A stretch of 64,000 nt of DNA from positions 3,168,001 to 3,232,000 of the forward strand of contig OZ223209.1 in the NCBI GenBank assembly GCA_965140415.1, in the 5' to 3' direction. The position numbers were made by a program, and so were the translations under genes. Shown piece after piece: positions 1-64,000 of the stretch. Numbering within the stretch: the stretch's first letter is position 1; each line of letters starts with the position of its first letter. This DNA is from Myxococcota bacterium (GTDB taxonomy: Bacteria > Myxococcota_A > SURF-8). Under the pieces are notes generated by a model. The model was given only the letters and a program-made list of their open reading frames with translations. It did no database searches and was not told the origin of the DNA.

Positions 1-727
1 GGTCCAGGCAGACATAATTCTCATCTTTGCGGCAATCCGAATCGCTATTGCAATCGCGCAGGCAAATTCCAGAGGTTTCGTATCCTTCACCCATGAAAAG
101 ATAGAGACTAAAGCAGTTGCCACCGTAAAGGGTCGAACAGCTATCCGATGTCGATTCCGTATCGCATGGGAATAGCGTGCAATAGCCGTTTTTCACTTCG
201 GCCTGAACAAGGAAATTCTCCTGAAGGCTTTCTGTCGTCAGGCATTGATTGGTCTCGCATTCACCGTTGTAGCTGCAAGCACCTCCAAATTCCCCTGGAG
301 GAATCGTATCGTCTCCGTCGGTCGTGCCATCTCCGTCACTGCTGGATTCGTCGCAAAGGCAATAGGGGTACGTGCCCCCGGAAGGAATTCCGCAGCCATT
401 GCTTTGCAAGCCGTCGTCGTTGCAGATGTTGTCACAGTAATAGAATTTCCAAGTACCATCCACGCAGGCGCAGAGGTCATCGCTATTGGCGCATTTGGTC
501 GGTTCGCTCTGTTCATTGCATGAGCCGCTGCATAGCTCGGCATCGGAGTCTTTGATGCAGGTGCCGGAGGAGCAAACCAGCCCCTTTTCACAGACTCCCT
601 TGCTGGTGCAATCCTGCCCAAGCCCACCGATGTCGTCCAGGAATGCATCGCAGCCCACGAGCAACCCTAGCGCCACGATGGTCGACACGGCAAGATAGGA
701 AATGGTGTTATAGGTTTGGATGAACAT
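1..727 (-). CDS. Cys-rich lipoprotein with DGD linker (3' end runs off the window; absent from the ORF track)
   Basis: Hand translation from ATG 727: MFIQTYNTISYLAVSTIVALGLLVGC|DAFLDDIGGLGQDCTSKGVC...SSDGDGTTDGDD...CLRDCNSDSDCRKDENYVCLD, open to position 1. Lipobox LLVGC; GGAGG RBS lies in the end of the upstream gene. Confidence 0.85.
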   Translation of the reverse strand, partial: MFIQTYNTISYLAVSTIVALGLLVGCDAFLDDIGGLGQDCTSKGVCEKGLVCSSGTCIKDSDAELCSGSCNEQSEPTKCANSDDLCACVDGTWKFYYCDNICNDDGLQSNGCGIPSGGTYPYCLCDESSSDGDGTTDGDDTIPPGEFGGACSYNGECETNQCLTTESLQENFLVQAEVKNGYCTLFPCDTESTSDSCSTLYGGNCFSLYLFMGEGYETSGICLRDCNSDSDCRKDENYVCLD

Positions 728-729
728 CG

Positions 730-2019
730 TTACCACCTCCCCGTAAAGCTCAGCGCAACGCCTTTGCCATCCGGCATCGGTCCGACCGCCACGCCGTGGG
801 CGCGCTCCCACTCTTCGTCGCTGGGTTTGGTGAACCATAACACTGCCCCCGTGATCATCAGTGCGCCTCCCAGCGTATACCCGGCGATGGCCCCGCCCAT
901 CCAGCCGCGACTGGCGCTGCGGTAGTCTTCCAACTTGCTGGACGAAGAAGCGCTGTTGGCTTTGTCGCCCTGATCGGCGGCCTGCCAGGTGGCCACGCCA
1001 CCGAAAGCCGTAATTACGAGGCCGCTCCAGAAGGTGATCTGCGCCCAGCGTTTTTGCGGATTGGGCGGCACATACAGGTTCATCGAGATACGCAGTTCTT
1101 CGCGCACTCCGCTTTTCATCCGTACTTTTTGCGTTTGAATGTTATAGCCTTCCAGCTTCGCCGTGATGGAATGCTCACCCGGCGGCAGTGCCTTCTCAAG
1201 TGGAGCGACACCCGCAAAATTGCCGTCGATTTCGATTTGGACACCCTGTGGCTGTGACACGATGTGCAAGCTTCCCGGCTGTACCGGCAGCAGTTCCAGA
1301 TTCAATTTACTGCTGGCGCCGCTTTGGATCGTTACCTTGCCTTCACCGTTCAGATAACCCTTTAACGTCGCCGTTACCGCGTGTTCGCCCACGGGCAGAT
1401 CTCCCGAGTATGGAGAAACTCCCAATGTGCGGCCATTGATCGCAATCGACGCCCCCGGCGGATTGGTCGTGACGATCACCGTTCCCGGCGGCGAAGCGCT
1501 TTCTGGTGCGTTGCCAACAACCGCCCCGGCTTCCATCGGCTCTGCGCCATACAAATCGGCAACGGCGGCGGGCAACGCCCGGATCAGATCGTCTATCGAG
1601 CCTTCGATATTTCTGGAACTGCGCTTGATGACTTCTGCTTCCCGAACGTTGATGCGGCGCAGGTTCAGCATCCAGAACGAGCCGAGTTTGCCAAGCTCAC
1701 CGGATATCGCCTCGGGAACCCCCAACGCATTTCCGATTTCGGCAATGCAGGAGGTGTCGTTCACACCGCATTTCTGCCGGGTCTCCTCGCCTTTTAAAAT
1801 GGTCTTGATATCGCCTTCGGAAATGACCTTGCCTTCCGAATGAAGTTCCACCTGCGAGGCGATGAAACCGGAGATGATGTCGATATCCTTGTCATCCACG
1901 CCCTCATTCGGAACCAGACGCCAGACGACGACGCCCTTTGTCCCTGCGGCCTGCGCCGGCAAAGACAGGCAGAGCAAGATCGACACAAACAACAGAGTGA
2001 TAACCTTATTCGCCACCAC
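730..2019 (-). CDS. Exported PEGA-domain protein (N-terminal alpha/beta domain, two PEGA repeats, Gly-rich hydrophobic helices, aromatic C-terminus)
   Basis: Signal peptide (..PAQA); two repeats 'V.T.P.GA.I.I.G...G.sP....Lp.GEH.(V/I)TA.L.GY'; C-terminus ..GVALSFTGRW. Confidence 0.8.
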   Translation of the reverse strand: MVANKVITLLFVSILLCLSLPAQAAGTKGVVVWRLVPNEGVDDKDIDIISGFIASQVELHSEGKVISEGDIKTILKGEETRQKCGVNDTSCIAEIGNALGVPEAISGELGKLGSFWMLNLRRINVREAEVIKRSSRNIEGSIDDLIRALPAAVADLYGAEPMEAGAVVGNAPESASPPGTVIVTTNPPGASIAINGRTLGVSPYSGDLPVGEHAVTATLKGYLNGEGKVTIQSGASSKLNLELLPVQPGSLHIVSQPQGVQIEIDGNFAGVAPLEKALPPGEHSITAKLEGYNIQTQKVRMKSGVREELRISMNLYVPPNPQKRWAQITFWSGLVITAFGGVATWQAADQGDKANSASSSSKLEDYRSASRGWMGGAIAGYTLGGALMITGAVLWFTKPSDEEWERAHGVAVGPMPDGKGVALSFTGRW

Positions 2020-2193
2020 GTTTCCTCCCGCAATAATCGGCTTAATCTGTTGGTTTCGTTTTTCCCTTTTCGTGCTTGATTTCTAGCATGAATACGAAAG
2101 CTTGTCCAGTAGAGAGAAAAGAGAGGGTGATGTTAAAACGGTAAAGACGGAATGGTCTTGGAAAAACATGAAAATTGAAAGCATAGTAGCATA

Positions 2194-2218
2194 GCAGGTC
2201 GGGTCAGATGACCCGACC
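2194..2218. repeat. REP-like palindrome (GCAG + GTCGGGTCA-GA-TGACCCGAC)
   Basis: Perfect inverted repeat preceded by GCAG; related in sequence to the copy at 3521. Confidence 0.55.
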
Positions 2219-2242
2219 GCGACTGATCCCGATTCAAGAGAG

Positions 2243-2393
2243 CATGGTCAATTTAGAGCAGGTGGTAAAGCGAGGAGGTGGAATTGAATCTTTTGAAATC
2301 GATTGCACATCCGCTTCCAGAAGGGAGCAATATGCAAGTGGCGTTAGTTACGATCTTGGGTTCCGCTTGGTTCGGACATTGCCAGCGAAGTAG
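2243..2393 (+). pseudogene. C-terminal relic of an FGE-sulfatase (SUMF1-like) domain gene
   Basis: VVKRGGG...CTSASR.......DLGFRLVRT matches the family's terminal RGGs...r.a.R.....GFRxxR pattern; the rest of the domain is absent. Confidence 0.55.
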
Positions 2394-2408
2394 GCAGATG
2401 CAATTCCC

Positions 2409-2861
2409 TTATTCGCTCGTTTCATTTTTCCGAGTACTTACATACCACCTATAGACAGCAACAGTTAGTCTTAGAAAATAGAAGAATATTGTCACAAAAA
2501 CAGCTATCAAACAAAAGACATCAATAAGCCAATTATAAGTCCACGGGGCTAATGCAATTAAAAACACAGAGAGATACAATCCCGTATGTATTATTATTGG
2601 TATGGCAGCTATGTAATACACTAAAGACCATGTATTGGATAATAGAGTTAAAGCTAGAATGGGGTATGGAAGAAATATAAATGAATACCCTAATATAGTT
2701 TCTCTTATAGATTCTAATTCATGTATAGTGTTACTTGAAGGTGTAATTATACCCAACACAACTAAAATCCTGGAGATGTAGTCAAGAATCAAGAGAGATG
2801 AGGCCCACAATGCGGTGTTTTTAACAAAATAATTAAGTTTTCCTGAAACATTTATCGACAA
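2409..2861 (-). CDS. Small multi-pass membrane protein, probable Rhs immunity protein
   Basis: Very AT-rich, about 4 hydrophobic segments, directly downstream of the Rhs tip; GGGGAG RBS before a TTG start. Confidence 0.6.
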   Translation of the reverse strand: MSINVSGKLNYFVKNTALWASSLLILDYISRILVVLGIITPSSNTIHELESIRETILGYSFIFLPYPILALTLLSNTWSLVYYIAAIPIIIHTGLYLSVFLIALAPWTYNWLIDVFCLIAVFVTIFFYFLRLTVAVYRWYVSTRKNETSE

Positions 2862-2896
2862 GTCACATCTCCCCGGGACTTATTAACCATTAAATA

Positions 2897-3523
2897 TCAA
2901 TCAAGCCAGGAATCAATTTCCAAGAACATATTTTCAAATATGGATGCAGAACACTCGATAGCACAATTACCAAGATTCTTTTTTCCTTCTTGGATACTTC
3001 TGGTATCCCCTTCTGTGCTCTCTGGACTGCATTCTAATCCATTCTCATATCCGTGTTCTTCCATGCAATCTTCTAAACATTTAAAAGACCCAGCAAGTCC
3101 TGCATAGCCAAGGATTGAAAGAGCTGTTCCTATTGCAAAAACCAATGGATGAACAACTTTCCCCTCTGGATCGATCCGGTTCACCGGATCATTTCCAACA
3201 TAGACATAGAGATTGATCTGCCCACCATCGAAGTGGATCGGATCTTTTGCTGTCCAGCGACCGATGTAAGGATCATAATCCCGTGCACCAAAGCGAACGA
3301 ACCCAGAATCCGAATCATACAAACCACCTGCAAACCCGAAAGGTTGGAACCCTGGGTTGCTGTCTTCAAGCACATGCCCAAACGCTGTGTACTTGATTTT
3401 TTGTTCTATTATTCCAGTAGACATATTCACCACCATGCGAACGCTACCCACCTGATCGGTAAGGAACTTATAGGTGATGTTATCACGAATCATGTAATCG
3501 GGCACGTGCCTTTTAGCACTGTA
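2897..3523 (-). pseudogene. Orphan (5'-truncated) Rhs core plus C-terminal toxin tip
   Basis: TDQVGSVR, YTAFG, PFGFAGGLYD, FGARDYDP..GRW...DP, NLYVYV.NDPVN..DPEG motifs, then an ~87-aa variable tip; the YD-repeat body is absent. Confidence 0.85.
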
Positions 3524-3547
3524 GGTCGGTCAGATTTTCTGACCGAC
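3521..3547. repeat. GTAG-type REP palindrome (GTAG + GTCGGTCAGA-TTT-TCTGACCGAC)
   Basis: GTAG tetranucleotide directly followed by a perfect 10-bp stem with a 3-nt loop. Confidence 0.65.
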
Positions 3548-3777
3548 AAATCTCAATATTGGGTGACAATTACCGACCTTGTCTGCCTTTACATCAACCC
3601 CTCCAAGCCCTTCTCTTCACCCTTTTCCCCCTTCCAACCGTAAAAGCCGCTTACACGCAGTAAAAAATATTCAAAATCGGCGCAGCAAATGCGCAAATAA
3701 GCAACCGGGCCAATGTTGAGCTACATTGTATACAACATGCCGAAGTTTTACTGGTCATCTACGGTCGCGCAGTGCGC

Positions 3778-3821
3778 TTTAGTGTTGTTTTAGTGTCGTT
3801 CTAGTGCGGATTTAGTACGTC
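3778..3821. repeat. Four degenerate 11-bp direct repeats (TTTAGTGTTGT/TTTAGTGTCGT/TCTAGTGCGGA/TTTAGTACGTC)
   Basis: Read directly from the sequence; intergenic. Confidence 0.6.
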
Positions 3822-3920
3822 TGCCGCCGCGTCGTGTCACGATTCGCGAAAATATGGGTCGGTGAATCACTTTTGAAAGAGCGTAAGCCGCGTGAGCGAA
3901 CCTCAAAAACGAGGAGATTT

Positions 3921-5564
3921 CTAGTCCGATTCTTCGGAGGATTCCGGTAGCCAGAAGAACTCCCCAATTCGCTTTAAAAGCAGATCCAAATTCTTTCCCG
4001 TTTCAGCGGAAACGACCAGTGGACCATCCGGCTCGTAATCGATTTCGAAACCGATCTGCTCCAGGCGATCCATCTTGTTGAAGATCAACAGGCGCGGAAG
4101 TTTATGAAATTCCAGTTGTTCCAGAATCGTATCCACCGATTCAATATGAGATTCGTGATCGGGATCGCTGATATCGACGAGATGCAACAACAAGTCCGCC
4201 TGTTCCACTTCTTCCAGCGTCGCGCGAAATGCCGACATCAGCTCTTTGGGCAAATCCCGAATAAATCCAACGGTATCCGTTACAACCAGCTCCCGTCCTT
4301 CGCCCAGCACGATGCGCCGACTGGTGGGGTCCAGCGTGGCGAACATGCGATCCTCTGCAAAAATCTTACTGGCAGTCAGTTTGTTGATGAGCGTGGATTT
4401 TCCCGAATTTGTATAACCGACAATCGCAACTACCGGGACGCCGCGCTGGCTGCGCCGTCCGCGACGAAGTTCGCGCTGTCGCCCTAACTCATCGATATAA
4501 CGTTCTAATTTCGTAATACGATCCCGAATGCGGCGTTTATGGATTTCCATTTTGGTTTCGCCCGGACCCAGCGCACCGATGCCGCCGGTGATGCGCGAAA
4601 GTCCCTCGGAACGACGGCTGATGCGTGGCAACTCATAGCGCAAGGAGGCAAGTTCAACTTGCAAACGACCAGCCCGGCTTTGTGCGCGTTGTCCGAAAAG
4701 CGCCAGAATCAACTGATTTCGATCCAGAACTTCAACTTCCGTTTCTCTTGCAAGCGTTCGAGTCTGGGCGGGTGTCAATTCGCAGTCGAAAATGATCATT
4801 TCCGCGCCTAGTTGCATGCTGTCCAAAACCAATTCGTGAAGTTTGCCTTTTCCAATCAAATAGCGCGGATCGAGCTTGAAACGGCTTTGCAAGTACGAAT
4901 TCGCCACTACTAATCCAGCGCTTCTGGCAAGCTCTGCGAGTTCATCCATCGTGGCATCGGTCGAACCGCCGGCTTTCGTGCGAACGCCGACCAGTAAGAC
5001 GCGATCCTGTTTTCCGGTGGCCTCCCCTACTCCCGCGCGTTTTTGGAACTCGTTCTCTATCTCCCGAATATCCCTAAGGAAATCGAACGCGACAGCCTGG
5101 ACGTTATGAGCTCTGGCAACCCGGTGACGCTCCCCGGAGGGGCTGAAAGGCAGTAAATGCGCGTACATCACCGAACCGGGCATGCCTTCCTCGACATCGA
5201 GAGAAAGAATCATGTCCAATCGCAAGTTTGCCAGATCCGATAAATCTTCAGAAGAAAGCGGTTCACCTTTCAAATGAGTATGCAGCAGGCGAAAGCCGTT
5301 AAAACGCCCTAAACCGGCCTTCAGACGTCTTAAATGCGGCAAGGTGAGTTCGTGGTCGTTTCCAACGATCACAGAGACGACATGCCCCTTGCGATCGATC
5401 AGAACGCCGACCTGGCGCTTGATTTCCCAAGAAACTTCAGCAAGATGGCGAGCAAGCTCTGAACTCGCCACCTGATGCTCGGGCACTCTGCGTCGATACG
5501 TTCGTTCCAGCGCTTTTAGCTGGCTGGTTTTAAGCCCTTTAAGATTTCCAAGCGGCTGTGCGAT
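3921..5564 (-). CDS. hflX: Ribosome-associated GTPase HflX, long form; probable ATC start at 5564
   Basis: G1 GYTNSGKST, G2 FATLDPT, G3 DTVG, G4 NKMD, and GPGETKME. An in-frame 26-codon extension upstream of the track start reads IAQPLGNLKGLKTSQLKALERTYRRR, with a GGTGAGG RBS. Confidence 0.95.
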   Translation of the reverse strand: MAQPLGNLKGLKTSQLKALERTYRRRVPEHQVASSELARHLAEVSWEIKRQVGVLIDRKGHVVSVIVGNDHELTLPHLRRLKAGLGRFNGFRLLHTHLKGEPLSSEDLSDLANLRLDMILSLDVEEGMPGSVMYAHLLPFSPSGERHRVARAHNVQAVAFDFLRDIREIENEFQKRAGVGEATGKQDRVLLVGVRTKAGGSTDATMDELAELARSAGLVVANSYLQSRFKLDPRYLIGKGKLHELVLDSMQLGAEMIIFDCELTPAQTRTLARETEVEVLDRNQLILALFGQRAQSRAGRLQVELASLRYELPRISRRSEGLSRITGGIGALGPGETKMEIHKRRIRDRITKLERYIDELGRQRELRRGRRSQRGVPVVAIVGYTNSGKSTLINKLTASKIFAEDRMFATLDPTSRRIVLGEGRELVVTDTVGFIRDLPKELMSAFRATLEEVEQADLLLHLVDISDPDHESHIESVDTILEQLEFHKLPRLLIFNKMDRLEQIGFEIDYEPDGPLVVSAETGKNLDLLLKRIGEFFWLPESSEESD

Positions 5565-5586
5565 AGTCGAACCTCACCGCAAAGGA

Positions 5587-6999
5587 TCAATCGATTTGAG
5601 CCGGAGTGCAGGGCTCCGGGTCAGGATAGCCAAGCAATTCTTCTAAAGAGAAGCATTCGTAAGGCTGCGCGGGAATCGGCACCAAGCCAGCCGCGACCCA
5701 GAACAACAATTTCTCGGGATCGAAAAGCACCAGATGCATGGGTCCATTTGTAGCCAGCCCGGCGTCATTGTCGATATTTTCTTCGTCCCAGGGAGCCTCA
5801 ACGCCGGTACGCGGATTCACGCGGTCGCGCATTACGGTTTTCAAGCCGTTCAAATCCAACTGACCGTAAAGCGAATCCTGGCCATCCGGTTCGATCAACT
5901 GCTCCAGCCGTTCCCAGCGCAATAGGCTCGAATCGCCTTTATCGACATCCTGCACGGCGTCGTAGTCTTTCATTTCGTCGGAAACGAAATGGTTGGTCGC
6001 ATAGACGATACCTTTATCCAGTTCACGAACGTGCATGTGTTTGGCCGTCATTTCGAAAACGGCGCCCTGCTTGTTATTGCCATCGGCAACAACGATCATT
6101 TCCGCCGACATTCCCGGCTCGCCTTCCAGGAAATCACGCGCTTCCTGAAGGCTGGTAGCGCTTTTGAGCAGCTTGGCCAGCATCTGCACGTGGCTTCTGC
6201 CAGTCAGGGACAATTCTTCCTCGCTTAACGGATCTGCCTCGTTGGAGCAGATACTCAAACCGGCGACATTCATGCCGGTATAAGGACTGAGATTCAGCGG
6301 GAACCCGACGAAAACATGCGGGATGGCATCTTTTGGCTGGCGCACGAAAATCACGGGATGCGAGTGGATGATATCGATATCCATGCTGCCCCAGTCCAGA
6401 TTTCGCGCATGATACAAACGACCATCCGGGGTAGCGTCGCCGGTGGCGATGACTTCCGAGCATCCCGGCCCTTCCATTTTCTTACGCGCTTCCGGTTTTC
6501 CGTTGTAGATGAATTCAAGGATTACATCGCCGAAATTCAAAGTCAGGCAGAGTTCCATGTTGAAACCGGTGCCCTCGGTGGCATCGACCAGGCCCTGGCA
6601 TTCATCCAGCATGTCCTGATAGGAGTTCTCCAGCGCGATGTCGATCAAGCCCATGCCGGTGGCCAACTCAGGAATGCTTTTCAACACCGGATCGTTGTTA
6701 ACGAATTCCATGGCTTCGGCCACGATGTCGTAGAGCATTTCGCCATGTTGATAGCCCATTTCGTAGGGAGTGCCGGAAAGCCACATAATCGTATAGCGGC
6801 CACGTTCTTCCAGATGCGGCGGGATCGTGCCGTCGCCTTCGGCGTCCAGTTCCGTGTCCATATCGCCATCGATATCGCCGTCGGTATCGCCGTCTACGAT
6901 ATCTTCTTCATCATCGCCACAAGCCACAAGCAACATCATCGACATCGCAAGCAGCAGCACCAAACACCACGAGAATTCCTTCTTTAGCATTCGCATCAT
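5587..6999 (-). CDS. C45-family (Ntn-hydrolase, autoproteolytic) peptidase/acyltransferase lipoprotein
   Basis: LSGTPYEMGYQHG, G|CS nucleophile site, HARNLDW, GMNVAGL, ATNHF; lipobox LLVAC followed by a DGD tract; start moved to ATG 6999. Confidence 0.85.
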   Translation of the reverse strand: MMRMLKKEFSWCLVLLLAMSMMLLVACGDDEEDIVDGDTDGDIDGDMDTELDAEGDGTIPPHLEERGRYTIMWLSGTPYEMGYQHGEMLYDIVAEAMEFVNNDPVLKSIPELATGMGLIDIALENSYQDMLDECQGLVDATEGTGFNMELCLTLNFGDVILEFIYNGKPEARKKMEGPGCSEVIATGDATPDGRLYHARNLDWGSMDIDIIHSHPVIFVRQPKDAIPHVFVGFPLNLSPYTGMNVAGLSICSNEADPLSEEELSLTGRSHVQMLAKLLKSATSLQEARDFLEGEPGMSAEMIVVADGNNKQGAVFEMTAKHMHVRELDKGIVYATNHFVSDEMKDYDAVQDVDKGDSSLLRWERLEQLIEPDGQDSLYGQLDLNGLKTVMRDRVNPRTGVEAPWDEENIDNDAGLATNGPMHLVLFDPEKLLFWVAAGLVPIPAQPYECFSLEELLGYPDPEPCTPAQID

Positions 7000-7106
7000 A
7001 GATCGTCCTTCGAGCCAGGGTTGTATATCGTCATAGACTCCAGCAGAGATCGAGATTATTGAGGAAAGCGCGACAACAGTCAAGACTTTGCGTCCTGTAA
7101 ATCGCC

Positions 7107-8411
7107 TCACTCGGCCAATATCGGCTGTAATCCCAAAACACCATAGTGTTTTAAATAGGTTTTTGAAACCCCAGGGCACATCTTTTTCAGTGAACACGGG
7201 CTGCAACAATCTGCAAAACTCATCTCCCGATTCATCGGAGTGTCAACCAGAATCATGTTCGATACCGATTCTTTTTCTTTTCCCTGCCAAACCGAGTTAG
7301 CCAGGTAAACATCTTTTCGCTGGTTCGTATGCGATCGCAATCCCTGCAAAATGCAGACAGGCAAATTCCCGACGTGCAGAGGATCGGCATTGTCCGACAA
7401 CCTGAATTCAAAAGGCAGTAAGGCATGAGCGACGCATTCGTAATCGGGAACGACGCGTTCAAAGTTTTCCTTGGCGCCGCCGATGATCCAGGGATAATCC
7501 AGCGCGATGCGAAATACCTCAAAGCGATCCAGCATGTCGATAATTTCCGGCAAGGTCGCCAGATTCTGCTTAGCCAGAATCGTAGTCGTGAACATGTGCC
7601 TGCCGGTAAGTTCTTGCTGGCTGCGATCCCCAAACAACGCCCGCATGTTAGCCAGAGCGGCACGTTTCTTTTCGAATAAATCCGCAGTTTGTGTAAGAGA
7701 GGCTTCCGTCTTTTTATCAGCAGCGTGGATGCTCAATCCGATTCCGGTCAATCCGCGATCCAGCAGATTTTGCAGATAGGCTTTATCTGAGATTATAACG
7801 CCATTTGTTTTTAAGAGAATGGACTTGAATTCCATTTCATGGGCGATTGTAACCAATTCCGGCAGATCCGGGTGCAGCGTCGGTTCCTGGCCGGTCAAGG
7901 TAAGCGCGTCATACCCTTCCCGTTTGGCCTTTTTCAGCGTTTGAGTCAGTTCGGCTAGCGTCAATTTCGGATACGATTCATCCCGGCAGCGGTCGGTGCA
8001 GAAAAGACAGGCGGACACGCAGGAAAACCCGACGATCAGATCGAGTCGTTTTCTGCCAACGATGGAGATGTATTCTTCATCCACGCGGTCGAACAAGGCG
8101 TCCAATTCCAAATCGGATAATGTCTGGGTGTTCTTTTCCACAATCATGGCGACTGCCTGTGCCAGTCGTTCGATTTCGGGGGTGGCGTTGCCTTCGATAT
8201 TCATCGCCAATCCCAACCGTCCCGCCTTTACGAAGGCTTTTTCCGAAAGTTTTGCCGAAAAGAGAACCAGACAGAAACTTTGTAGATTTTTGATGTCTCT
8301 AAAATCGAGTTCAACGCGAGAGGTTCCGCGCACCGCATCCAGAACGAACGTTCCCGCAAACGGCTTTTTGGGCCGGATAGGAGCAAGATAAGAAAGGAAG
8401 GGGTGCGGCAT
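7107..8411 (-). CDS. Radical SAM protein with C-terminal CxxC-x5-C motif (HxsC-like)
   Basis: CVSACLFC (CxxxCxxC), TGQEPTLH, TNG, SIH; C-terminal CSPCSLKKMCPGV..YL..YG...L.P. Confidence 0.8.
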   Translation of the reverse strand: MPHPFLSYLAPIRPKKPFAGTFVLDAVRGTSRVELDFRDIKNLQSFCLVLFSAKLSEKAFVKAGRLGLAMNIEGNATPEIERLAQAVAMIVEKNTQTLSDLELDALFDRVDEEYISIVGRKRLDLIVGFSCVSACLFCTDRCRDESYPKLTLAELTQTLKKAKREGYDALTLTGQEPTLHPDLPELVTIAHEMEFKSILLKTNGVIISDKAYLQNLLDRGLTGIGLSIHAADKKTEASLTQTADLFEKKRAALANMRALFGDRSQQELTGRHMFTTTILAKQNLATLPEIIDMLDRFEVFRIALDYPWIIGGAKENFERVVPDYECVAHALLPFEFRLSDNADPLHVGNLPVCILQGLRSHTNQRKDVYLANSVWQGKEKESVSNMILVDTPMNREMSFADCCSPCSLKKMCPGVSKTYLKHYGVLGLQPILAE

Positions 8412-8660
8412 GTAACATCCAGATTACAATCGTTAAATGATTCTAAATAATTAGGGGATTTTGCCTGCTTTGTCAATGAACGAATCCAGCTAAACGAGAG
8501 TTGGAGAAACAGGTTTCAAGTCCCAAAAACTGGGGAGCAAAGCGGAAAGGCGGAAATCCACAAGACCCACCATCAAGGAAGGGTTTCCCTTCCACCTTCC
8601 GTCACCTGCCACGCATCATCTGTGGCTTGTAATAATATTTAGCCACAGATTCTGTGGTTT

Positions 8661-8761
8661 TGTGCCATAGTCTTACGCGATCGAAGATCGTGGAAGGCTG
8701 TGTGTCTTCAATAAGTTACACACGGCCTCCCGGAATTTCCATTCCGTGAGACCATGGCACA
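8661..8761 (+). ncRNA. Candidate structured RNA (four-way junction), family unknown
   Basis: Four contiguous helices found by hand (see findings); three G-U pairs versus one A-C mismatch favour the + strand. Confidence 0.45.
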
Positions 8762-8859
8762 TCGTGATTACTCGATGGACAGAAATGAATAATAGATGGT
8801 CTAACACCTGGTCTGATACTTCAAGCTTTGAAAAACACATGGGAATGGGAATTGAACAG

Positions 8860-8910
8860 AAAAAAGAAGGCCGTTTCAAGAAAGACGTATTCCCGAAACG
8901 GCCTTTAAAA
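8860..8910 (-). terminator. Intrinsic terminator after the lipoprotein genes (possibly bidirectional)
   Basis: AAGGCCGTTTC...GAAACGGCCTT 11-bp stem; T-run on the minus strand. Confidence 0.7.
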
Positions 8911-8927
8911 TCACGCGAAGCTATTCA

Positions 8928-10043
8928 TCAGGGCATACAGGCGCACTGCCCGCCTGCATCCTGCGGAGTGCCGCCATTGGGACACTGGTTGTTTTCACAG
9001 GCGTAGACGCAAACCGAGAAACGACATAAGCCGTTGGTGCAATCGGCGACGGCATTATTCCAAGGTGGCGTGATGGTGTCCGAGCCGCAATCGGCGGCAG
9101 TCGAACAGGTTGCCTGCGCGTTTTCGCTGGTGACGATACACGACAAATCCTGCGCGCAAGGACCGGCGTCGGCATGAACGCCCTCGCTGCTGCACACCTC
9201 TCCGAATTCAGCTCCACCCGTATTCAATACGCAGTAGCAACTATCTCCGACCGCCATCGGATCGTGCTGATCGTCGCAAGCCCCCTGATCATCGCATCGT
9301 TCCATGCAGGAGGAATATCCGCAACTTCCTTCTACGCAGTCCGCGCCGGGCATACTTTGCTGGTTGGCACAGTCCTGATCGGTTGTACAGGTCAACTGCG
9401 CGTTGGGTTCCATGCCGATGCATTGCGTCTGCTCGCGACAGGTTACGCCATCGACATTAACCACGCCGAAGGGGCAAGGTTGATCCAGACTGGCATTGCC
9501 GCCATCCACTTTGCACAAGGCTTTCGGGTAACAGACGTATTGATCGCAGAAAAATCCCAATGGGCAGCCGCTGTCATCCTGGCAACCGGTTTGGGTGCAG
9601 ATCAGAAATTCGGACTGGGCGCTGTCTTCGAATTTGATATTCAAACAGCGTTCACCGTCCGAACAATCCGAATCGACATAGCAAGTCTGGCATTCCAGAC
9701 TGCGACAGGTCTCGGTGCTTTCGTCGCAGAACTGGTAGTTATCGTAGCTGCATTGACAGCCGGTGTTTACGTCGTCATCCCCATCCGCCGAGTCGCCGTC
9801 TGCCGTATCGCCGTCGGTGTTTTGATTGTTTGAATCGCCATCGACAAGCGGGGGATTGCTTGTATCCCCATCCGTGTCGCCATCCGTAGCAGGATCGACT
9901 TTCACGCACACCCCCAGCTGACAAGCCTCGTCGTCTGCACAATCGCGGTCGAGTTCGCACGCGGTTTCGCCATCGCTGTTACATCCCATCACCAGCACTG
10001 CTGCCCACAAGATCACCATAGCCACGATCACAAAGCGTTTCAT
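8928..10043 (-). CDS. Cys-rich lipoprotein with DGD linker and a duplicated C-terminal Cys domain
   Basis: MKRF...LVMGC lipobox, AGGAG RBS, CxxDxDC repeats. Confidence 0.85.
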   Translation of the reverse strand: MKRFVIVAMVILWAAVLVMGCNSDGETACELDRDCADDEACQLGVCVKVDPATDGDTDGDTSNPPLVDGDSNNQNTDGDTADGDSADGDDDVNTGCQCSYDNYQFCDESTETCRSLECQTCYVDSDCSDGERCLNIKFEDSAQSEFLICTQTGCQDDSGCPLGFFCDQYVCYPKALCKVDGGNASLDQPCPFGVVNVDGVTCREQTQCIGMEPNAQLTCTTDQDCANQQSMPGADCVEGSCGYSSCMERCDDQGACDDQHDPMAVGDSCYCVLNTGGAEFGEVCSSEGVHADAGPCAQDLSCIVTSENAQATCSTAADCGSDTITPPWNNAVADCTNGLCRFSVCVYACENNQCPNGGTPQDAGGQCACMP

Positions 10044-10124
10044 TTCAATTTTCTCCTGATTCTTCCTCACGATCATTCATTCGCTACAAGTACTTCAGTT
10101 ACGCCCAAACACGCATACCACTGT

Positions 10125-11507
10125 TTACGGACATTCGCAATCCTGCTGATTACAACTGAGTTTCAGTCGAAAGACATAATCCCCCGCACTGGAATTCGTG
10201 GCATCTACGACGAACACGAACCAGCCATCATACGGCGCGACGAAATCCGGTGTGTAGGTTCGATAATAGATGTTGTTTTCACACAACAGTGACGTCTCAC
10301 AAGCGGTTTCCAAACAGTTGCTTCCGCTCCAAACCGTGAAGGTAACGTGCAGATCGTCCGAGCCGCTGCATTCGTAATATGGATCGAGATGAATGTGGGC
10401 GGTTTCTCCCTGGCGCATGAATAAACGATAGGCATGATCCGGTCCGGCACCGGAACAGGTCTGGCCGGGAATCCCATCGAAATGATTGGACTCCCCGCAT
10501 AAATCGCCATAGGGGACGGAGTAACCGTATTCATTGAAAGCCGCGTCCCTGCGTCCGATGGTGCGTGCATGCGCGCAACCCGCCCGGCTTTCGCTGCCGC
10601 TGGTACAACCTTGCACGTCACAGAAAAGCGCTTCCTCTTCCGCTTCGATCTGGTCCGAATCTGCTTCTTCATCGCCGTCAGCGGGCATGTCCGCTTCTAT
10701 ATCAATCTCAATCTCATTTTCCGTTTCTACTTCGAGATCGCCATCTTCGATGCTTTCCGATTCCGCCAATTCAGACAGTTCCAGATCACCGTCACCAGGT
10801 ATTTCATCGTCTTGATCAACTTCGTATGCATCGCCATCCGGGGCGATTTCTATTTCCAGGTCTCCATCTACAGGTAGATCGCTTTCGGTGTCGCCATCGG
10901 TTGCGATGTCTTCATCGCCCGTGAAATCACCGTCCACAGGTAAATCTCCATCGATAGTGGAATCCGTTTCTTCATCGCCATCAATCGGCATGTCATTATC
11001 CGAGTCGCCATCCGAATCGCCATCCGAAGGCTTGTCTCCGTCTACAGTCAGATCGTCATCCCCGCCAAGATCGCCGTCCGTTGCGGCGTCGGCTTCTGCA
11101 TCTCCATCCGAGTTTGCATCGACACAGCTTCCGTTTTCATCGCAGCGCTTGCCGGAGCCGCAATCCTCATCGGACTGACAAAGCTGTGGGTTATCCTGAT
11201 CCGGCATACAATATCCGCCGGTACATACAAATCCATCCGGGCAGCTTTGATCCTCCGCACAGGGATCGGCGGGGACGCAGCTATATTCTTTGCAGTAAAA
11301 GCCGCCGTCGCAATCCACATTCGTTGTGCAGAAGGCTTCCGTTTGACAAATACCCTGAATGCACTGTTGGCCAACCGAGCAATCGGTATCGTCCGCACAG
11401 GCGATTTCATCACTGGAATTCGAATCCGAGCAGCCGATCAATAAGGTCAATGCAAGCAAATACACGAGATAACCGAAAACCCGAAATCCTGGCAATTTTA
11501 CATCCAT
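10125..11507 (-). CDS. Cys-rich lipoprotein with a long acidic DGD tract and a C-terminal beta-rich (PPC-like) domain
   Basis: Start ATG 11507 (MDVKLPG...LLIGC); four CxxDxxC repeats; ~160-aa D/E/G tract; GPDHAY...APYDGWFVFVVDA. Confidence 0.8.
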   Translation of the reverse strand: MDVKLPGFRVFGYLVYLLALTLLIGCSDSNSSDEIACADDTDCSVGQQCIQGICQTEAFCTTNVDCDGGFYCKEYSCVPADPCAEDQSCPDGFVCTGGYCMPDQDNPQLCQSDEDCGSGKRCDENGSCVDANSDGDAEADAATDGDLGGDDDLTVDGDKPSDGDSDGDSDNDMPIDGDEETDSTIDGDLPVDGDFTGDEDIATDGDTESDLPVDGDLEIEIAPDGDAYEVDQDDEIPGDGDLELSELAESESIEDGDLEVETENEIEIDIEADMPADGDEEADSDQIEAEEEALFCDVQGCTSGSESRAGCAHARTIGRRDAAFNEYGYSVPYGDLCGESNHFDGIPGQTCSGAGPDHAYRLFMRQGETAHIHLDPYYECSGSDDLHVTFTVWSGSNCLETACETSLLCENNIYYRTYTPDFVAPYDGWFVFVVDATNSSAGDYVFRLKLSCNQQDCECP

Positions 11508-11823
11508 CTCCCCAACCTCTCTGTATGACACGAATCTTTCAAAGGATTTCGGCATTCTACGACAAGCCGGAAAAAAAAGAAACGTTGTATGCGAAAAACT
11601 GACCAAAGTCATATATGGCATCCGGGCAATATGGCATGCTGGCCATGGTTGTACGCGATTCCGTTTTTGCAGTTGATCGGAAACGCAGCGATTCACGCAG
11701 TACCTATTCTCCCGCTCACGCTCTTCCAACAAAGACTCGAAACGCTTCTGCATTAAAACCAAGGGATAGTCGTTTTTACAGCCGGGTAGGATTCGAGTGA
11801 TTTCGATTTCAATGGGTACGGAC

Positions 11824-11853
11824 TTGACACATTCACCTAACCCATAATAGAAT
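11824..11853 (+). promoter_or_regulatory. Sigma70-type promoter
   Basis: TTGACA-N18-TAGAAT, about 40 nt upstream of ATG 11895. Confidence 0.6.
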
Positions 11854-11894
11854 CGCTCAAGTTTTTGCAATTCCTGCCACTAGGAGCCATAAAA

Positions 11895-14699
11895 ATGTCA
11901 CGTAATTCGTTTATTCGGACAGGCCGATTCTCTCTTGATTTGCTGCGATTCGCGGTGTTAGTTGGACTTTGCATGTTTGCGACATCACTTGCATATGCAG
12001 ATTACAACAGCCCGGAACCCTTTGAAGGCGCTATTGATTTCGCCGCTACCGGCGGAACGATGCTTACGGATTTGTGTATGCCGAATCCTTATGCACCTGG
12101 CACCTGCACCGGCGCTCCCGATGGTCAGGGAGACACCGGTATCATTTCTTCTACTGCCGTCATGAATGGTGTTCCTGAAGACGCTTTTGTGGTTAAAGCC
12201 TACCTTGTGTACATGGCCGACTTGCTGGACAACGTCTGGCAGCCGGATACCATGGTTGCTTTTACTCCTCCTGGCGGAGAGACCTACCAGCTTTTCTCCG
12301 GCGATCCGACACTGAATGAGGATCATGAAACCCTGCGTTTCCAGGATCAGGATCCTTTGACCGGCACCTATTACTGGTTGAATTTCTACACCTATCGGCT
12401 GGATATCACGAGCCATTTACGACATCACACCCAGGTGGAAGGCTTGAGCCTGAATGGAACCTATACCTTTGGAGACATGGACGTGTACACCGGGAGCCCC
12501 TACCTGGATCGCACCACGATTCTGGGTGGCTGGTCGGTGCTGATCATTTACGCTTCGGATAATATCGCCAGAAAGCGGATTTACTATTACACCGGTTTCC
12601 AGGTCGGTCACGATTCGGTAATCAATCTCGATCCGTCCGGTTTCGAAGTGCCTGAAGACCCAGAAGCCAAGATCACCTTTTTCCTGGGTGAAGGCGATGT
12701 CGGAATCGCAGGAGTTGGTCCGGGAGGAACTGCGACGCATTCTGAAGGATTACGCTTTAACGGCCAGATTCTTTCCGATTTGTGCAACCCACAGGACAAT
12801 CCTTACAACAGCACGGTCAACACCAATATTTTACCTTCGGAGATGCCCTGCCGAAACGACCAGTACAGTATCGACTTGGATACCTTCGATATCAGTGAAT
12901 ATCTTGATTACGGCGATACGACCTGTAGTGTCGATTTCACCATGGGTCAGGATCAGGTGTTCACGAACTACCTGATTATCTCCATCGACACCAAACTGCC
13001 CGATTTCGACATTCCCAACGAGCCGGAAAAAGACGCCTCCGTCCCGCCGGGAGAATCGCTCTATCCGGGTCAGGAGTTCAAGTATTACATTTACGTGCAG
13101 AATAACGGCGAAGATGCCGCACTGAACGTGCGTGTCAAAGACGCACTGAATTCACACCTAACCTACGTGGAAAACAGCACGTACGTAATTGAACCCAGCG
13201 GTGCCCGCATTGCCGTGCCGGACAATCCTCCGGGTCAAGCCCCCAGCATCAACGGCGTTGATGTCGCTGCCTCCTTGCCGCCGGGTGGAATCGAGCGCTA
13301 CACGGTGGAAATGACGGTCCGCCTGAATACGCTGGAAGAAGGCGTAACCAAGGAAACCATTATCGAGAATACCGCTGAAATCCTTTCTACCGGTAATGAT
13401 GCCTACATCACCAACGGCGGCATTCCGGTCATGCACAGCGTTAAGCTGGAATCCTTCGAAGGTAAACTGCATTTCTCGGCGGGCAGCCGCCATCCGGAAT
13501 CACGCTTCGTGCAACCCGGTGAAACCGATGTCGTTGCCGCTCACATCAATTTGAAAGCATTGGAAGGAGCCGTTGAGCTTTCGTCCTTCATGTTCACTCC
13601 GATGGAAGAAACCGACGCCAGCCTTTTCAAAACCGCCAAGTTGTACCATGATGTCAACGACAACGGCCTGCTGGACGATTCGGACGTGCAGATGGATCTG
13701 GAAGTTTCCTGGCTGGGCGGCGGTCTTGGTTTCAGCGATTTCAGTGAGCTGCCCGAAATCGGCAAGGACGAGGAACACAACCTGCTTCTGGTCGTCTCCG
13801 TTGATGACGATGCCGTGGCAGGCATGATCGGGCAATTGGAATTACTGGAAAGCAATGCAGCCGTTCGCGGCTTCAAGTACGGTCTTCCCTTCGAGTGTGC
13901 CAGACTTTACATTCCATCCGCAGATACCGAGATGAGTATCGAACTCGGTTACAACAATCCTGCCGATGGCTTCCTCGCTCCCGGCAGCACGGCTGCGGTC
14001 ATGCAGGTGCTGATGCGCGCCTATTCCGCCGTCACGGTTTCCGGTGTCACGTTTGCGGCGGAAGGCACCCTTTACGATTCGAAGGAAGTTCAGAGCGTGG
14101 TTTTAATCGACGATGCCAACGGCAATGGTCAATATGACAATGGTGAAAGCCAACTCGGACAACCGGCTTCCTTTACCTCTGACAATGGCACAATCTCTTT
14201 CAGTGGTTTGGGAATAAGCATGCAAGCCGGGGATTCGAAAAATCTGCTTGCCGTGGTCACCTTCTCCCAGGATGTTTCCGCCGACAAGAAGTTCCGGCTA
14301 TTGATCGACGACAACGCCCGTATCGAAGCCGGTGGGGCTGTTGTATTTGGTGCGCCATTGACCGGAAACCTGTTTACGTTCGCCGATCAGGTGGTGGAAT
14401 GCCAGTCCGATGATGAATGCTGGGCAGCGCTCGGCCAGAACTGGGCCTGCGACGATTTCGATCATATCTGCATTTCCACATCCGCCAACAGCGATGGGGA
14501 TCAAACGAATCCCGGTACAGATGGCGATTATTCCGGGCCGGGGATCAATCCCGACAATCCGCTGAATCCGGGAACGGATGGGGATGTAACTGAAGACGGT
14601 AGCAGTTCAGGGTGCCAGTCTACATCGGTTAATGCTTTGTGGCTGCTGTTCTTGTTACTGCCGGTGCTTCTGCGACGGAGGTCGCTACGCCAGCACTGA
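11895..14699 (+). CDS. Large surface protein/adhesin (DUF11-like domain, two Ig-like repeats with DxNxNG motifs, MYXO-CTERM-like tail)
   Basis: Signal peptide; PGQEFKYYIYVQNNG..A.NV.VKD.L; HDVNDNGLLD and DDANGNGQYD; tail SSSGCQ-hydrophobic-RRR. Confidence 0.8.
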   Translation: MSRNSFIRTGRFSLDLLRFAVLVGLCMFATSLAYADYNSPEPFEGAIDFAATGGTMLTDLCMPNPYAPGTCTGAPDGQGDTGIISSTAVMNGVPEDAFVVKAYLVYMADLLDNVWQPDTMVAFTPPGGETYQLFSGDPTLNEDHETLRFQDQDPLTGTYYWLNFYTYRLDITSHLRHHTQVEGLSLNGTYTFGDMDVYTGSPYLDRTTILGGWSVLIIYASDNIARKRIYYYTGFQVGHDSVINLDPSGFEVPEDPEAKITFFLGEGDVGIAGVGPGGTATHSEGLRFNGQILSDLCNPQDNPYNSTVNTNILPSEMPCRNDQYSIDLDTFDISEYLDYGDTTCSVDFTMGQDQVFTNYLIISIDTKLPDFDIPNEPEKDASVPPGESLYPGQEFKYYIYVQNNGEDAALNVRVKDALNSHLTYVENSTYVIEPSGARIAVPDNPPGQAPSINGVDVAASLPPGGIERYTVEMTVRLNTLEEGVTKETIIENTAEILSTGNDAYITNGGIPVMHSVKLESFEGKLHFSAGSRHPESRFVQPGETDVVAAHINLKALEGAVELSSFMFTPMEETDASLFKTAKLYHDVNDNGLLDDSDVQMDLEVSWLGGGLGFSDFSELPEIGKDEEHNLLLVVSVDDDAVAGMIGQLELLESNAAVRGFKYGLPFECARLYIPSADTEMSIELGYNNPADGFLAPGSTAAVMQVLMRAYSAVTVSGVTFAAEGTLYDSKEVQSVVLIDDANGNGQYDNGESQLGQPASFTSDNGTISFSGLGISMQAGDSKNLLAVVTFSQDVSADKKFRLLIDDNARIEAGGAVVFGAPLTGNLFTFADQVVECQSDDECWAALGQNWACDDFDHICISTSANSDGDQTNPGTDGDYSGPGINPDNPLNPGTDGDVTEDGSSSGCQSTSVNALWLLFLLLPVLLRRRSLRQH

Positions 14700-14804
14700 A
14701 TGAATACACGCGTTAAATATGGTTGTAGCAGGTATGTTTTCAAGAATACCTGCTTGTTCTCCTGCATCGCAGCGATTATCATCTTTGAATAGGGAGACGA
14801 GTCC

Positions 14805-17633
14805 ATGACACGCACAATCTTGTTGTATTCTTTGTTGTTGCTTTCCGTTTTTCTGAACGGCTGCAAGCTGGAATTCCAGATCCCGGATGATGAGGAATCC
14901 CCTTGCTCCCAGCAGCAACCGGGAGATTGCACCTGCCCAAATGGAGATACCGATTTACCTGCCTTAGATGGGGATTCGGAGGGCTCCGATTCCCCTTTCA
15001 TTACGGATGGTGATTCCGCAGAGAACACAGAAACCGACGGGGACAAAATCGATGGGGATGTGCCGGACGGCGACGGCATCATTCCCGATGGCGATGATGT
15101 CACTCCTGACGGAGACAATATTTTCCCCGATGGAGATGCAGAAGAAGACATGGAAAAGGAAGAGGAAACGCTCCCGGAAGCGACTCCACTACCCGCTTCC
15201 ATTTCGCAAGTTACCAGCAGTACGATAGCCTTTACCTGGGAAGCTGATAAAGAAATCCTCTCCGTTAGGATCGAAATCGGAGCGGAGCCGCCTTCATCAT
15301 CTGTTGGAGAAATGCCAGCTCCGGTGAAAACAATCGAATTGGATGACGATCCCGAAGTTTATGTCTTCGATCAACTCGCTCCCGGCGTTCATCATTTCAT
15401 TCGCATTACGGCTGAAACGCAAGAGGATGAACTGGTCGCAGTTCTGCATGCACGCACCGAAGGTGGTCCGAGGGTTCTATTGGATACGGCGGTTCGATCC
15501 ACTTTCTTAGCGGCCCCGGATATTCTGGCTGTCGTACTGGCGAATGGAGATGGTCCCACCTATCAGGATGGTCCGTGGAGTGTCATTCGTGAAAATGGCG
15601 ATGAGATCTCGGTTCAAGAGATTCATCGACGATCAATCCCGGTGGGAGCACCGGAATATGATATCGGTTGGGGTGCCCCCTATTCCGATTCGGTAATCGA
15701 TGTCGATCACACCATTTACCTGCAACTGGAAGAGCCGGTTGGCAATCGGGAAATACTGACTGTCAACGGACCGGATGAAATCGATTTCGACCTGTTTTAC
15801 AGCGACCGTTATCTCGAAACTACGGCGATTCAGGTCAATCAGGTTGGTTATAGTCCACGAGCAACGCAGCGCTATGCTTATGTGTATTCCTTCCTGGGAG
15901 ACGGTGGAGTTCATGACCTTATGAATTTCCCGGCTGACGCCAATGTTTTAAAGGAAGGTCGGGATGGCAAAAGAGTGATGGCTGAAAGTGGGCTTGCGAT
16001 TTCCCTGCGAACGACCAATGATCCCGACGCCGGTGGCGCCGTTGCCGACATCGACATCGCCGGATTGACCGCAAACGAAGAAAAGAACTATTTCATTCAG
16101 GTGCCTGGTGTTGGCGTTTCTTTTCCAACGATGGTCAGCGAAAAAGCCGTGTTCAAATCCTTTTTCACTGCTGCGCGTGGACTTTTTCACAATCGCTGGG
16201 GAGGCGATCTGAAACCGGAATGTACGGAATGGTCAAGACCTGCCGATCATCCTACGGTTTACACGGCAGAGGAAATGGACTTCACGAAAATGTACCCGGA
16301 AGACACTCCGACCGAGGGCGAACGTCCTTTGGCTGGCGGGTACCACGATGCGGGCGACTTCGACCAGCGTCCCACGCATACGATTATTCCGATGGTGCTC
16401 ATGAGCGCCTACGAACTTCAAAGCGAGCGCTTTACGGATTCGCAACTCGTACTGCCTGAAAGCGGTAACGGCATCCCGGATCTGTTGGACGAAGCACTTT
16501 GGGGAGTCAACGCCTGGGCCGCCTTGCAGGATGAAAACGGCAGCGTTCGCATGGGAGTTGAATCTTTCAGACATCCGTGGGGATTTTATCTTGCCAACGA
16601 AGATCCCCTGCCCTACTGGACCTTTGCAGCGCATCAGAACATCACTGCGCGCGCGGCGGGTCTGTTCGCCCAAGCTGCCAGACTCGTGGCTCCCTTCGAT
16701 TCCGAGCGCGCGGCGCAGTTGCAAGATCGCGCGGAGCGCGCCTATGCGTTTGTTACAACCAATCCGGCGGCAATTGCGTACATGCTTTATTGTGCCGGTG
16801 AAATGTACAAACTGACTGGCGAGTCCAAATACCGCGAGGATTTTGAAACAGCATGGTATCGCATGGGAGACTATGGGGCATTCCATCGCATTGCGTTAGA
16901 CTACCAGGTCACACTTAATGCGATGCTGACTGCTCTGACCGATCACGATGCCGCCTTTGCCAAGGCCGACTATTTAACGGCCTATCTGCAAAGTGACGAA
17001 ATCGATGTAAACATTCGCGAAACCAGCCGTACGTTCCTGCGCCAGGGCCTGGAAACGATGCGCAACAACTTGAACAACAATTTCGGCCATCGCAATCCGC
17101 GAAGAACCGACATCTCCATTACCTGGGGGAAAGCTTCCTCTCTTGGCACCTATGCAGAGGCGGCTGTCGCGATTTTACGCTTGCGCAATCAGAGTACGGA
17201 ATGGGAACAGCAGGCATTCGATATGCTCTCCTTAAGCGCCGACTTCATGCTGGGCTGCAATCCGTTGGGCATTACATTCTACACCGGACTGGGAAGTCGT
17301 CCTCCGGAAGAACCCCTGCATCTGGATTCACTGGTATACATAAAACAAGGTCTGGGTCCGGTTCCTGGCATCCCCGTTTTCGGACCGACCAACGGTCCCC
17401 TGGTTCACTACTGGGTGCAACCGACCTTGGATGAGTTCTATCCGCAGATTACGGCGTTACCTCTTCTGTTGCGTTTTGGAGATGTGCGTACGATTGTAGA
17501 GTGCAGCGAATCGACAACCTGGGGAGATTATGGACCGAACATGAAGGTGTTCGCGACACTTCTTGCAGGCGGAATGACACCGCCTGCCAGTTGGCTGCCG
17601 GGCGGGGAAGACCATCGGAATCCGCTGCCGTAA
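14805..17633 (+). CDS. Glycoside hydrolase family 9 lipoprotein (DGD tract, FN3/Ig-like domains, GH9 catalytic domain)
   Basis: Lipobox FLNGC; VNQVGY; GGYHDAGD; LPESGNGIPDLLDEA.W; LGCNPLG..F.TGLG. Confidence 0.85.
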   Translation: MTRTILLYSLLLLSVFLNGCKLEFQIPDDEESPCSQQQPGDCTCPNGDTDLPALDGDSEGSDSPFITDGDSAENTETDGDKIDGDVPDGDGIIPDGDDVTPDGDNIFPDGDAEEDMEKEEETLPEATPLPASISQVTSSTIAFTWEADKEILSVRIEIGAEPPSSSVGEMPAPVKTIELDDDPEVYVFDQLAPGVHHFIRITAETQEDELVAVLHARTEGGPRVLLDTAVRSTFLAAPDILAVVLANGDGPTYQDGPWSVIRENGDEISVQEIHRRSIPVGAPEYDIGWGAPYSDSVIDVDHTIYLQLEEPVGNREILTVNGPDEIDFDLFYSDRYLETTAIQVNQVGYSPRATQRYAYVYSFLGDGGVHDLMNFPADANVLKEGRDGKRVMAESGLAISLRTTNDPDAGGAVADIDIAGLTANEEKNYFIQVPGVGVSFPTMVSEKAVFKSFFTAARGLFHNRWGGDLKPECTEWSRPADHPTVYTAEEMDFTKMYPEDTPTEGERPLAGGYHDAGDFDQRPTHTIIPMVLMSAYELQSERFTDSQLVLPESGNGIPDLLDEALWGVNAWAALQDENGSVRMGVESFRHPWGFYLANEDPLPYWTFAAHQNITARAAGLFAQAARLVAPFDSERAAQLQDRAERAYAFVTTNPAAIAYMLYCAGEMYKLTGESKYREDFETAWYRMGDYGAFHRIALDYQVTLNAMLTALTDHDAAFAKADYLTAYLQSDEIDVNIRETSRTFLRQGLETMRNNLNNNFGHRNPRRTDISITWGKASSLGTYAEAAVAILRLRNQSTEWEQQAFDMLSLSADFMLGCNPLGITFYTGLGSRPPEEPLHLDSLVYIKQGLGPVPGIPVFGPTNGPLVHYWVQPTLDEFYPQITALPLLLRFGDVRTIVECSESTTWGDYGPNMKVFATLLAGGMTPPASWLPGGEDHRNPLP

Positions 17634-17699
17634 TATTCAAGAAACAAGTACTCCTAAAATTTTAGCTTTTCATAAATGGAGTGGCAAGCCGGAAGAAAT

Positions 17700-19946
17700 T
17701 TAATTTCTCTTCCGGTTTGCCATGAAATTACAGGGAAGATCCATGTGGAAACGGGTATAGTGATTTACTTCGCTTTCGTAGCTCAATTCGCCACCATGGT
17801 CCTGCATCAGGCCGTAGCTGACCGACAGTCCCAGCCCCGTGCCCTTGTCGCGAGGTTTGGTGGTAAAGAAAGGATCGAATATCCGGCGACTGTTACTGGG
17901 GTCAATTCCACGGCCATTGTCCTGAACCGTAGTTCGAATGTATAGCTCGCCATCGCGGTCCACTCGCGAACAACTGATTTGGATCAGCTTTTTCCCAACT
18001 TCGCCATTGTAACGTTCGTTTAGTGCATCCCTTGCATTCGTAATCAGGTTCAACAGTACCTGCTTAACCTGTTGACTGCGGCAGGTTAATTGAGGCAGAT
18101 CTGGACCAAAGGCCAATTCCAGTTCGATATGATCTTTTTCCAGTACCTTGTGGATAAGAGAAACCGTGGACCGCACGATCTGTTCGATTTCATGCTTTCC
18201 GTGAATTTCTTCCACCTGCGATGCGAAGGAAAGTAAATTGGCTACGATACCGGCGATTCGCTTGCTCTCGGACTTGATTTCATCCGAGTAGTGTTGCACT
18301 TTGTCAATTTGATCGGCACAGGAGGAAATCAACTCGCCATAGTTCATAATGATGTTGATCGGATTGTTGATCTCATGCGCGATTCCGCTTGCAAGCGTTC
18401 CGATCGCTTCCAACTTTTGCTGGTTACTTAATTGTGCCTGCGTGCGCTTGCGCTCCGTGATGTCTCGCGAAACCCCTTGAAGCTTGACCGGGATACCATT
18501 ATCGTCCCGAATCAACTGCGAGTTCACTTCGATCCAAACAGAATGACCGTCTTTGTGTATATGCTCGATCTCTGCCGATTGCTGATCGATGCCGTTTTGA
18601 ATGCCAAGTGCAAGATGATTTGCGATGGCTTCGATTCCTTCCGGAGTGACGACATCTTCCATATTCAGATTCTTGGCTTCTTCGACGGTATATCCAAGCT
18701 GCTGCTGGATCGATGGGGTGATATAGGTCGTTTTCATACTCATGTCCCGGACCCAGTAGACATCGGAAACGTTTTCTGCAAACAACTTGAGGATTTCCTC
18801 GCTTTCACGCAGTGCCTGTTCTGCCAGTTTGCGTTCATGAATATCACGTGCCACGGTTACAATCGAGACGACTTCTTTCTCATGATTCTGTACCGCTTTC
18901 GCGGAAAGAAGAAACCAGCGCACACCCAATTTCGTATTTCCGCGCAACTCTATCGTGCAGGTATGCGGAGGTTCAACCAACAACTGCCAGGTATCCCGCA
19001 AGCGTTGGTGGTCGTCCGGATGGATCAAATCGAAGTAGTTCTGGTTTGTTAGTTCCTTTGCTGTTTTGTCGAACAGATCACAAAAAGGAGGGTTGACATA
19101 TAAAAGTTTATCGTCGCGGCTGACTTTAACGACCGGATCGATTTGATGCTCGATCAATAAACGATAGCTTTCCTCGCTCTCTTTCAGTGCCAATAGTGCC
19201 TGCTTTTGAGGCGTAATGTCATGCACCAGGGTGATGATCCAAATGCTGCCATCTTGAAAACGAACCGGGATCTTTCTCGTTTCGGTAAATACCACCTGAC
19301 TATTGACTACATTCGAATCTTCCGTTGTCAGGCTTCGACCTTGCTTTAATACCGCCCGGTATTCCTCCATCACACTATCGTCGAGAATGGGAAAGATTTC
19401 CTTTAAGCTTTTTCCCACGACTTCCGAATTATCAACGCCCAAGGCGGCACACCATTGCAAACCGGCTTTGTTGATCAAGCGGACTCGGAGATCTTCGTCC
19501 ATTACATGAACGATATCCTGTATTCCGTCGACCAGGGGTTTGAACAGGCCAAGAAACACGTCTGCACTGAGTTGGTTTGGTTCTGCACTCAAAACCTGAT
19601 CTTTAACGACAATCAGTATTAGGGGAGTATCAAAGCCGTTCAGAATACTGACATGCCAACGTTGCTGCCGCATGTCTCCTTTATTCGTCGAGACATTAAC
19701 GATGCCGCTCCAAGGAGTATCATTTTGGAGAAAAGAGGAAATGTCATCCCAGGAGGTAGCTCCTGGTACCTTCTTAAAAAGCTTATGGATCGGTTCGCCT
19801 TGGATTTCACCTTGAGACATGCCGAAGGACATTGCTGCCAAGGCATTGTGAGCCGAGATCACGCCATCGCCATCAACGATGATTGCAGGGTCCGGCAAAC
19901 TGTCCAAAAACGGATAGCAACTAGATTGATGCAGGTTTTCTTTCAT
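17700..19946 (-). CDS. Cytoplasmic multi-PAS sensor histidine kinase
   Basis: Four PAS-like repeats; H-box IAHEINNP; N-box QVLLNLITNARDA; DNGRG; FDPFFTTK; GTGLGL. Confidence 0.92.
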   Translation of the reverse strand: MKENLHQSSCYPFLDSLPDPAIIVDGDGVISAHNALAAMSFGMSQGEIQGEPIHKLFKKVPGATSWDDISSFLQNDTPWSGIVNVSTNKGDMRQQRWHVSILNGFDTPLILIVVKDQVLSAEPNQLSADVFLGLFKPLVDGIQDIVHVMDEDLRVRLINKAGLQWCAALGVDNSEVVGKSLKEIFPILDDSVMEEYRAVLKQGRSLTTEDSNVVNSQVVFTETRKIPVRFQDGSIWIITLVHDITPQKQALLALKESEESYRLLIEHQIDPVVKVSRDDKLLYVNPPFCDLFDKTAKELTNQNYFDLIHPDDHQRLRDTWQLLVEPPHTCTIELRGNTKLGVRWFLLSAKAVQNHEKEVVSIVTVARDIHERKLAEQALRESEEILKLFAENVSDVYWVRDMSMKTTYITPSIQQQLGYTVEEAKNLNMEDVVTPEGIEAIANHLALGIQNGIDQQSAEIEHIHKDGHSVWIEVNSQLIRDDNGIPVKLQGVSRDITERKRTQAQLSNQQKLEAIGTLASGIAHEINNPINIIMNYGELISSCADQIDKVQHYSDEIKSESKRIAGIVANLLSFASQVEEIHGKHEIEQIVRSTVSLIHKVLEKDHIELELAFGPDLPQLTCRSQQVKQVLLNLITNARDALNERYNGEVGKKLIQISCSRVDRDGELYIRTTVQDNGRGIDPSNSRRIFDPFFTTKPRDKGTGLGLSVSYGLMQDHGGELSYESEVNHYTRFHMDLPCNFMANRKRN

Positions 19947-20020
19947 GAAGGAACGATTCCCTTCCTATTTGTACTTCATCAATAAAGTTTCAAGAAGCTT
20001 ACTGGCAAAGGAAAGTATCC

Positions 20021-21811
20021 CTATTCTGCAACAGTAAACTTTTGCTGCAAACAGAATTCAGGGTAAACATTCTCCCGTGTGTATTTCCCATCTTTTTTCA
20101 CCAGTTGCGGAAAAATCAAGCCTCTTCCCAACGGAGATTCTTTGGTGCGTTCTTCGATTTCCGCCTTTTTAGGATCGGAATAGCAATAGGTCTCTCGTAA
20201 TTTGAACGCACTCTGCTTGTCTCCTGCCGCTTTCAAGTCGGCCACCGTTTTCAGCATATCGCAGATGACATTCGATACATTCTCGAAATTCAACCGGTAA
20301 CGTTCTTTTCCTTCTTCAACCAGGGATTCGATTGCGCCATGATCCATGAAGTAGTGCCACATCATGTTGCGAGCCTGGGTATGGGCTTGATTCGGTTCGA
20401 ATTTCAGTGACGTAATCATGGAAAGCAACATACTGTAATGCGAAGCCATCGCCAGTTCTTTGGAGATTACACCGGATTCTGACAGACGTTCTGCCGCCCA
20501 CATGCCGAATAGTTCCGCACGCGCTTCTTCCAAAGGACTGTATTCCGCCTCGAGGTAATCGCGGGGTTCTCCCTGATGCTCGGGATCCTGTTTGCCGGTG
20601 GTATGCCCGATTTCATGCAGCGCGGAATGCACCTGTCCCGCTTCAAACAGTTGGTCTGCAAAGGTATCCACGACCTCTTTTACCAGGAACTCTTTGGCGA
20701 TCAGATCGCCGCTGATCGAATGCACCGCCTTTCCGGTATTGCGATACACCATGTTGACCGTACCGATGTTTTTCCCCACCCATTCGTCGTTCGGTAAAGA
20801 TTGAGCGATGGTGGTCATGGGTCCGGTAACATAATCCCCGCTCCAGGTGGCGACATCGACGAATTTGAGCCTTGGCAGAGCTTCCGGGTCGATTTCCGTA
20901 CGACGATGAGTCCAGGGGGCGTTCTTTTCTAGATCCGGCACATTGCTTATAATCGATTTCAGTAGCGCATCCGCATCCCGATTCAGTACCGTGACATTGC
21001 CTGAAGCCGCGCCCTTGGCATTTTTCCAGTTGTCCAGATACACTTCAATCGCAGTTGAAATAATGATGTCAATGGGACTGTCGTGGCGCACCCAATGATA
21101 ATCCGCCAGGCGCCTGGCCTGTTCCGTTCCCGATTTGAGTTCTTCGATCTTTGCGTCCAGATATAATTGGAAACTGATATTCGAACTATAGCTTCGTGCC
21201 TCTTTAAGATGCGAAATCGCCCTTTCGCAGAATGGACGATAGCGTTTTTCATTCAAGACGCTGTATGGCTTGCCGCTTTCGTCTCGGAGCACGGATGCAT
21301 TGACGCAACGACCCGCTTTGCCCAATTCCTCCAATTCCTGTTCGGAAAGATCCTCCGGGTAATAATTGGCGCGGTCTGAAAGCGAAACGGGAGAAAAGAG
21401 AAATTCCCGAATTTCATTGAAGCTTTCTTCTACACCCGCCTGTTTTGCCAGTTCCAGCGCCTTTTCGGGCGCCAACTGCAACAGGTGGTTCTTTCTAGGT
21501 AACAGCGCCCAGGGAGCGTTTTGCAGACAAAGCAGATACAGATAGTTGCGTATCGGCTCGCCCTCGTCTTCCTTTGCGGTATCGAGCATGGCCTGTAGAG
21601 TTTCCTGAATCTTCGGAGTGCTTGGGTTGAATTGATCTCTGAAAACGGCGTTCATTTCATTCGCTGCCGCAATAAGATGACCAAGCATCTGGATTTCATC
21701 GTCGCTAAAGCGACCGGAAGCGAAATCGAAATCAACGGTAGTGATTCCCGCACGGCGGGAGGGTTCTTCATGTTGCTGATAGGGAATGAACTCGATTGGT
21801 TTCACTGGCAT
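20021..21811 (-). CDS. M49-family (dipeptidyl peptidase III-like) zinc metallopeptidase
   Basis: ANYYPED, IAQSLPNDE, HEIGH, LEEARAE. Confidence 0.8.
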   Translation of the reverse strand: MPVKPIEFIPYQQHEEPSRRAGITTVDFDFASGRFSDDEIQMLGHLIAAANEMNAVFRDQFNPSTPKIQETLQAMLDTAKEDEGEPIRNYLYLLCLQNAPWALLPRKNHLLQLAPEKALELAKQAGVEESFNEIREFLFSPVSLSDRANYYPEDLSEQELEELGKAGRCVNASVLRDESGKPYSVLNEKRYRPFCERAISHLKEARSYSSNISFQLYLDAKIEELKSGTEQARRLADYHWVRHDSPIDIIISTAIEVYLDNWKNAKGAASGNVTVLNRDADALLKSIISNVPDLEKNAPWTHRRTEIDPEALPRLKFVDVATWSGDYVTGPMTTIAQSLPNDEWVGKNIGTVNMVYRNTGKAVHSISGDLIAKEFLVKEVVDTFADQLFEAGQVHSALHEIGHTTGKQDPEHQGEPRDYLEAEYSPLEEARAELFGMWAAERLSESGVISKELAMASHYSMLLSMITSLKFEPNQAHTQARNMMWHYFMDHGAIESLVEEGKERYRLNFENVSNVICDMLKTVADLKAAGDKQSAFKLRETYCYSDPKKAEIEERTKESPLGRGLIFPQLVKKDGKYTRENVYPEFCLQQKFTVAE

Positions 21812-21903
21812 TGGTCTCCCTTTCTTTAAGGTGTTAGCGCTTCTGTCGCGCAGATCTATGATTATTTTACGGTCGTTCTATTAAAACTCTTTTCCGTTTG
21901 CCG

Positions 21904-23295
21904 TCAACTTCGCAGTGCTTCGACATCTTCGATGCTCTTGGCGATGCCTTCTCCCAATACGCGCGCGCCGTTTTCCGTTACGAGAACATCATCTTCGATG
22001 CGAATGCCACCAAAGCCAAGGAACTTTTCTACGGATGGGTAGTCGATGAATTCCGCATGTCGCCCTTCTCGTTTCCATCTGTCGATCAAGGCCGGGATAA
22101 AATAAATGCCCGGTTCGATCGTCAACACGAATCCGGTTTGCAACGGTTTTGCAAGGCGCAGATACGAAAGACCGAATTGTTCGGAACGCTGCATTTTCGT
22201 ACCATAGCCGACGGCATCGCCCAGGTCTTCCATGTCATGCACATCCAAACCCAGCATGTGTCCGATTCCATGCGGGAAGAAGAGTGCATGGGCTCCGGCA
22301 TGAACGGCTTCATCCACGTCTCCGCGCATCAATCCCATTTCAATCAATCCGCTGGTTATCTTTCTGGCCGCAGCGAGATGAACGTCCAGGTTCGTTACTC
22401 CCGGCTTGATTGTATCTATCGCAGTTTGTTGTGCTTGAAGAACGATGGCGTATATCTCACGTTGCACTGTCGAAAAGCTGGAAGAAACCGGCCAGCAGCG
22501 GGTGATATCGGAAGCATAGCCTAACGGCGATTCCGCTCCCATATCCATGACAAGCAAGTCCCCTTCTTTTAGCTGGTTGCCGTAATTCAGGTTGTGCAAC
22601 ACTTCGCCACGTATCGAGACAATCGGCAGGTAGGCTTGTTCCCGATTCTCGGCCAAGGCAATACGCTGCGCAGAAGCGGAAATCTCCGCTTCACGCATTC
22701 CGGCAGCAGTGATGCGCATGGCTTGTTCGAAGGCTTGTTTCGTTACGGAAAGTGCGTTCTCGATTTCTGCGATTTCATTCGAATCCTTGATTTCTCGTTG
22801 GCTGACTATGGCGGAAACCAAGGATTCGGAAGCACAGGTTTGAATCTGGTTTGCCGGAAGGCCCATCACGTTATTCAGCAGGAGAACCGTTTCCGCTCTG
22901 CTGGGAGGCGGAAAGTGAACGGTGACGGACTGACCGAGCAATTGTCGCAGTCCCTCGGAAAGTCGTTCGAGCGGCTCAACGTTTTCTAGTCCCGCCTGCT
23001 CTGCCAATTCTCTGAGTTTGGGCTGGGGGCCACTCCAAACTACATCATCGGGAGAAGACTCCAGACCGAAAAGAAACTCCTGCCCATCCGGCAATATCAG
23101 CAAATGCAAATCGGGAAGATTCAGCCCCGTGTAATACAGCATATGGGAGTTCTGCCGGAACGGATAAGCATTGGCCGCATAGGTGCGGGGTGAATCGCTA
23201 TTTCCAGGAATAAGAATCGCGCCTTCGGATAGCTTATCTCTTAAGACTTGACGTCGATGCCGGTAAATACCGCTCTCCATTATTTGATCTCCCAT
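21904..23295 (-). CDS. pepP: Xaa-Pro aminopeptidase (M24B)
   Basis: YPFRQNS, DMGAE..GYASDITR, HGIGHMLGLDVHD, TIEPGIYF, GGIRIEDD. Confidence 0.92.
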   Translation of the reverse strand: MGDQIMESGIYRHRRQVLRDKLSEGAILIPGNSDSPRTYAANAYPFRQNSHMLYYTGLNLPDLHLLILPDGQEFLFGLESSPDDVVWSGPQPKLRELAEQAGLENVEPLERLSEGLRQLLGQSVTVHFPPPSRAETVLLLNNVMGLPANQIQTCASESLVSAIVSQREIKDSNEIAEIENALSVTKQAFEQAMRITAAGMREAEISASAQRIALAENREQAYLPIVSIRGEVLHNLNYGNQLKEGDLLVMDMGAESPLGYASDITRCWPVSSSFSTVQREIYAIVLQAQQTAIDTIKPGVTNLDVHLAAARKITSGLIEMGLMRGDVDEAVHAGAHALFFPHGIGHMLGLDVHDMEDLGDAVGYGTKMQRSEQFGLSYLRLAKPLQTGFVLTIEPGIYFIPALIDRWKREGRHAEFIDYPSVEKFLGFGGIRIEDDVLVTENGARVLGEGIAKSIEDVEALRS

Positions 23296-23485
23296 ACTCA
23301 GGATACAACAATACTCTCAAGTCAGTACTCTAGCGCCATACTTCATTGATTCCAACACTTTTTCATGATCTCTTGTCTTGAAAATTCGAGTTACGTCATT
23401 TGATGAAATGCAATGGAATTATGCGAAGAACAGTGTGCAAAACAAACTGCCTTCTATGCAAATGAACGACCAGCAAGAAAGATGC

Positions 23486-25642
23486 TTAGCGCCTGCTGTT
23501 CGACCAACTCTGCAACAGCAGGTTCAAATCCATCTGGTACATTGCAGATATCGCCTGATTGTCGGATTCTCCGTTGGCAAAGCGCTTGGCGAGAGCGAGT
23601 AAGGATGTCGATTCGTAGTTGTCGCAAAGATAGCCGACGACCGCTGCGGCCTGAGCGCGGGCGGTGGAACTTTGCTGGGAAAGCGCCTGTTTCCACAGGG
23701 GACCGTCCAGGATTGGCGAGGAACCGGCTAATTGAGCCGAAGCACTATACTGATTCGGATAGAGCTTTTCCACAACATGCAGGCCAAAACCTTCCGCAAG
23801 CCAGTCCGGAATCAGGCCTCCACCTATTCGACGAAGAATGTTGTGAGCCAGCAATGCCGAAATAACAGGTTTAAGCATGGGATGGTCGGCCTTTAAGCCT
23901 TTGGCAGGAATTCGAATCGTGTCGCTTTCTCCCTGTGCGGAAAGCGCGAAACTTGCAAGATGATCCGAAAACGGATAGCGTCCATCCAGAACGACTTTGA
24001 ACGTCTCGACCGGATAACTACCAAGCAGCTCTCCGATTTGTGAAAAAGCCGTTTCACCGAACGTTCCAGTCTGCACCAATAGATTTTTATCCTGTATGCC
24101 AAACGAGCGGATCCGAAAATGAGAATGAGAGGAAATGTGATCCAATACATTCAGGTTTTCAATGGGAACTGGTTCCTTGGATGGTTCTACCTTATCGGTT
24201 TCCTTTGCTTCTGCTTTTAGTACTGCGTGGGCTTTCACTGCGGTTTTTTGCGACTCCGGTTCGGAATAGTAATTATTGGAAACGATGAAAACCAGAACGG
24301 CAATCAGCAACACTCCCAAACCGATTCCCACACGCACCCATTTCACGTTCAAGGAACGTTCGGGTTTGTTCGCCGGTTCTGAAGACAATCGTGTAGATTC
24401 CGAGCCCGGCTTGTCCAGTTCGCCGGAAAGCCCGATCATGGTAAGCGTTTTTCTGCTTTGACCGATTTTGACTTTCCGAACGCCGCTTTTTCGCAGTTCG
24501 ACTTCCGCTCCCATTTGATAAAATTTGGATTGAAGGATCTTGGCTTTCTCGTATGCCAACTTTGTCGCCAATAACAGGGGGAGCCTTTGAAGCATCTGCT
24601 TGATTAGAGCGACGGGCTTCTTTGTCGTTCGTTCCATGTACTGAGCGACACGCAGGTTGGCTTCCGGACCTTGAAAGCCTGTTACATGAACCGAATACAA
24701 GACCTCTTCCTGTTCCTGCTCGCCTAGTTCCGTTTTGCATGAACTGCACTGCCCTTCTTCGGACAAGGAAACGTTGCAGCCGCAGTTCTGACAAAACACC
24801 CACTTCCCGCCAGTAAAACGTGATTCCGAATTTGCAATGGTGTTGAGTTCCTGAATGATCTTGCCGTAATCCGAAATCCGATCGTCGGGAGATTTCGCCA
24901 TCATGCTTTCAATCAGGCGACACAATGATGCTGGATAATCAGGATTGATACTCGATATCGAGGGGACAGGTTCCTGGACGTGTTTCATCAACACGCCGAC
25001 GGTCGTATCCGACTGATACGGCGGATGCCCGACCAATAATTCGAAATAGGTAATACCAAGGGAGTAAAGATCGGAGCGATAGTCAATCGTTTGTCCGCGA
25101 GCTTGCTCCGGACTCAGATAGTTTGGAGTTCCCAAGGCGATGCCGGTTTGCGTTAACGTCGAGTCGCCTTCCTGCAACTTCGCCAACCCGAAATCCACAA
25201 GCTTCACGCGCCCGCGATCCTCGATCATGATGTTGCCGGGTTTTACATCACGATGCAGCACTCCCTTTTCCGAGGAAAACTGCAACGCCTTGGCCGTTTG
25301 GATCATGATGTTGAGCACCTGCTCCCCGGACAGCAACATGCGCTGCTTGACGACATCGGCCAGCGATACGCCATCGATGTATTCCATCGCGTAATAGGGA
25401 ATGTTTTTCGGCGTTCGCCCGATGAAGAACACATGCGCGATATTGGGATGCCGCAAATTTGCGGCAGCCTGTGCTTCTCTTTCGAAACGGGAAAGGTTTT
25501 CTTGATCGGCCAGGCAGTTCGGCGACAAGACCTTGATCGCCACTTTCATCTGAAGGCTTTCATCAAGACCTTCATAAACCGCCCCCATGGCCCCTTCCCC
25601 AAGTTTTCGCTGCACCGTATAGTGACCGATACGTTGGGTCAT
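23486..25642 (-). CDS. Membrane Ser/Thr protein kinase with zinc ribbon, TM helix and a degenerate gluzincin-like extracytoplasmic domain
   Basis: GEGAMG, VAIK, HRDVKPGN, DFG, GTPNYLSPEQ; CQNC..CSSC; TM VGIGLGVLLIAVLVFIV; IPDWLAEG. Confidence 0.92.
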   Translation of the reverse strand: MTQRIGHYTVQRKLGEGAMGAVYEGLDESLQMKVAIKVLSPNCLADQENLSRFEREAQAAANLRHPNIAHVFFIGRTPKNIPYYAMEYIDGVSLADVVKQRMLLSGEQVLNIMIQTAKALQFSSEKGVLHRDVKPGNIMIEDRGRVKLVDFGLAKLQEGDSTLTQTGIALGTPNYLSPEQARGQTIDYRSDLYSLGITYFELLVGHPPYQSDTTVGVLMKHVQEPVPSISSINPDYPASLCRLIESMMAKSPDDRISDYGKIIQELNTIANSESRFTGGKWVFCQNCGCNVSLSEEGQCSSCKTELGEQEQEEVLYSVHVTGFQGPEANLRVAQYMERTTKKPVALIKQMLQRLPLLLATKLAYEKAKILQSKFYQMGAEVELRKSGVRKVKIGQSRKTLTMIGLSGELDKPGSESTRLSSEPANKPERSLNVKWVRVGIGLGVLLIAVLVFIVSNNYYSEPESQKTAVKAHAVLKAEAKETDKVEPSKEPVPIENLNVLDHISSHSHFRIRSFGIQDKNLLVQTGTFGETAFSQIGELLGSYPVETFKVVLDGRYPFSDHLASFALSAQGESDTIRIPAKGLKADHPMLKPVISALLAHNILRRIGGGLIPDWLAEGFGLHVVEKLYPNQYSASAQLAGSSPILDGPLWKQALSQQSSTARAQAAAVVGYLCDNYESTSLLALAKRFANGESDNQAISAMYQMDLNLLLQSWSNSRR

Positions 25643-25694
25643 GACCCCCTCGTCAAAGCAATATGAACGTTTTCCATACTAATAAGAACGATTT

Positions 25695-25723
25695 AAAATA
25701 CCGCAAGATGGGATTCTTGTCAA
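25695..25723 (-). promoter_or_regulatory. Sigma70-type promoter of the kinase gene
   Basis: TTGACA-N17-TATTTT on the minus strand. Confidence 0.5.
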
Positions 25724-25857
25724 TTTAGAGAATTGCTTTAAACGCTTACGTCGTTTGACGCTTCCCCCACTTCATATTCTGAGGATGGCTAAACAATGAA
25801 CGGCAGATTTCCAATCGAAAAACCTGCCTTAATGCCTGTTTGTTTTGTGTTTGGCTG

Positions 25858-26925
25858 CTATGCGATGTGAAGCGATTTCTGAAATCTCCTTCGTTTTCGG
25901 AGATACATAAGAGCTATAAGCAAGGCGAACAATGCACCAGACCCATTCCCGTGCTGACATCCGCTGCTGCCATCCTGGCCGTCGCCATCCGTCTGGTTAT
26001 TGCCATTCGTGCAGATCTCACCCGGTTTGCAATCGATGAGTCCCCCTCCGGGGCCGTTTTCGAAGGATTCTTCATCGCCATCTGTGGAGCCCGGATCGAT
26101 GGGACTGTCAACGGAAGGAGTGTTTTCGTTGCGATCGTAATCCATCCAGGGTGGAAGTTCGTCATCATCTCCTGGCGATGCCGGAGAGCAGTGACGATTG
26201 ATGCAAATTTCATCGACGGCACAATCTCCGTCATTCAAACACGGCTCGATGCACACATGGTTGATTGTGTCGCAAACCTGGGGAGTGCAGTCGGAATCAT
26301 AGAGACAGAAAAACGTCTCCAGTTCGTCATCGCCATCCGGGATCGGTTGACAGGTATAGTCATCATCGCAGAATTCACCCTGCAAACACTGGCCATTGTC
26401 CATGCAGTAGTAACGGCAAAGTAGCAGGCGGGAATCACAATAGGTGTCAGGACGGTTCGGGCAATCGTCGTGCCTCCGACACTCGCCTGCGGCCAAAGGC
26501 TGACATACGGAGTCTTCACAGTAAAAGCCGTATGGACAATCGGCGTGATCGGAACATGTAACAACCTGGTCGCTGTCGCTTTCCGATGGCAGTTCCAAAT
26601 CCAGATCTTCATCTCCACCACTGGCGGGGTCGCATTTGTGTGTAACGGGGTTGCAGAACTCATTTTCCCGGCACTGTTCGTTTGTGGCGCACAAAAACCG
26701 GCAGGTGAAACTGCTTTGTTCGCAATACAGGTCGGGATAGCCGGGGCAGTCGGTGTCTTTTCGGCAATCGCCACTGGCCAACGGATAGCACATCCCCTCC
26801 AAGCAGTAGTATGTCGGATCGCAATCCTCATGGTCCAAGCAGGTTTCCGCATCAGCCATGAGAGGAAAAGCGAGAGAACTAATCACCAGTAAAAATAAAA
26901 CACAAGACTTACCCAATTTCATCAC
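25858..26925 (-). CDS. Cys-rich repeat surface protein with MYXO-CTERM-like tail
   Basis: Signal peptide; duplicated ~72-aa Cys module; DGD tract; SSGCQ-hydrophobic-RKRRR. Confidence 0.85.
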   Translation of the reverse strand: MMKLGKSCVLFLLVISSLAFPLMADAETCLDHEDCDPTYYCLEGMCYPLASGDCRKDTDCPGYPDLYCEQSSFTCRFLCATNEQCRENEFCNPVTHKCDPASGGDEDLDLELPSESDSDQVVTCSDHADCPYGFYCEDSVCQPLAAGECRRHDDCPNRPDTYCDSRLLLCRYYCMDNGQCLQGEFCDDDYTCQPIPDGDDELETFFCLYDSDCTPQVCDTINHVCIEPCLNDGDCAVDEICINRHCSPASPGDDDELPPWMDYDRNENTPSVDSPIDPGSTDGDEESFENGPGGGLIDCKPGEICTNGNNQTDGDGQDGSSGCQHGNGSGALFALLIALMYLRKRRRFQKSLHIA

Positions 26926-27065
26926 GCGATACTCCTAAACCTGGAAAGATGGAGCGAGTATAACTCTTCAGTCTGACATTAGCATGAGTTGCATTTTCTT
27001 ACAATTGAACTTCACCCCTCTCTGTGATATGGTCGATTTCGTCTTATTGAGGAAAGGTGCAAGCC

Positions 27066-27617
27066 ATGGGTAGATGTCACAATTTTTCGATCCTGTTTGT
27101 TCTGTTGCTGATTGCATGCCTGGGTGCCTGCTCGCCGCGCCCAAAAGCACATCATCCACAACCGGAAGACAACAAAAAGCAAGAAGCGGAACTGGTTACC
27201 AATGATTTGCTGGACGCCTGCAAAACAAGCGATCAGCAACGATTCTTTTCATACCTGGACAAGAACCTTACCTGTCTTGCACTTGGTACGGAAGTCGAGA
27301 GAATCAGCACGCAAACGCTGGCAAGCAGATTCAATGAATCGGAGCGTGTCTCTGCTGCATGTGCGCCAAACTATCTTCCTGCACAGCTTAAAATCACGGC
27401 TTATTCTCGCTTTGAACTGTTGAATAGAAAGAGTGATGTCCCGGAAACGATACGCGAATACAGCTTGCATATGCAGAAATGGGACATCCTGGTTGCCGTA
27501 ACTCATCGTTCCGGTAAAAACACGAATGCCTCTCCGCTGATTGTGATTTGGTCCAAACCCGCAGGGGCCTGGCTTATAAACGCAGCCGATTGTGACCGCT
27601 TATTTGTTGACGAGTAA
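27066..27617 (+). CDS. Hypothetical lipoprotein
   Basis: Purine-rich RBS, hydrophobic signal, lipobox LGAC. Confidence 0.65.
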   Translation: MGRCHNFSILFVLLLIACLGACSPRPKAHHPQPEDNKKQEAELVTNDLLDACKTSDQQRFFSYLDKNLTCLALGTEVERISTQTLASRFNESERVSAACAPNYLPAQLKITAYSRFELLNRKSDVPETIREYSLHMQKWDILVAVTHRSGKNTNASPLIVIWSKPAGAWLINAADCDRLFVDE

Positions 27618-27653
27618 TTCTGAAAAAAGATCTGGCAGAAGCCGGGAAGGAAA

Positions 27654-28793
27654 TCACAGCAAGCTGCGAATCAGCATCGCACCGACGATACCAACCGAAA
27701 CGAGTGAAGCGGCAATACCGATATACAACCAGGTTTTCTTTCGTGGATCAACGACAATGACCTCATCTTCGTCATCATTGGCCTTGGTAACTTTTTTCAG
27801 TTTTTGACGGGAGGATGAGAAGGAACTTTCCGCTTCTCGTTCCACCTTTTGGGCTTCACGCTCCAAGGAAGCCATCGCCACTTCATCGATTTCCAATTCC
27901 TGAAAAATCGGATCTTCCAACAAGTTCATGTTCTGAACTTCGTTGTACCTGGCGAACAAGGGGCGATAGAATTTGTCCCGATCGGTTTCTTCGCTTATCG
28001 GGGCGGTGTTGATTCCAATGCCGAAGTGGTAGACGAGAAGATTGCTGACGTAAATACACTTGGCCAATGCAGGATTTTTCTCGGCTTTTTGCGGTTCGTG
28101 ATGCCGAATGACCGCCTCGACCACGGAAGCAGACATGTGCCAGCGCTTCGCCGCAATACCTCCAGCCAGTTCATGCACTTCCTGCATGGCGCGCTCAAGC
28201 ATGATTTCAGGGAAAATTCTGCGATTCTGAATTTCATCGGGAATGTTTCCCAATAATGCCGCTTTTCCGACATCGTGAACCAGGCCGGCCAGGAAAGCGA
28301 CTTCCGGGTCCGTATTGGCATATGGCGAAATTCGCCTGGCCATCGAAGCACAAGCCATGCTGTGCTTCCAAAGGGCGTTGATCAGCTTTTGGTAATCCTG
28401 GTTCGCAAATAAACGCGTCTCAACAAACAAACTGAATAAAGTGTGTTTCAGTTCGTGTTGGCCGATTCGGACCATTGCTTCGCGAATCGTATCGGCATCG
28501 CGTGCTCTGCGTAACAGAGAGGAGTTGGCAATCTGCATCAACCGACCGGCAACGGATTGATCTTTCTCGATCAACTTCTCGATTTCTGAAATCGGAGTTT
28601 CCGGATCGCTGGCCAGACGCATGGCCTGGGCGATAATGGTCGGAATGGTGGGAACATCCAGTTTTCCATCGCGAATCCAGCGCGACATCAACACCCGCAG
28701 TCGGTTCACCAAATGGCGAACCTCCGCAGGAAGTTCCGATGCAAACTCACGCGGTTCCATGTTGTCTGTAAGTTGAGCCCCGCTATCGCTCAT
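27654..28793 (-). CDS. HDOD-domain protein with C-terminal membrane anchor
   Basis: P.IP.....A, IEKDQ..A..L...ANS, LWKHS..CA, AFLAGLVHDVGK; terminal TM helix. Confidence 0.88.
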   Translation of the reverse strand: MSDSGAQLTDNMEPREFASELPAEVRHLVNRLRVLMSRWIRDGKLDVPTIPTIIAQAMRLASDPETPISEIEKLIEKDQSVAGRLMQIANSSLLRRARDADTIREAMVRIGQHELKHTLFSLFVETRLFANQDYQKLINALWKHSMACASMARRISPYANTDPEVAFLAGLVHDVGKAALLGNIPDEIQNRRIFPEIMLERAMQEVHELAGGIAAKRWHMSASVVEAVIRHHEPQKAEKNPALAKCIYVSNLLVYHFGIGINTAPISEETDRDKFYRPLFARYNEVQNMNLLEDPIFQELEIDEVAMASLEREAQKVEREAESSFSSSRQKLKKVTKANDDEDEVIVVDPRKKTWLYIGIAASLVSVGIVGAMLIRSLL

Positions 28794-29075
28794 CGTCTTA
28801 ATTTGCCCTCCCGAAATCAAACCCTGTTTCAGTGTAGGCGATTTCTGACACCGAAGCAATAAAACATGCGACTTTCAGACGGAATGTAAGCATTTTTTGG
28901 AGTAAGGGGTGCCTAACTGCGGATGTTACGCCAATCGGTAACGCTTGCCATCTTTTCAACTAATTGCGTTAATTCACTTGATTTTCACTTGCTTTTCGAT
29001 GGGGGGACGCTAATACTGAAAGGGGTACATGAGGGCTTGTTATTTACTTTCGAAGGGGAGGATGTATAAACAGCG

Positions 29076-31190
29076 ATGAAACGTCCATTGCGTGTAATCA
29101 TACTCTGGCATATGCACCAGCCTAACTATGTTAACCCGGACACAGATCACTCTCTGATGCCATGGGTCCGCATGCACGCAATCAAAGACTACTACGACAT
29201 GGGTCGCATCGTGGAGCAGGTGCCGGGTGCGAAAGCCGTTTTCAATTTCGTTCCATCCCTATGGGAACAGTTACTGCGTATGTCCGATGGTGATTGGCTT
29301 GATGAATACGAGCTGGTCTGCCGCAAACGAGAATCGGAACTTTCCAAAGAGGAAGTCCTGTTTATCGGGAAGTATCTGTTTTCATGTGTTTACGACACGA
29401 TGATCCGCCCTTATCCCTCCTACGAACAGCTATTTGAACGCTTCGGCCCCAATGCGCCAGCCGACCAGATCCTAAGTGCAAGCGAGCAAAATCTTCGCGA
29501 CATTCAAGTCTGGTTCCATTTGGCATGGTGCAATCATGAACTGCAAAGCAGATCAAATATTAAAGCGCTGATCGAACAGGGTTCCGGTTTCTCTTTCGAG
29601 CAAAAACTGGAACTTCTCGACACGCTTCGAGCCTTCTTGTCTGAAATTCCGGATCTTTATAGAAAACTTAGCGAACAGGGTGCGGTCGAGGTCAGTACGA
29701 CTCCATTTTTTCATCCGATACTGCCTCTGTTGCTCGATCCAGATAGCGCACATATCGCTTGTCCTGGTATGGAGCTACCTGAAGGACGCTATCCCTTACC
29801 GAATGATGCAAAGCTGCATGTCGAACGAGCGATTGTTTCTCATAAGGAACTGTTTGGTAGTGTTCCTATCGGTTTCTGGCCTGCCGAAGGCTCCGTTTCT
29901 CCACTGGCAGCCCAACTCTTTCGGGAGAATGGAGTTCAGTGGATCGCCACAGATGAAGAGAATTTAAGGCTTTCTCTGGGTTTGCCCAAAATGAACGCTG
30001 AAGAGAAGTATCGGTTGTATACACACAGCGGAGTACACATTTTCTTCCGCGATCATGGTCTTTCCGACAGAATCGGCTTTAATTATCAGCACTTTGAACC
30101 AACTGCGGCAGTGGATGACTTCTTGCATCACTTGCGCAGCATTCATCGAGCGCTGCCGGAATGGGGGGACTTTGCGGTTCCTGTTATTCTTGATGGGGAA
30201 AATTGCTGGGAATTCTATCCAGAACAGGGGCGGCCTTTTCTGCTGGAATTTTACCAACGTCTAACGGAAGCCGACGATATCGAGCTTCTTACTTTCTCCG
30301 ATCTTCTTTCCCAACAACCCGAAAGTTTTGAGTTGCCATATCTTCACTCCGGAAGTTGGATCGACGCGAACTTTACCACCTGGGTTGGAGATCCCGTAAA
30401 AAACCAGGCATGGAGCCATTTCTATCAAGCTCGTCGGCGTTGCCAAGCCTATTTGGACGATCCCAATCTCAGTAGCGAACAACGCGAGAACATTTTGGAA
30501 CAGATTCTCGTGGCGGAAGGTAGCGATTGGTTCTGGTGGTTTGGAGAAGGACACACGTCAGAGTACGACGAATTGTTTGACGCGCTGTTTAGAAAACGTC
30601 TGATCGCCATATACAATGCATTAGGCGAAACGCCACCAGATGCGTTGCACGAACCAATCGATAATCGCTGGGAGATGGATCGGGCTTATATCCTGCCAAC
30701 CCATTCGATACATCCTCGTATTAACGGTCGAACCGACTCTTACTGGGAATGGTTGTCTGCCGGTGCCTGTTATCCGCAAGGCGGGTCCATGCAGCGCTCC
30801 ACCATCCTGATAAAAAAGCTTTCTTTCGGCTTTAATGAGCATAGCCTGTATTTGCGCATCGAATCAAATCAGCTAAGAGAGTTGATAGAAGGCAAGCGAG
30901 TTCTGCAAATTCTCTTCACCCGACCGGAAATGCGCACATTCTCAATTCCGCTTCTACAAAGCAAAACCCGTGGCGCCATCGAGCAAGATGTCTTATTTGC
31001 AATAAATCAATGTGTGGAAATAAGCATCCCGTTTATTTCTCTCGATCCTGATTTCGAGGCAGGAGACCCCATAAACTTCTATGTCGCGATCAGTGATGAT
31101 TCTCACGAGTTGGAGCGATTGCCATCAGGAGCACCCATTCACCTGCCCTTCCCTTCTGAAACCTTTGACGAAGAAGACTGGCAGGTTTGA
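29076..31190 (+). CDS. GH57 amylopullulanase-like glycoside hydrolase
   Basis: WHMHQP, PWVRMH..KDY, FWPAEGSVS (nucleophile E), LDGENCWE (acid/base D), AEGSDWFWW. Confidence 0.9.
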   Translation: MKRPLRVIILWHMHQPNYVNPDTDHSLMPWVRMHAIKDYYDMGRIVEQVPGAKAVFNFVPSLWEQLLRMSDGDWLDEYELVCRKRESELSKEEVLFIGKYLFSCVYDTMIRPYPSYEQLFERFGPNAPADQILSASEQNLRDIQVWFHLAWCNHELQSRSNIKALIEQGSGFSFEQKLELLDTLRAFLSEIPDLYRKLSEQGAVEVSTTPFFHPILPLLLDPDSAHIACPGMELPEGRYPLPNDAKLHVERAIVSHKELFGSVPIGFWPAEGSVSPLAAQLFRENGVQWIATDEENLRLSLGLPKMNAEEKYRLYTHSGVHIFFRDHGLSDRIGFNYQHFEPTAAVDDFLHHLRSIHRALPEWGDFAVPVILDGENCWEFYPEQGRPFLLEFYQRLTEADDIELLTFSDLLSQQPESFELPYLHSGSWIDANFTTWVGDPVKNQAWSHFYQARRRCQAYLDDPNLSSEQRENILEQILVAEGSDWFWWFGEGHTSEYDELFDALFRKRLIAIYNALGETPPDALHEPIDNRWEMDRAYILPTHSIHPRINGRTDSYWEWLSAGACYPQGGSMQRSTILIKKLSFGFNEHSLYLRIESNQLRELIEGKRVLQILFTRPEMRTFSIPLLQSKTRGAIEQDVLFAINQCVEISIPFISLDPDFEAGDPINFYVAISDDSHELERLPSGAPIHLPFPSETFDEEDWQV

Positions 31191-31242
31191 AAAAACACCG
31201 TTTTCAACAATACGAACCTGTATTTACTTAGAGAGGGACAAC

Positions 31243-33393
31243 ATGGCAAAGGACAAACTATCATTCATCCTTGGCGTTCATTGCCACCAGCCTGTTGGAA
31301 ATTTCGGCTGGGTAATTGAAGAAGCATTCGAAAAGAGTTATCGCCCCTTTATGGAAACATTGGCTCAATATCCTCTATTGAAAGCAACGGCTCATTTCTC
31401 CGGTCCGCTGCTTGAGTGGATCGAGGCCGAACGACCTGAATTCTTCAAGACTGTTCGCCGTCTGGTTGAGGCGCGGCAATTGGAAATCATTGGTGGCGGA
31501 TTTTACGAGCCGATATTAATGACAATTCCTGAAATCGATCGTTTGGAACAGATCGAGATGCTTAGTGCCTATTCAGAGGAAAAACTGGGTATGCGCCCTA
31601 GTGGTCTCTGGTTGACGGAGCGCATCTGGGAACCGGCTCTGCCTCAAACTCTTACGGCAGCCGGAGTCCAATTTACCTTCACAGATGACAGTCACTTCTT
31701 CCAGGCGGGAATACCGGAAGAAAAAGTCGGCGGATACTACATTTCGGAAGATCAAGGCGAAGCCTGCGCCATTTTCCCCATCGATCAGACCTTGCGCTAT
31801 GCAGTGCCCTTCAAAGCGCCTGAAGTAACAATCGAGTACTTGCGCAAACGTTTCGAAAACGGAGACCGAAGCTGCTGCACGTTATTTGACGATGGAGAGA
31901 AATTCGGGTTGTGGCCGGGAACGTATAATCTGCTTTATCGCGAAAACTGGATCAAGCAGTTTTTCGAAGCCCTACAGAGTGAATCGGACTGGCTGGAAAT
32001 CACGACTCCCAGTGAATATCTACGGAATAACCCTTCGGAAGGATTGGTCTATATGCCGACTACGAGTTATTTCGAGATGAGCCAGTGGACATTAAATCAT
32101 GAGGATAATCGTACATTGGAGCAGTTGAGCCATATGCACGAAGAAGAATTGGGACATAAAAGAGAAGTGTTCATTAAGGGAGGTTTTTTCCGAAACTTCT
32201 TTTTGCGATATCCCGAATCGAATCACATGCACAAACGTATGCTGGAGGTCAGTCGCAAGGTTCATCTTTCGGGGCTGGAAGGTCAACCGCGAGACGAGGC
32301 GAAACGGGAGTTGTATCAAGCGCAGTGCAACTGTGCCTACTGGCATGGCATTTTTGGCGGTCTGTATCTGCCGCACCTGCGAGATGCCATTTATGAGCAT
32401 CTCATCAAAGCCGACTTCATGACGGAAAACCGCGACTTAGCAACGGATAATTACGATCTGGACTACGATGGCAAACCGGAAATCAGGCTTTTCAGTCAAT
32501 GGTTGATCGGTCTTCTGTCCCCATTCGACGGTGGTACGCTTATCGAACTGGATGTTGCGGAACCGAGTTTCAACCTGATCAACACATTGGCGCGCAGACC
32601 GGAAGCCTATCATTTTCCGCCTGTCATTCAGCATGAAGCTGGAGAATCCACCAGCATTCACGATCTGGAAAAGCAATTGACAGATGAGCAGAGAAAGCAG
32701 TTGTTATACGACTCGACGCGACGCTCCTGCTTCCGCGATACGATGTTGCCAATCGATCAGTCACCGACGGCAGAGGATCTTCGAGATCTGCGATATGTGG
32801 ATCTTGGCGAACTGGCCACGCTGAATTACACCGGAGTCGACAGTGAAACCTCAAACGAAGTGATCGCGGAAATGTCTGCAAAAGCGACACTACCCGATAG
32901 TAGCGAACTGAACATTGTCAAACGCTTTGCATTGCCTAAAAACCGGGCTCGCATGGCCGTCACCTATGAATTGACACCGGCAAACGGAAAAGCCATTGCC
33001 GGTCGATTTGCAACCCAGCTGAACATTGCGCTCCCTGCGGCGCTGGGTCAAACCAGCCCCTTTATTGTGGATGGCAACCTGTTGGAAGGTGTTGGACTGC
33101 TGGAATCGGGTGAAAAGCAGGCTGCAAAGCAGTTCGTGATCCATGAGACGGAACATCGGCATGTGGATTTCCAGGTTGACATTGACCGGGATATGGATAT
33201 CATCTGGCATCCGATTGAAACGGTTTCCCAATCCGAATCCGGTTTCGATCGTAACTACCAGTCAACGGCTATCTGGCTGCTTATGCCGCAGACGTCCATT
33301 GCGGAAAAGACGACGTTCACAGTGTACTTGACAATACAGGACAACCAGGAGAAGGCCCACAAGGCGGGCGATACATCCTGCGCAAACGATTAA
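31243..33393 (+). CDS. GH57 4-alpha-glucanotransferase/alpha-amylase (DUF1925/DUF1926 type)
   Basis: HCHQPVGN, WLTERIWEP, DDGEKFG.WP, AQCNCAYWHG.FGGLYLPHLR, ETVSQSE.G; start moved to ATG 31243. Confidence 0.9.
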   Translation: MAKDKLSFILGVHCHQPVGNFGWVIEEAFEKSYRPFMETLAQYPLLKATAHFSGPLLEWIEAERPEFFKTVRRLVEARQLEIIGGGFYEPILMTIPEIDRLEQIEMLSAYSEEKLGMRPSGLWLTERIWEPALPQTLTAAGVQFTFTDDSHFFQAGIPEEKVGGYYISEDQGEACAIFPIDQTLRYAVPFKAPEVTIEYLRKRFENGDRSCCTLFDDGEKFGLWPGTYNLLYRENWIKQFFEALQSESDWLEITTPSEYLRNNPSEGLVYMPTTSYFEMSQWTLNHEDNRTLEQLSHMHEEELGHKREVFIKGGFFRNFFLRYPESNHMHKRMLEVSRKVHLSGLEGQPRDEAKRELYQAQCNCAYWHGIFGGLYLPHLRDAIYEHLIKADFMTENRDLATDNYDLDYDGKPEIRLFSQWLIGLLSPFDGGTLIELDVAEPSFNLINTLARRPEAYHFPPVIQHEAGESTSIHDLEKQLTDEQRKQLLYDSTRRSCFRDTMLPIDQSPTAEDLRDLRYVDLGELATLNYTGVDSETSNEVIAEMSAKATLPDSSELNIVKRFALPKNRARMAVTYELTPANGKAIAGRFATQLNIALPAALGQTSPFIVDGNLLEGVGLLESGEKQAAKQFVIHETEHRHVDFQVDIDRDMDIIWHPIETVSQSESGFDRNYQSTAIWLLMPQTSIAEKTTFTVYLTIQDNQEKAHKAGDTSCAND

Positions 33394-33488
33394 TATCACT
33401 GGATATCGTTTCAGGTCACTAGATCTTGAGCGATCCAGATTGGTGATAAAACCAAGATTTTACTGGTTCGAGGAATGAGGAAACCGAC

Positions 33489-34112
33489 ATGCTACCTTTC
33501 AGTTACAACCAAGATCGCTGCTTAATCTTTCCAGTGGATCCGGGTAGTCTTTATGCCTACTGGGACTACAGTGAAGAAAGCTGGCAGGACATGGACCAGA
33601 ACAACGTCAATCTGATCCTCCAGATGGAGCGTCAAGACGGCGAAGTGTTCACGATTCAGGTTCGTCGTGAGAGCAGGAGCTATTGGTTTAAAGATCTATC
33701 TCCTTCCACTTTCTACCGTTTGGTTCTATTGACGGTAGATTCCCAAGGAGAGAAAAAGGTTTTCCTTAAGTCCTCTCCTGTTCGTATGCCTCCCAATCAG
33801 GTGTCCACACATACCGAAGCGTCATTTAAAACGTTTTCCCTGGAAGAACCATTGCCCGAGTTGCCTGCGGGACGAGAAAATGGATATGTCTACAATCCGA
33901 GTTGGAGAGCAGAGTTGCTTGAAGCCAGATCGAAAGGCCACATCGAGCCGGAAGACGACTGGCGCACACCAGACGAATTGATGAAGCTCAGCGAAGCGCA
34001 AGGTGTGGACCGAGAACCGAAGTCGATATTTTACAGCGAACAAACGGGAACCGACTTGTTTGTAAATGCCGCATCCAGCGGTCGGCTGCCCCGCTTGCCC
34101 GAAAAAGAATAA
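33489..34112 (+). CDS. DUF4912-domain protein
   Basis: LP.SY......IFPVDP..LYAYWD and ..SSPV.MP pattern; adjacent to the GH57 branching enzyme. Confidence 0.75.
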   Translation: MLPFSYNQDRCLIFPVDPGSLYAYWDYSEESWQDMDQNNVNLILQMERQDGEVFTIQVRRESRSYWFKDLSPSTFYRLVLLTVDSQGEKKVFLKSSPVRMPPNQVSTHTEASFKTFSLEEPLPELPAGRENGYVYNPSWRAELLEARSKGHIEPEDDWRTPDELMKLSEAQGVDREPKSIFYSEQTGTDLFVNAASSGRLPRLPEKE

Positions 34113-34128
34113 AGTGAAGGATTGAATC

Positions 34129-35724
34129 ATGAGCAAAGGATACTTAGCCCTGGTACTGCACGCGCATCTTCCCTTTATTCGTCACCCGGAAAACGACGAT
34201 CACCTGGAAGAGCGCTGGTTGTTTGAAGCCATTACCGAAACCTACATCCCGCTGCTACACGTTTATGAAGGACTCGTTAAAGATGGGGTTCCGTTTAAAA
34301 TCACCATGTCCGTCTCTCCTCCATTGGCAAATATGCTTGCCGATGAATTGTTGCAGCAGCGCTATCTTCGTCATTTGGATAAGTTGATCGATCTGTCCGA
34401 AAAGGAAATCGATCGCACTCGCAAGGAGGCCAATGATTTCACTGGCTTGGCGGAGATGTATTTCCATTTGTTCAAGAAAACGCGCCACACCTTTGCCGAA
34501 ATCTACGACTGCAATCTGTTGAACGGATTTCGGAAGTTTATGGAATCGGATAACTTGGAAATCATCACATGTGGTGCGACTCATGGCTTTCTGCCAATGA
34601 TGCGTCACCATCCGGAGTCGATTTGTGGTCAAATCCATACCGCTGCGGATGACTATGAACGTCATTTCGGCAGACGCCCGATGGGAATCTGGTTGCCGGA
34701 GTGTGGATATTTCAAGGGACTGGATCGCTATGTGGCCGAAGCGGGAATCCGCTATTTCCTTGTAGATACTCATGGTGTTGAATTTGCCGAGCCGCGACCG
34801 GTCAACGGGGTATACGCTCCGATCATGACACCCTCAGGCACGGCTGTATTCGCGCGCGATCATGAATCCTCCAAACAGGTATGGAGTTCGGAGGAAGGTT
34901 ATCCGGGAGACTTCGACTACCGGGAATTTTACCGGGATGTCGGCTTCGACCTGCCCTTCCCTTATATTAAGAATTACATCCATCCGGATGGTATCCGGCT
35001 GAACACCGGCATAAAATATTTCCGTATCACAGGAAAAGGCGATTTGAATACTCGTAAGCCGTACAACTACGACGTTGCCCGAGATCGTGCAGCCGAACAT
35101 GCAAGCAATTTCATTTTCAACCGGGAACGACAAATCGAGTGGATCTCCAGTGGCATGGAAGGCAAGCCGATTATCGTTGCGCCCTACGATGCGGAATTGT
35201 TCGGCCATTGGTGGTTTGAAGGCCCGGACTGGATCAACTACCTGCTACGCAAGGTAGCCTACGATCAGCACACTTTCGAAATGAGCACGCCGCGCCATTA
35301 CCTTCAAGAAAAGCCGAAGTTGCAGGTTTGCACTCCGGCGGATTCCTCATGGGGCGACAAAGGCTACTATGAAGTATGGGCCAATGGCGCCAACGAGTGG
35401 ATCTATCTGCACCTGCATCAAGCCGCAGAGCGAATGGTGGAACTTGCGCAGCATCCGGATCGTGGCTCGGAAACTGTCGAACGAGCGGTGCGCCAGGCGA
35501 TGCGTGAACTGCTTCTGGCGCAAAGTTCCGACTGGGCTTTCATTATCACAACCCAAACCGCCGTTGACTATGCCGTTCAACGGACAACGGTTCATCTTGA
35601 GCGATTTAACACGTTGTATTCCCAGATCAATCAGGGTAATATAGATTTAGGGTTTTTATCGGATATCGAAAGCAAAGACAATCTGTTCCGCGACATCAAT
35701 CCGGACATCTATCGCCCTCGATAG
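34129..35724 (+). CDS. GH57 1,4-alpha-glucan branching enzyme (DUF1957 type)
   Basis: LVLHAHLPF, EERWLFEAITETYIP, WLPECGY, APYDAELFGHWWFEG, LLAQSSDW. Confidence 0.93.
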   Translation: MSKGYLALVLHAHLPFIRHPENDDHLEERWLFEAITETYIPLLHVYEGLVKDGVPFKITMSVSPPLANMLADELLQQRYLRHLDKLIDLSEKEIDRTRKEANDFTGLAEMYFHLFKKTRHTFAEIYDCNLLNGFRKFMESDNLEIITCGATHGFLPMMRHHPESICGQIHTAADDYERHFGRRPMGIWLPECGYFKGLDRYVAEAGIRYFLVDTHGVEFAEPRPVNGVYAPIMTPSGTAVFARDHESSKQVWSSEEGYPGDFDYREFYRDVGFDLPFPYIKNYIHPDGIRLNTGIKYFRITGKGDLNTRKPYNYDVARDRAAEHASNFIFNRERQIEWISSGMEGKPIIVAPYDAELFGHWWFEGPDWINYLLRKVAYDQHTFEMSTPRHYLQEKPKLQVCTPADSSWGDKGYYEVWANGANEWIYLHLHQAAERMVELAQHPDRGSETVERAVRQAMRELLLAQSSDWAFIITTQTAVDYAVQRTTVHLERFNTLYSQINQGNIDLGFLSDIESKDNLFRDINPDIYRPR

Positions 35725-35738
35725 GTAGGAGTGCATCC

Positions 35739-37226
35739 ATGACACGGAAGATGAAAGCATTGCTGGTCAGTGCGGAGGCCATTCCGTTTTCAAAAGCGGG
35801 TGGTCTGGGAGATGTTGCGGGTGCGTTGCCTGTTGCGTTGGCCGCCCAAAAAGTCGATTGTCGCTTGATCACTCCTTTGTATGGTTTCATCGATAAGGGT
35901 TCGTACCGAATTCGAAAAGTCGCCGGTCTCGATCCGATATCCATTCCTGTCGGCGACAGAACCTTCGAGGTGACATTTTACCGATCCAATTTCCCAAACA
36001 CAAAAACCCAGGTATTCTTTGTGGGTTGCAAGGACTTGTTCGATCGCGACGGCATCTATACCGATCCGGTCAACAGCCAACCCTATGACGATACTCCCAC
36101 TCGTTTTATCCTCTTTTCAAAAGCGGTAATCGAGTTTCTAAAACAAGAAGTGTTCCTTCCGGACATTCTGCATTTGAACGATTACCATACCGCTCTAATC
36201 GCTCCGATGCTGAGGACTCTGCCGCAACCGGAAGCGTTACGCAGCATAAAGCTGCTCTTCGCCATCAATAATGCACAATACCAAGGCCAGGAAGATCAGC
36301 ACTACATCTACGAAGCGGGATTGGACTATCAACTCGCATATGCCGGTGGTCCATTGGAGTTTTATGGTGGTTTCAATTTTATGAAATCAGGCATCGTGCA
36401 TGCGGACAAGCTGGTAACGGTTTCTCCGACCTATGCCAAACAGACCATGGAAAGTTCAGAAGCGGGTTTTGGTCTTGAGGGGGTTTTGGCAAGTCGCAGT
36501 AAAGATTATGAAGGCATTCTCAATGGTGTTGACTACAGTTTGTGGGATCCCAAAAACGACAAGCTGATTCCAAAGAATTACAGCGCCGGATCGCTTCAGG
36601 GAAAGCAGAAAAACAAAGCTGCGTTGATTAAGAAATGCGATTTCAGAGACTTCGACGTCAACAGACCTTTAGCCGGTATGGTTACGCGTTTAGTGGAACA
36701 AAAAGGTCTGGATTTGTTACTCGATGCACTACCCGGCCTACTTGATCTCGAACTTAACATTGTGATTCTGGGGAAAGGTTCCCCGCGAATCGAACAAGAA
36801 TTACAGGCAGCCCAGCAACGCTATTCCAATCACTTGGCTCTCTTCCTCGATTTCGATGAACCTCTCGCTCACCTGATCGAAGCCGGCAGTGATTTCTACC
36901 TGATGCCATCTCGTTTTGAGCCTTGCGGTCTGAACCAAATGTACTCATTACGCTACGGCACCTTGCCTATCGTTCATCACACGGGTGGTCTTGCCGATTC
37001 CGTACTGGATTATTCTCCCGAGACAAACAGCGGATGGGGCTTCAGCTTTGCGCGCTTTGAAACATCGGAACTAATAGAGGCCGTTAGTAGGGCCTGTCAG
37101 GCATATCGGGATAGTGAAGGCTGGAAACGGCTTATGAAACGAGCGATGGGTCTGGATTTCAGTTGGGACAGCAGTGCGGAAAAATATAAAGAACTCTATC
37201 ACAGAATGATCAATGTCCAGTCATGA
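35739..37226 (+). CDS. glgA: Glycogen synthase (GT5)
   Basis: KAGGLGDV, TVSPTYA, GILNGVD, RLVEQKG, PSRFEPCGLNQMYSLRYG, TGGLAD. Confidence 0.95.
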   Translation: MTRKMKALLVSAEAIPFSKAGGLGDVAGALPVALAAQKVDCRLITPLYGFIDKGSYRIRKVAGLDPISIPVGDRTFEVTFYRSNFPNTKTQVFFVGCKDLFDRDGIYTDPVNSQPYDDTPTRFILFSKAVIEFLKQEVFLPDILHLNDYHTALIAPMLRTLPQPEALRSIKLLFAINNAQYQGQEDQHYIYEAGLDYQLAYAGGPLEFYGGFNFMKSGIVHADKLVTVSPTYAKQTMESSEAGFGLEGVLASRSKDYEGILNGVDYSLWDPKNDKLIPKNYSAGSLQGKQKNKAALIKKCDFRDFDVNRPLAGMVTRLVEQKGLDLLLDALPGLLDLELNIVILGKGSPRIEQELQAAQQRYSNHLALFLDFDEPLAHLIEAGSDFYLMPSRFEPCGLNQMYSLRYGTLPIVHHTGGLADSVLDYSPETNSGWGFSFARFETSELIEAVSRACQAYRDSEGWKRLMKRAMGLDFSWDSSAEKYKELYHRMINVQS

Positions 37227-39429
37227 CGAATTGAAACAGTCGATCCTGGAACGGCTCGCTTTTTTCGGGCCGATCATGGATCAATTTGAAATGGGCCTGA
37301 TGCTCATCGATCCGCATGATACCATTCACTGGGCGAACCCTTATCTTCTGAAGATGGAGCTTTGCTGCCAGGATATCGAGCAAGTCATCAAAGGACGTCC
37401 TAGCCGAATCGAGTTCGCACGCTGCGGCGATTGCTCGCTTATCGACATTTGCAAAACACCGGACATTCCAACGCGATTTTGCAAACGTCATGAAAACAAG
37501 AGCGGTCCTCCAGGACGTTCTTTCAATGTTATGTGTCACGCCATTTTCGACGCCGAGGATCAACCGGCTTTCTACATTCAGATCATTCGTGACGAAACCG
37601 ACCAGGAAGAGGCCTATCGATCCCGCCAAGAACTGCAAATGATGATGTCCAACGTGTTGGACAATACCGCAGATGCCGTGTTGACACTCGATCAAAAGCG
37701 CATCATTTACTCGTGGAACCGGGGTGCATGGCAGGTTTTCGGATATACGAAAAGCGAGATGCGAACCCAGCATGTCGAGAAATTGATCCCGGAAGAAGAG
37801 GAAAGCCGATTACAGTTTCAGCGTATTCAGCGTCTACTGGATGAGCAGGGGTTCGTTCGAAATCAACGAGCGCGGATGATCACCAAGGACCAGCGCATCA
37901 TCGATGTTGCGGTCACTCAAACCGCCATGCAGAACCTGCATGGTGAGCCACTGGGATTTTCGCTGATCATTCGAGACATCAGTAACGTCGTCCATCTGGA
38001 ACACTCATTCGAACAGAAGGTGGACCAGCTTACCAAGCTATTGCAGATCGATGACATTATCCGCAAGGCAAAAACGCTGGAAGAGATTTATACCGCCATT
38101 CTGGTGGCGGTAACCGCTGGAGAAGGCTTGCGTTTCAATCGCGCCTTTCTCTTTGCCGTTTCTTCGGACAGTCAGGCGCTGAGTGCGGTATTGGGCGTTT
38201 CGCCTCAGCGTCTTGAAGGCGTTTATTATGACGAGGACGGTGTTGATCGCGATCATTTGACATTGGCTGAAATCATCCAGTTGCATCATACTCAGGCGGC
38301 AGAGGGGGAAACGCATCCTTCTCTGGATCTGTCCGGCTTGACAATTTCCATGAAAGACACGGAAAATCCGATCATTCGATGCTTGCTGGAAAATCGACCT
38401 TTTCTGTACATTAAAGGCGGGGCCGACGATGCTCCGCTCGCCGATCTACTGGAAACGATTCAATCCGAGCAGTTTGTTTGTGTGCCCTTGATCTGGCAGG
38501 ACCAGCGCCTGGGTATCATTATGGCAGACAACGACTTGTCGCAGCAATCAATCAGCATGGAAGCGATCCAATTCCTGATCAGTTTTGCCAACCGGGCTGC
38601 CAGCGCAATTTCTAACATTCAGCTACAGGAGGATTTGCAGGCGAAGGTTGAGGAGCTTAAGAAAGCCTATCAACAAGTGACGGAAATGCAGGGAATGTCT
38701 CTGCAACGTGAACGCCTGGCTGCGCTTGGTGAAATGTCTTCTAAAGTGGCGCATGAAATTCGTAACCCGCTGGCGTCGATCGGTGGTTTTGCTCGCCTAT
38801 TAAGAAAAACGAGCACTTCAAATGAAAACATCCATTTCTTGGATATCATTTTAAGTGAAACAACTCGACTGGAAGGTATTCTGGAAGAAGTGCTGGGCTA
38901 CGTCAAACCTTCGGTAACCGACATGACCCCATGCAATCTTAATATTTTGCTCAACGAATGCCGGGAACTGGCGGAGCAACAACGACATTCTACCTATTTA
39001 AGGCACCCGGACATTACCATTAACATGAATCTTGACCGAAATCTGCCTACCGTGACCTGCAATGAGCATCGTTTGAAACAGGCATTTTTGAACTTAATTC
39101 AAAACGGAATGGAATCGATGAGTGGCAGTGGTGAACTGACGATAAGTTCGAAGCAAAGTGAAAATCATGCAATCGTTTCCATTTCCGACTCTGGAAGCGG
39201 TATCAGCCAATCCAACCTGCGCAACTTGTTTAAGCCTTTCTTTACAACCAAAAGCAGAGGTGTAGGATTGGGATTGTCCGTCACCCGGCAAATAATAGAT
39301 TCTCATAATGGGAAAATCGAGGTTGACAGCACACTTGGAAAGGGTACAACATTTACGATAACCATACCGTTTAGGTATAAGGAGGGCATACACGATGAGC
39401 TCACAAAAGAAGAAGCTTCTTATCGTTGA
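37213..39429 (+). CDS. PAS/GAF sensor histidine kinase
   Basis: PAS, GAF (GEGLRFNRAFLF), H-box VAHEIRNPL, D.GSG, PFFTTK, GVGLGL. Confidence 0.92.
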   Translation: MSSHDELKQSILERLAFFGPIMDQFEMGLMLIDPHDTIHWANPYLLKMELCCQDIEQVIKGRPSRIEFARCGDCSLIDICKTPDIPTRFCKRHENKSGPPGRSFNVMCHAIFDAEDQPAFYIQIIRDETDQEEAYRSRQELQMMMSNVLDNTADAVLTLDQKRIIYSWNRGAWQVFGYTKSEMRTQHVEKLIPEEEESRLQFQRIQRLLDEQGFVRNQRARMITKDQRIIDVAVTQTAMQNLHGEPLGFSLIIRDISNVVHLEHSFEQKVDQLTKLLQIDDIIRKAKTLEEIYTAILVAVTAGEGLRFNRAFLFAVSSDSQALSAVLGVSPQRLEGVYYDEDGVDRDHLTLAEIIQLHHTQAAEGETHPSLDLSGLTISMKDTENPIIRCLLENRPFLYIKGGADDAPLADLLETIQSEQFVCVPLIWQDQRLGIIMADNDLSQQSISMEAIQFLISFANRAASAISNIQLQEDLQAKVEELKKAYQQVTEMQGMSLQRERLAALGEMSSKVAHEIRNPLASIGGFARLLRKTSTSNENIHFLDIILSETTRLEGILEEVLGYVKPSVTDMTPCNLNILLNECRELAEQQRHSTYLRHPDITINMNLDRNLPTVTCNEHRLKQAFLNLIQNGMESMSGSGELTISSKQSENHAIVSISDSGSGISQSNLRNLFKPFFTTKSRGVGLGLSVTRQIIDSHNGKIEVDSTLGKGTTFTITIPFRYKEGIHDELTKEEASYR

Positions 39430-39778
39430 CGATGAACCCAATCTTCGGGTTCTGTATGAAGCGGAGTTTCGACAGGAAGGCTATGAAGTCGTACTTGCTT
39501 CCGACGGTCCCGAAGCCATAAAAATGGTGGAGAAGGAAAAACCCGACCTGGTCGTTTTAGACATTCGCATGCCGGGAATGGATGGTATCGAGACCATGAG
39601 CGAAATTCTCGGTCGCGACAACCAATTACCCGTAATCATCAATAGCGCCTACAGCCACTATAAAGAGAATTTTATGAGCTGGTCTGCCGACGCCTATGTG
39701 GTGAAGTCTTCCAATACAGACGAATTGAAGGAAAAAGTGGCCGAGCTTCTTGCTGCCACTCCAGAAAACACCTACTGA
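39395..39778 (+). CDS. Single-domain response regulator
   Basis: IVDDE, LDIRMPGMDG, SAY, YVVKS. Confidence 0.93.
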   Translation: MSSQKKKLLIVDDEPNLRVLYEAEFRQEGYEVVLASDGPEAIKMVEKEKPDLVVLDIRMPGMDGIETMSEILGRDNQLPVIINSAYSHYKENFMSWSADAYVVKSSNTDELKEKVAELLAATPENTY

Positions 39779-39813
39779 GATCACGCAGAAAAGTAGAAAG
39801 ATCGGGTGGATAG

Positions 39814-41043
39814 ATGAGAAGTTACTGGTCCAGCCTTTTTAGAGACACGTTAACGATGATCCTGGCCGGTGGGCGTGGCGAACGATTGTCTCCATTGACC
39901 TTGCCGCGTTCCAAGCCATCGGTGCCTTTTGGTGGAATGTATCGCATTATCGATTTCACACTTTCGAATTGCGTCAATTCCGGTTTTCGTAGAATCTATC
40001 TGTTAACTCAGTACAAAAGCCAGTCTCTCGACGAGCATACGGCAAGAGGCTGGAACCTGTTCTCTCACGAATTGGGAGAGTTCATGTACAGCGTTCCTCC
40101 GCAACAGCGCTACCGAGATCGCTGGTATATGGGGACTGCCGACGCCATTTTCCAAAACTTGAACTTGCTTGCCAAGCACCAGCCTAAGTATGTGCTGGTA
40201 CTATCCGGCGATCACATCTATAAAATGGACTACTCCAAGATGCTTGCCTACCACGTCGAAAAAGGGGCAGACATCACGATCTCGACTATTCCCGTCACGA
40301 AAGCCGAAGCGACCCGCTTTGGAGTCTGTGGTGTTGACGCGGACAACCGGATACTGAAATTCCAGGAAAAAGAAAACAATCCGATGGAAATGCCCAATCG
40401 TCCCGGCTGGTGCATGGGAAGCATGGGTGTTTACATTTTCAATACCGAAGTATTAGCCAAAGAAATCTCCCGAGACGCCAAACAAAAGTCAGAGCACGAT
40501 TTCGGGAAAAACATCATTCCGAACGTTTTGAACAGCGGGCGTGTGTTCGCGTATGAATTCGAAGATTTGAATCGGAAAAACAAACCTTATTGGCGAGACA
40601 TCGGAACCTTGGACAGCTATTTCGACGCTTCGATGGATCTTGTCTCAATCGACCCTGAATTCAACTTGTACGATTCCGACTGGCCCATTCGAACGTATAT
40701 CGGCCAGTACGCTCCGACCAAAACCGTCTGGCGAGGGGAAAAACGCCGTGGTCAACTTATCGAATCCATGGTTTGTAACGGAGTTATCGTTTCCGGTGGT
40801 GAAGTCATTCGCTCTATCCTGAGTTCGGGAGTTCGCATCAACAGCTACTCTCACACTGAAGAATGCATTCTTTTCAATGATGTCGATGTCGGTCGAAACT
40901 GTCGTATGCGGCGTGTCATCATAGATAAAAACGTCTCCGTTCCGGAGAATACCGTCATCGGTTACGATCACGATCAAGACCGAAAACGCTTTATGGTGAC
41001 GGATAACGGCATTACCATTATCCCCAAAGGCTATATTTTCTAG
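39814..41043 (+). CDS. glgC: Glucose-1-phosphate adenylyltransferase
   Basis: ILAGGRGERL.PLT..RSKPSVPFGG.YRIIDF.LSN, GTADAI.QN, LSGDHIYKMDY, YWRDIGT. Confidence 0.97.
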   Translation: MRSYWSSLFRDTLTMILAGGRGERLSPLTLPRSKPSVPFGGMYRIIDFTLSNCVNSGFRRIYLLTQYKSQSLDEHTARGWNLFSHELGEFMYSVPPQQRYRDRWYMGTADAIFQNLNLLAKHQPKYVLVLSGDHIYKMDYSKMLAYHVEKGADITISTIPVTKAEATRFGVCGVDADNRILKFQEKENNPMEMPNRPGWCMGSMGVYIFNTEVLAKEISRDAKQKSEHDFGKNIIPNVLNSGRVFAYEFEDLNRKNKPYWRDIGTLDSYFDASMDLVSIDPEFNLYDSDWPIRTYIGQYAPTKTVWRGEKRRGQLIESMVCNGVIVSGGEVIRSILSSGVRINSYSHTEECILFNDVDVGRNCRMRRVIIDKNVSVPENTVIGYDHDQDRKRFMVTDNGITIIPKGYIF

Positions 41044-41145
41044 CAAGAAAGATTCAATTTCTATCGGGGAAAAGAATTTTCCCGACAGAAGTTGAATTGA
41101 AAGAGTTGCAAGTCTGGGCGCTACAATCGACGCATATATCCAACT

Positions 41146-42618
41146 CTAAAATGTGTACGAAACCGAAGCGGAGATGAAGTGATAATCCGCTAAATAGGTT
41201 CCGGCGTTGGAAGGTGCCGCGGGTTTGCCAAGATACTGTTCCGCGCATAAGTCTTCATCGTCATATGGAGCGACGCAAGCCGAACCGGGAACCTGCTGGA
41301 ACACCTGGGATTCTTCTTCTGTTACGGTCACCGGCATCTGGAAAACATATGTATAAGACGCTGAGATGTCCGCACCGAAGAACATAACCGAAAATCCGCC
41401 GCTCACACCCAATCGATGCGAACCGAAAAAGTCGATGTACGAATTCTCGTCGGGCGCGGAAGGACTTTCGTAGAAGCCGCCTACTCTAACCGTGAACCAT
41501 TCCGGAACGGCATTGAAATCGGCCCCCAGACGTATGCTGTAAGTATCTTTCCAGTTTTTGGAAATATCGATTTTGTCGATGTAGAGTTCCTGACCTAGCA
41601 CTTCCGTTAACAGATTGTTGCCGTCCATGCGGTACTTGTCCACCAGCGACCAGGCTTCATACCCGAAGTCCAGTTCAATGTCGAAACGTTCGGTTTCACC
41701 TTCCAGGTAGATGTAGCGAAGTCCCAGTCGCAGTTTGGGCGGCAGTGTCATAGAGAATGTGACATCGTTGGTTTCCACACCGTTTCGGGACATTTTTACC
41801 GGATCGGTCAAATCAAGCTCAATCGCATCGACTTGTAGCGTACAATCCGCTTTCAGATAAACCGGAATCAACCTTGCGGAGAGGCCGATATCCAAAAAGT
41901 CGAATGGACGGTACCACATGCCCAGAATGCCTGAAAATCCGACGTGGTCGGTACCGGAGATTCTGCTGATCATATCGAATCGGCTTGAAACGGGATTGAC
42001 AATGCGAGGGGTTACGTTTCCATCGATTGCCAACTCGAAATTCATCTGCAACAGATCGACCCATTGCAGACTGATCCCGATTCCGAATACGTCATTGTAT
42101 TTCCAGGCTACGCTAGCAGAATAATAAAGAATAAGAACGTCACGCTCGATCAACATATAGCGCTGGCCACCGTCTTCAGGGAACTTCTGTGAAGCCGTTC
42201 CAGGAGGTCCATACACTCCCAATGCGAATCCCCAATCATCCAGACCGAAATCGGATGAAATACCCAGCATCGATCCAAGAATCTGCCACTTCTTGGAGTT
42301 TTCAACCGGATCGAAAGTGATGTACTGAGGAACGCCGTGAAAGGCTTCGCTCCAGTCCAGTGTGGGAGCGCGACGATATTCCTCATTGCTGTAGGTAAAG
42401 CGATTGCCAAGGTAAATTTGAGTGCCACGCATACGAGCCAGGCCTGCCGGGTTGTACTCGATGGCAGACACATCGTCCGCTTTTGCGGTGAAAGCACCTG
42501 AACGACCGGCAGATCTGGCTCCTTGATCGGCAATATCGAAGCCGCCCGCCCATAACGGGGAGGACATCAGTAACATGACCGGAACCAGCCACAGTGAGAC
42601 TATCTTTGATTCACGCAT
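41146..42618 (-). CDS. FadL/OmpP1/TodX-family outer-membrane transporter
   Basis: Mature N-terminus GGF....QGA...GR.GA..A.ADD.SA..YNPAGL; WKDTYSIRLG; terminal SYTF. Confidence 0.88.
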   Translation of the reverse strand: MRESKIVSLWLVPVMLLMSSPLWAGGFDIADQGARSAGRSGAFTAKADDVSAIEYNPAGLARMRGTQIYLGNRFTYSNEEYRRAPTLDWSEAFHGVPQYITFDPVENSKKWQILGSMLGISSDFGLDDWGFALGVYGPPGTASQKFPEDGGQRYMLIERDVLILYYSASVAWKYNDVFGIGISLQWVDLLQMNFELAIDGNVTPRIVNPVSSRFDMISRISGTDHVGFSGILGMWYRPFDFLDIGLSARLIPVYLKADCTLQVDAIELDLTDPVKMSRNGVETNDVTFSMTLPPKLRLGLRYIYLEGETERFDIELDFGYEAWSLVDKYRMDGNNLLTEVLGQELYIDKIDISKNWKDTYSIRLGADFNAVPEWFTVRVGGFYESPSAPDENSYIDFFGSHRLGVSGGFSVMFFGADISASYTYVFQMPVTVTEEESQVFQQVPGSACVAPYDDEDLCAEQYLGKPAAPSNAGTYLADYHFISASVSYTF

Positions 42619-42683
42619 TGTGATGATCCTTGTTTGCTTGGGATGACATCGATCGATTCTCCTGTAGAGCGAGAAGGAATCGC

Positions 42684-43640
42684 TTAATACTCCGAACAGT
42701 CAATGGATTTTATGGGATTGAATTTATCCGTAATCTCCACGGCATCGAAGAAACCCTGCAAACGGTATCCGGGTTTTCCTTCGGGAGTCAGGCAGGTTTT
42801 TGCCAGACCAAAGGACTTCACGATTTCACCGAAGGAAATCCAGCCTTTTCCACATGCTCCCTTGCAGTACTGGTTTAGTTCATCTTCATCAAACGAAACA
42901 TCCGGATCTTCCGGCGGAACATCGCAGGTACCGGTAATCGCACACATACAAATATGGTTTCCATCATCGGCGGTGATGCAGCCTTCAAGCGTTCCATTGC
43001 TGATCGAAGTGCAATCTTCACTCAGTCCAGTTCTGATTTTCAGGTTACGAATGGGAATGTTGTTGCGTGGGCTGATATCCGGGGCACAAACCAGCGGTGC
43101 ATCTTTGGGACCGGAATGGAAGTACAGATTGCTGTCTTCCTCACTTTTGAATTGACATTGGTATCCATGGTAAGGTTTTAACGTGATGTCCGCGCTAAGA
43201 CCTTCCAGGATGCAATACGATTCGACTTCGCTTTCACTGGAAGCGCCTTCTTCTGGCTTCAAAGCGTAGGGCTCCTTGGGATCACGCCACCCGGGGCCAA
43301 CAGTAATTCCCAAATTATCAAAGGCCGAAGATGTTCCTTGAATCGCCTCCGTTACTTCAAATATAACGTTAAGCGTATTGTTTTTGACATCGCTTTCCCA
43401 CATGGAATTCAGCATTTGGGCAAATTCTTCGGGCTCATCGATTTCCATGCGAGTCAGGCGGAAAACGCGACCCTGTACGTCTGCCGCATCGCACTCGCAA
43501 AAGGTAGAGCATTCCCCCGTGTTTTCTGGAATGATGATATCCGGTGCTTCCGGTTCGTTTACTTCAACACATCCGCAAAAAAACAGAACCAGCGATACAG
43601 TGAGAGCACTCCAACTCCGCCACGAGGTCGTAGCAATCAT
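42684..43640 (-). CDS. Cys-containing hypothetical lipoprotein co-transcribed with the FadL-family gene
   Basis: AGGAGG RBS, lipobox FCGC. Confidence 0.75.
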   Translation of the reverse strand: MIATTSWRSWSALTVSLVLFFCGCVEVNEPEAPDIIIPENTGECSTFCECDAADVQGRVFRLTRMEIDEPEEFAQMLNSMWESDVKNNTLNVIFEVTEAIQGTSSAFDNLGITVGPGWRDPKEPYALKPEEGASSESEVESYCILEGLSADITLKPYHGYQCQFKSEEDSNLYFHSGPKDAPLVCAPDISPRNNIPIRNLKIRTGLSEDCTSISNGTLEGCITADDGNHICMCAITGTCDVPPEDPDVSFDEDELNQYCKGACGKGWISFGEIVKSFGLAKTCLTPEGKPGYRLQGFFDAVEITDKFNPIKSIDCSEY

Positions 43641-44178
43641 GATTGGCCTCCTAAACAAATAAATGAAAAACCGATTCGGGCGTTTCGAGCTCTCCCTTGA
43701 AAGCCAGCAAAACGCTTTTTGGTTTCACTCCATTGTTGTGTCCGCAATTTCGATGCTATTTAGCGATATACTTACGATGCTAGAAAGCTATCATATTTCT
43801 TCACACTTTGAAAAATGTTTTTTCACTTAGATTTTTTCACTTAGACTAAATTAGCAATGGTTTCAAACTTGAGATGACAACATGACAAATCCACAACACA
43901 GCGATATCGTTTGTGAATGCATTGAGTTTATTGGTCAGAGTCGATGTTTCAAATGCAAACTGCGTATATGAGTTTGACAGGTCAGAAATTAAGAGCCTTT
44001 GGATTTTGTCATCGAGGTGAAAACGAAGACAAGTTGAGTAAATCACAGATGTTGCGATAAGAGGAACCGACAGGTTTTCTAGGAGCAAAATTCAATCCCC
44101 TAAAGAAAGATGGCGCATTCCAATTGTATCGTACAAAAGAAATACGCCATCTTTGGGGAACTTAATAACGCCTATATT

Positions 44179-45807
44179 TTATTCGGGCGTATCACCATCT
44201 AGCAGAGTGTCACCATCTGCCGGAGTGTCACCATCTACCGGCGTATCACCATCTACCGGAGTGTCACCATCAACCGGCGTGTCGCCGTCCACCGGAGTGT
44301 CACCATCAACTGGCGTGTCTCCGTCTATCGGAGTGTCACCATCAACTGGCGTGTCTCCGTCTATCGGAGTATCACCATCAACGGGAGTATCACCATCAAC
44401 GGGAGTATCGCCGTCTACCGGGGTATCGCCATCTACTGTGGTGTCCCCATCGGGATTGCTGTTCGGAGTGCAACCGCCGGGGAAGTCAGGAAGGTTGTCA
44501 CCTTCGTAGTAATTTACAACGTCGAACGGAGGTTCCGACTTCTCAACCATGAAGTCTTTGGATGCGACCGAGCTTCTCAGGTAATAGTTAAAGAAAGCCG
44601 TCGCATAGTAGTTGATCGTCTGCTGTGCTTCCCGCCAGTCAGCATTTTCGGTGGGCGAGCAGCCATCGGTCAGTGCATTGGCAGCATCACCGAAGTCCAA
44701 CTTGTCCGCCAGCGTCATCAGATCCAACTGACACATATCCGAGAAGGTAAAGTGACCGCCGCGCTCCAATTCATACATGTATTTATCCGCACCGGCAAGC
44801 GATTGATAATCACAGTACATCTGGTACCAAGGCAACGTATTGTCCTCGGTGCCACCCATCATCAGCATCGGTGTCGGATACTCGTACAACTTGCAGCCTG
44901 CCATCAGAGAACCGGCACTGATCACCGGAGAATGGGGCACGATGGCTTTGATGCGATCGTCTTTGCAACCAACCGCCACGCTGGTCAGACCGCCAAGAGA
45001 ATGGCCACTCATACCAACGTTTTCGGGGTCCATTGAATTGTAGAAGAAATCGTCTTTGTCTTTGTTAAATGCAAAAAAGGTGTCGAGTAGGAAGGACATA
45101 TCCGCCATGCGTACAACCGCCGAAACCGCCACTTGGCTACTGGAATACCCGTCACGCAGCAATTCCACCAGAGTGTTGTTTTCATGGTCGCTGGAAATAA
45201 CGATATATCCGTGTGAAGCCAAAAACGGGGTGTAGAACGTCGATTGCCAGCGGATGCCGTTGGCACCGTGCGAGAACAGAATGACCGGATACGGTCCGTG
45301 AGAGCGGTCCATTTCTGCATCACGCACAGCAATCGTTTCCAACCCGGCGATATTCGCCTCGCGGATGATTTCATCCTTGCCCTGCATGTCGTAACCGACC
45401 ATCTCATCTTCCAACGTGTAGGTGTACCCTTCCGCGTCCTTGTACTCTTGCTTGGCGGGATACCAGATTTCGGTACGTAGATAGCGCGGGCGCTCCTTGA
45501 CCGCATCCGGGCGGGACTCATCCCAGAGTTCCAGGGTTTTTACACCAACCGGAAACGGTCCCAGTTCGCCGGGATTGGGAGTGGCAGTGGCACTGGCAGG
45601 CTCGAACGGAAGAATTTCCTTTACGATGTCTGCATCCTGCTCCGTATCGCCATCCGTCACGATATCGCCATCGGCAGTATCGCCATCGACTGGATCGTCA
45701 TCGTCACCGCAACCTGTAGCCAAGACAAACAGGCTGAGAATCAGCATGCAGACGAAAGCAAGTCGAGCATTATTCCACCTGAAGTTATTATCCGTTTCTC
45801 TCAACAT
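44179..45807 (-). CDS. Alpha/beta-hydrolase lipoprotein (PAF-acetylhydrolase/chlorophyllase-like) with a C-terminal DGDTPV repeat
   Basis: Lipobox ATGC; GPFPVG, IWYPA, PVILFSHG, LASHGY, GHSLGG, GTED, GHFTFSD. Confidence 0.88.
   Translation of the reverse strand: MLRETDNNFRWNNARLAFVCMLILSLFVLATGCGDDDDPVDGDTADGDIVTDGDTEQDADIVKEILPFEPASATATPNPGELGPFPVGVKTLELWDESRPDAVKERPRYLRTEIWYPAKQEYKDAEGYTYTLEDEMVGYDMQGKDEIIREANIAGLETIAVRDAEMDRSHGPYPVILFSHGANGIRWQSTFYTPFLASHGYIVISSDHENNTLVELLRDGYSSSQVAVSAVVRMADMSFLLDTFFAFNKDKDDFFYNSMDPENVGMSGHSLGGLTSVAVGCKDDRIKAIVPHSPVISAGSLMAGCKLYEYPTPMLMMGGTEDNTLPWYQMYCDYQSLAGADKYMYELERGGHFTFSDMCQLDLMTLADKLDFGDAANALTDGCSPTENADWREAQQTINYYATAFFNYYLRSSVASKDFMVEKSEPPFDVVNYYEGDNLPDFPGGCTPNSNPDGDTTVDGDTPVDGDTPVDGDTPVDGDTPIDGDTPVDGDTPIDGDTPVDGDTPVDGDTPVDGDTPVDGDTPVDGDTPADGDTLLDGDTPE
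44182..44451 (-). repeat. Coding tandem repeat, 15 x 18 bp (DGDTP[V/I])
   Basis: 15 hexapeptide units counted; codons vary synonymously between units. Confidence 0.95.
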
Positions 45808-45975
45808 ACCGGCACTCCTCTTACTAATGATTTCTTTTCGGTACTTTTAAGTTTTTTGTCGATTCTTTTGATGTTGGTCAGCCGTGGCATCATAGTATAG
45901 TGTATTATAGTGCGGCATGCAACGATGAAGGCAAGCAATTACACACTTTTCAGAAAACTTACGTTTTTTACTCTC

Positions 45976-46911
45976 TTATTCAGTTACGGTCTTCGAGGCG
46001 CCAGGCAAGCGGAAAATCACAAGCCACAGCAACACGGGAACAATTTGAACCAGAGTGAAGTGAATCAATGATGCATTAAAGGCCGCCGCCTGCTCGATTC
46101 CCAAGGCTCCCAGTAAAAACACCGCCGTCGATTCCCGGATTCCAATGCCGCTAAAAGCAATGGGAACGATTGTGCTTAGTGTCATAACCGGTAACGCCAG
46201 AATCGCCAAAATTTCCGCCCCAGGTGCAAAGCTCTTTAAAATGAGAAAGCCCTGGAAGTAGTAAACGGCAAAACTTGCAAATGAAAGCAACAGGTTAAGC
46301 AGAATCGGCTTTGCTTTCGTGTCGGATAGTCCCACCCAGACTTCTGCCAGCTTTGCCTTAACCCCCTCTGCCTGCGCTTTCGATTTGGTAGTAAAGCGAC
46401 CAAGAAAACATAAGGAAATCCAACCACATGGCACTCCTGCCAAGAGTAGCCAGCCCAGCCATTGCAGGTGAACGTCCTCAAGTACGAGCAGGCCGATGCC
46501 GGAAAGCAGCCCAACAGCAGACAAGTCGATCAGCTTGTCTACAATCACTTTGCCTGTCAGGCGAGCTTTGTTTACATTCGTCAAAAACATTGCCCGCGCC
46601 GCTTCCCCCGCCTGCCCAGGGGTAATCGTTGCCAGAACCACCCCATACATGTAGCTTCGAATCGCCTGCCACAATGAAACGGGAGTGACGATATTTGCCA
46701 GGTTGTGCCATTTGGCAATTTTAAAGGACTGCACAACGGGAGTTAACAAGAAACCGAGTAAACATAACCATCCATCGGCATGTCTTATCGATTCAATAAT
46801 GCGCATCGGTTCAACAATTAGAATCAGAAATACAAGCAGGCATATGCTTAAGAGCGCCATTACAACGCTTCTGGTATACTTACCTTTGAAAGGATGGATT
46901 GTTTCTGGCAA
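45976..46911 (-). CDS. Lysylphosphatidylglycerol-synthase TM-domain (UPF0104, flippase-like) protein
   Basis: Multi-TM; TPGQAGEAAR, D(K/R)LID, PIAFSGIGIRE. Confidence 0.8.
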   Translation of the reverse strand: MPETIHPFKGKYTRSVVMALLSICLLVFLILIVEPMRIIESIRHADGWLCLLGFLLTPVVQSFKIAKWHNLANIVTPVSLWQAIRSYMYGVVLATITPGQAGEAARAMFLTNVNKARLTGKVIVDKLIDLSAVGLLSGIGLLVLEDVHLQWLGWLLLAGVPCGWISLCFLGRFTTKSKAQAEGVKAKLAEVWVGLSDTKAKPILLNLLLSFASFAVYYFQGFLILKSFAPGAEILAILALPVMTLSTIVPIAFSGIGIRESTAVFLLGALGIEQAAAFNASLIHFTLVQIVPVLLWLVIFRLPGASKTVTE

Positions 46912-46952
46912 CGGGTGATCCTGTGTTCTGCTTAATTTTCTCTGCTACTCTG

Positions 46953-47951
46953 TCAATGGTCTGCGGTTATGGATTCATCGTCATACGAAAAGCGTTCCCC
47001 ATAATACCGTCTTAGAAAGTTCTGCAATTCGATAAAAGCTTTATCTCGGCTCCTTGACATTGTCATGTTTGTGAAATTGAAATAAAGAGTTGAAGGTGAA
47101 AAGGAGAAACCGGAATTATGTACCAGGTAAATGGTTATAATATCATTATTTCCAACCTGTCTGGAAGGCAGTACTTCCTCTTGCAAGTCGGTGGTCGATA
47201 GGATCTCGATAACATAATTTCTCTTTTTCAAAGTAAACGAAAGAAGTTTCGGGGACGTAAACTCATAGTTCGTTCGCCACTCCCGCTTCAGAACGATTTT
47301 AGAAAAACGATGTAAAATGAGTTCGATCCTCTCATCGACATCTTCCGGATTCAATTTCTTAAGAACATCCGCCGTTTCCTTAACGATCTTTGCTGGATGC
47401 CCCTCGATCACTTTCCCGGAGGGAACGTCTTTCTTGATAACGGTCATTGAGTTGGCTAGTACGTCATCTCCGATCGTTACTCCAGGATGGACAAACACAC
47501 CGGCTGGAAGCCAAACTCGACTTCCAATTCGGATGGCCCCGAATTTGGCAGGGTATCCTTTTGTGTAATTCAGAAAAGAGCCATGTGTGAAGAGCATCGA
47601 GCGCGGACCGATGCCGGAATAATCCCCAATAATAACCTCATCATCGACATTGATGATGCATTGTGGTCCGATATAACAATGCTTGCCTACTTTAAGGCCG
47701 AATGCGCCATAGACAAGACAAAAGTTGCTGATTGCAGAATAAGCTTCGAATTCGACGGTTCCTGAACATCGAATCAGCGTAAATGCTCGTATTTCGGCAT
47801 ATTTTCCGAGAAATATTTTGTCTCCGATAACGGAACTGAACCAACCAATACGGACCCCCCGTTCGATATCTGCACCAGCAAATAGGCGTAGCACATGGGT
47901 TTTCAAGAATGGAGGTAAAAGGAAAACGATGGCGAACAGGATCATCCTCAT
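46953..47951 (-). CDS. Hexapeptide-repeat (left-handed beta-helix) acyltransferase
   Basis: IGxxxx repeats, FTH, VIKKDVP..KVIEGHPAK; ATGA overlap with the upstream gene. Confidence 0.85.
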   Translation of the reverse strand: MRMILFAIVFLLPPFLKTHVLRLFAGADIERGVRIGWFSSVIGDKIFLGKYAEIRAFTLIRCSGTVEFEAYSAISNFCLVYGAFGLKVGKHCYIGPQCIINVDDEVIIGDYSGIGPRSMLFTHGSFLNYTKGYPAKFGAIRIGSRVWLPAGVFVHPGVTIGDDVLANSMTVIKKDVPSGKVIEGHPAKIVKETADVLKKLNPEDVDERIELILHRFSKIVLKREWRTNYEFTSPKLLSFTLKKRNYVIEILSTTDLQEEVLPSRQVGNNDIITIYLVHNSGFSFSPSTLYFNFTNMTMSRSRDKAFIELQNFLRRYYGERFSYDDESITADH

Positions 47952-49447
47952 GACGTTTCTCTTCCTTTGTCCAAGCCACAACTTTCCGATAGAAGACGCC
48001 GATATCGGTTTTTCCAGTGTGCGGCGATTGCCGCAGGAGAAGCCGTTGAGAATTCATCATTACCGGAGATGTAGTCCAAAAGAAACTCATAGCTGTCGCG
48101 CCAACCGGGAAATAGTTGGCTATCGAAAACATAATTGTGAATTACCGACATAAAGCAGCCACCTTGATGAAGGATGGTTTGCGCCAGCGACTTCAGAATT
48201 TCATGTTTCTCTCCGGTGTTGAAGGATTTGTAACCGAACAGGTGATCATCCATCCAGGCTGTAGGGATTTCAACCAAAGAGAGCTCACGCCTTTCTGAGC
48301 GATTATAGGGAAAGAATGGCGTACTCAGAGAACGGCGAAATCCGACATGATTGGCCATGCCTAACGAGGCATCGTAATGCATGCCGAGTTTCTCATGCCA
48401 TAAAAGTGTGTCTTCTGGGCTTTCCTTTGAAAATCTCCAGTAGTGGTGACGACCACCTTTAATGGGGACTTTTGCGTAGTTTTCAAGGCGTTCCTTTTGT
48501 TTTTTTAGCTCATCAAAGGAGTCGCTAGTGCGATATCCGGCGTGCAAACCGATTTCTGCATCGGAATTTCGAAGCTTTTCAAAGAGAGTTGCAAAACGAT
48601 CTTGAGAAATATCGTAAAAAGGATCAGGGAGACCCTGTGCATATTTCATTAACGATCCTGAACCTGCAAAAAAATAAAACGCCGAGTGAACACCGTACTT
48701 CGCTTCCAGCTCACACCAATCGTCAAAATGCCAGTGGTGCCGTTTTCCGGTCAGAAGATCAAGTGAACTCTTGAACGAACTCAAACCGTTGCGGCGCATA
48801 GCCCGTAATGGTTCAAGCCAGCGAACGACGACTGGATAATCGACATCATGGCTGTAACAGGCAACCGCCTTCTTTTTATCGGGCCATTTTTCTTCTGCAA
48901 CGGGAAAGCCGATGGCGGAAAGATTCGTGTGTAACCAATTGATAATCTCAGATCCCAGAGCTTCACGTATGTGATTGGGAGTCAGTTTGTCCGAATCGGA
49001 GGGAATCGGGCGTCCATGAGTATCTTTGATCCAAGATGATTCGGAAAGGTCTGTAACAAGCCAAAACAGATCGAAGACCAAGTCATGACCAACAGTCAGG
49101 GAATCCCCATTGGAATGGGTATCCGCATTCAATTCAAAAGTCTCCTTTTCCCCTGAAAAAGTCAATATGGGGAGATTGTGCGCTCGACCGATTCCTTCAA
49201 GTCGAAGAGAGTTGGCGTTTTTCCATTTTTTCGTGTCGGCGTATATCGTGCATCGGCATGCGGATGCTTTATTGGATTGGGAGGTGAACGCAATATCGCA
49301 GGGTTTTCCAAAGGGAACCTCGATCCAACACCAGCCGATCGTGCCTAAAATCTGTCTCCATGTCCAGTGGACTTCCGGTCCGTAATTTTCCTCTATCAAC
49401 GGATCGATGCTGATCGTGATTTTGGGATTCGACATGAGATTCGTCAT
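47948..49447 (-). CDS. Polysaccharide deacetylase-family protein
   Basis: WP.....VACYSHDVD, EIGLH, GGRHHYWR, YDASLG.....GFR, EIP...MD. Confidence 0.8.
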   Translation of the reverse strand: MTNLMSNPKITISIDPLIEENYGPEVHWTWRQILGTIGWCWIEVPFGKPCDIAFTSQSNKASACRCTIYADTKKWKNANSLRLEGIGRAHNLPILTFSGEKETFELNADTHSNGDSLTVGHDLVFDLFWLVTDLSESSWIKDTHGRPIPSDSDKLTPNHIREALGSEIINWLHTNLSAIGFPVAEEKWPDKKKAVACYSHDVDYPVVVRWLEPLRAMRRNGLSSFKSSLDLLTGKRHHWHFDDWCELEAKYGVHSAFYFFAGSGSLMKYAQGLPDPFYDISQDRFATLFEKLRNSDAEIGLHAGYRTSDSFDELKKQKERLENYAKVPIKGGRHHYWRFSKESPEDTLLWHEKLGMHYDASLGMANHVGFRRSLSTPFFPYNRSERRELSLVEIPTAWMDDHLFGYKSFNTGEKHEILKSLAQTILHQGGCFMSVIHNYVFDSQLFPGWRDSYEFLLDYISGNDEFSTASPAAIAAHWKNRYRRLLSESCGLDKGRETS

Positions 49448-49705
49448 TCCATACTTTCCAAACTATTGGCCAGTAAAGAAGTTGCGTGATTTGAACTGTC
49501 CCTGCTGGGATCTTACGTTAGATACACGCATTTGATACCGCACTTTCAAAAACAAAGCAAGATTGAGCCGAATAACTCTGACCACGTCTAAAGGATATGG
49601 AATTTGCCTCGCATTGAACGAAAATCAAACGACGCAATCAGAAGCGCACTTACCAACACCATCTGGATATTCTTGGTATTCCATGCCTTTTTAGAAGTCA
49701 CGGGT

Positions 49706-51514
49706 TCATTCAACGGACGCCCCTTTTCCTTTGCTGGTTTCTTCAAGTAACCGCTCGATATCCTCCTTTGGCATTGGATAGCCTTTTCCATCGTATCGTT
49801 TCACCAATGCATTATAGAGATTCAGAGCTTGTTCCTTTTCCCCCGCCACATCCATGAACCTGGCATCTTGCAATGAAATCATATAGCTGGAGCGCCACTC
49901 GGTTTCCATTCCTTTACGGTAGGCATCCACCGCTTGCTGCTGTTTGCCTTGCCTGAGCAGCATTACTGCAAGATTTTTCCAGATCTCCGGGCATTGATCC
50001 TGTTTTGCAGCTTCCTCCGTTAAGAATCGACGCGCCAAGTCCTGGTGTTTTCCACCAAGCTCAAATTCGAGAACCGCTTTCTGCGAAATAATTCGAGGAT
50101 CGTGCGGATTGAGTTCATAGGCTTTATTGGCTACCTGCAATGCTTGCTTGCGGTCGCCTTTTTTCATGTATTCCTGCGCCAGATACATCGCAGCCAGATG
50201 ATGATCCGGCCAGGTGTTCAGGGTGTACTCGAACAGAGTGGTGCTGTTTTTCCAATGGCTGACTTGAAACAGAGACAGCATCAGCCAAAGCAGCAGAACA
50301 AAGGATCCAAAAGCGGCAATCGCTTTGCGCTTGAAATCTGTTTGGGCAGAATTAAATACCTGAACTCCTCCCGCTCCGATGAGAATACAAATACCCAGTA
50401 CGGAAAGAAACAGATAGCGATCCGCCCAGTGGATTGCATTCGGCAACAAACCGACGCCGGGAATCAAACAGGCAAAAAACCACAGTATCGGAAAAGACCA
50501 GGCTCGCTTTTTCAACCATAGAACCACAGCTACAACCAGCAAGATAAAAACCAGGAGTAAATCCAGCCACAACCCGCGATCCAGTAACGTTATCTTGAGA
50601 TCGTACAGGTACTGCACTGTCAAGGGGTGAGGCCAGATTGTCAGTTCCAAATAACGGGCGAAACTTTGGCCAACCAGGTACATTCGATTCGGCAGGCTTG
50701 CTTGAAAGGAATCGCCTTCAACCGCCTTAGAAATGCTGCTCATTGCCAGAGAGTTTTGCAGGCTGATGCGAATAAACCAGAGATTGAAGAAAACAAAAGG
50801 AAGATACATCAACCCGCGAGCGATCACACGCTTGGCAGAAAGAGAACGGAGTAATACCAGATCGATCACGAGCATCGCCGCCGGAAAGACGATCGCAAAC
50901 GCTTTGGAGAGACATGCAGCGGTAAAGCAGAAAAAAGCTCCTGCCAAAGCTGCGCTTTTTCTAGATCTTTCGGCATGGTAGGTGAAAAGGTAGAGCCACA
51001 ATCCCGCAAAAAAGAAGGTGCCCATCAGGACTTCTTTTCTGCCGGAGAGCCAGACGACCCCTTCTACATGAATGGGGTGTAAAAGGAATGCAGCCGTGCT
51101 GATCAGGGCTGCGATTCCGGCAAGATCTTTTCCACCACGTTCCGAATTCCAATCCGGCCACAGACGCGCGTACAATTTCCGTAAAAACAGAAAACAGAAC
51201 CAACCTGTCAACATGTATAGGAGCAAATTGACAAGGCGTATGTAGAACGGGTCGGCACCGTGCAATTTGAAATCAACCGCATAGCTGATCCAGCGAAGCG
51301 GAGTATAAGCGAGCATCGCACCGGGAGTGAAGAAAACGCCGATCCGTTCCCAGCTAAGCTGCTTTAACGGTTCGTTATGATAGATGATTTTCGGGTCGTC
51401 GTAACTGATCGATTCGAACGGCAGAGAACTGGCATAAACCAACAGTACAAGCAACACAATCGCCATTGCAGAAAAGAGCAGAAATGTTTTGGACGTAAAC
51501 CCGCGACCCGTCAT
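49706..51514 (-). CDS. TMTC-like GT-C membrane glycosyltransferase with C-terminal TPR repeats
   Basis: YDD, PL..ISY..D, R.VN..L, HP.HVE.V.W.SGRKE, LSK, ADRYL, TPR-like helices. Confidence 0.8.
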   Translation of the reverse strand: MTGRGFTSKTFLLFSAMAIVLLVLLVYASSLPFESISYDDPKIIYHNEPLKQLSWERIGVFFTPGAMLAYTPLRWISYAVDFKLHGADPFYIRLVNLLLYMLTGWFCFLFLRKLYARLWPDWNSERGGKDLAGIAALISTAAFLLHPIHVEGVVWLSGRKEVLMGTFFFAGLWLYLFTYHAERSRKSAALAGAFFCFTAACLSKAFAIVFPAAMLVIDLVLLRSLSAKRVIARGLMYLPFVFFNLWFIRISLQNSLAMSSISKAVEGDSFQASLPNRMYLVGQSFARYLELTIWPHPLTVQYLYDLKITLLDRGLWLDLLLVFILLVVAVVLWLKKRAWSFPILWFFACLIPGVGLLPNAIHWADRYLFLSVLGICILIGAGGVQVFNSAQTDFKRKAIAAFGSFVLLLWLMLSLFQVSHWKNSTTLFEYTLNTWPDHHLAAMYLAQEYMKKGDRKQALQVANKAYELNPHDPRIISQKAVLEFELGGKHQDLARRFLTEEAAKQDQCPEIWKNLAVMLLRQGKQQQAVDAYRKGMETEWRSSYMISLQDARFMDVAGEKEQALNLYNALVKRYDGKGYPMPKEDIERLLEETSKGKGASVE

Positions 51515-51571
51515 CCACTCCTCACTTGCTACGATTCGTGGTGGCGGTACAATTGAATGCTTTAACGTGCT

Positions 51572-52168
51572 TCATCGTGCTTTCCAATAGCGGTCCAGAA
51601 ATGCGATCACTTTCTTTTCTGGCCGTCCGCTCCGCTCAGAAAAAGAGCCAACAACATGAACGCCACGCGTCAATCCCTCTGCAAGCGAACGTCGTTTTGT
51701 GGCTTGATCGGAGCAAAATAGCAGTTGCGAGACGTGATCGATCATTCTGCGGTTACTTTGTCCAATCGATATTGATTTCTGCAAATCGTTGCCAACAACA
51801 AGATGAGCCACGGGAATATGTAACTTTGCCGCCGCAAGAGCGGCAGCCAAAGCGGCATTTGTGTTTCCACGCACTAAAACGCCAACCGGTCGATGCTTTT
51901 GTAGTTCACGTTCGAATGCAATTAGTAATTTCCCGGACATCTTCCCGAATGGATCTCCATCGAGAGCTATAAGGCCATTGGATTTTGAAACTGACCGTGT
52001 TGAACCGCTCGCATAGCCAACAGAAAGTACATGTAGATGAATCGGTGCCCTCCCCTGCTTGTTGTGCGCAAGAATCTCCGAACAGATCGCATCACGGATA
52101 CCATCGGAGTCTGCATCAAACACCAGCAGGATCGTTCGTTTTTTTGACTTTTGCATGTGCGCAACCAA
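51572..52168 (-). CDS. Truncated, degenerate UDP-GlcNAc 2-epimerase (WecB)-like protein; possible pseudogene
   Basis: VLVRGNTNAALAAALAAAKLHIPVAH and NRRMIDHVSQLLF resemble WecB, but the GDT, EAGLRS and PEE motifs and the C-terminal domain are missing. Confidence 0.6.
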   Translation of the reverse strand: MVAHMQKSKKRTILLVFDADSDGIRDAICSEILAHNKQGRAPIHLHVLSVGYASGSTRSVSKSNGLIALDGDPFGKMSGKLLIAFERELQKHRPVGVLVRGNTNAALAAALAAAKLHIPVAHLVVGNDLQKSISIGQSNRRMIDHVSQLLFCSDQATKRRSLAEGLTRGVHVVGSFSERSGRPEKKVIAFLDRYWKAR

Positions 52169-52356
52169 CTCAATTCACACGTGTTTCAGTAAATCCATGA
52201 AAGTGATTACAGTATGCCACAGGATACGAGTCGGCGTCCAATTTTTCTACATTTCAATTTTGGCAGAAAAACTGTGAAGAATTAACGAACGCTCTTGTTG
52301 GGTTTAACTTCAAATCAAAGCGAAGAGGTTGTGATCGACGAAAAGGTGATGAAAAA

Positions 52357-52989
52357 TCACGCTTGTATGTGACGCTTCCAGATGTCCATCAACTCTTCGA
52401 TTGCACGTTCGGGATCGGATGCCTGGTTTACGGCCCGCACCACAGCGAAATTGACAGCACCATGCTGCAACACGGTGGCCAGATTTTCCTTGTTGATACC
52501 ACCGATTGCCACAGGTACCAATGGCGTCGCTTCGATAATCCGCTGCATCTGTTCCAGCCCCACCGTTGGGTCCGCGATCTCTTTTGTCGGCGTGGAATAA
52601 ACAGGTCCAACGCCGATGATATCCGGCGCTAACAATCGCGCCTGCTTTTCCTGTTCGGGATTATGAGTGGATAATCCGAAACGTTTTCCGGCAATCGGCC
52701 AAAGTGCCCGGGCTTCGGGCAGGGGCATATCTCCCTGACCCAGGTGAACACCATCCGCATCCACCGCCCGGGCGATTTCTACCGAGTCGTTGACGATAAA
52801 CAGCGTATCCGATCCTTTTGTAATCTCGCGCAGCTTCGTGGCGTTTTGTAGCACCTCGTCTTCCGGAGCGTGTTTCATGCGTAGTTGCAGATAACGCACC
52901 TTGCATTGCACCGCCGCCTCCGCAAGTCGCTCGTATCCCAACAGCGGGTTGGTCAGAATCAGATACAGCCCGAATCGTCGATCATCCAT
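52357..52989 (-). CDS. thiE: Thiamine-phosphate synthase
   Basis: [40 protein letters not shown]. Confidence 0.95.
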
Positions 52990-53752
52990 CGATGTCCTCC
53001 AGAATCAACTGAGATACTTTGCGACCGCTTTTGAACATGCCGCCGAAAATCGGTCCCATGCGGAAACCGCCGCAAACGTTATTGGCCGCCATTCCGGAAG
53101 CGTATAATCCCGGATATAGACGTTTGGTGTTCTCCACCGTGCTGGCTTCGCCGCTCTCCATCCACATCGGCTTTTCTCCCATTACGTCACCGGTGGGAGT
53201 GTCGATTTTCACTCCGGCTTTTTTACATGCCAGGGTAATGATTTCACTGGGATGTCCGGTGCCGTCGAGCACCGCTTTGGCGGTAATCACGAGCGGATCG
53301 ACGTGCATTCCAAAGCGCTCGACCGGTGTCCAGTTGACGACGACACCACAGACTTTCTCATTCTGGAAAACGATGTCTTCGACGCTGACGGCATTGAACA
53401 GCACCGCTCCGGCTTTGCGAGCACCGAAGATCAAGCCGCTGGCGACTTCAACGGCGTCGGCGGTGTAATAGCCTTCTCCGGCAGGCTGGGCGGAAATGGT
53501 GAAATCTTCCAGGATCGAAAGGACATCTTCCTGCACCACGATTTCATTGAACAACATGCCGCCGCCCCAGATGCCACCACCCGGCGCCAGTTTGCGCTCG
53601 AAAATGGCAACCTTTTTACCGGCCTTGGCCAGTTCGCGCGCCGCGACCAGACCGCTTGGTCCTGCGCCCACGATGGCGACATCCACACTGAGGTGCTGGG
53701 TAAGTTTGTCGAAAAAGCGGCTGACGATGGATTGCGTTATTTTCTCTTCCAT
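52982..53752 (-). CDS. thi4: Sulfide-dependent (non-Cys) Thi4 thiazole synthase
   Basis: [39 protein letters not shown]; start ATG 53752. Confidence 0.93.
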
Positions 53753-53774
53753 TAGCGATTCCTCTCTGCAAAGT

Positions 53775-53808
53775 AAAAAAGCGAGACCGTTTTTAAGGGC
53801 CTCGCTTT
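53775..53808 (-). terminator. Riboswitch-controlled attenuator terminator
   Basis: AAAGCGAGGCC...GGTCTCGCTTTTTT between the aptamer and the thi4 RBS. Confidence 0.75.
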
Positions 53809-53823
53809 GCTTGCAGCGTTCGC

Positions 53824-53907
53824 TCGGTTCCCTTGCGCCGGTATGATCCGGATCAGGTTCAATGGGTATGATCTCAGCCTGCGTAAAATGCAGGCACCCC
53901 AACCAGT
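53824..53907 (-). ncRNA. TPP riboswitch
   Basis: GGGGTGC...GCTGAGA...ACCC..TGAACCTGATC..GATCATACC.GCG.AAGGGAA upstream of thi4-thiE. Confidence 0.95.
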
Positions 53908-54090
53908 CACGATCCCGAATTGTCAAAAAGCGGGTGAAGAATAGCGCCGATATCTTTCAGTAGCAAGGAAAAATGAAAGCGACTGCCGATTTTAGATTCG
54001 TTTCCGATAAATTGCTTGAACTTGTCCGAAAAGAAAGGTCATGATATAGCATACGGAGATCAGCAAAGCATCCTATACCGGAGAATCGCC

Positions 54091-57000
54091 ATGTATCGTT
54101 CCATGAAACTTCATGTCGCACTTTCGATATGCGTCATCTCGCTATTCAGTTCCTTTAACCTGTTTGCCGGTTCATTCGAAGCGGAACTCAACCCAAAAAC
54201 GTTGAGCACAGGTATTCACAATGCAATCGAGCGGCACCCGGAAATATTTCCATTCGGCTTGCACGTTCTGAAAACGTCTCTGGAAGGAACGACTGCCGAA
54301 GTGGTTTTCAATGAAGCACTGCTGCCATATTCGGAAAGCCCGGCCTGGGTCGATGAGATGCTTCACGCACTGTTTCTCGCCATCCCCAGTGCCCGGTCGA
54401 TCAAAGTGTATATTCAACAGGGCGACGAGGTCGTTTCCCTGAATGAATTGGTACGGCTGCGACCCGAATTTCCGGATGAAGACGCCGCCCCCGAGGCTTT
54501 TCTGATCGAACCGGTCAATGATTCATCATTTTTTCCGGTACCGGGGCCATTAAACGGAGTACGCATCGCGGTCAGTCCGGGACACGGCTGGACCTGGACG
54601 GGCAGTGGATGGGGCCTCCAGCGTCATGATATGTACCCGGAGATGCCGTTGCATTTCACTGAAGACATGTCCAACGCCCGTTTCGCCAAGCATGTGATTT
54701 CGGCTCTTGAGCGCACGGGAGCTTATGTCTTCAGCTGCCGCGAACGAGATTTCAATACCAACGAACGAATTGTCGATAACGATGATATAAGCAGCGGTTT
54801 CAGTGCGGGTGAAGGCTGGTACGAAAGCACCTATGCCGGGTTCAACGGTGGAACCTACATGGTTCATCCCACAAGTGGCGATCCAGATGCCCCAGCCGCT
54901 GCTTTCGCACCGGATTTTCCTTATAATGGCTGGTATGCGGTTTACGTCGCCTATCGTGCTGGAGAAAACCGGGCGACCGACGCACGCTATGAAATCCGCT
55001 ATGCAGGAGGCACACAGGTTGTTCAACTCGATCAGGAGGTACAAGACCGGCGCTGGGTCTACGTCGGCAGCTATCCCTTCGAAGCAGGTGGCGAGAACGG
55101 GCAAGGCGTGTGGTTGTCTCCCTACTCACAAGAAGATGGCCAGGTGGTGATTGCAGACTCCGTCAAATTCGGAGGAGGCATGGGATCTCTTCTGCGTGAA
55201 GGCGAGTCCAGCGGCTACCCTCGCTGGGAGGAAGCCTCAAGATACTGGACGGAGTTTGCCGGTGCGCCATCAGAGGTATATCAAGCTCGCTCGACCGAGC
55301 GCGACTCCGACGTGGTGGCGCGTCCGCTATACGCCAACTGGGTCGGTGCAGATGCCTACCTGTCGATTCACACCAACGCGGGCGGAGGAACGGGAACGGA
55401 AACCTACATGTACGACGGCAACGCCACGGCTGGCAGCGAGCAATGGCGCGACATCGTGCATAACAGCATCGTGCAGGCCATCAGAAGCGAATGGGATGAA
55501 AACTGGGTGAATCGCGGTCTGAAAGCGGGCGACTACGGGGAAGTTCGGGAATTGACCTACATGCCGGGTTGCCTGACCGAGATCGGCTTTCACGACAATG
55601 CAGAGGACATCATGCTGTTGGCACACCCCTTGTTCCGGGAAACCATCGGACGTGCCATCGCCTACGCCGCGTTGAATTTCTTCTCTCCCGACACACCGCT
55701 GTACCCTCTTCCGGTTCGGGGCGTGTATGCAAAAGCGGTTTCAGGTGGTGTGCAAGTCGGCTGGCAACCCCAAGACGATACGACATGGGGAGAACAGACC
55801 GAACCAGACTACTACCGTATTCGTATTGCACAGGGGTTATATCCGACGTCGCAGGAATTCGTAACGACGGCGGAAACCTCATACCTGTTTACCGACCTCG
55901 AAGCCGGAGAAGCATACTCATTCACGATTACCGCCATCAACAGCGGCGGCGAAAGCCTGCCCAGTGAACCGGTCGTTGCCCGTGTTTATCCCGACCGCCC
56001 GGTACAAGTTCTATTGGTGAACGGTTTCGACCGCATGGATTATTATATCGATGAAGAAGAGAACACCGGAGAGTACATCCTGATTCACGCGAAAGCAATA
56101 CTTGCTGCTGGTGAATACGGTTTCGTATCCTGTTCCAATGAAGCGGTGAAAGACGGCACGGTGGACCTGTCTTCCTATGCCATGGTGGACTGGTCTCTGG
56201 GTGAGGAAACTCGGCTGGATAACGAGCCGGAGGATTTCATCGCGTTTTCGGAAGAGGAACGCACGAAGCTTTCCGCATTCGTCACCAACGGCGGCGGGCT
56301 TTTCGTAAGTGGCTCGGAAGTCGGCTACGACGTCTCCGAGGTCCACTCCGACGACCTTGCATACATGGCCTTCTACCAATCGGTATTGAAAGCGGTCTAT
56401 GTCAGTGACGATGCCGACAGCTATTCTTTCCAAGGCTCAAGCGGATCGATTTTCGATGGTTTGCAGGGATCTTTCGATAATGGCGAAAACCTGGTTTATG
56501 ATGTCGATTTCCCCGACGTGATCAACCCGATCAACGGAAGCGAACGCTGCATGTTTTACGGCAGCAACGACACACAAGGCATGGCGACCTGTCGTGTGGG
56601 TGGCTCCGAAAACGTTATTTATTTCGGTGTTCCTTTCGAAACGATCCTAACCGATAGCTTGCGTAACCAGATCATGAGCCGCGTTCTTGAAGCCTTGGCA
56701 GGTGACCCCTTCATCGGAGTCGATGGCGACATGGATTCCGATCTTGAGTACGATATGGACAATGAGATCACTGAGTTCGTTGTCGATGGGGATGAAGAAA
56801 TCCCTGTGGATGGCGACATTGAAGAATCGGAACAAGAAGAGGAATGGGAAGAACCCGGCATTGACGGGGATGATGTGGACGAAGACACGGATTTCGCAGA
56901 AGAAGAAAATAGTGAAACGACACCCGCAGATGAGGAGGAAGACATCACCTATTACACTCCGGTAGATGGCGATGTTCCCCTATGTCAACCCGGATATATC

Positions 57001-57159
57001 TATGAAAACGGCACCTGTGTGCTTTACGGCGAAAACGACGACGGCTGTGGTTGCCGAAACAGCCCACAGCCATCGTTTTCATCAATGCTGATATTCTCAA
57101 TTGTTTTGCTGGCGGGTACAATCCGACGCCGCAAATACGGTCATCGCTTCAAAGCTTGA
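54091..57159 (+). CDS. Surface-anchored N-acetylmuramoyl-L-alanine amidase (Amidase_3) with inserted golvesin/xanthan-lyase-type beta domain, FN3, DGD stalk and MYXO-CTERM-like tail
   Basis: SPGHG, TED, SIHTNA, LTEIGFHDN; IVDN...VIADSVKFGGG; YSFTITAINSGGES.PS; GCGC-hydrophobic-RRRK. Confidence 0.85.
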   Translation: MYRSMKLHVALSICVISLFSSFNLFAGSFEAELNPKTLSTGIHNAIERHPEIFPFGLHVLKTSLEGTTAEVVFNEALLPYSESPAWVDEMLHALFLAIPSARSIKVYIQQGDEVVSLNELVRLRPEFPDEDAAPEAFLIEPVNDSSFFPVPGPLNGVRIAVSPGHGWTWTGSGWGLQRHDMYPEMPLHFTEDMSNARFAKHVISALERTGAYVFSCRERDFNTNERIVDNDDISSGFSAGEGWYESTYAGFNGGTYMVHPTSGDPDAPAAAFAPDFPYNGWYAVYVAYRAGENRATDARYEIRYAGGTQVVQLDQEVQDRRWVYVGSYPFEAGGENGQGVWLSPYSQEDGQVVIADSVKFGGGMGSLLREGESSGYPRWEEASRYWTEFAGAPSEVYQARSTERDSDVVARPLYANWVGADAYLSIHTNAGGGTGTETYMYDGNATAGSEQWRDIVHNSIVQAIRSEWDENWVNRGLKAGDYGEVRELTYMPGCLTEIGFHDNAEDIMLLAHPLFRETIGRAIAYAALNFFSPDTPLYPLPVRGVYAKAVSGGVQVGWQPQDDTTWGEQTEPDYYRIRIAQGLYPTSQEFVTTAETSYLFTDLEAGEAYSFTITAINSGGESLPSEPVVARVYPDRPVQVLLVNGFDRMDYYIDEEENTGEYILIHAKAILAAGEYGFVSCSNEAVKDGTVDLSSYAMVDWSLGEETRLDNEPEDFIAFSEEERTKLSAFVTNGGGLFVSGSEVGYDVSEVHSDDLAYMAFYQSVLKAVYVSDDADSYSFQGSSGSIFDGLQGSFDNGENLVYDVDFPDVINPINGSERCMFYGSNDTQGMATCRVGGSENVIYFGVPFETILTDSLRNQIMSRVLEALAGDPFIGVDGDMDSDLEYDMDNEITEFVVDGDEEIPVDGDIEESEQEEEWEEPGIDGDDVDEDTDFAEEENSETTPADEEEDITYYTPVDGDVPLCQPGYIYENGTCVLYGENDDGCGCRNSPQPSFSSMLIFSIVLLAGTIRRRKYGHRFKA

Positions 57160-57163
57160 ACCT

Positions 57164-57649
57164 TTACGATCCGTAACTCTGGAATTCCTGCGTCTCCAGA
57201 ATATCTTGCGGGGTTTCATAGAACTTGATGAGGTTCTCGATCAGTTTGTGATGCATTTCCTCTTCCTTGGCCAGCATCGTCAACAGATGCTTCAGGTTGG
57301 CATCGGCGGTTTTCATAGATTCTTCGAGGAAATGGTTGCGAGTGCGATCTTCGAAATCCAACGCCGCTTTCAGTGTATCAAGAATACCCGCTTCCTTTGA
57401 CAGGAAGTGGTCGTCTTTAATGCAGGCTTCCTTGATGATTCCTTTAATATTTTTCATGGATTCGGAAGCCTTGTATTCCAATGTGCTTCCCTTTTTCAAG
57501 GTCTCCAAAAACGCGGCATGCTGCTGCTCGTCTTTGGCCAGATTCATGAAGATTTCCTTCACGGCAGGATTCTCGGCTTTCTCAGCGCTTTTCTTGAAGA
57601 ACGCAAGTCCTTGATATTCAAACTCAATTGCCTGATCCAGAATGTCCAT
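57164..57649 (-). CDS. Rubrerythrin/ferritin-like protein
   Basis: Two E...LAxxExxH repeats (LAKDEQQH, LAKEEEMH). Confidence 0.85.
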   Translation of the reverse strand: MDILDQAIEFEYQGLAFFKKSAEKAENPAVKEIFMNLAKDEQQHAAFLETLKKGSTLEYKASESMKNIKGIIKEACIKDDHFLSKEAGILDTLKAALDFEDRTRNHFLEESMKTADANLKHLLTMLAKEEEMHHKLIENLIKFYETPQDILETQEFQSYGS

Positions 57650-58028
57650 CTCGCTCTCCTTGGGATTGGGTTGTCATGATGCTTTGCCTGTTGCGTATTC
57701 GTTTCGAATCGTATCAATAGAGAATCTTTAGGACATTTGCATTCCCTTAAAATTACTTGCACCTTTCTAACAGGCTTTAAATGAATGCAACTGTACGAGT
57801 GACAGCAACTTTTCTTGACAATTATGCAAGGATATAGCATTTTCAAAAGTGACGTTCGTACAAAGTGTCAGAAAAATTGAAAGTTATGGGGCTAGCCACG
57901 GAAAACCGGAAAAGGACTTCCGCGTTTAGCATCGTGGCCTTGTCAGTCCGACTTCATACCTGTACCTGAGCAACTACAGGATTTTCTTATTGGGTCGTTT
58001 CTATTTGTACTAACCGGGAGGTGATTTG

Positions 58029-59810
58029 ATGGGTGAGCATCCGAATCCTTACTATGTTGATGAATCGAAGCCTTGGTTCTCCGAAGAAGCTGGTTGGCCG
58101 GCAGAGGTTCCCAAAAACGTTGAGTTCCCGAATCTGTCGCTGGGGCAGATGTTGCGGGAATCCGCGCAAAAATGGCCCAACCACAATGTGGCCTGGTTTT
58201 TGGACACCTTCATGACTTACAAGCAATTGGATGACTACGTCGACCACTTCGCTTCCGCACTTCATAAACTGGGCGTGCGCAAGGGTGATGTCGTCTCCAT
58301 GTTGTTACCTAACAGCTTCCAGTATCTTGTGGGTTATTACGCAGCAGCCAGAATCGGCGCTGTCGCTTCCGGTGTCAACCCCACCTACAAACCGATGGAA
58401 ATTCTGCATCAGCTTAAAACCGTCAATTCCAAGGTTCTGGTTGTCCTGGATGCCCTGTATGAAACCGCAATTGCCCCCATCATCGAAGAATCCCCGGTGG
58501 AATACGTCGTCTCGACAAACATTACCGACCTGCTTGGACTGTCGCCGATCAAGCGTTTTCTGGGCAAGATGCTGAAAAAGATTCCAACGGGTGCAGTGCC
58601 CGCCGGAACGTTGCAGTTCAAAGATCTTATTAAAACGCCGATCAATCTACCCCAGGTTACGGTGGATGCGTATGATGTCGCCACCTATATCATGACCGGT
58701 GGCACCACCGGCGTTCCCAAAGCCGCGATCTTGTCCCACATGAATTGCGTGGCCAACAGCATTCAATGCGAGAAATGGCTGTATAAAGTAGCGACCGGTT
58801 CTTGCAACGTCGGCGTACTGCCGCTGTTCCACAGCTTTGCCATGACCGCAGTGATGAACTGTAGCGTTCGTGTTGGCGCGTGGATGATGCTCTTCCCGCG
58901 TCCGCCGGAGACTGCTGAATTACTGGAACGCATCGCAGAGTTGGGCGTAGACGAAAAAACCATGTACTGCGGAGCGGAAATCCTGTTCCAGCGCATTGCC
59001 GAGTTCCCTGGTATCGAAGACATGAAGATCAATGGCAAACTGTCGCTGTGCGTCAGTGGAGCCGGGCCGCTGCATCGACCGGTGCAGGAAGCCTTTGAAA
59101 AACGCACAGGCGCTCGCTTGTCCGAAGGTTTCGGCCTTACGGAATCCTCTCCGGTCGTGTCCGCCGGTCCATTCTGGGGAAATCGCATCGTCGGCTCTAT
59201 TGGCCTGCCCTTCCCCGGCACGGAATGGAAAATCATGGATGTCGAGAATTTCGGAAAAGAAAAAGAACTCTGCCCTGTGGGCCAGGAACCGGATCAGGAT
59301 ATCCATATCGGCGAGTTGTGCGTGGCCGGTCCCCAGGTGATGGTCGGTTATCTGAATCGCCCGGATGAAACCGCCGATACCGTTGTGGAATGGAATGGCA
59401 AGAAGTGGCTTCGCACCGGCGACATCGGTTTCCTGGACGAAATGGGCCGAGGCTACATCCGCGATCGTCTGAAGCAACTGATCAAGTACAAAGGCTATTC
59501 GGTATTCCCGAAAGAAGTCGAAGAATTGGTTGGGCAACACGAATCCGTGCTTGAGGTGGCGGTCGCAGGTCTGCCGGACAGTGAAACCGGCGAGCGTATC
59601 AAAGCCTGGGTGGTATTGCGTAATGAGTGGAAGGGGAAAATCAGTGAAGAGGAACTGATGCAGTGGTGTCGCAAGAGCATGACTCACTACAAAGTTCCCA
59701 GCTTTATCAACTTCATCGATGAACTCCCCAAAACGCTGGTGGGAAAAGTGCTGCGTCGCGAGTTGCAGGAAGCCGATCCCATTTACATCGAATACCACAA
59801 AAACAAATAA
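58029..59810 (+). CDS. Long-chain fatty acid--CoA ligase (FadD-like)
   Basis: TGGTTGVPKA, LPLFHSF, EGFGLTESSP, GPQVMVGY, WLRTGDIG, DRLK.LIK..G.SVFP.EVE, LPKTLVGK. Confidence 0.92.
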   Translation: MGEHPNPYYVDESKPWFSEEAGWPAEVPKNVEFPNLSLGQMLRESAQKWPNHNVAWFLDTFMTYKQLDDYVDHFASALHKLGVRKGDVVSMLLPNSFQYLVGYYAAARIGAVASGVNPTYKPMEILHQLKTVNSKVLVVLDALYETAIAPIIEESPVEYVVSTNITDLLGLSPIKRFLGKMLKKIPTGAVPAGTLQFKDLIKTPINLPQVTVDAYDVATYIMTGGTTGVPKAAILSHMNCVANSIQCEKWLYKVATGSCNVGVLPLFHSFAMTAVMNCSVRVGAWMMLFPRPPETAELLERIAELGVDEKTMYCGAEILFQRIAEFPGIEDMKINGKLSLCVSGAGPLHRPVQEAFEKRTGARLSEGFGLTESSPVVSAGPFWGNRIVGSIGLPFPGTEWKIMDVENFGKEKELCPVGQEPDQDIHIGELCVAGPQVMVGYLNRPDETADTVVEWNGKKWLRTGDIGFLDEMGRGYIRDRLKQLIKYKGYSVFPKEVEELVGQHESVLEVAVAGLPDSETGERIKAWVVLRNEWKGKISEEELMQWCRKSMTHYKVPSFINFIDELPKTLVGKVLRRELQEADPIYIEYHKNK

Positions 59811-59832
59811 CGATCCTCCGGATTGACCCCCG

Positions 59833-59882
59833 AACGCCCCTGAAAACGATGATGCTTTCAGGGGCGTTTCAGTTTACTTTTT
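59833..59882 (+). terminator. Intrinsic terminator
   Basis: AACGCCCCTGAAA / TTTCAGGGGCGTT stem followed by a T-rich tail. Confidence 0.8.
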
Positions 59883-60108
59883 CATTTTCAGAAATCAATA
59901 GAACCGTAAAAATCACGGGGTTGAAACATCAAATGACGTTCACATCTGCATGAAATATGAAAGCTTCCCGAAGAAATCCTTCTTCATTGTCTGAATTCGG
60001 TAAAATTGGGGTTGCTTTCATCCATAATCTTTAGGATAATTAAGTGTAATATTTCATGAGCATAGCTTGCTGTTCCATTCTCTGTTCAAAGCAGGAGGAG
60101 TCCGTTTC

Positions 60109-60890
60109 ATGGCGCACGTGATTGTCATGCATGGTCGGGATGTAATCCAGAAAATCAAGCTGGAAAAAGTAGAGAACCTGATTGGCCGTTCGCTTGGAGC
60201 CGAAATACCGCTGGACAACGTGCTGGTCAGCCGGCGTCACGCGATGTTGGCAAAAGAGCGGGGAATCTGGATCGTTCGTGAACTATCCGGAAAAAACGGC
60301 ATTTACGTCAATGGGGAACGGGTGCGCAAACACGCATTACGCGATGGAGATCAGATCGGCGTCGGCAAGTATACGATCCGATTCTGGTTTCACGGGATGA
60401 AGTCGAGCGCGATCTGGCCGTTGCCCACGGCAAACCCGGAGCGGACTTTAAGGTGTCTACCGGTGATTTGCTTGGGGGCAAAACCGACAAGGAAGCGGTC
60501 AAGCGTGTTGTGCAAAAAGTGAATTCCTCCGAATCTACAATGCGGCTGGACAAGTCCGAGTTGGACACCCTGCGGCAGCAGATGAATTTACGCCAGAAAG
60601 CCCATTTCGTTGCGGTAACGCAGATGAGTCGGGCGACTTTCCCCTTGGACAAGACGGTCGTCACTATCGGGCGCGACAAGAGCTGTGACATTCCCCTTCC
60701 CGGCGGCCTTTTTGTCGGCAAAGTACATGCGGAAGTAAAATTCAATGGCAAAGCGTGGCTTATCGAGCACATCTCGGGTATGGCCGGTATTAAAGTCAAT
60801 GGCAACAAGGTAACTCAAGCGGCTCTTAGTGACGGCGACGAAGTGAAAATCGGATCGCATTGCATCCGTTTCCTGGACGATATGCACTGA
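60109..60890 (+). pseudogene. Tandem FHA-domain protein split by a 1-nt frameshift near 60384 (or a sequencing error)
   Basis: FHA1 (IGRS..VSRRHA..NG.YVNG..L.DGD.I.VG) and FHA2 (IGRD..HA..VNG..L.DGD.V.IG) lie in different frames; one added base joins them. Confidence 0.75.
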
Positions 60891-60924
60891 TTCTAAAGAA
60901 ACATCTTTACATATTGTTGTCATA

Positions 60925-60960
60925 AACGAAAAACGGCCCCCAAAGGGGCCGAATTTCGTT
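60925..60960. terminator. Bidirectional terminator between convergent genes
   Basis: CGGCCCC-CAAA-GGGGCCG flanked by A and T runs. Confidence 0.75.
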
Positions 60961-60975
60961 TGAGTCGTATCAAGA

Positions 60976-62139
60976 TCAGGTCGCGTCGGCTTTGAGATCC
61001 GCAGCTTTTCCGGTCGCTTCCCAGCTCATCTTGCTGACATTTTTTCCAAAGTGACCGTAAGAGGCCGTCTTTTTGTACATCGGCTTCTTCAGGTCCAGAT
61101 ATTCGATGATCTGAGCGGGTTTCAACGGGAAGTGCTTGCGAACCAGCTGGACGATTTTGCCGTCGTCTATGGCGCCTGTGCCGAAGCTATCCACCATAAC
61201 GGAAACCGGCTCGGCTACGCCGATTGCATAAGCCAGCTGCACTTCGCAACGCTGGGCCAGTTTGGCCGCTACGATGTTTTTGGCGATATGACGGGCCATA
61301 TAAGCTGCGGAGCGGTCCACCTTGCTCGGATCTTTACCCGAGAAGCAACCACCACCATGACGAGACCAGCCACCGTAGGTGTCCACGATGATCTTGCGTC
61401 CGGTCAGGCCGCAATCACCCAACGGACCGCCAACCACAAAGCGTCCGGTCGGATTGACGAGAATTTTTGTTTTGGCGTTGACCAGCTTTGGAGGAATCAC
61501 CGGTTTGATGACTTCCTCGATGATGCCTTCGCGGATGGCTTTGTCTTTGGCCTTGTTGCTGTGTTGGCTGGAGATGACGATAGTCGGGATATAAACGGCC
61601 TTATTGTCCTTGAATTCCACTGTAACCTGGGATTTGCCATCCGGTCCCAAGAAATCCAGAATGCCTTTCTTGCGGACGACCGACAAGCGCTTTGTAAGCT
61701 GATGAGCCAGGGAAATCGGCAGTGGCATCAATTCGCGAGTATCGTTACAGGCATAGCCGAACATCAAGCCTTGATCGCCTGCGCCCTGCTCCTTGAATTT
61801 GCCTGTTCCCTCGGTCACGCCCTGGCTGATGTCTGGCGATTGTTTATCGATGCTTGTAATCACTGCACAGGTATTGCAATCAAATCCCAATTTTGCATTG
61901 GTATAGCCGATTTCCTCGATTGTTTTGCGGACCACATCGGGGATATCCACGTAACATTCCGTTGTGATTTCACCGGCAACCACGGCCATTCCGGTCGTTA
62001 CCAGGGTTTCGCATGCTACGCGGGAGTTGGGATCCTGAGCCAACATGGAATCCAATATCGCATCGGAAATCTGATCGGCGACTTTGTCCGGGTGCCCTTC
62101 GGTAACCGATTCAGAACTGAACAAGAAATCTTTCAACAT
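60976..62139 (-). CDS. metK: S-adenosylmethionine synthetase
   Basis: [43 protein letters not shown]. Confidence 0.99.
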
Positions 62140-62483
62140 TAAAGGCCTCCTTGCGGTCTATGTGGTCGTAACAGAAGGAATTCATGCATTCAGTTTGCAT
62201 GTTGCAATCCCTCTTGCGACCTTTAACTAGCTCGTCAATAGGGCGTATTGTCTATCATTGCACATAGGTTTTGTCAAGGATTTGTGACGGTTGACATAAT
62301 GTTGTACTCACATTCTAGTGAATTGCTTTTGCAAATTTCGTTTAACCCGATCGGGCGCACAGGTTTACATGGAAGGCTGTAACTAATAAGTGTAATAATA
62401 TCAGCAATATGCCTTTGGCGATATTTCTTAAGTAGTGTTAAAAAGAAGCTTTCATATTGAGTAAGTCGGAGTATCAAATTTTC

Positions 62484-62512
62484 TTGACAGTATAGTGAAA
62501 ATCCCCTACTGT
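62484..62512 (+). promoter_or_regulatory. Possible sigma70 promoter
   Basis: TTGACA-N17-TACTGT, about 50 nt upstream of ATG 62562. Confidence 0.45.
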
Positions 62513-62561
62513 TTGCAGTCAATAAACGATGGATCTCTTACCATAACTATTGAGGTATCCC

Positions 62562-62747
62562 ATGTCGTCAATCGAAGAACAGTTCGAAGTTCTATATGAT
62601 TATTTCTCTGAAGATTCGGTCGAAAGTATGTTCAATAATCTTCCCCAGGAAACATTGGACGAAGTCCTTCAGGTGATTCAACTGGTAGATAAACGCTTGA
62701 ATCAGTACAAAAGTCGAATTAAAGAGATGGAAGCTCGGATGAAGTAG
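62562..62747 (+). CDS. Small helical hypothetical protein (61 aa)
   Basis: GAGGT RBS, protein-like composition, coiled-coil-like C-terminus, upstream promoter candidate. Confidence 0.6.
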   Translation: MSSIEEQFEVLYDYFSEDSVESMFNNLPQETLDEVLQVIQLVDKRLNQYKSRIKEMEARMK

Positions 62748-63079
62748 CGGGTCGGCAGTCTTTTTTCAATCTCAAAATCAGATCAAGTTGTGGGGGTAAG
62801 GGAGAGTTGCGATCTGGTCAAGGACTACATCGGAATTAGTGATGTTTCGGTGTGATCTAAAACCCGGATATGAATACGGGTGCTTTCTACTTGCTTTTAC
62901 CTCCCCATCATCTCTTCATCTGCTTTTTTCATAAAAAGCAGTACCCAATTCCGGCCTCATCTTGTATTATCAGTAGACAACATGAAGTATAGTTCCAGAA
63001 TATAAAGAGGCGAGATCGCCGATCTGGCAGCGATTTAGGTTATTCATTCCAACACGATGCTTTGGAAGGGGAACTCTAT

Positions 63080-64000
63080 ATGCAGGCAATCGAACAAGCA
63101 TTAACCTGGTTAAATGGATATCTCTGGGGACCGCCGATGCTTATCCTTCTGTTCGGCACCCATCTGTTCTTTACGTTTCGATTGCGTTTCATTCAACGCT
63201 TTATGGGTTTGGCGATTAAGTTGTCTTTGCGACGCGACCCCAAAAGCCCCGGCGATATCAGTCAGTTCGGCGCATTGACAACGTCGCTTGCCGCAACGAT
63301 CGGCACAGGCAATATTGTTGGAGTGGCTACCGCCGTCGCTTTAGGTGGTCCGGGAGCGGTGCTTTGGTGCTGGTTGACCGGTGTGTTCGGAATTTCAACC
63401 AAGTACGCAGAGGCGTTGCTTGCCGTAAAATACCGGGTTAAAACGGAAGACGGCACCATGCTTGGTGGTCCGATGTACGCGCTTGAGCGTGGATTGAACA
63501 TGAAATGGGCCGGCGTATTATTCGCGCTCTTCACTGCGATAGCGGCTTTCGGTATCGGAAATATGGTGCAAGCGAATTCCTTATCCACGATGGCCGAAGA
63601 ATCGTTGAACATCAGTCCCTGGATTACAGGATTGATTCTGACTGTCTTGACCGCCTCGGTGATTTTAGGTGGCATTAAGTCTATTGCCAAGGTTTGCGAG
63701 CGACTCGTCCCCTTCATGGCTATTTTCTATGTGATTGGCTGTCTGGTGATTCTAACCATGAATTTCAGCGCCATTCCTCATGCCATCAAACTGATTCTGG
63801 ATGCCGCTTTTTCCGGTCAGGCCGCTGCGGGTGGTTTTGTCGGCGCTACGATTATGATGGCCGCCCGTTTTGGAGTCGCGCGTGGACTGTTCTCCAATGA
63901 GTCCGGGCTGGGTTCGGCTCCCATCGTTGCCGCCGCTGCACGAACCCGCAATCCCGTTCGGCAAGCGCTGGTCAGTGCTTCCGGCACCTTCTGGGATACG
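63080..64000 (+). CDS. Alanine/glycine:cation symporter (AGCS family); runs off the window and is absent from the ORF track
   Basis: Hand translation MQAIEQ..LWGPPM..GDISQFGAL..SLAATIGTGNIVGVATA..GGPGA..TKYAE..LAVKYR..GGPMY..GVARGLFSNESGLGS. Confidence 0.95.
   Translation, partial: MQAIEQALTWLNGYLWGPPMLILLFGTHLFFTFRLRFIQRFMGLAIKLSLRRDPKSPGDISQFGALTTSLAATIGTGNIVGVATAVALGGPGAVLWCWLTGVFGISTKYAEALLAVKYRVKTEDGTMLGGPMYALERGLNMKWAGVLFALFTAIAAFGIGNMVQANSLSTMAEESLNISPWITGLILTVLTASVILGGIKSIAKVCERLVPFMAIFYVIGCLVILTMNFSAIPHAIKLILDAAFSGQAAAGGFVGATIMMAARFGVARGLFSNESGLGSAPIVAAAARTRNPVRQALVSASGTFWDT

Follow-up and report, generated by a model that had tools for sequence, protein, structure and literature searches.

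A predicted four-way junction in an uncultured Myxococcota genome is probably the core of a REPIN-like DNA repeat linked to a RAYT clade

Introduction

Does a 101-nt sequence that can fold into a nearly perfect four-way junction specify a structured RNA, or is it a DNA element? The question arises at positions 8661–8761 of a 64,000-nt stretch of a Myxococcota bacterium genome (contig OZ223209.1, positions 3,168,001 to 3,232,000; hereafter the window). The original prediction, made from the letters of this stretch, described four helices (P1–P4) in a gene-free gap, proposed a novel ncRNA or structured DNA, and listed a MITE as the alternative to a single-copy RNA.

One class of bacterial repeats bears on the question from the outset. 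REPs and their RAYTs are defined by inverted REPs that flank a RAYT gene. RAYT stands for REP-associated tyrosine transposase, a Y1 HUH single-strand DNA endonuclease or transposase. REPINs, which consist of two inverted REPs, are thought to exploit a RAYT, according to the parts of two published accounts on which we draw (PMC3337134; PMC5581495). Here, we analyze the copy number, anatomy, base-pair conservation and genomic neighborhoods of the 101-nt sequence, and weigh the readings that it allows.

Results

A stable fold in a gene-free gap

All four predicted helices were recovered when the sequence at 8661–8761 was read again. P1 has one A/C mismatch between 8 and 6 pairs, P2 carries a GAA loop on 6 bp, P3 comprises 13 pairs with a single bulged A, and P4 carries a TTCC loop on 6 bp; the three G-U (T-G) deviations described for the + strand are also present. 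With RNA parameters, the minimum free energy (MFE) was −51.9 kcal/mol on the + strand (z = −8.04) and −52.5 kcal/mol on the − strand (z = −8.38), with 0 of 200 shuffled sequences as low in either case. The comparison with shuffles that the original prediction had proposed therefore finds the 101 nt far more stable than chance, at a z of about −8 on either strand. The junction itself fared differently under the two energy models. With DNA parameters, the four-way junction is the MFE structure (−28.8 on the + strand, −27.9 on the − strand), whereas with RNA parameters a single long imperfect hairpin beats it, the junction reaching −48.4 on the + strand.

The surroundings also agree with the earlier description. 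The gene-free gap extends over 516 nt (8412–8927), between an ORF for a radical SAM protein at 7107–8411(−) and another ORF at 8928–10076(−). Within it, the element lies where it had been placed, downstream of a terminator-like hairpin (8905–8867, − strand) and upstream of a promoter-like site (8476–8447, − strand). A search of Rfam 15 at gathering thresholds gave no match to the element, the sole match in the window being a TPP riboswitch elsewhere (53812–53911, − strand; 65.1 bits, gathering score 54.3). At E values up to 10, the interval 8350–9000 gave five matches, all far under gathering (best E = 0.096). Neither search placed the element in a known Rfam family.

The 101 nt are the core of a high-copy repeat

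The genome that holds the window (G000) is a single contig of 5.98 Mb. A BLAST query of positions 8600–8820 produced 90 HSPs in it. Sixty-five cores span at least 80 of the 101 nt, 55 of them at full length, and several are 100% identical to the core in the window. One further copy was located near genome position 319,000. The proposed check of genome copy number thus returned a multi-copy dispersed repeat, and the single-copy RNA was not borne out.

The same 101 positions stand out beyond this genome. Exactly positions 1–101 found multi-copy matches, at 71–88% identity, in six of the order's 10 genomes, and this core alone is the part conserved across genera. Of the 41 relatives searched, the 31 remaining Myxococcota gave no match to it. 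A search of one genome per species (185,579 species) for the exact degenerate motif of the half-unit described below found 59 loci in only seven assemblies, six labelled as Myxococcota or Myxococcales MAGs and one merely as "bacterium". Collections of plasmids and phages contained no match to the 187-nt unit.

Public short-read DNA contigs from three runs of one study end at the edges of the repeat: one stops at 8582 and another begins at 8761. None of these contigs spans the repeat and none represents an empty site. Their summed depth over the repeat exceeds that of the flanks more than 200-fold, a figure that marks a repeat and gives no copy count.

Two inverted palindromes form the core

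The core consists of two inverted, imperfect palindromes of ~44 nt, set 12 nt apart with their tails inward and their heads outward (Table 1). Read head-first, each half-unit, a palindrome by itself, opens with a head of 5–6 nt; an 11-nt arm (CATRGTCTYAC) and its complementary partner (GGRAGGCYGTG) then enclose a variable hairpin and pair as a lower stem of 11 bp with two T·G pairs and one A/G mismatch. The head is GTGCC in the window copy; TGTGC, GGTGC or GGGTGC are also seen, and GGGTGC is found in relatives. A left arm of ~43 nt, the 101-nt core and a right arm of 42 nt together make a repeat unit of ~185 bp.

Table 1 Features of the repeat unit and its surroundings in the window
Feature	Position	Strand	Evidence or remark
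Left arm of the ~185-bp unit	8630–8660		Window copy lacks the family's outer ~12 nt; similarity begins at query position 31; arm alignment
REP half-unit 1	8661–8705	+ (head-first)	Helix 1: 91.5% of cells paired, 6 pairs changed on both sides
Half-unit 1, head	8661–8665	+	
Half-unit 1, lower stem	8666–8676 with 8692–8702	+	Two T·G pairs, one A/G mismatch
Half-unit 1, apical hairpin (P2)	8677–8691	+	
Spacer, 12 nt (P3 loop)	8706–8717		Mean pairwise identity 0.72, versus 0.91 for stems
REP half-unit 2	8718–8761	− (head-first)	
Half-unit 2, head	8757–8761	−	
Half-unit 2, lower stem	8746–8756 with 8721–8731	−	
Half-unit 2, apical hairpin (P4)	8732–8745	−	
Right arm of the unit	8762–8803		Ends ...TCTA; terminal TA at 8802–8803
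Repeat X	8507–8631		Unrelated dispersed repeat, not part of the element; 20 BLAST rows
Terminator-like hairpin and T-run	8867–8905	−	Belongs to the upstream gene 8928–10076(−); context
Promoter-like site	8476–8447	−	Same gap

Half-units occur mostly as pairs. Of 149 half-unit matches in G000, 110 belong to 55 heads-outward doublets, and most of the remaining 39 are remnants in which the P2 or P4 hairpin of the family is still present; doublets therefore exceed singlets. Lone half-units with a third type of hairpin were found three times in this genome, and several lone half-units exist in relatives. In a census of heads, two stem classes dominated with 54 and 49 heads, while chance would give ~57 scattered over many stems.

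In the window copy, an unrelated dispersed sequence (repeat X) adjoins the unit and replaces the outer end of its left arm, positions 8618–8629 being repeat X. Other copies account for 18 of its 20 BLAST rows, and they continue for at least 60 nt further beyond the conserved GGCTTGTACC; three of them had no match in Rfam. The point where repeat X meets the truncated left arm shows a perfect 10-bp hairpin, with arms at 8618–8627 and 8641–8650, which is probably an accident of that junction.

Covariation favors the hairpins of each half

We counted base pairs over 33 distinct doublets from five genomes in a MAFFT alignment. Under the junction model, 91.7% of cells were paired and eight pairs had changed on both sides. 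Seven of these eight lie in P4 (4/6 pairs) and P2 (3/6, with the four inner pairs counted over 10 of the 33 rows, since the alignment misaligns short P2 variants), against 1/14 in P1 and 0/13 in P3. The covariation proposed as a check on the fold was thus found for P2 and P4 and was wanting for P1 and P3. One pair of half-unit 2 (columns 67/96) was A-U in 22 doublets, G-C in eight and unpaired in three. Under a model of two hairpins, 11 of 33 pairs had changed on both sides, a number matched by none of 500 shuffles. The apical hairpins use dozens of different 4–6-bp stems in which pairing is kept, with loops that are usually GAA, GGA or four bases long, and the two apical hairpins of one doublet differ from each other. 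This pattern indicates that P2 and P4 are genuine hairpins under selection.

P1 and P3 have a simpler origin: they pair because the two halves are inverted copies. Two positions differ between the halves in the window, and both are Watson-Crick within their half (A-T versus G-C, and T-A versus C-G). When the same positions are paired across the halves, they become the A/C mismatch, a T·G pair and the bulged A. Inverted duplication of one self-complementary unit accounts for P1 and P3 at least as well as the junction does.

The halves are also strand-specific. The lower stem has two T·G pairs that hardly vary, one kept in 32 and the other in 31 of the 33 doublets. They turn into C/A mismatches on the opposite strand, so that the hairpin of a half is good only where its head is 5′, and each strand of the doublet has one good REP hairpin only.

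Palindromes of similar build flank genes of one RAYT clade

A search with the Pfam Y1_Tnp profile returned weak matches adjoining half-units. In a related genome, G004, two half-units of the same type as in the window lie immediately on either side of a 172-aa ORF, heads pointing outward. Against the NCBIfam model for REP-associated tyrosine transposases (NF047646; cut-off 80), this ORF reaches 89.9 bits and a member of the same clade in G006 reaches 95.3 bits. Clade homologues were detected in eight of 401 Myxococcota genomes, six among the 10 of the order and two among the 391 others. The HUH motif (H-V-H) and the Tyr motif (Y-I/V-H-x-N-P-V) are conserved among nine aligned homologues. By eye, all 10 clade loci have GGGTGSCA on both sides, followed by a hairpin that starts at its CA and whose stem sequence varies between loci; a regular expression for the head matched nine of nine upstream and eight of nine downstream flanks. 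With this query, the clade was not found in two genomes that bear half-units, G001 and G009 (the latter 90% complete). Classical REP tetranucleotides, GTAG (or CGTC), are absent from the window's class.

The only clade gene in the window's genome, at 4582387–4582953 (L143:1501–2067), is 71% identical to that of G006 and otherwise full length, with one in-frame TAG where its relatives have Tyr, which may be a sequencing error or a recent inactivation. Unlike the window's class (~103 heads), the REPs around it belong to a sister class with the stem CATGGGC and ~35 copies. Adjacency to a RAYT gene is in any case not proof of mobilisation.

Two other candidate partners were considered and rejected. 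A second RAYT clade, "group A" (168–178 aa), is directly flanked by GTAG-type REPs of its own in G001 and G000; in G001, one of its genes sits between two half-unit doublets, a proximity that its own GTAG-tagged REPs make incidental. An IS4-like element was proposed as an autonomous partner and set aside for having its own 53-nt inverted repeats. It lies at 1589840–1591240 of G000 (L117:5040–6442), encodes a 400-aa ORF with DUF4372 and DDE_Tnp_1 domains, and directly adjoins a lone half-unit at 1589804.

Other REP-related and Y1-type sequences are also present in this genome. An intact 168-aa RAYT at 4046707–4047213, which scores 181.7 bits on NF047646, has GTAG-tagged REPs at its flanks. More REP families of the GTAG type are dispersed across the genome, and several REP classes are combined in mosaic clusters such as those around 4883430–4883670 and 322380–322680. 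Matches to Y1 transposases of the IS200 type were found at 224848, 598394, 886009, 1390075 and 5746978; all five score 149 bits each, which suggests an active or recent IS200/IS605 element.

A TA-bounded shell surrounds the core

Both arms were recognisable in 29 of the 55 full-length cores. Among these, 26 copies begin with TA on the left; at the right end, the T is found in 24 copies and the A in 21. The base before the left TA is a pyrimidine in 20 copies, and the base after the right TA is a purine in 23. The terminal inverted repeat (TIR) is imperfect, matching at ~17 of 21 positions of the consensus by eye. Together with the dispersal of the 65 cores, these MITE-like ends gave substance to the alternative listed in the original prediction. 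They raise the rival explanation that the ~185-bp unit is a classical MITE, moved through its outer TIRs by a TA-duplicating DDE transposase of the IS630/Tc1-mariner-like kind, with the REP doublet as passive cargo that landed in the center of the palindrome.

The shell behaves in part as this explanation would have it. The same outer ~25 nt surround a different REP doublet, of the GTAG type, at four loci. At 4448380–4448800, one such composite is nested in a window-class core with TA on either side, where an intact core has a single TA. A TA duplication is the trace expected from a DDE transposase and is, to our knowledge, not known for Y1 enzymes. The nested sequence fits a TA-duplicating insertion, as a single event, and it counts for the MITE reading with that limit. 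Other genomes hold the same core in other TIR-bounded shells: a ~250-nt shell with 17-nt terminal repeats and TAG/CTAG ends is common to G004, G006 and G009, and G009 also has a ~176-nt shell. Published bacterial MITEs, as far as the parts of one review cited here describe them, are under 200 bp and have TIRs and 5′-TA-3′ termini (PMC2229807).

Conservation runs in the opposite direction. Mean pairwise identity was 0.907 for the core stems, 0.72 for the spacer and 0.56–0.76 for the arms, falling to 0.56–0.61 in the outer arms (62/71 copies); an element that depends on its TIRs is expected to show the reverse. A search of G000 with one Pfam family, DDE_3 (PF13358), returned no match. No longer element with the same termini was found in this genome, where arm-like matches elsewhere proved to be small composites or remnants. 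Core-less shells were represented in G000 only by deletion remnants and composites, and none appeared among the type-B arm matches listed for G004, G006 and G009. On this balance, a DDE-driven MITE with REP cargo is a live rival that we consider unlikely.

Copies lie at gene ends in both orientations

We compared the positions of the 65 cores with those of spacers in general, using a gene map built from crude ORF picks; this map mislabels the window's own spacer, which really lies between two − strand genes. Sixty cores are outside ORFs, and five lie inside short ORFs of ~90–110 aa. By spacer, 31 cores are convergent, 28 tandem and one divergent, against 657 convergent, 2250 tandem and 673 divergent spacers in the background. 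Twenty-eight cores are on the + strand and 37 on the − strand, and in tandem spacers 11 run with the direction of the genes and 17 against it, which shows no orientation bias. Copies avoid divergent (promoter-side) spacers without a strand preference, a distribution that is usual for REPs and suits a DNA repeat tolerated at gene ends and not a strand-specific RNA. Near the window copy, the ORF at 10125–11870(−) encodes a cysteine-rich protein with a DUF7107 domain, another of which lies at L117:4133–4969.

It is highly improbable that the junction instead functions as RNA, be it as a small RNA gene or as a 3′-UTR element acting in cis, such as one that stabilises or processes mRNA. In favor of this reading, the fold is very stable on both strands, P2 and P4 show compensatory changes, 59 of the 65 copies have at least one ORF upstream, being in convergent or tandem spacers, and would often be co-transcribed, and ERIC and REP repeats are said to influence mRNA stability in the part of a review cited here (PMC2229807). 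Against it stand the ~65 copies, which face either way with no preference set by the neighboring genes, the lack of an Rfam family, the pairs that distinguish the halves (Watson-Crick inside a half, wobbling or mismatched between halves), the conserved T·G pairs that become C/A on the other strand and leave one good REP hairpin per strand, and the lack of a promoter or terminator of its own. The novel ncRNA of the original prediction was therefore not sustained. Its "structured DNA" held up, as did the MITE alternative named among its checks.

Discussion

Our preferred reading, to which we would give roughly two chances in three, is that these 101 nt make up the conserved core of a palindromic DNA repeat that is non-coding, interspersed and present in high copy, namely a REPIN-like REP doublet linked to one RAYT clade. 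The element is in that sense a fairly ordinary selfish or junk-like repeat and not a new RNA gene. Clade genes are flanked, heads outward, by such palindromes, so the doublet has the topology of the two ends of a RAYT gene without the gene between them. In the window's genome, the doublet is carried in TA-bounded arms of ~42 nt, and for this reason the copied unit is ~185 bp long with MITE-like ends.

In single-stranded DNA, each half of the REP doublet would extrude as a hairpin, on whichever strand puts its head at the 5′ side. This hairpin would be bound by the RAYT and cut near the head, and copies would thereby be made or spread. A whole single strand of the doublet could also fold, either as the four-way junction or as one long hairpin. 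The repeat, its anatomy, the covarying hairpins and the neighboring RAYT genes were observed here, and we infer binding, cleavage and mobilisation by the RAYT.

The element resembles published repeat systems in several respects and departs from each; the comparisons draw on parts of the papers cited. Like the REPIN/RAYT systems (Bertels & Rainey 2011, PMC3337134; Bertels et al. 2017, PMC5581495), it consists of inverted imperfect palindromes with a short spacer, has tens of extragenic copies in which doublets exceed singlets, and uses the same palindromes that flank a RAYT-family gene of low copy number. Unlike the REPINs described there, it has a GTGCC or GGGTGC head in place of a GTAG tag. 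Its REP is long (~44 nt) and two-tiered, with a conserved lower stem and a free apical hairpin; the apical hairpins of one doublet differ, the doublet sits inside TA-bounded arms, and the nearest RAYT gene in the genome has a stop codon.

A second parallel is provided by the TIRYT/TIRtron elements, in which RAYT-like genes stand between long inverted repeats that lack GTAG, some of these repeats being described as self-complementary, moderately repeated and dimeric (Di Nocera et al. 2013, PMC3733652). For Anabaena variabilis and Halothiobacillus neapolitanus, the same account reports long palindromes that enclose REP dimers and of which no empty form was seen, and the arms in our genome behave like those palindromes. 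The TIR motif given there is GGGGWSAS, in contrast to GGGTGSCA here. Our element also differs in belonging to another phylum, in uncultured Myxococcota, and in combining one type of shell with two REP classes and one core with several shells.

ERIC, Correia and RUP MITEs (Delihas 2008, PMC2229807) share the outward form of the unit, which is under 200 bp, non-coding and intergenic, has imperfect TIRs with TA termini, and makes one long stem-loop as a whole. Compared through Rfam only, they showed no sequence similarity to it. In contrast to what that review describes in the parts cited, conservation in our repeat lies in the core and not in the termini, and this core has a link to a clade of tyrosine transposases.

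A further and rather doubtful possibility would join the two layers. The REP doublet and its TA-bounded shell may form one two-tier mobile element, in which the RAYT-type core would be the conserved cis-acting part and insertion would leave a TA on each side. If so, either the Y1 clade integrates REPIN-like units next to TA, which would provide the first sequence-level picture of REPIN insertion, or REP doublets have repeatedly been recruited as the obligate center of unrelated MITE shells.

The preferred reading of a REP doublet linked to a RAYT clade has several consequences. A false lead is removed, in that the sequence is not a new class of RNA; as a repeat, it fragments assemblies of short reads and gives rise to spurious short ORFs. 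The family adds a non-GTAG REP class, with a two-tier hairpin and its own RAYT clade, from an uncultured order of Myxococcota, as well as a clear case of REP doublets within TA-bounded palindromic shells. That the core is better conserved than the termini is odd, and it makes the question of what moves REPINs testable on defined substrates.
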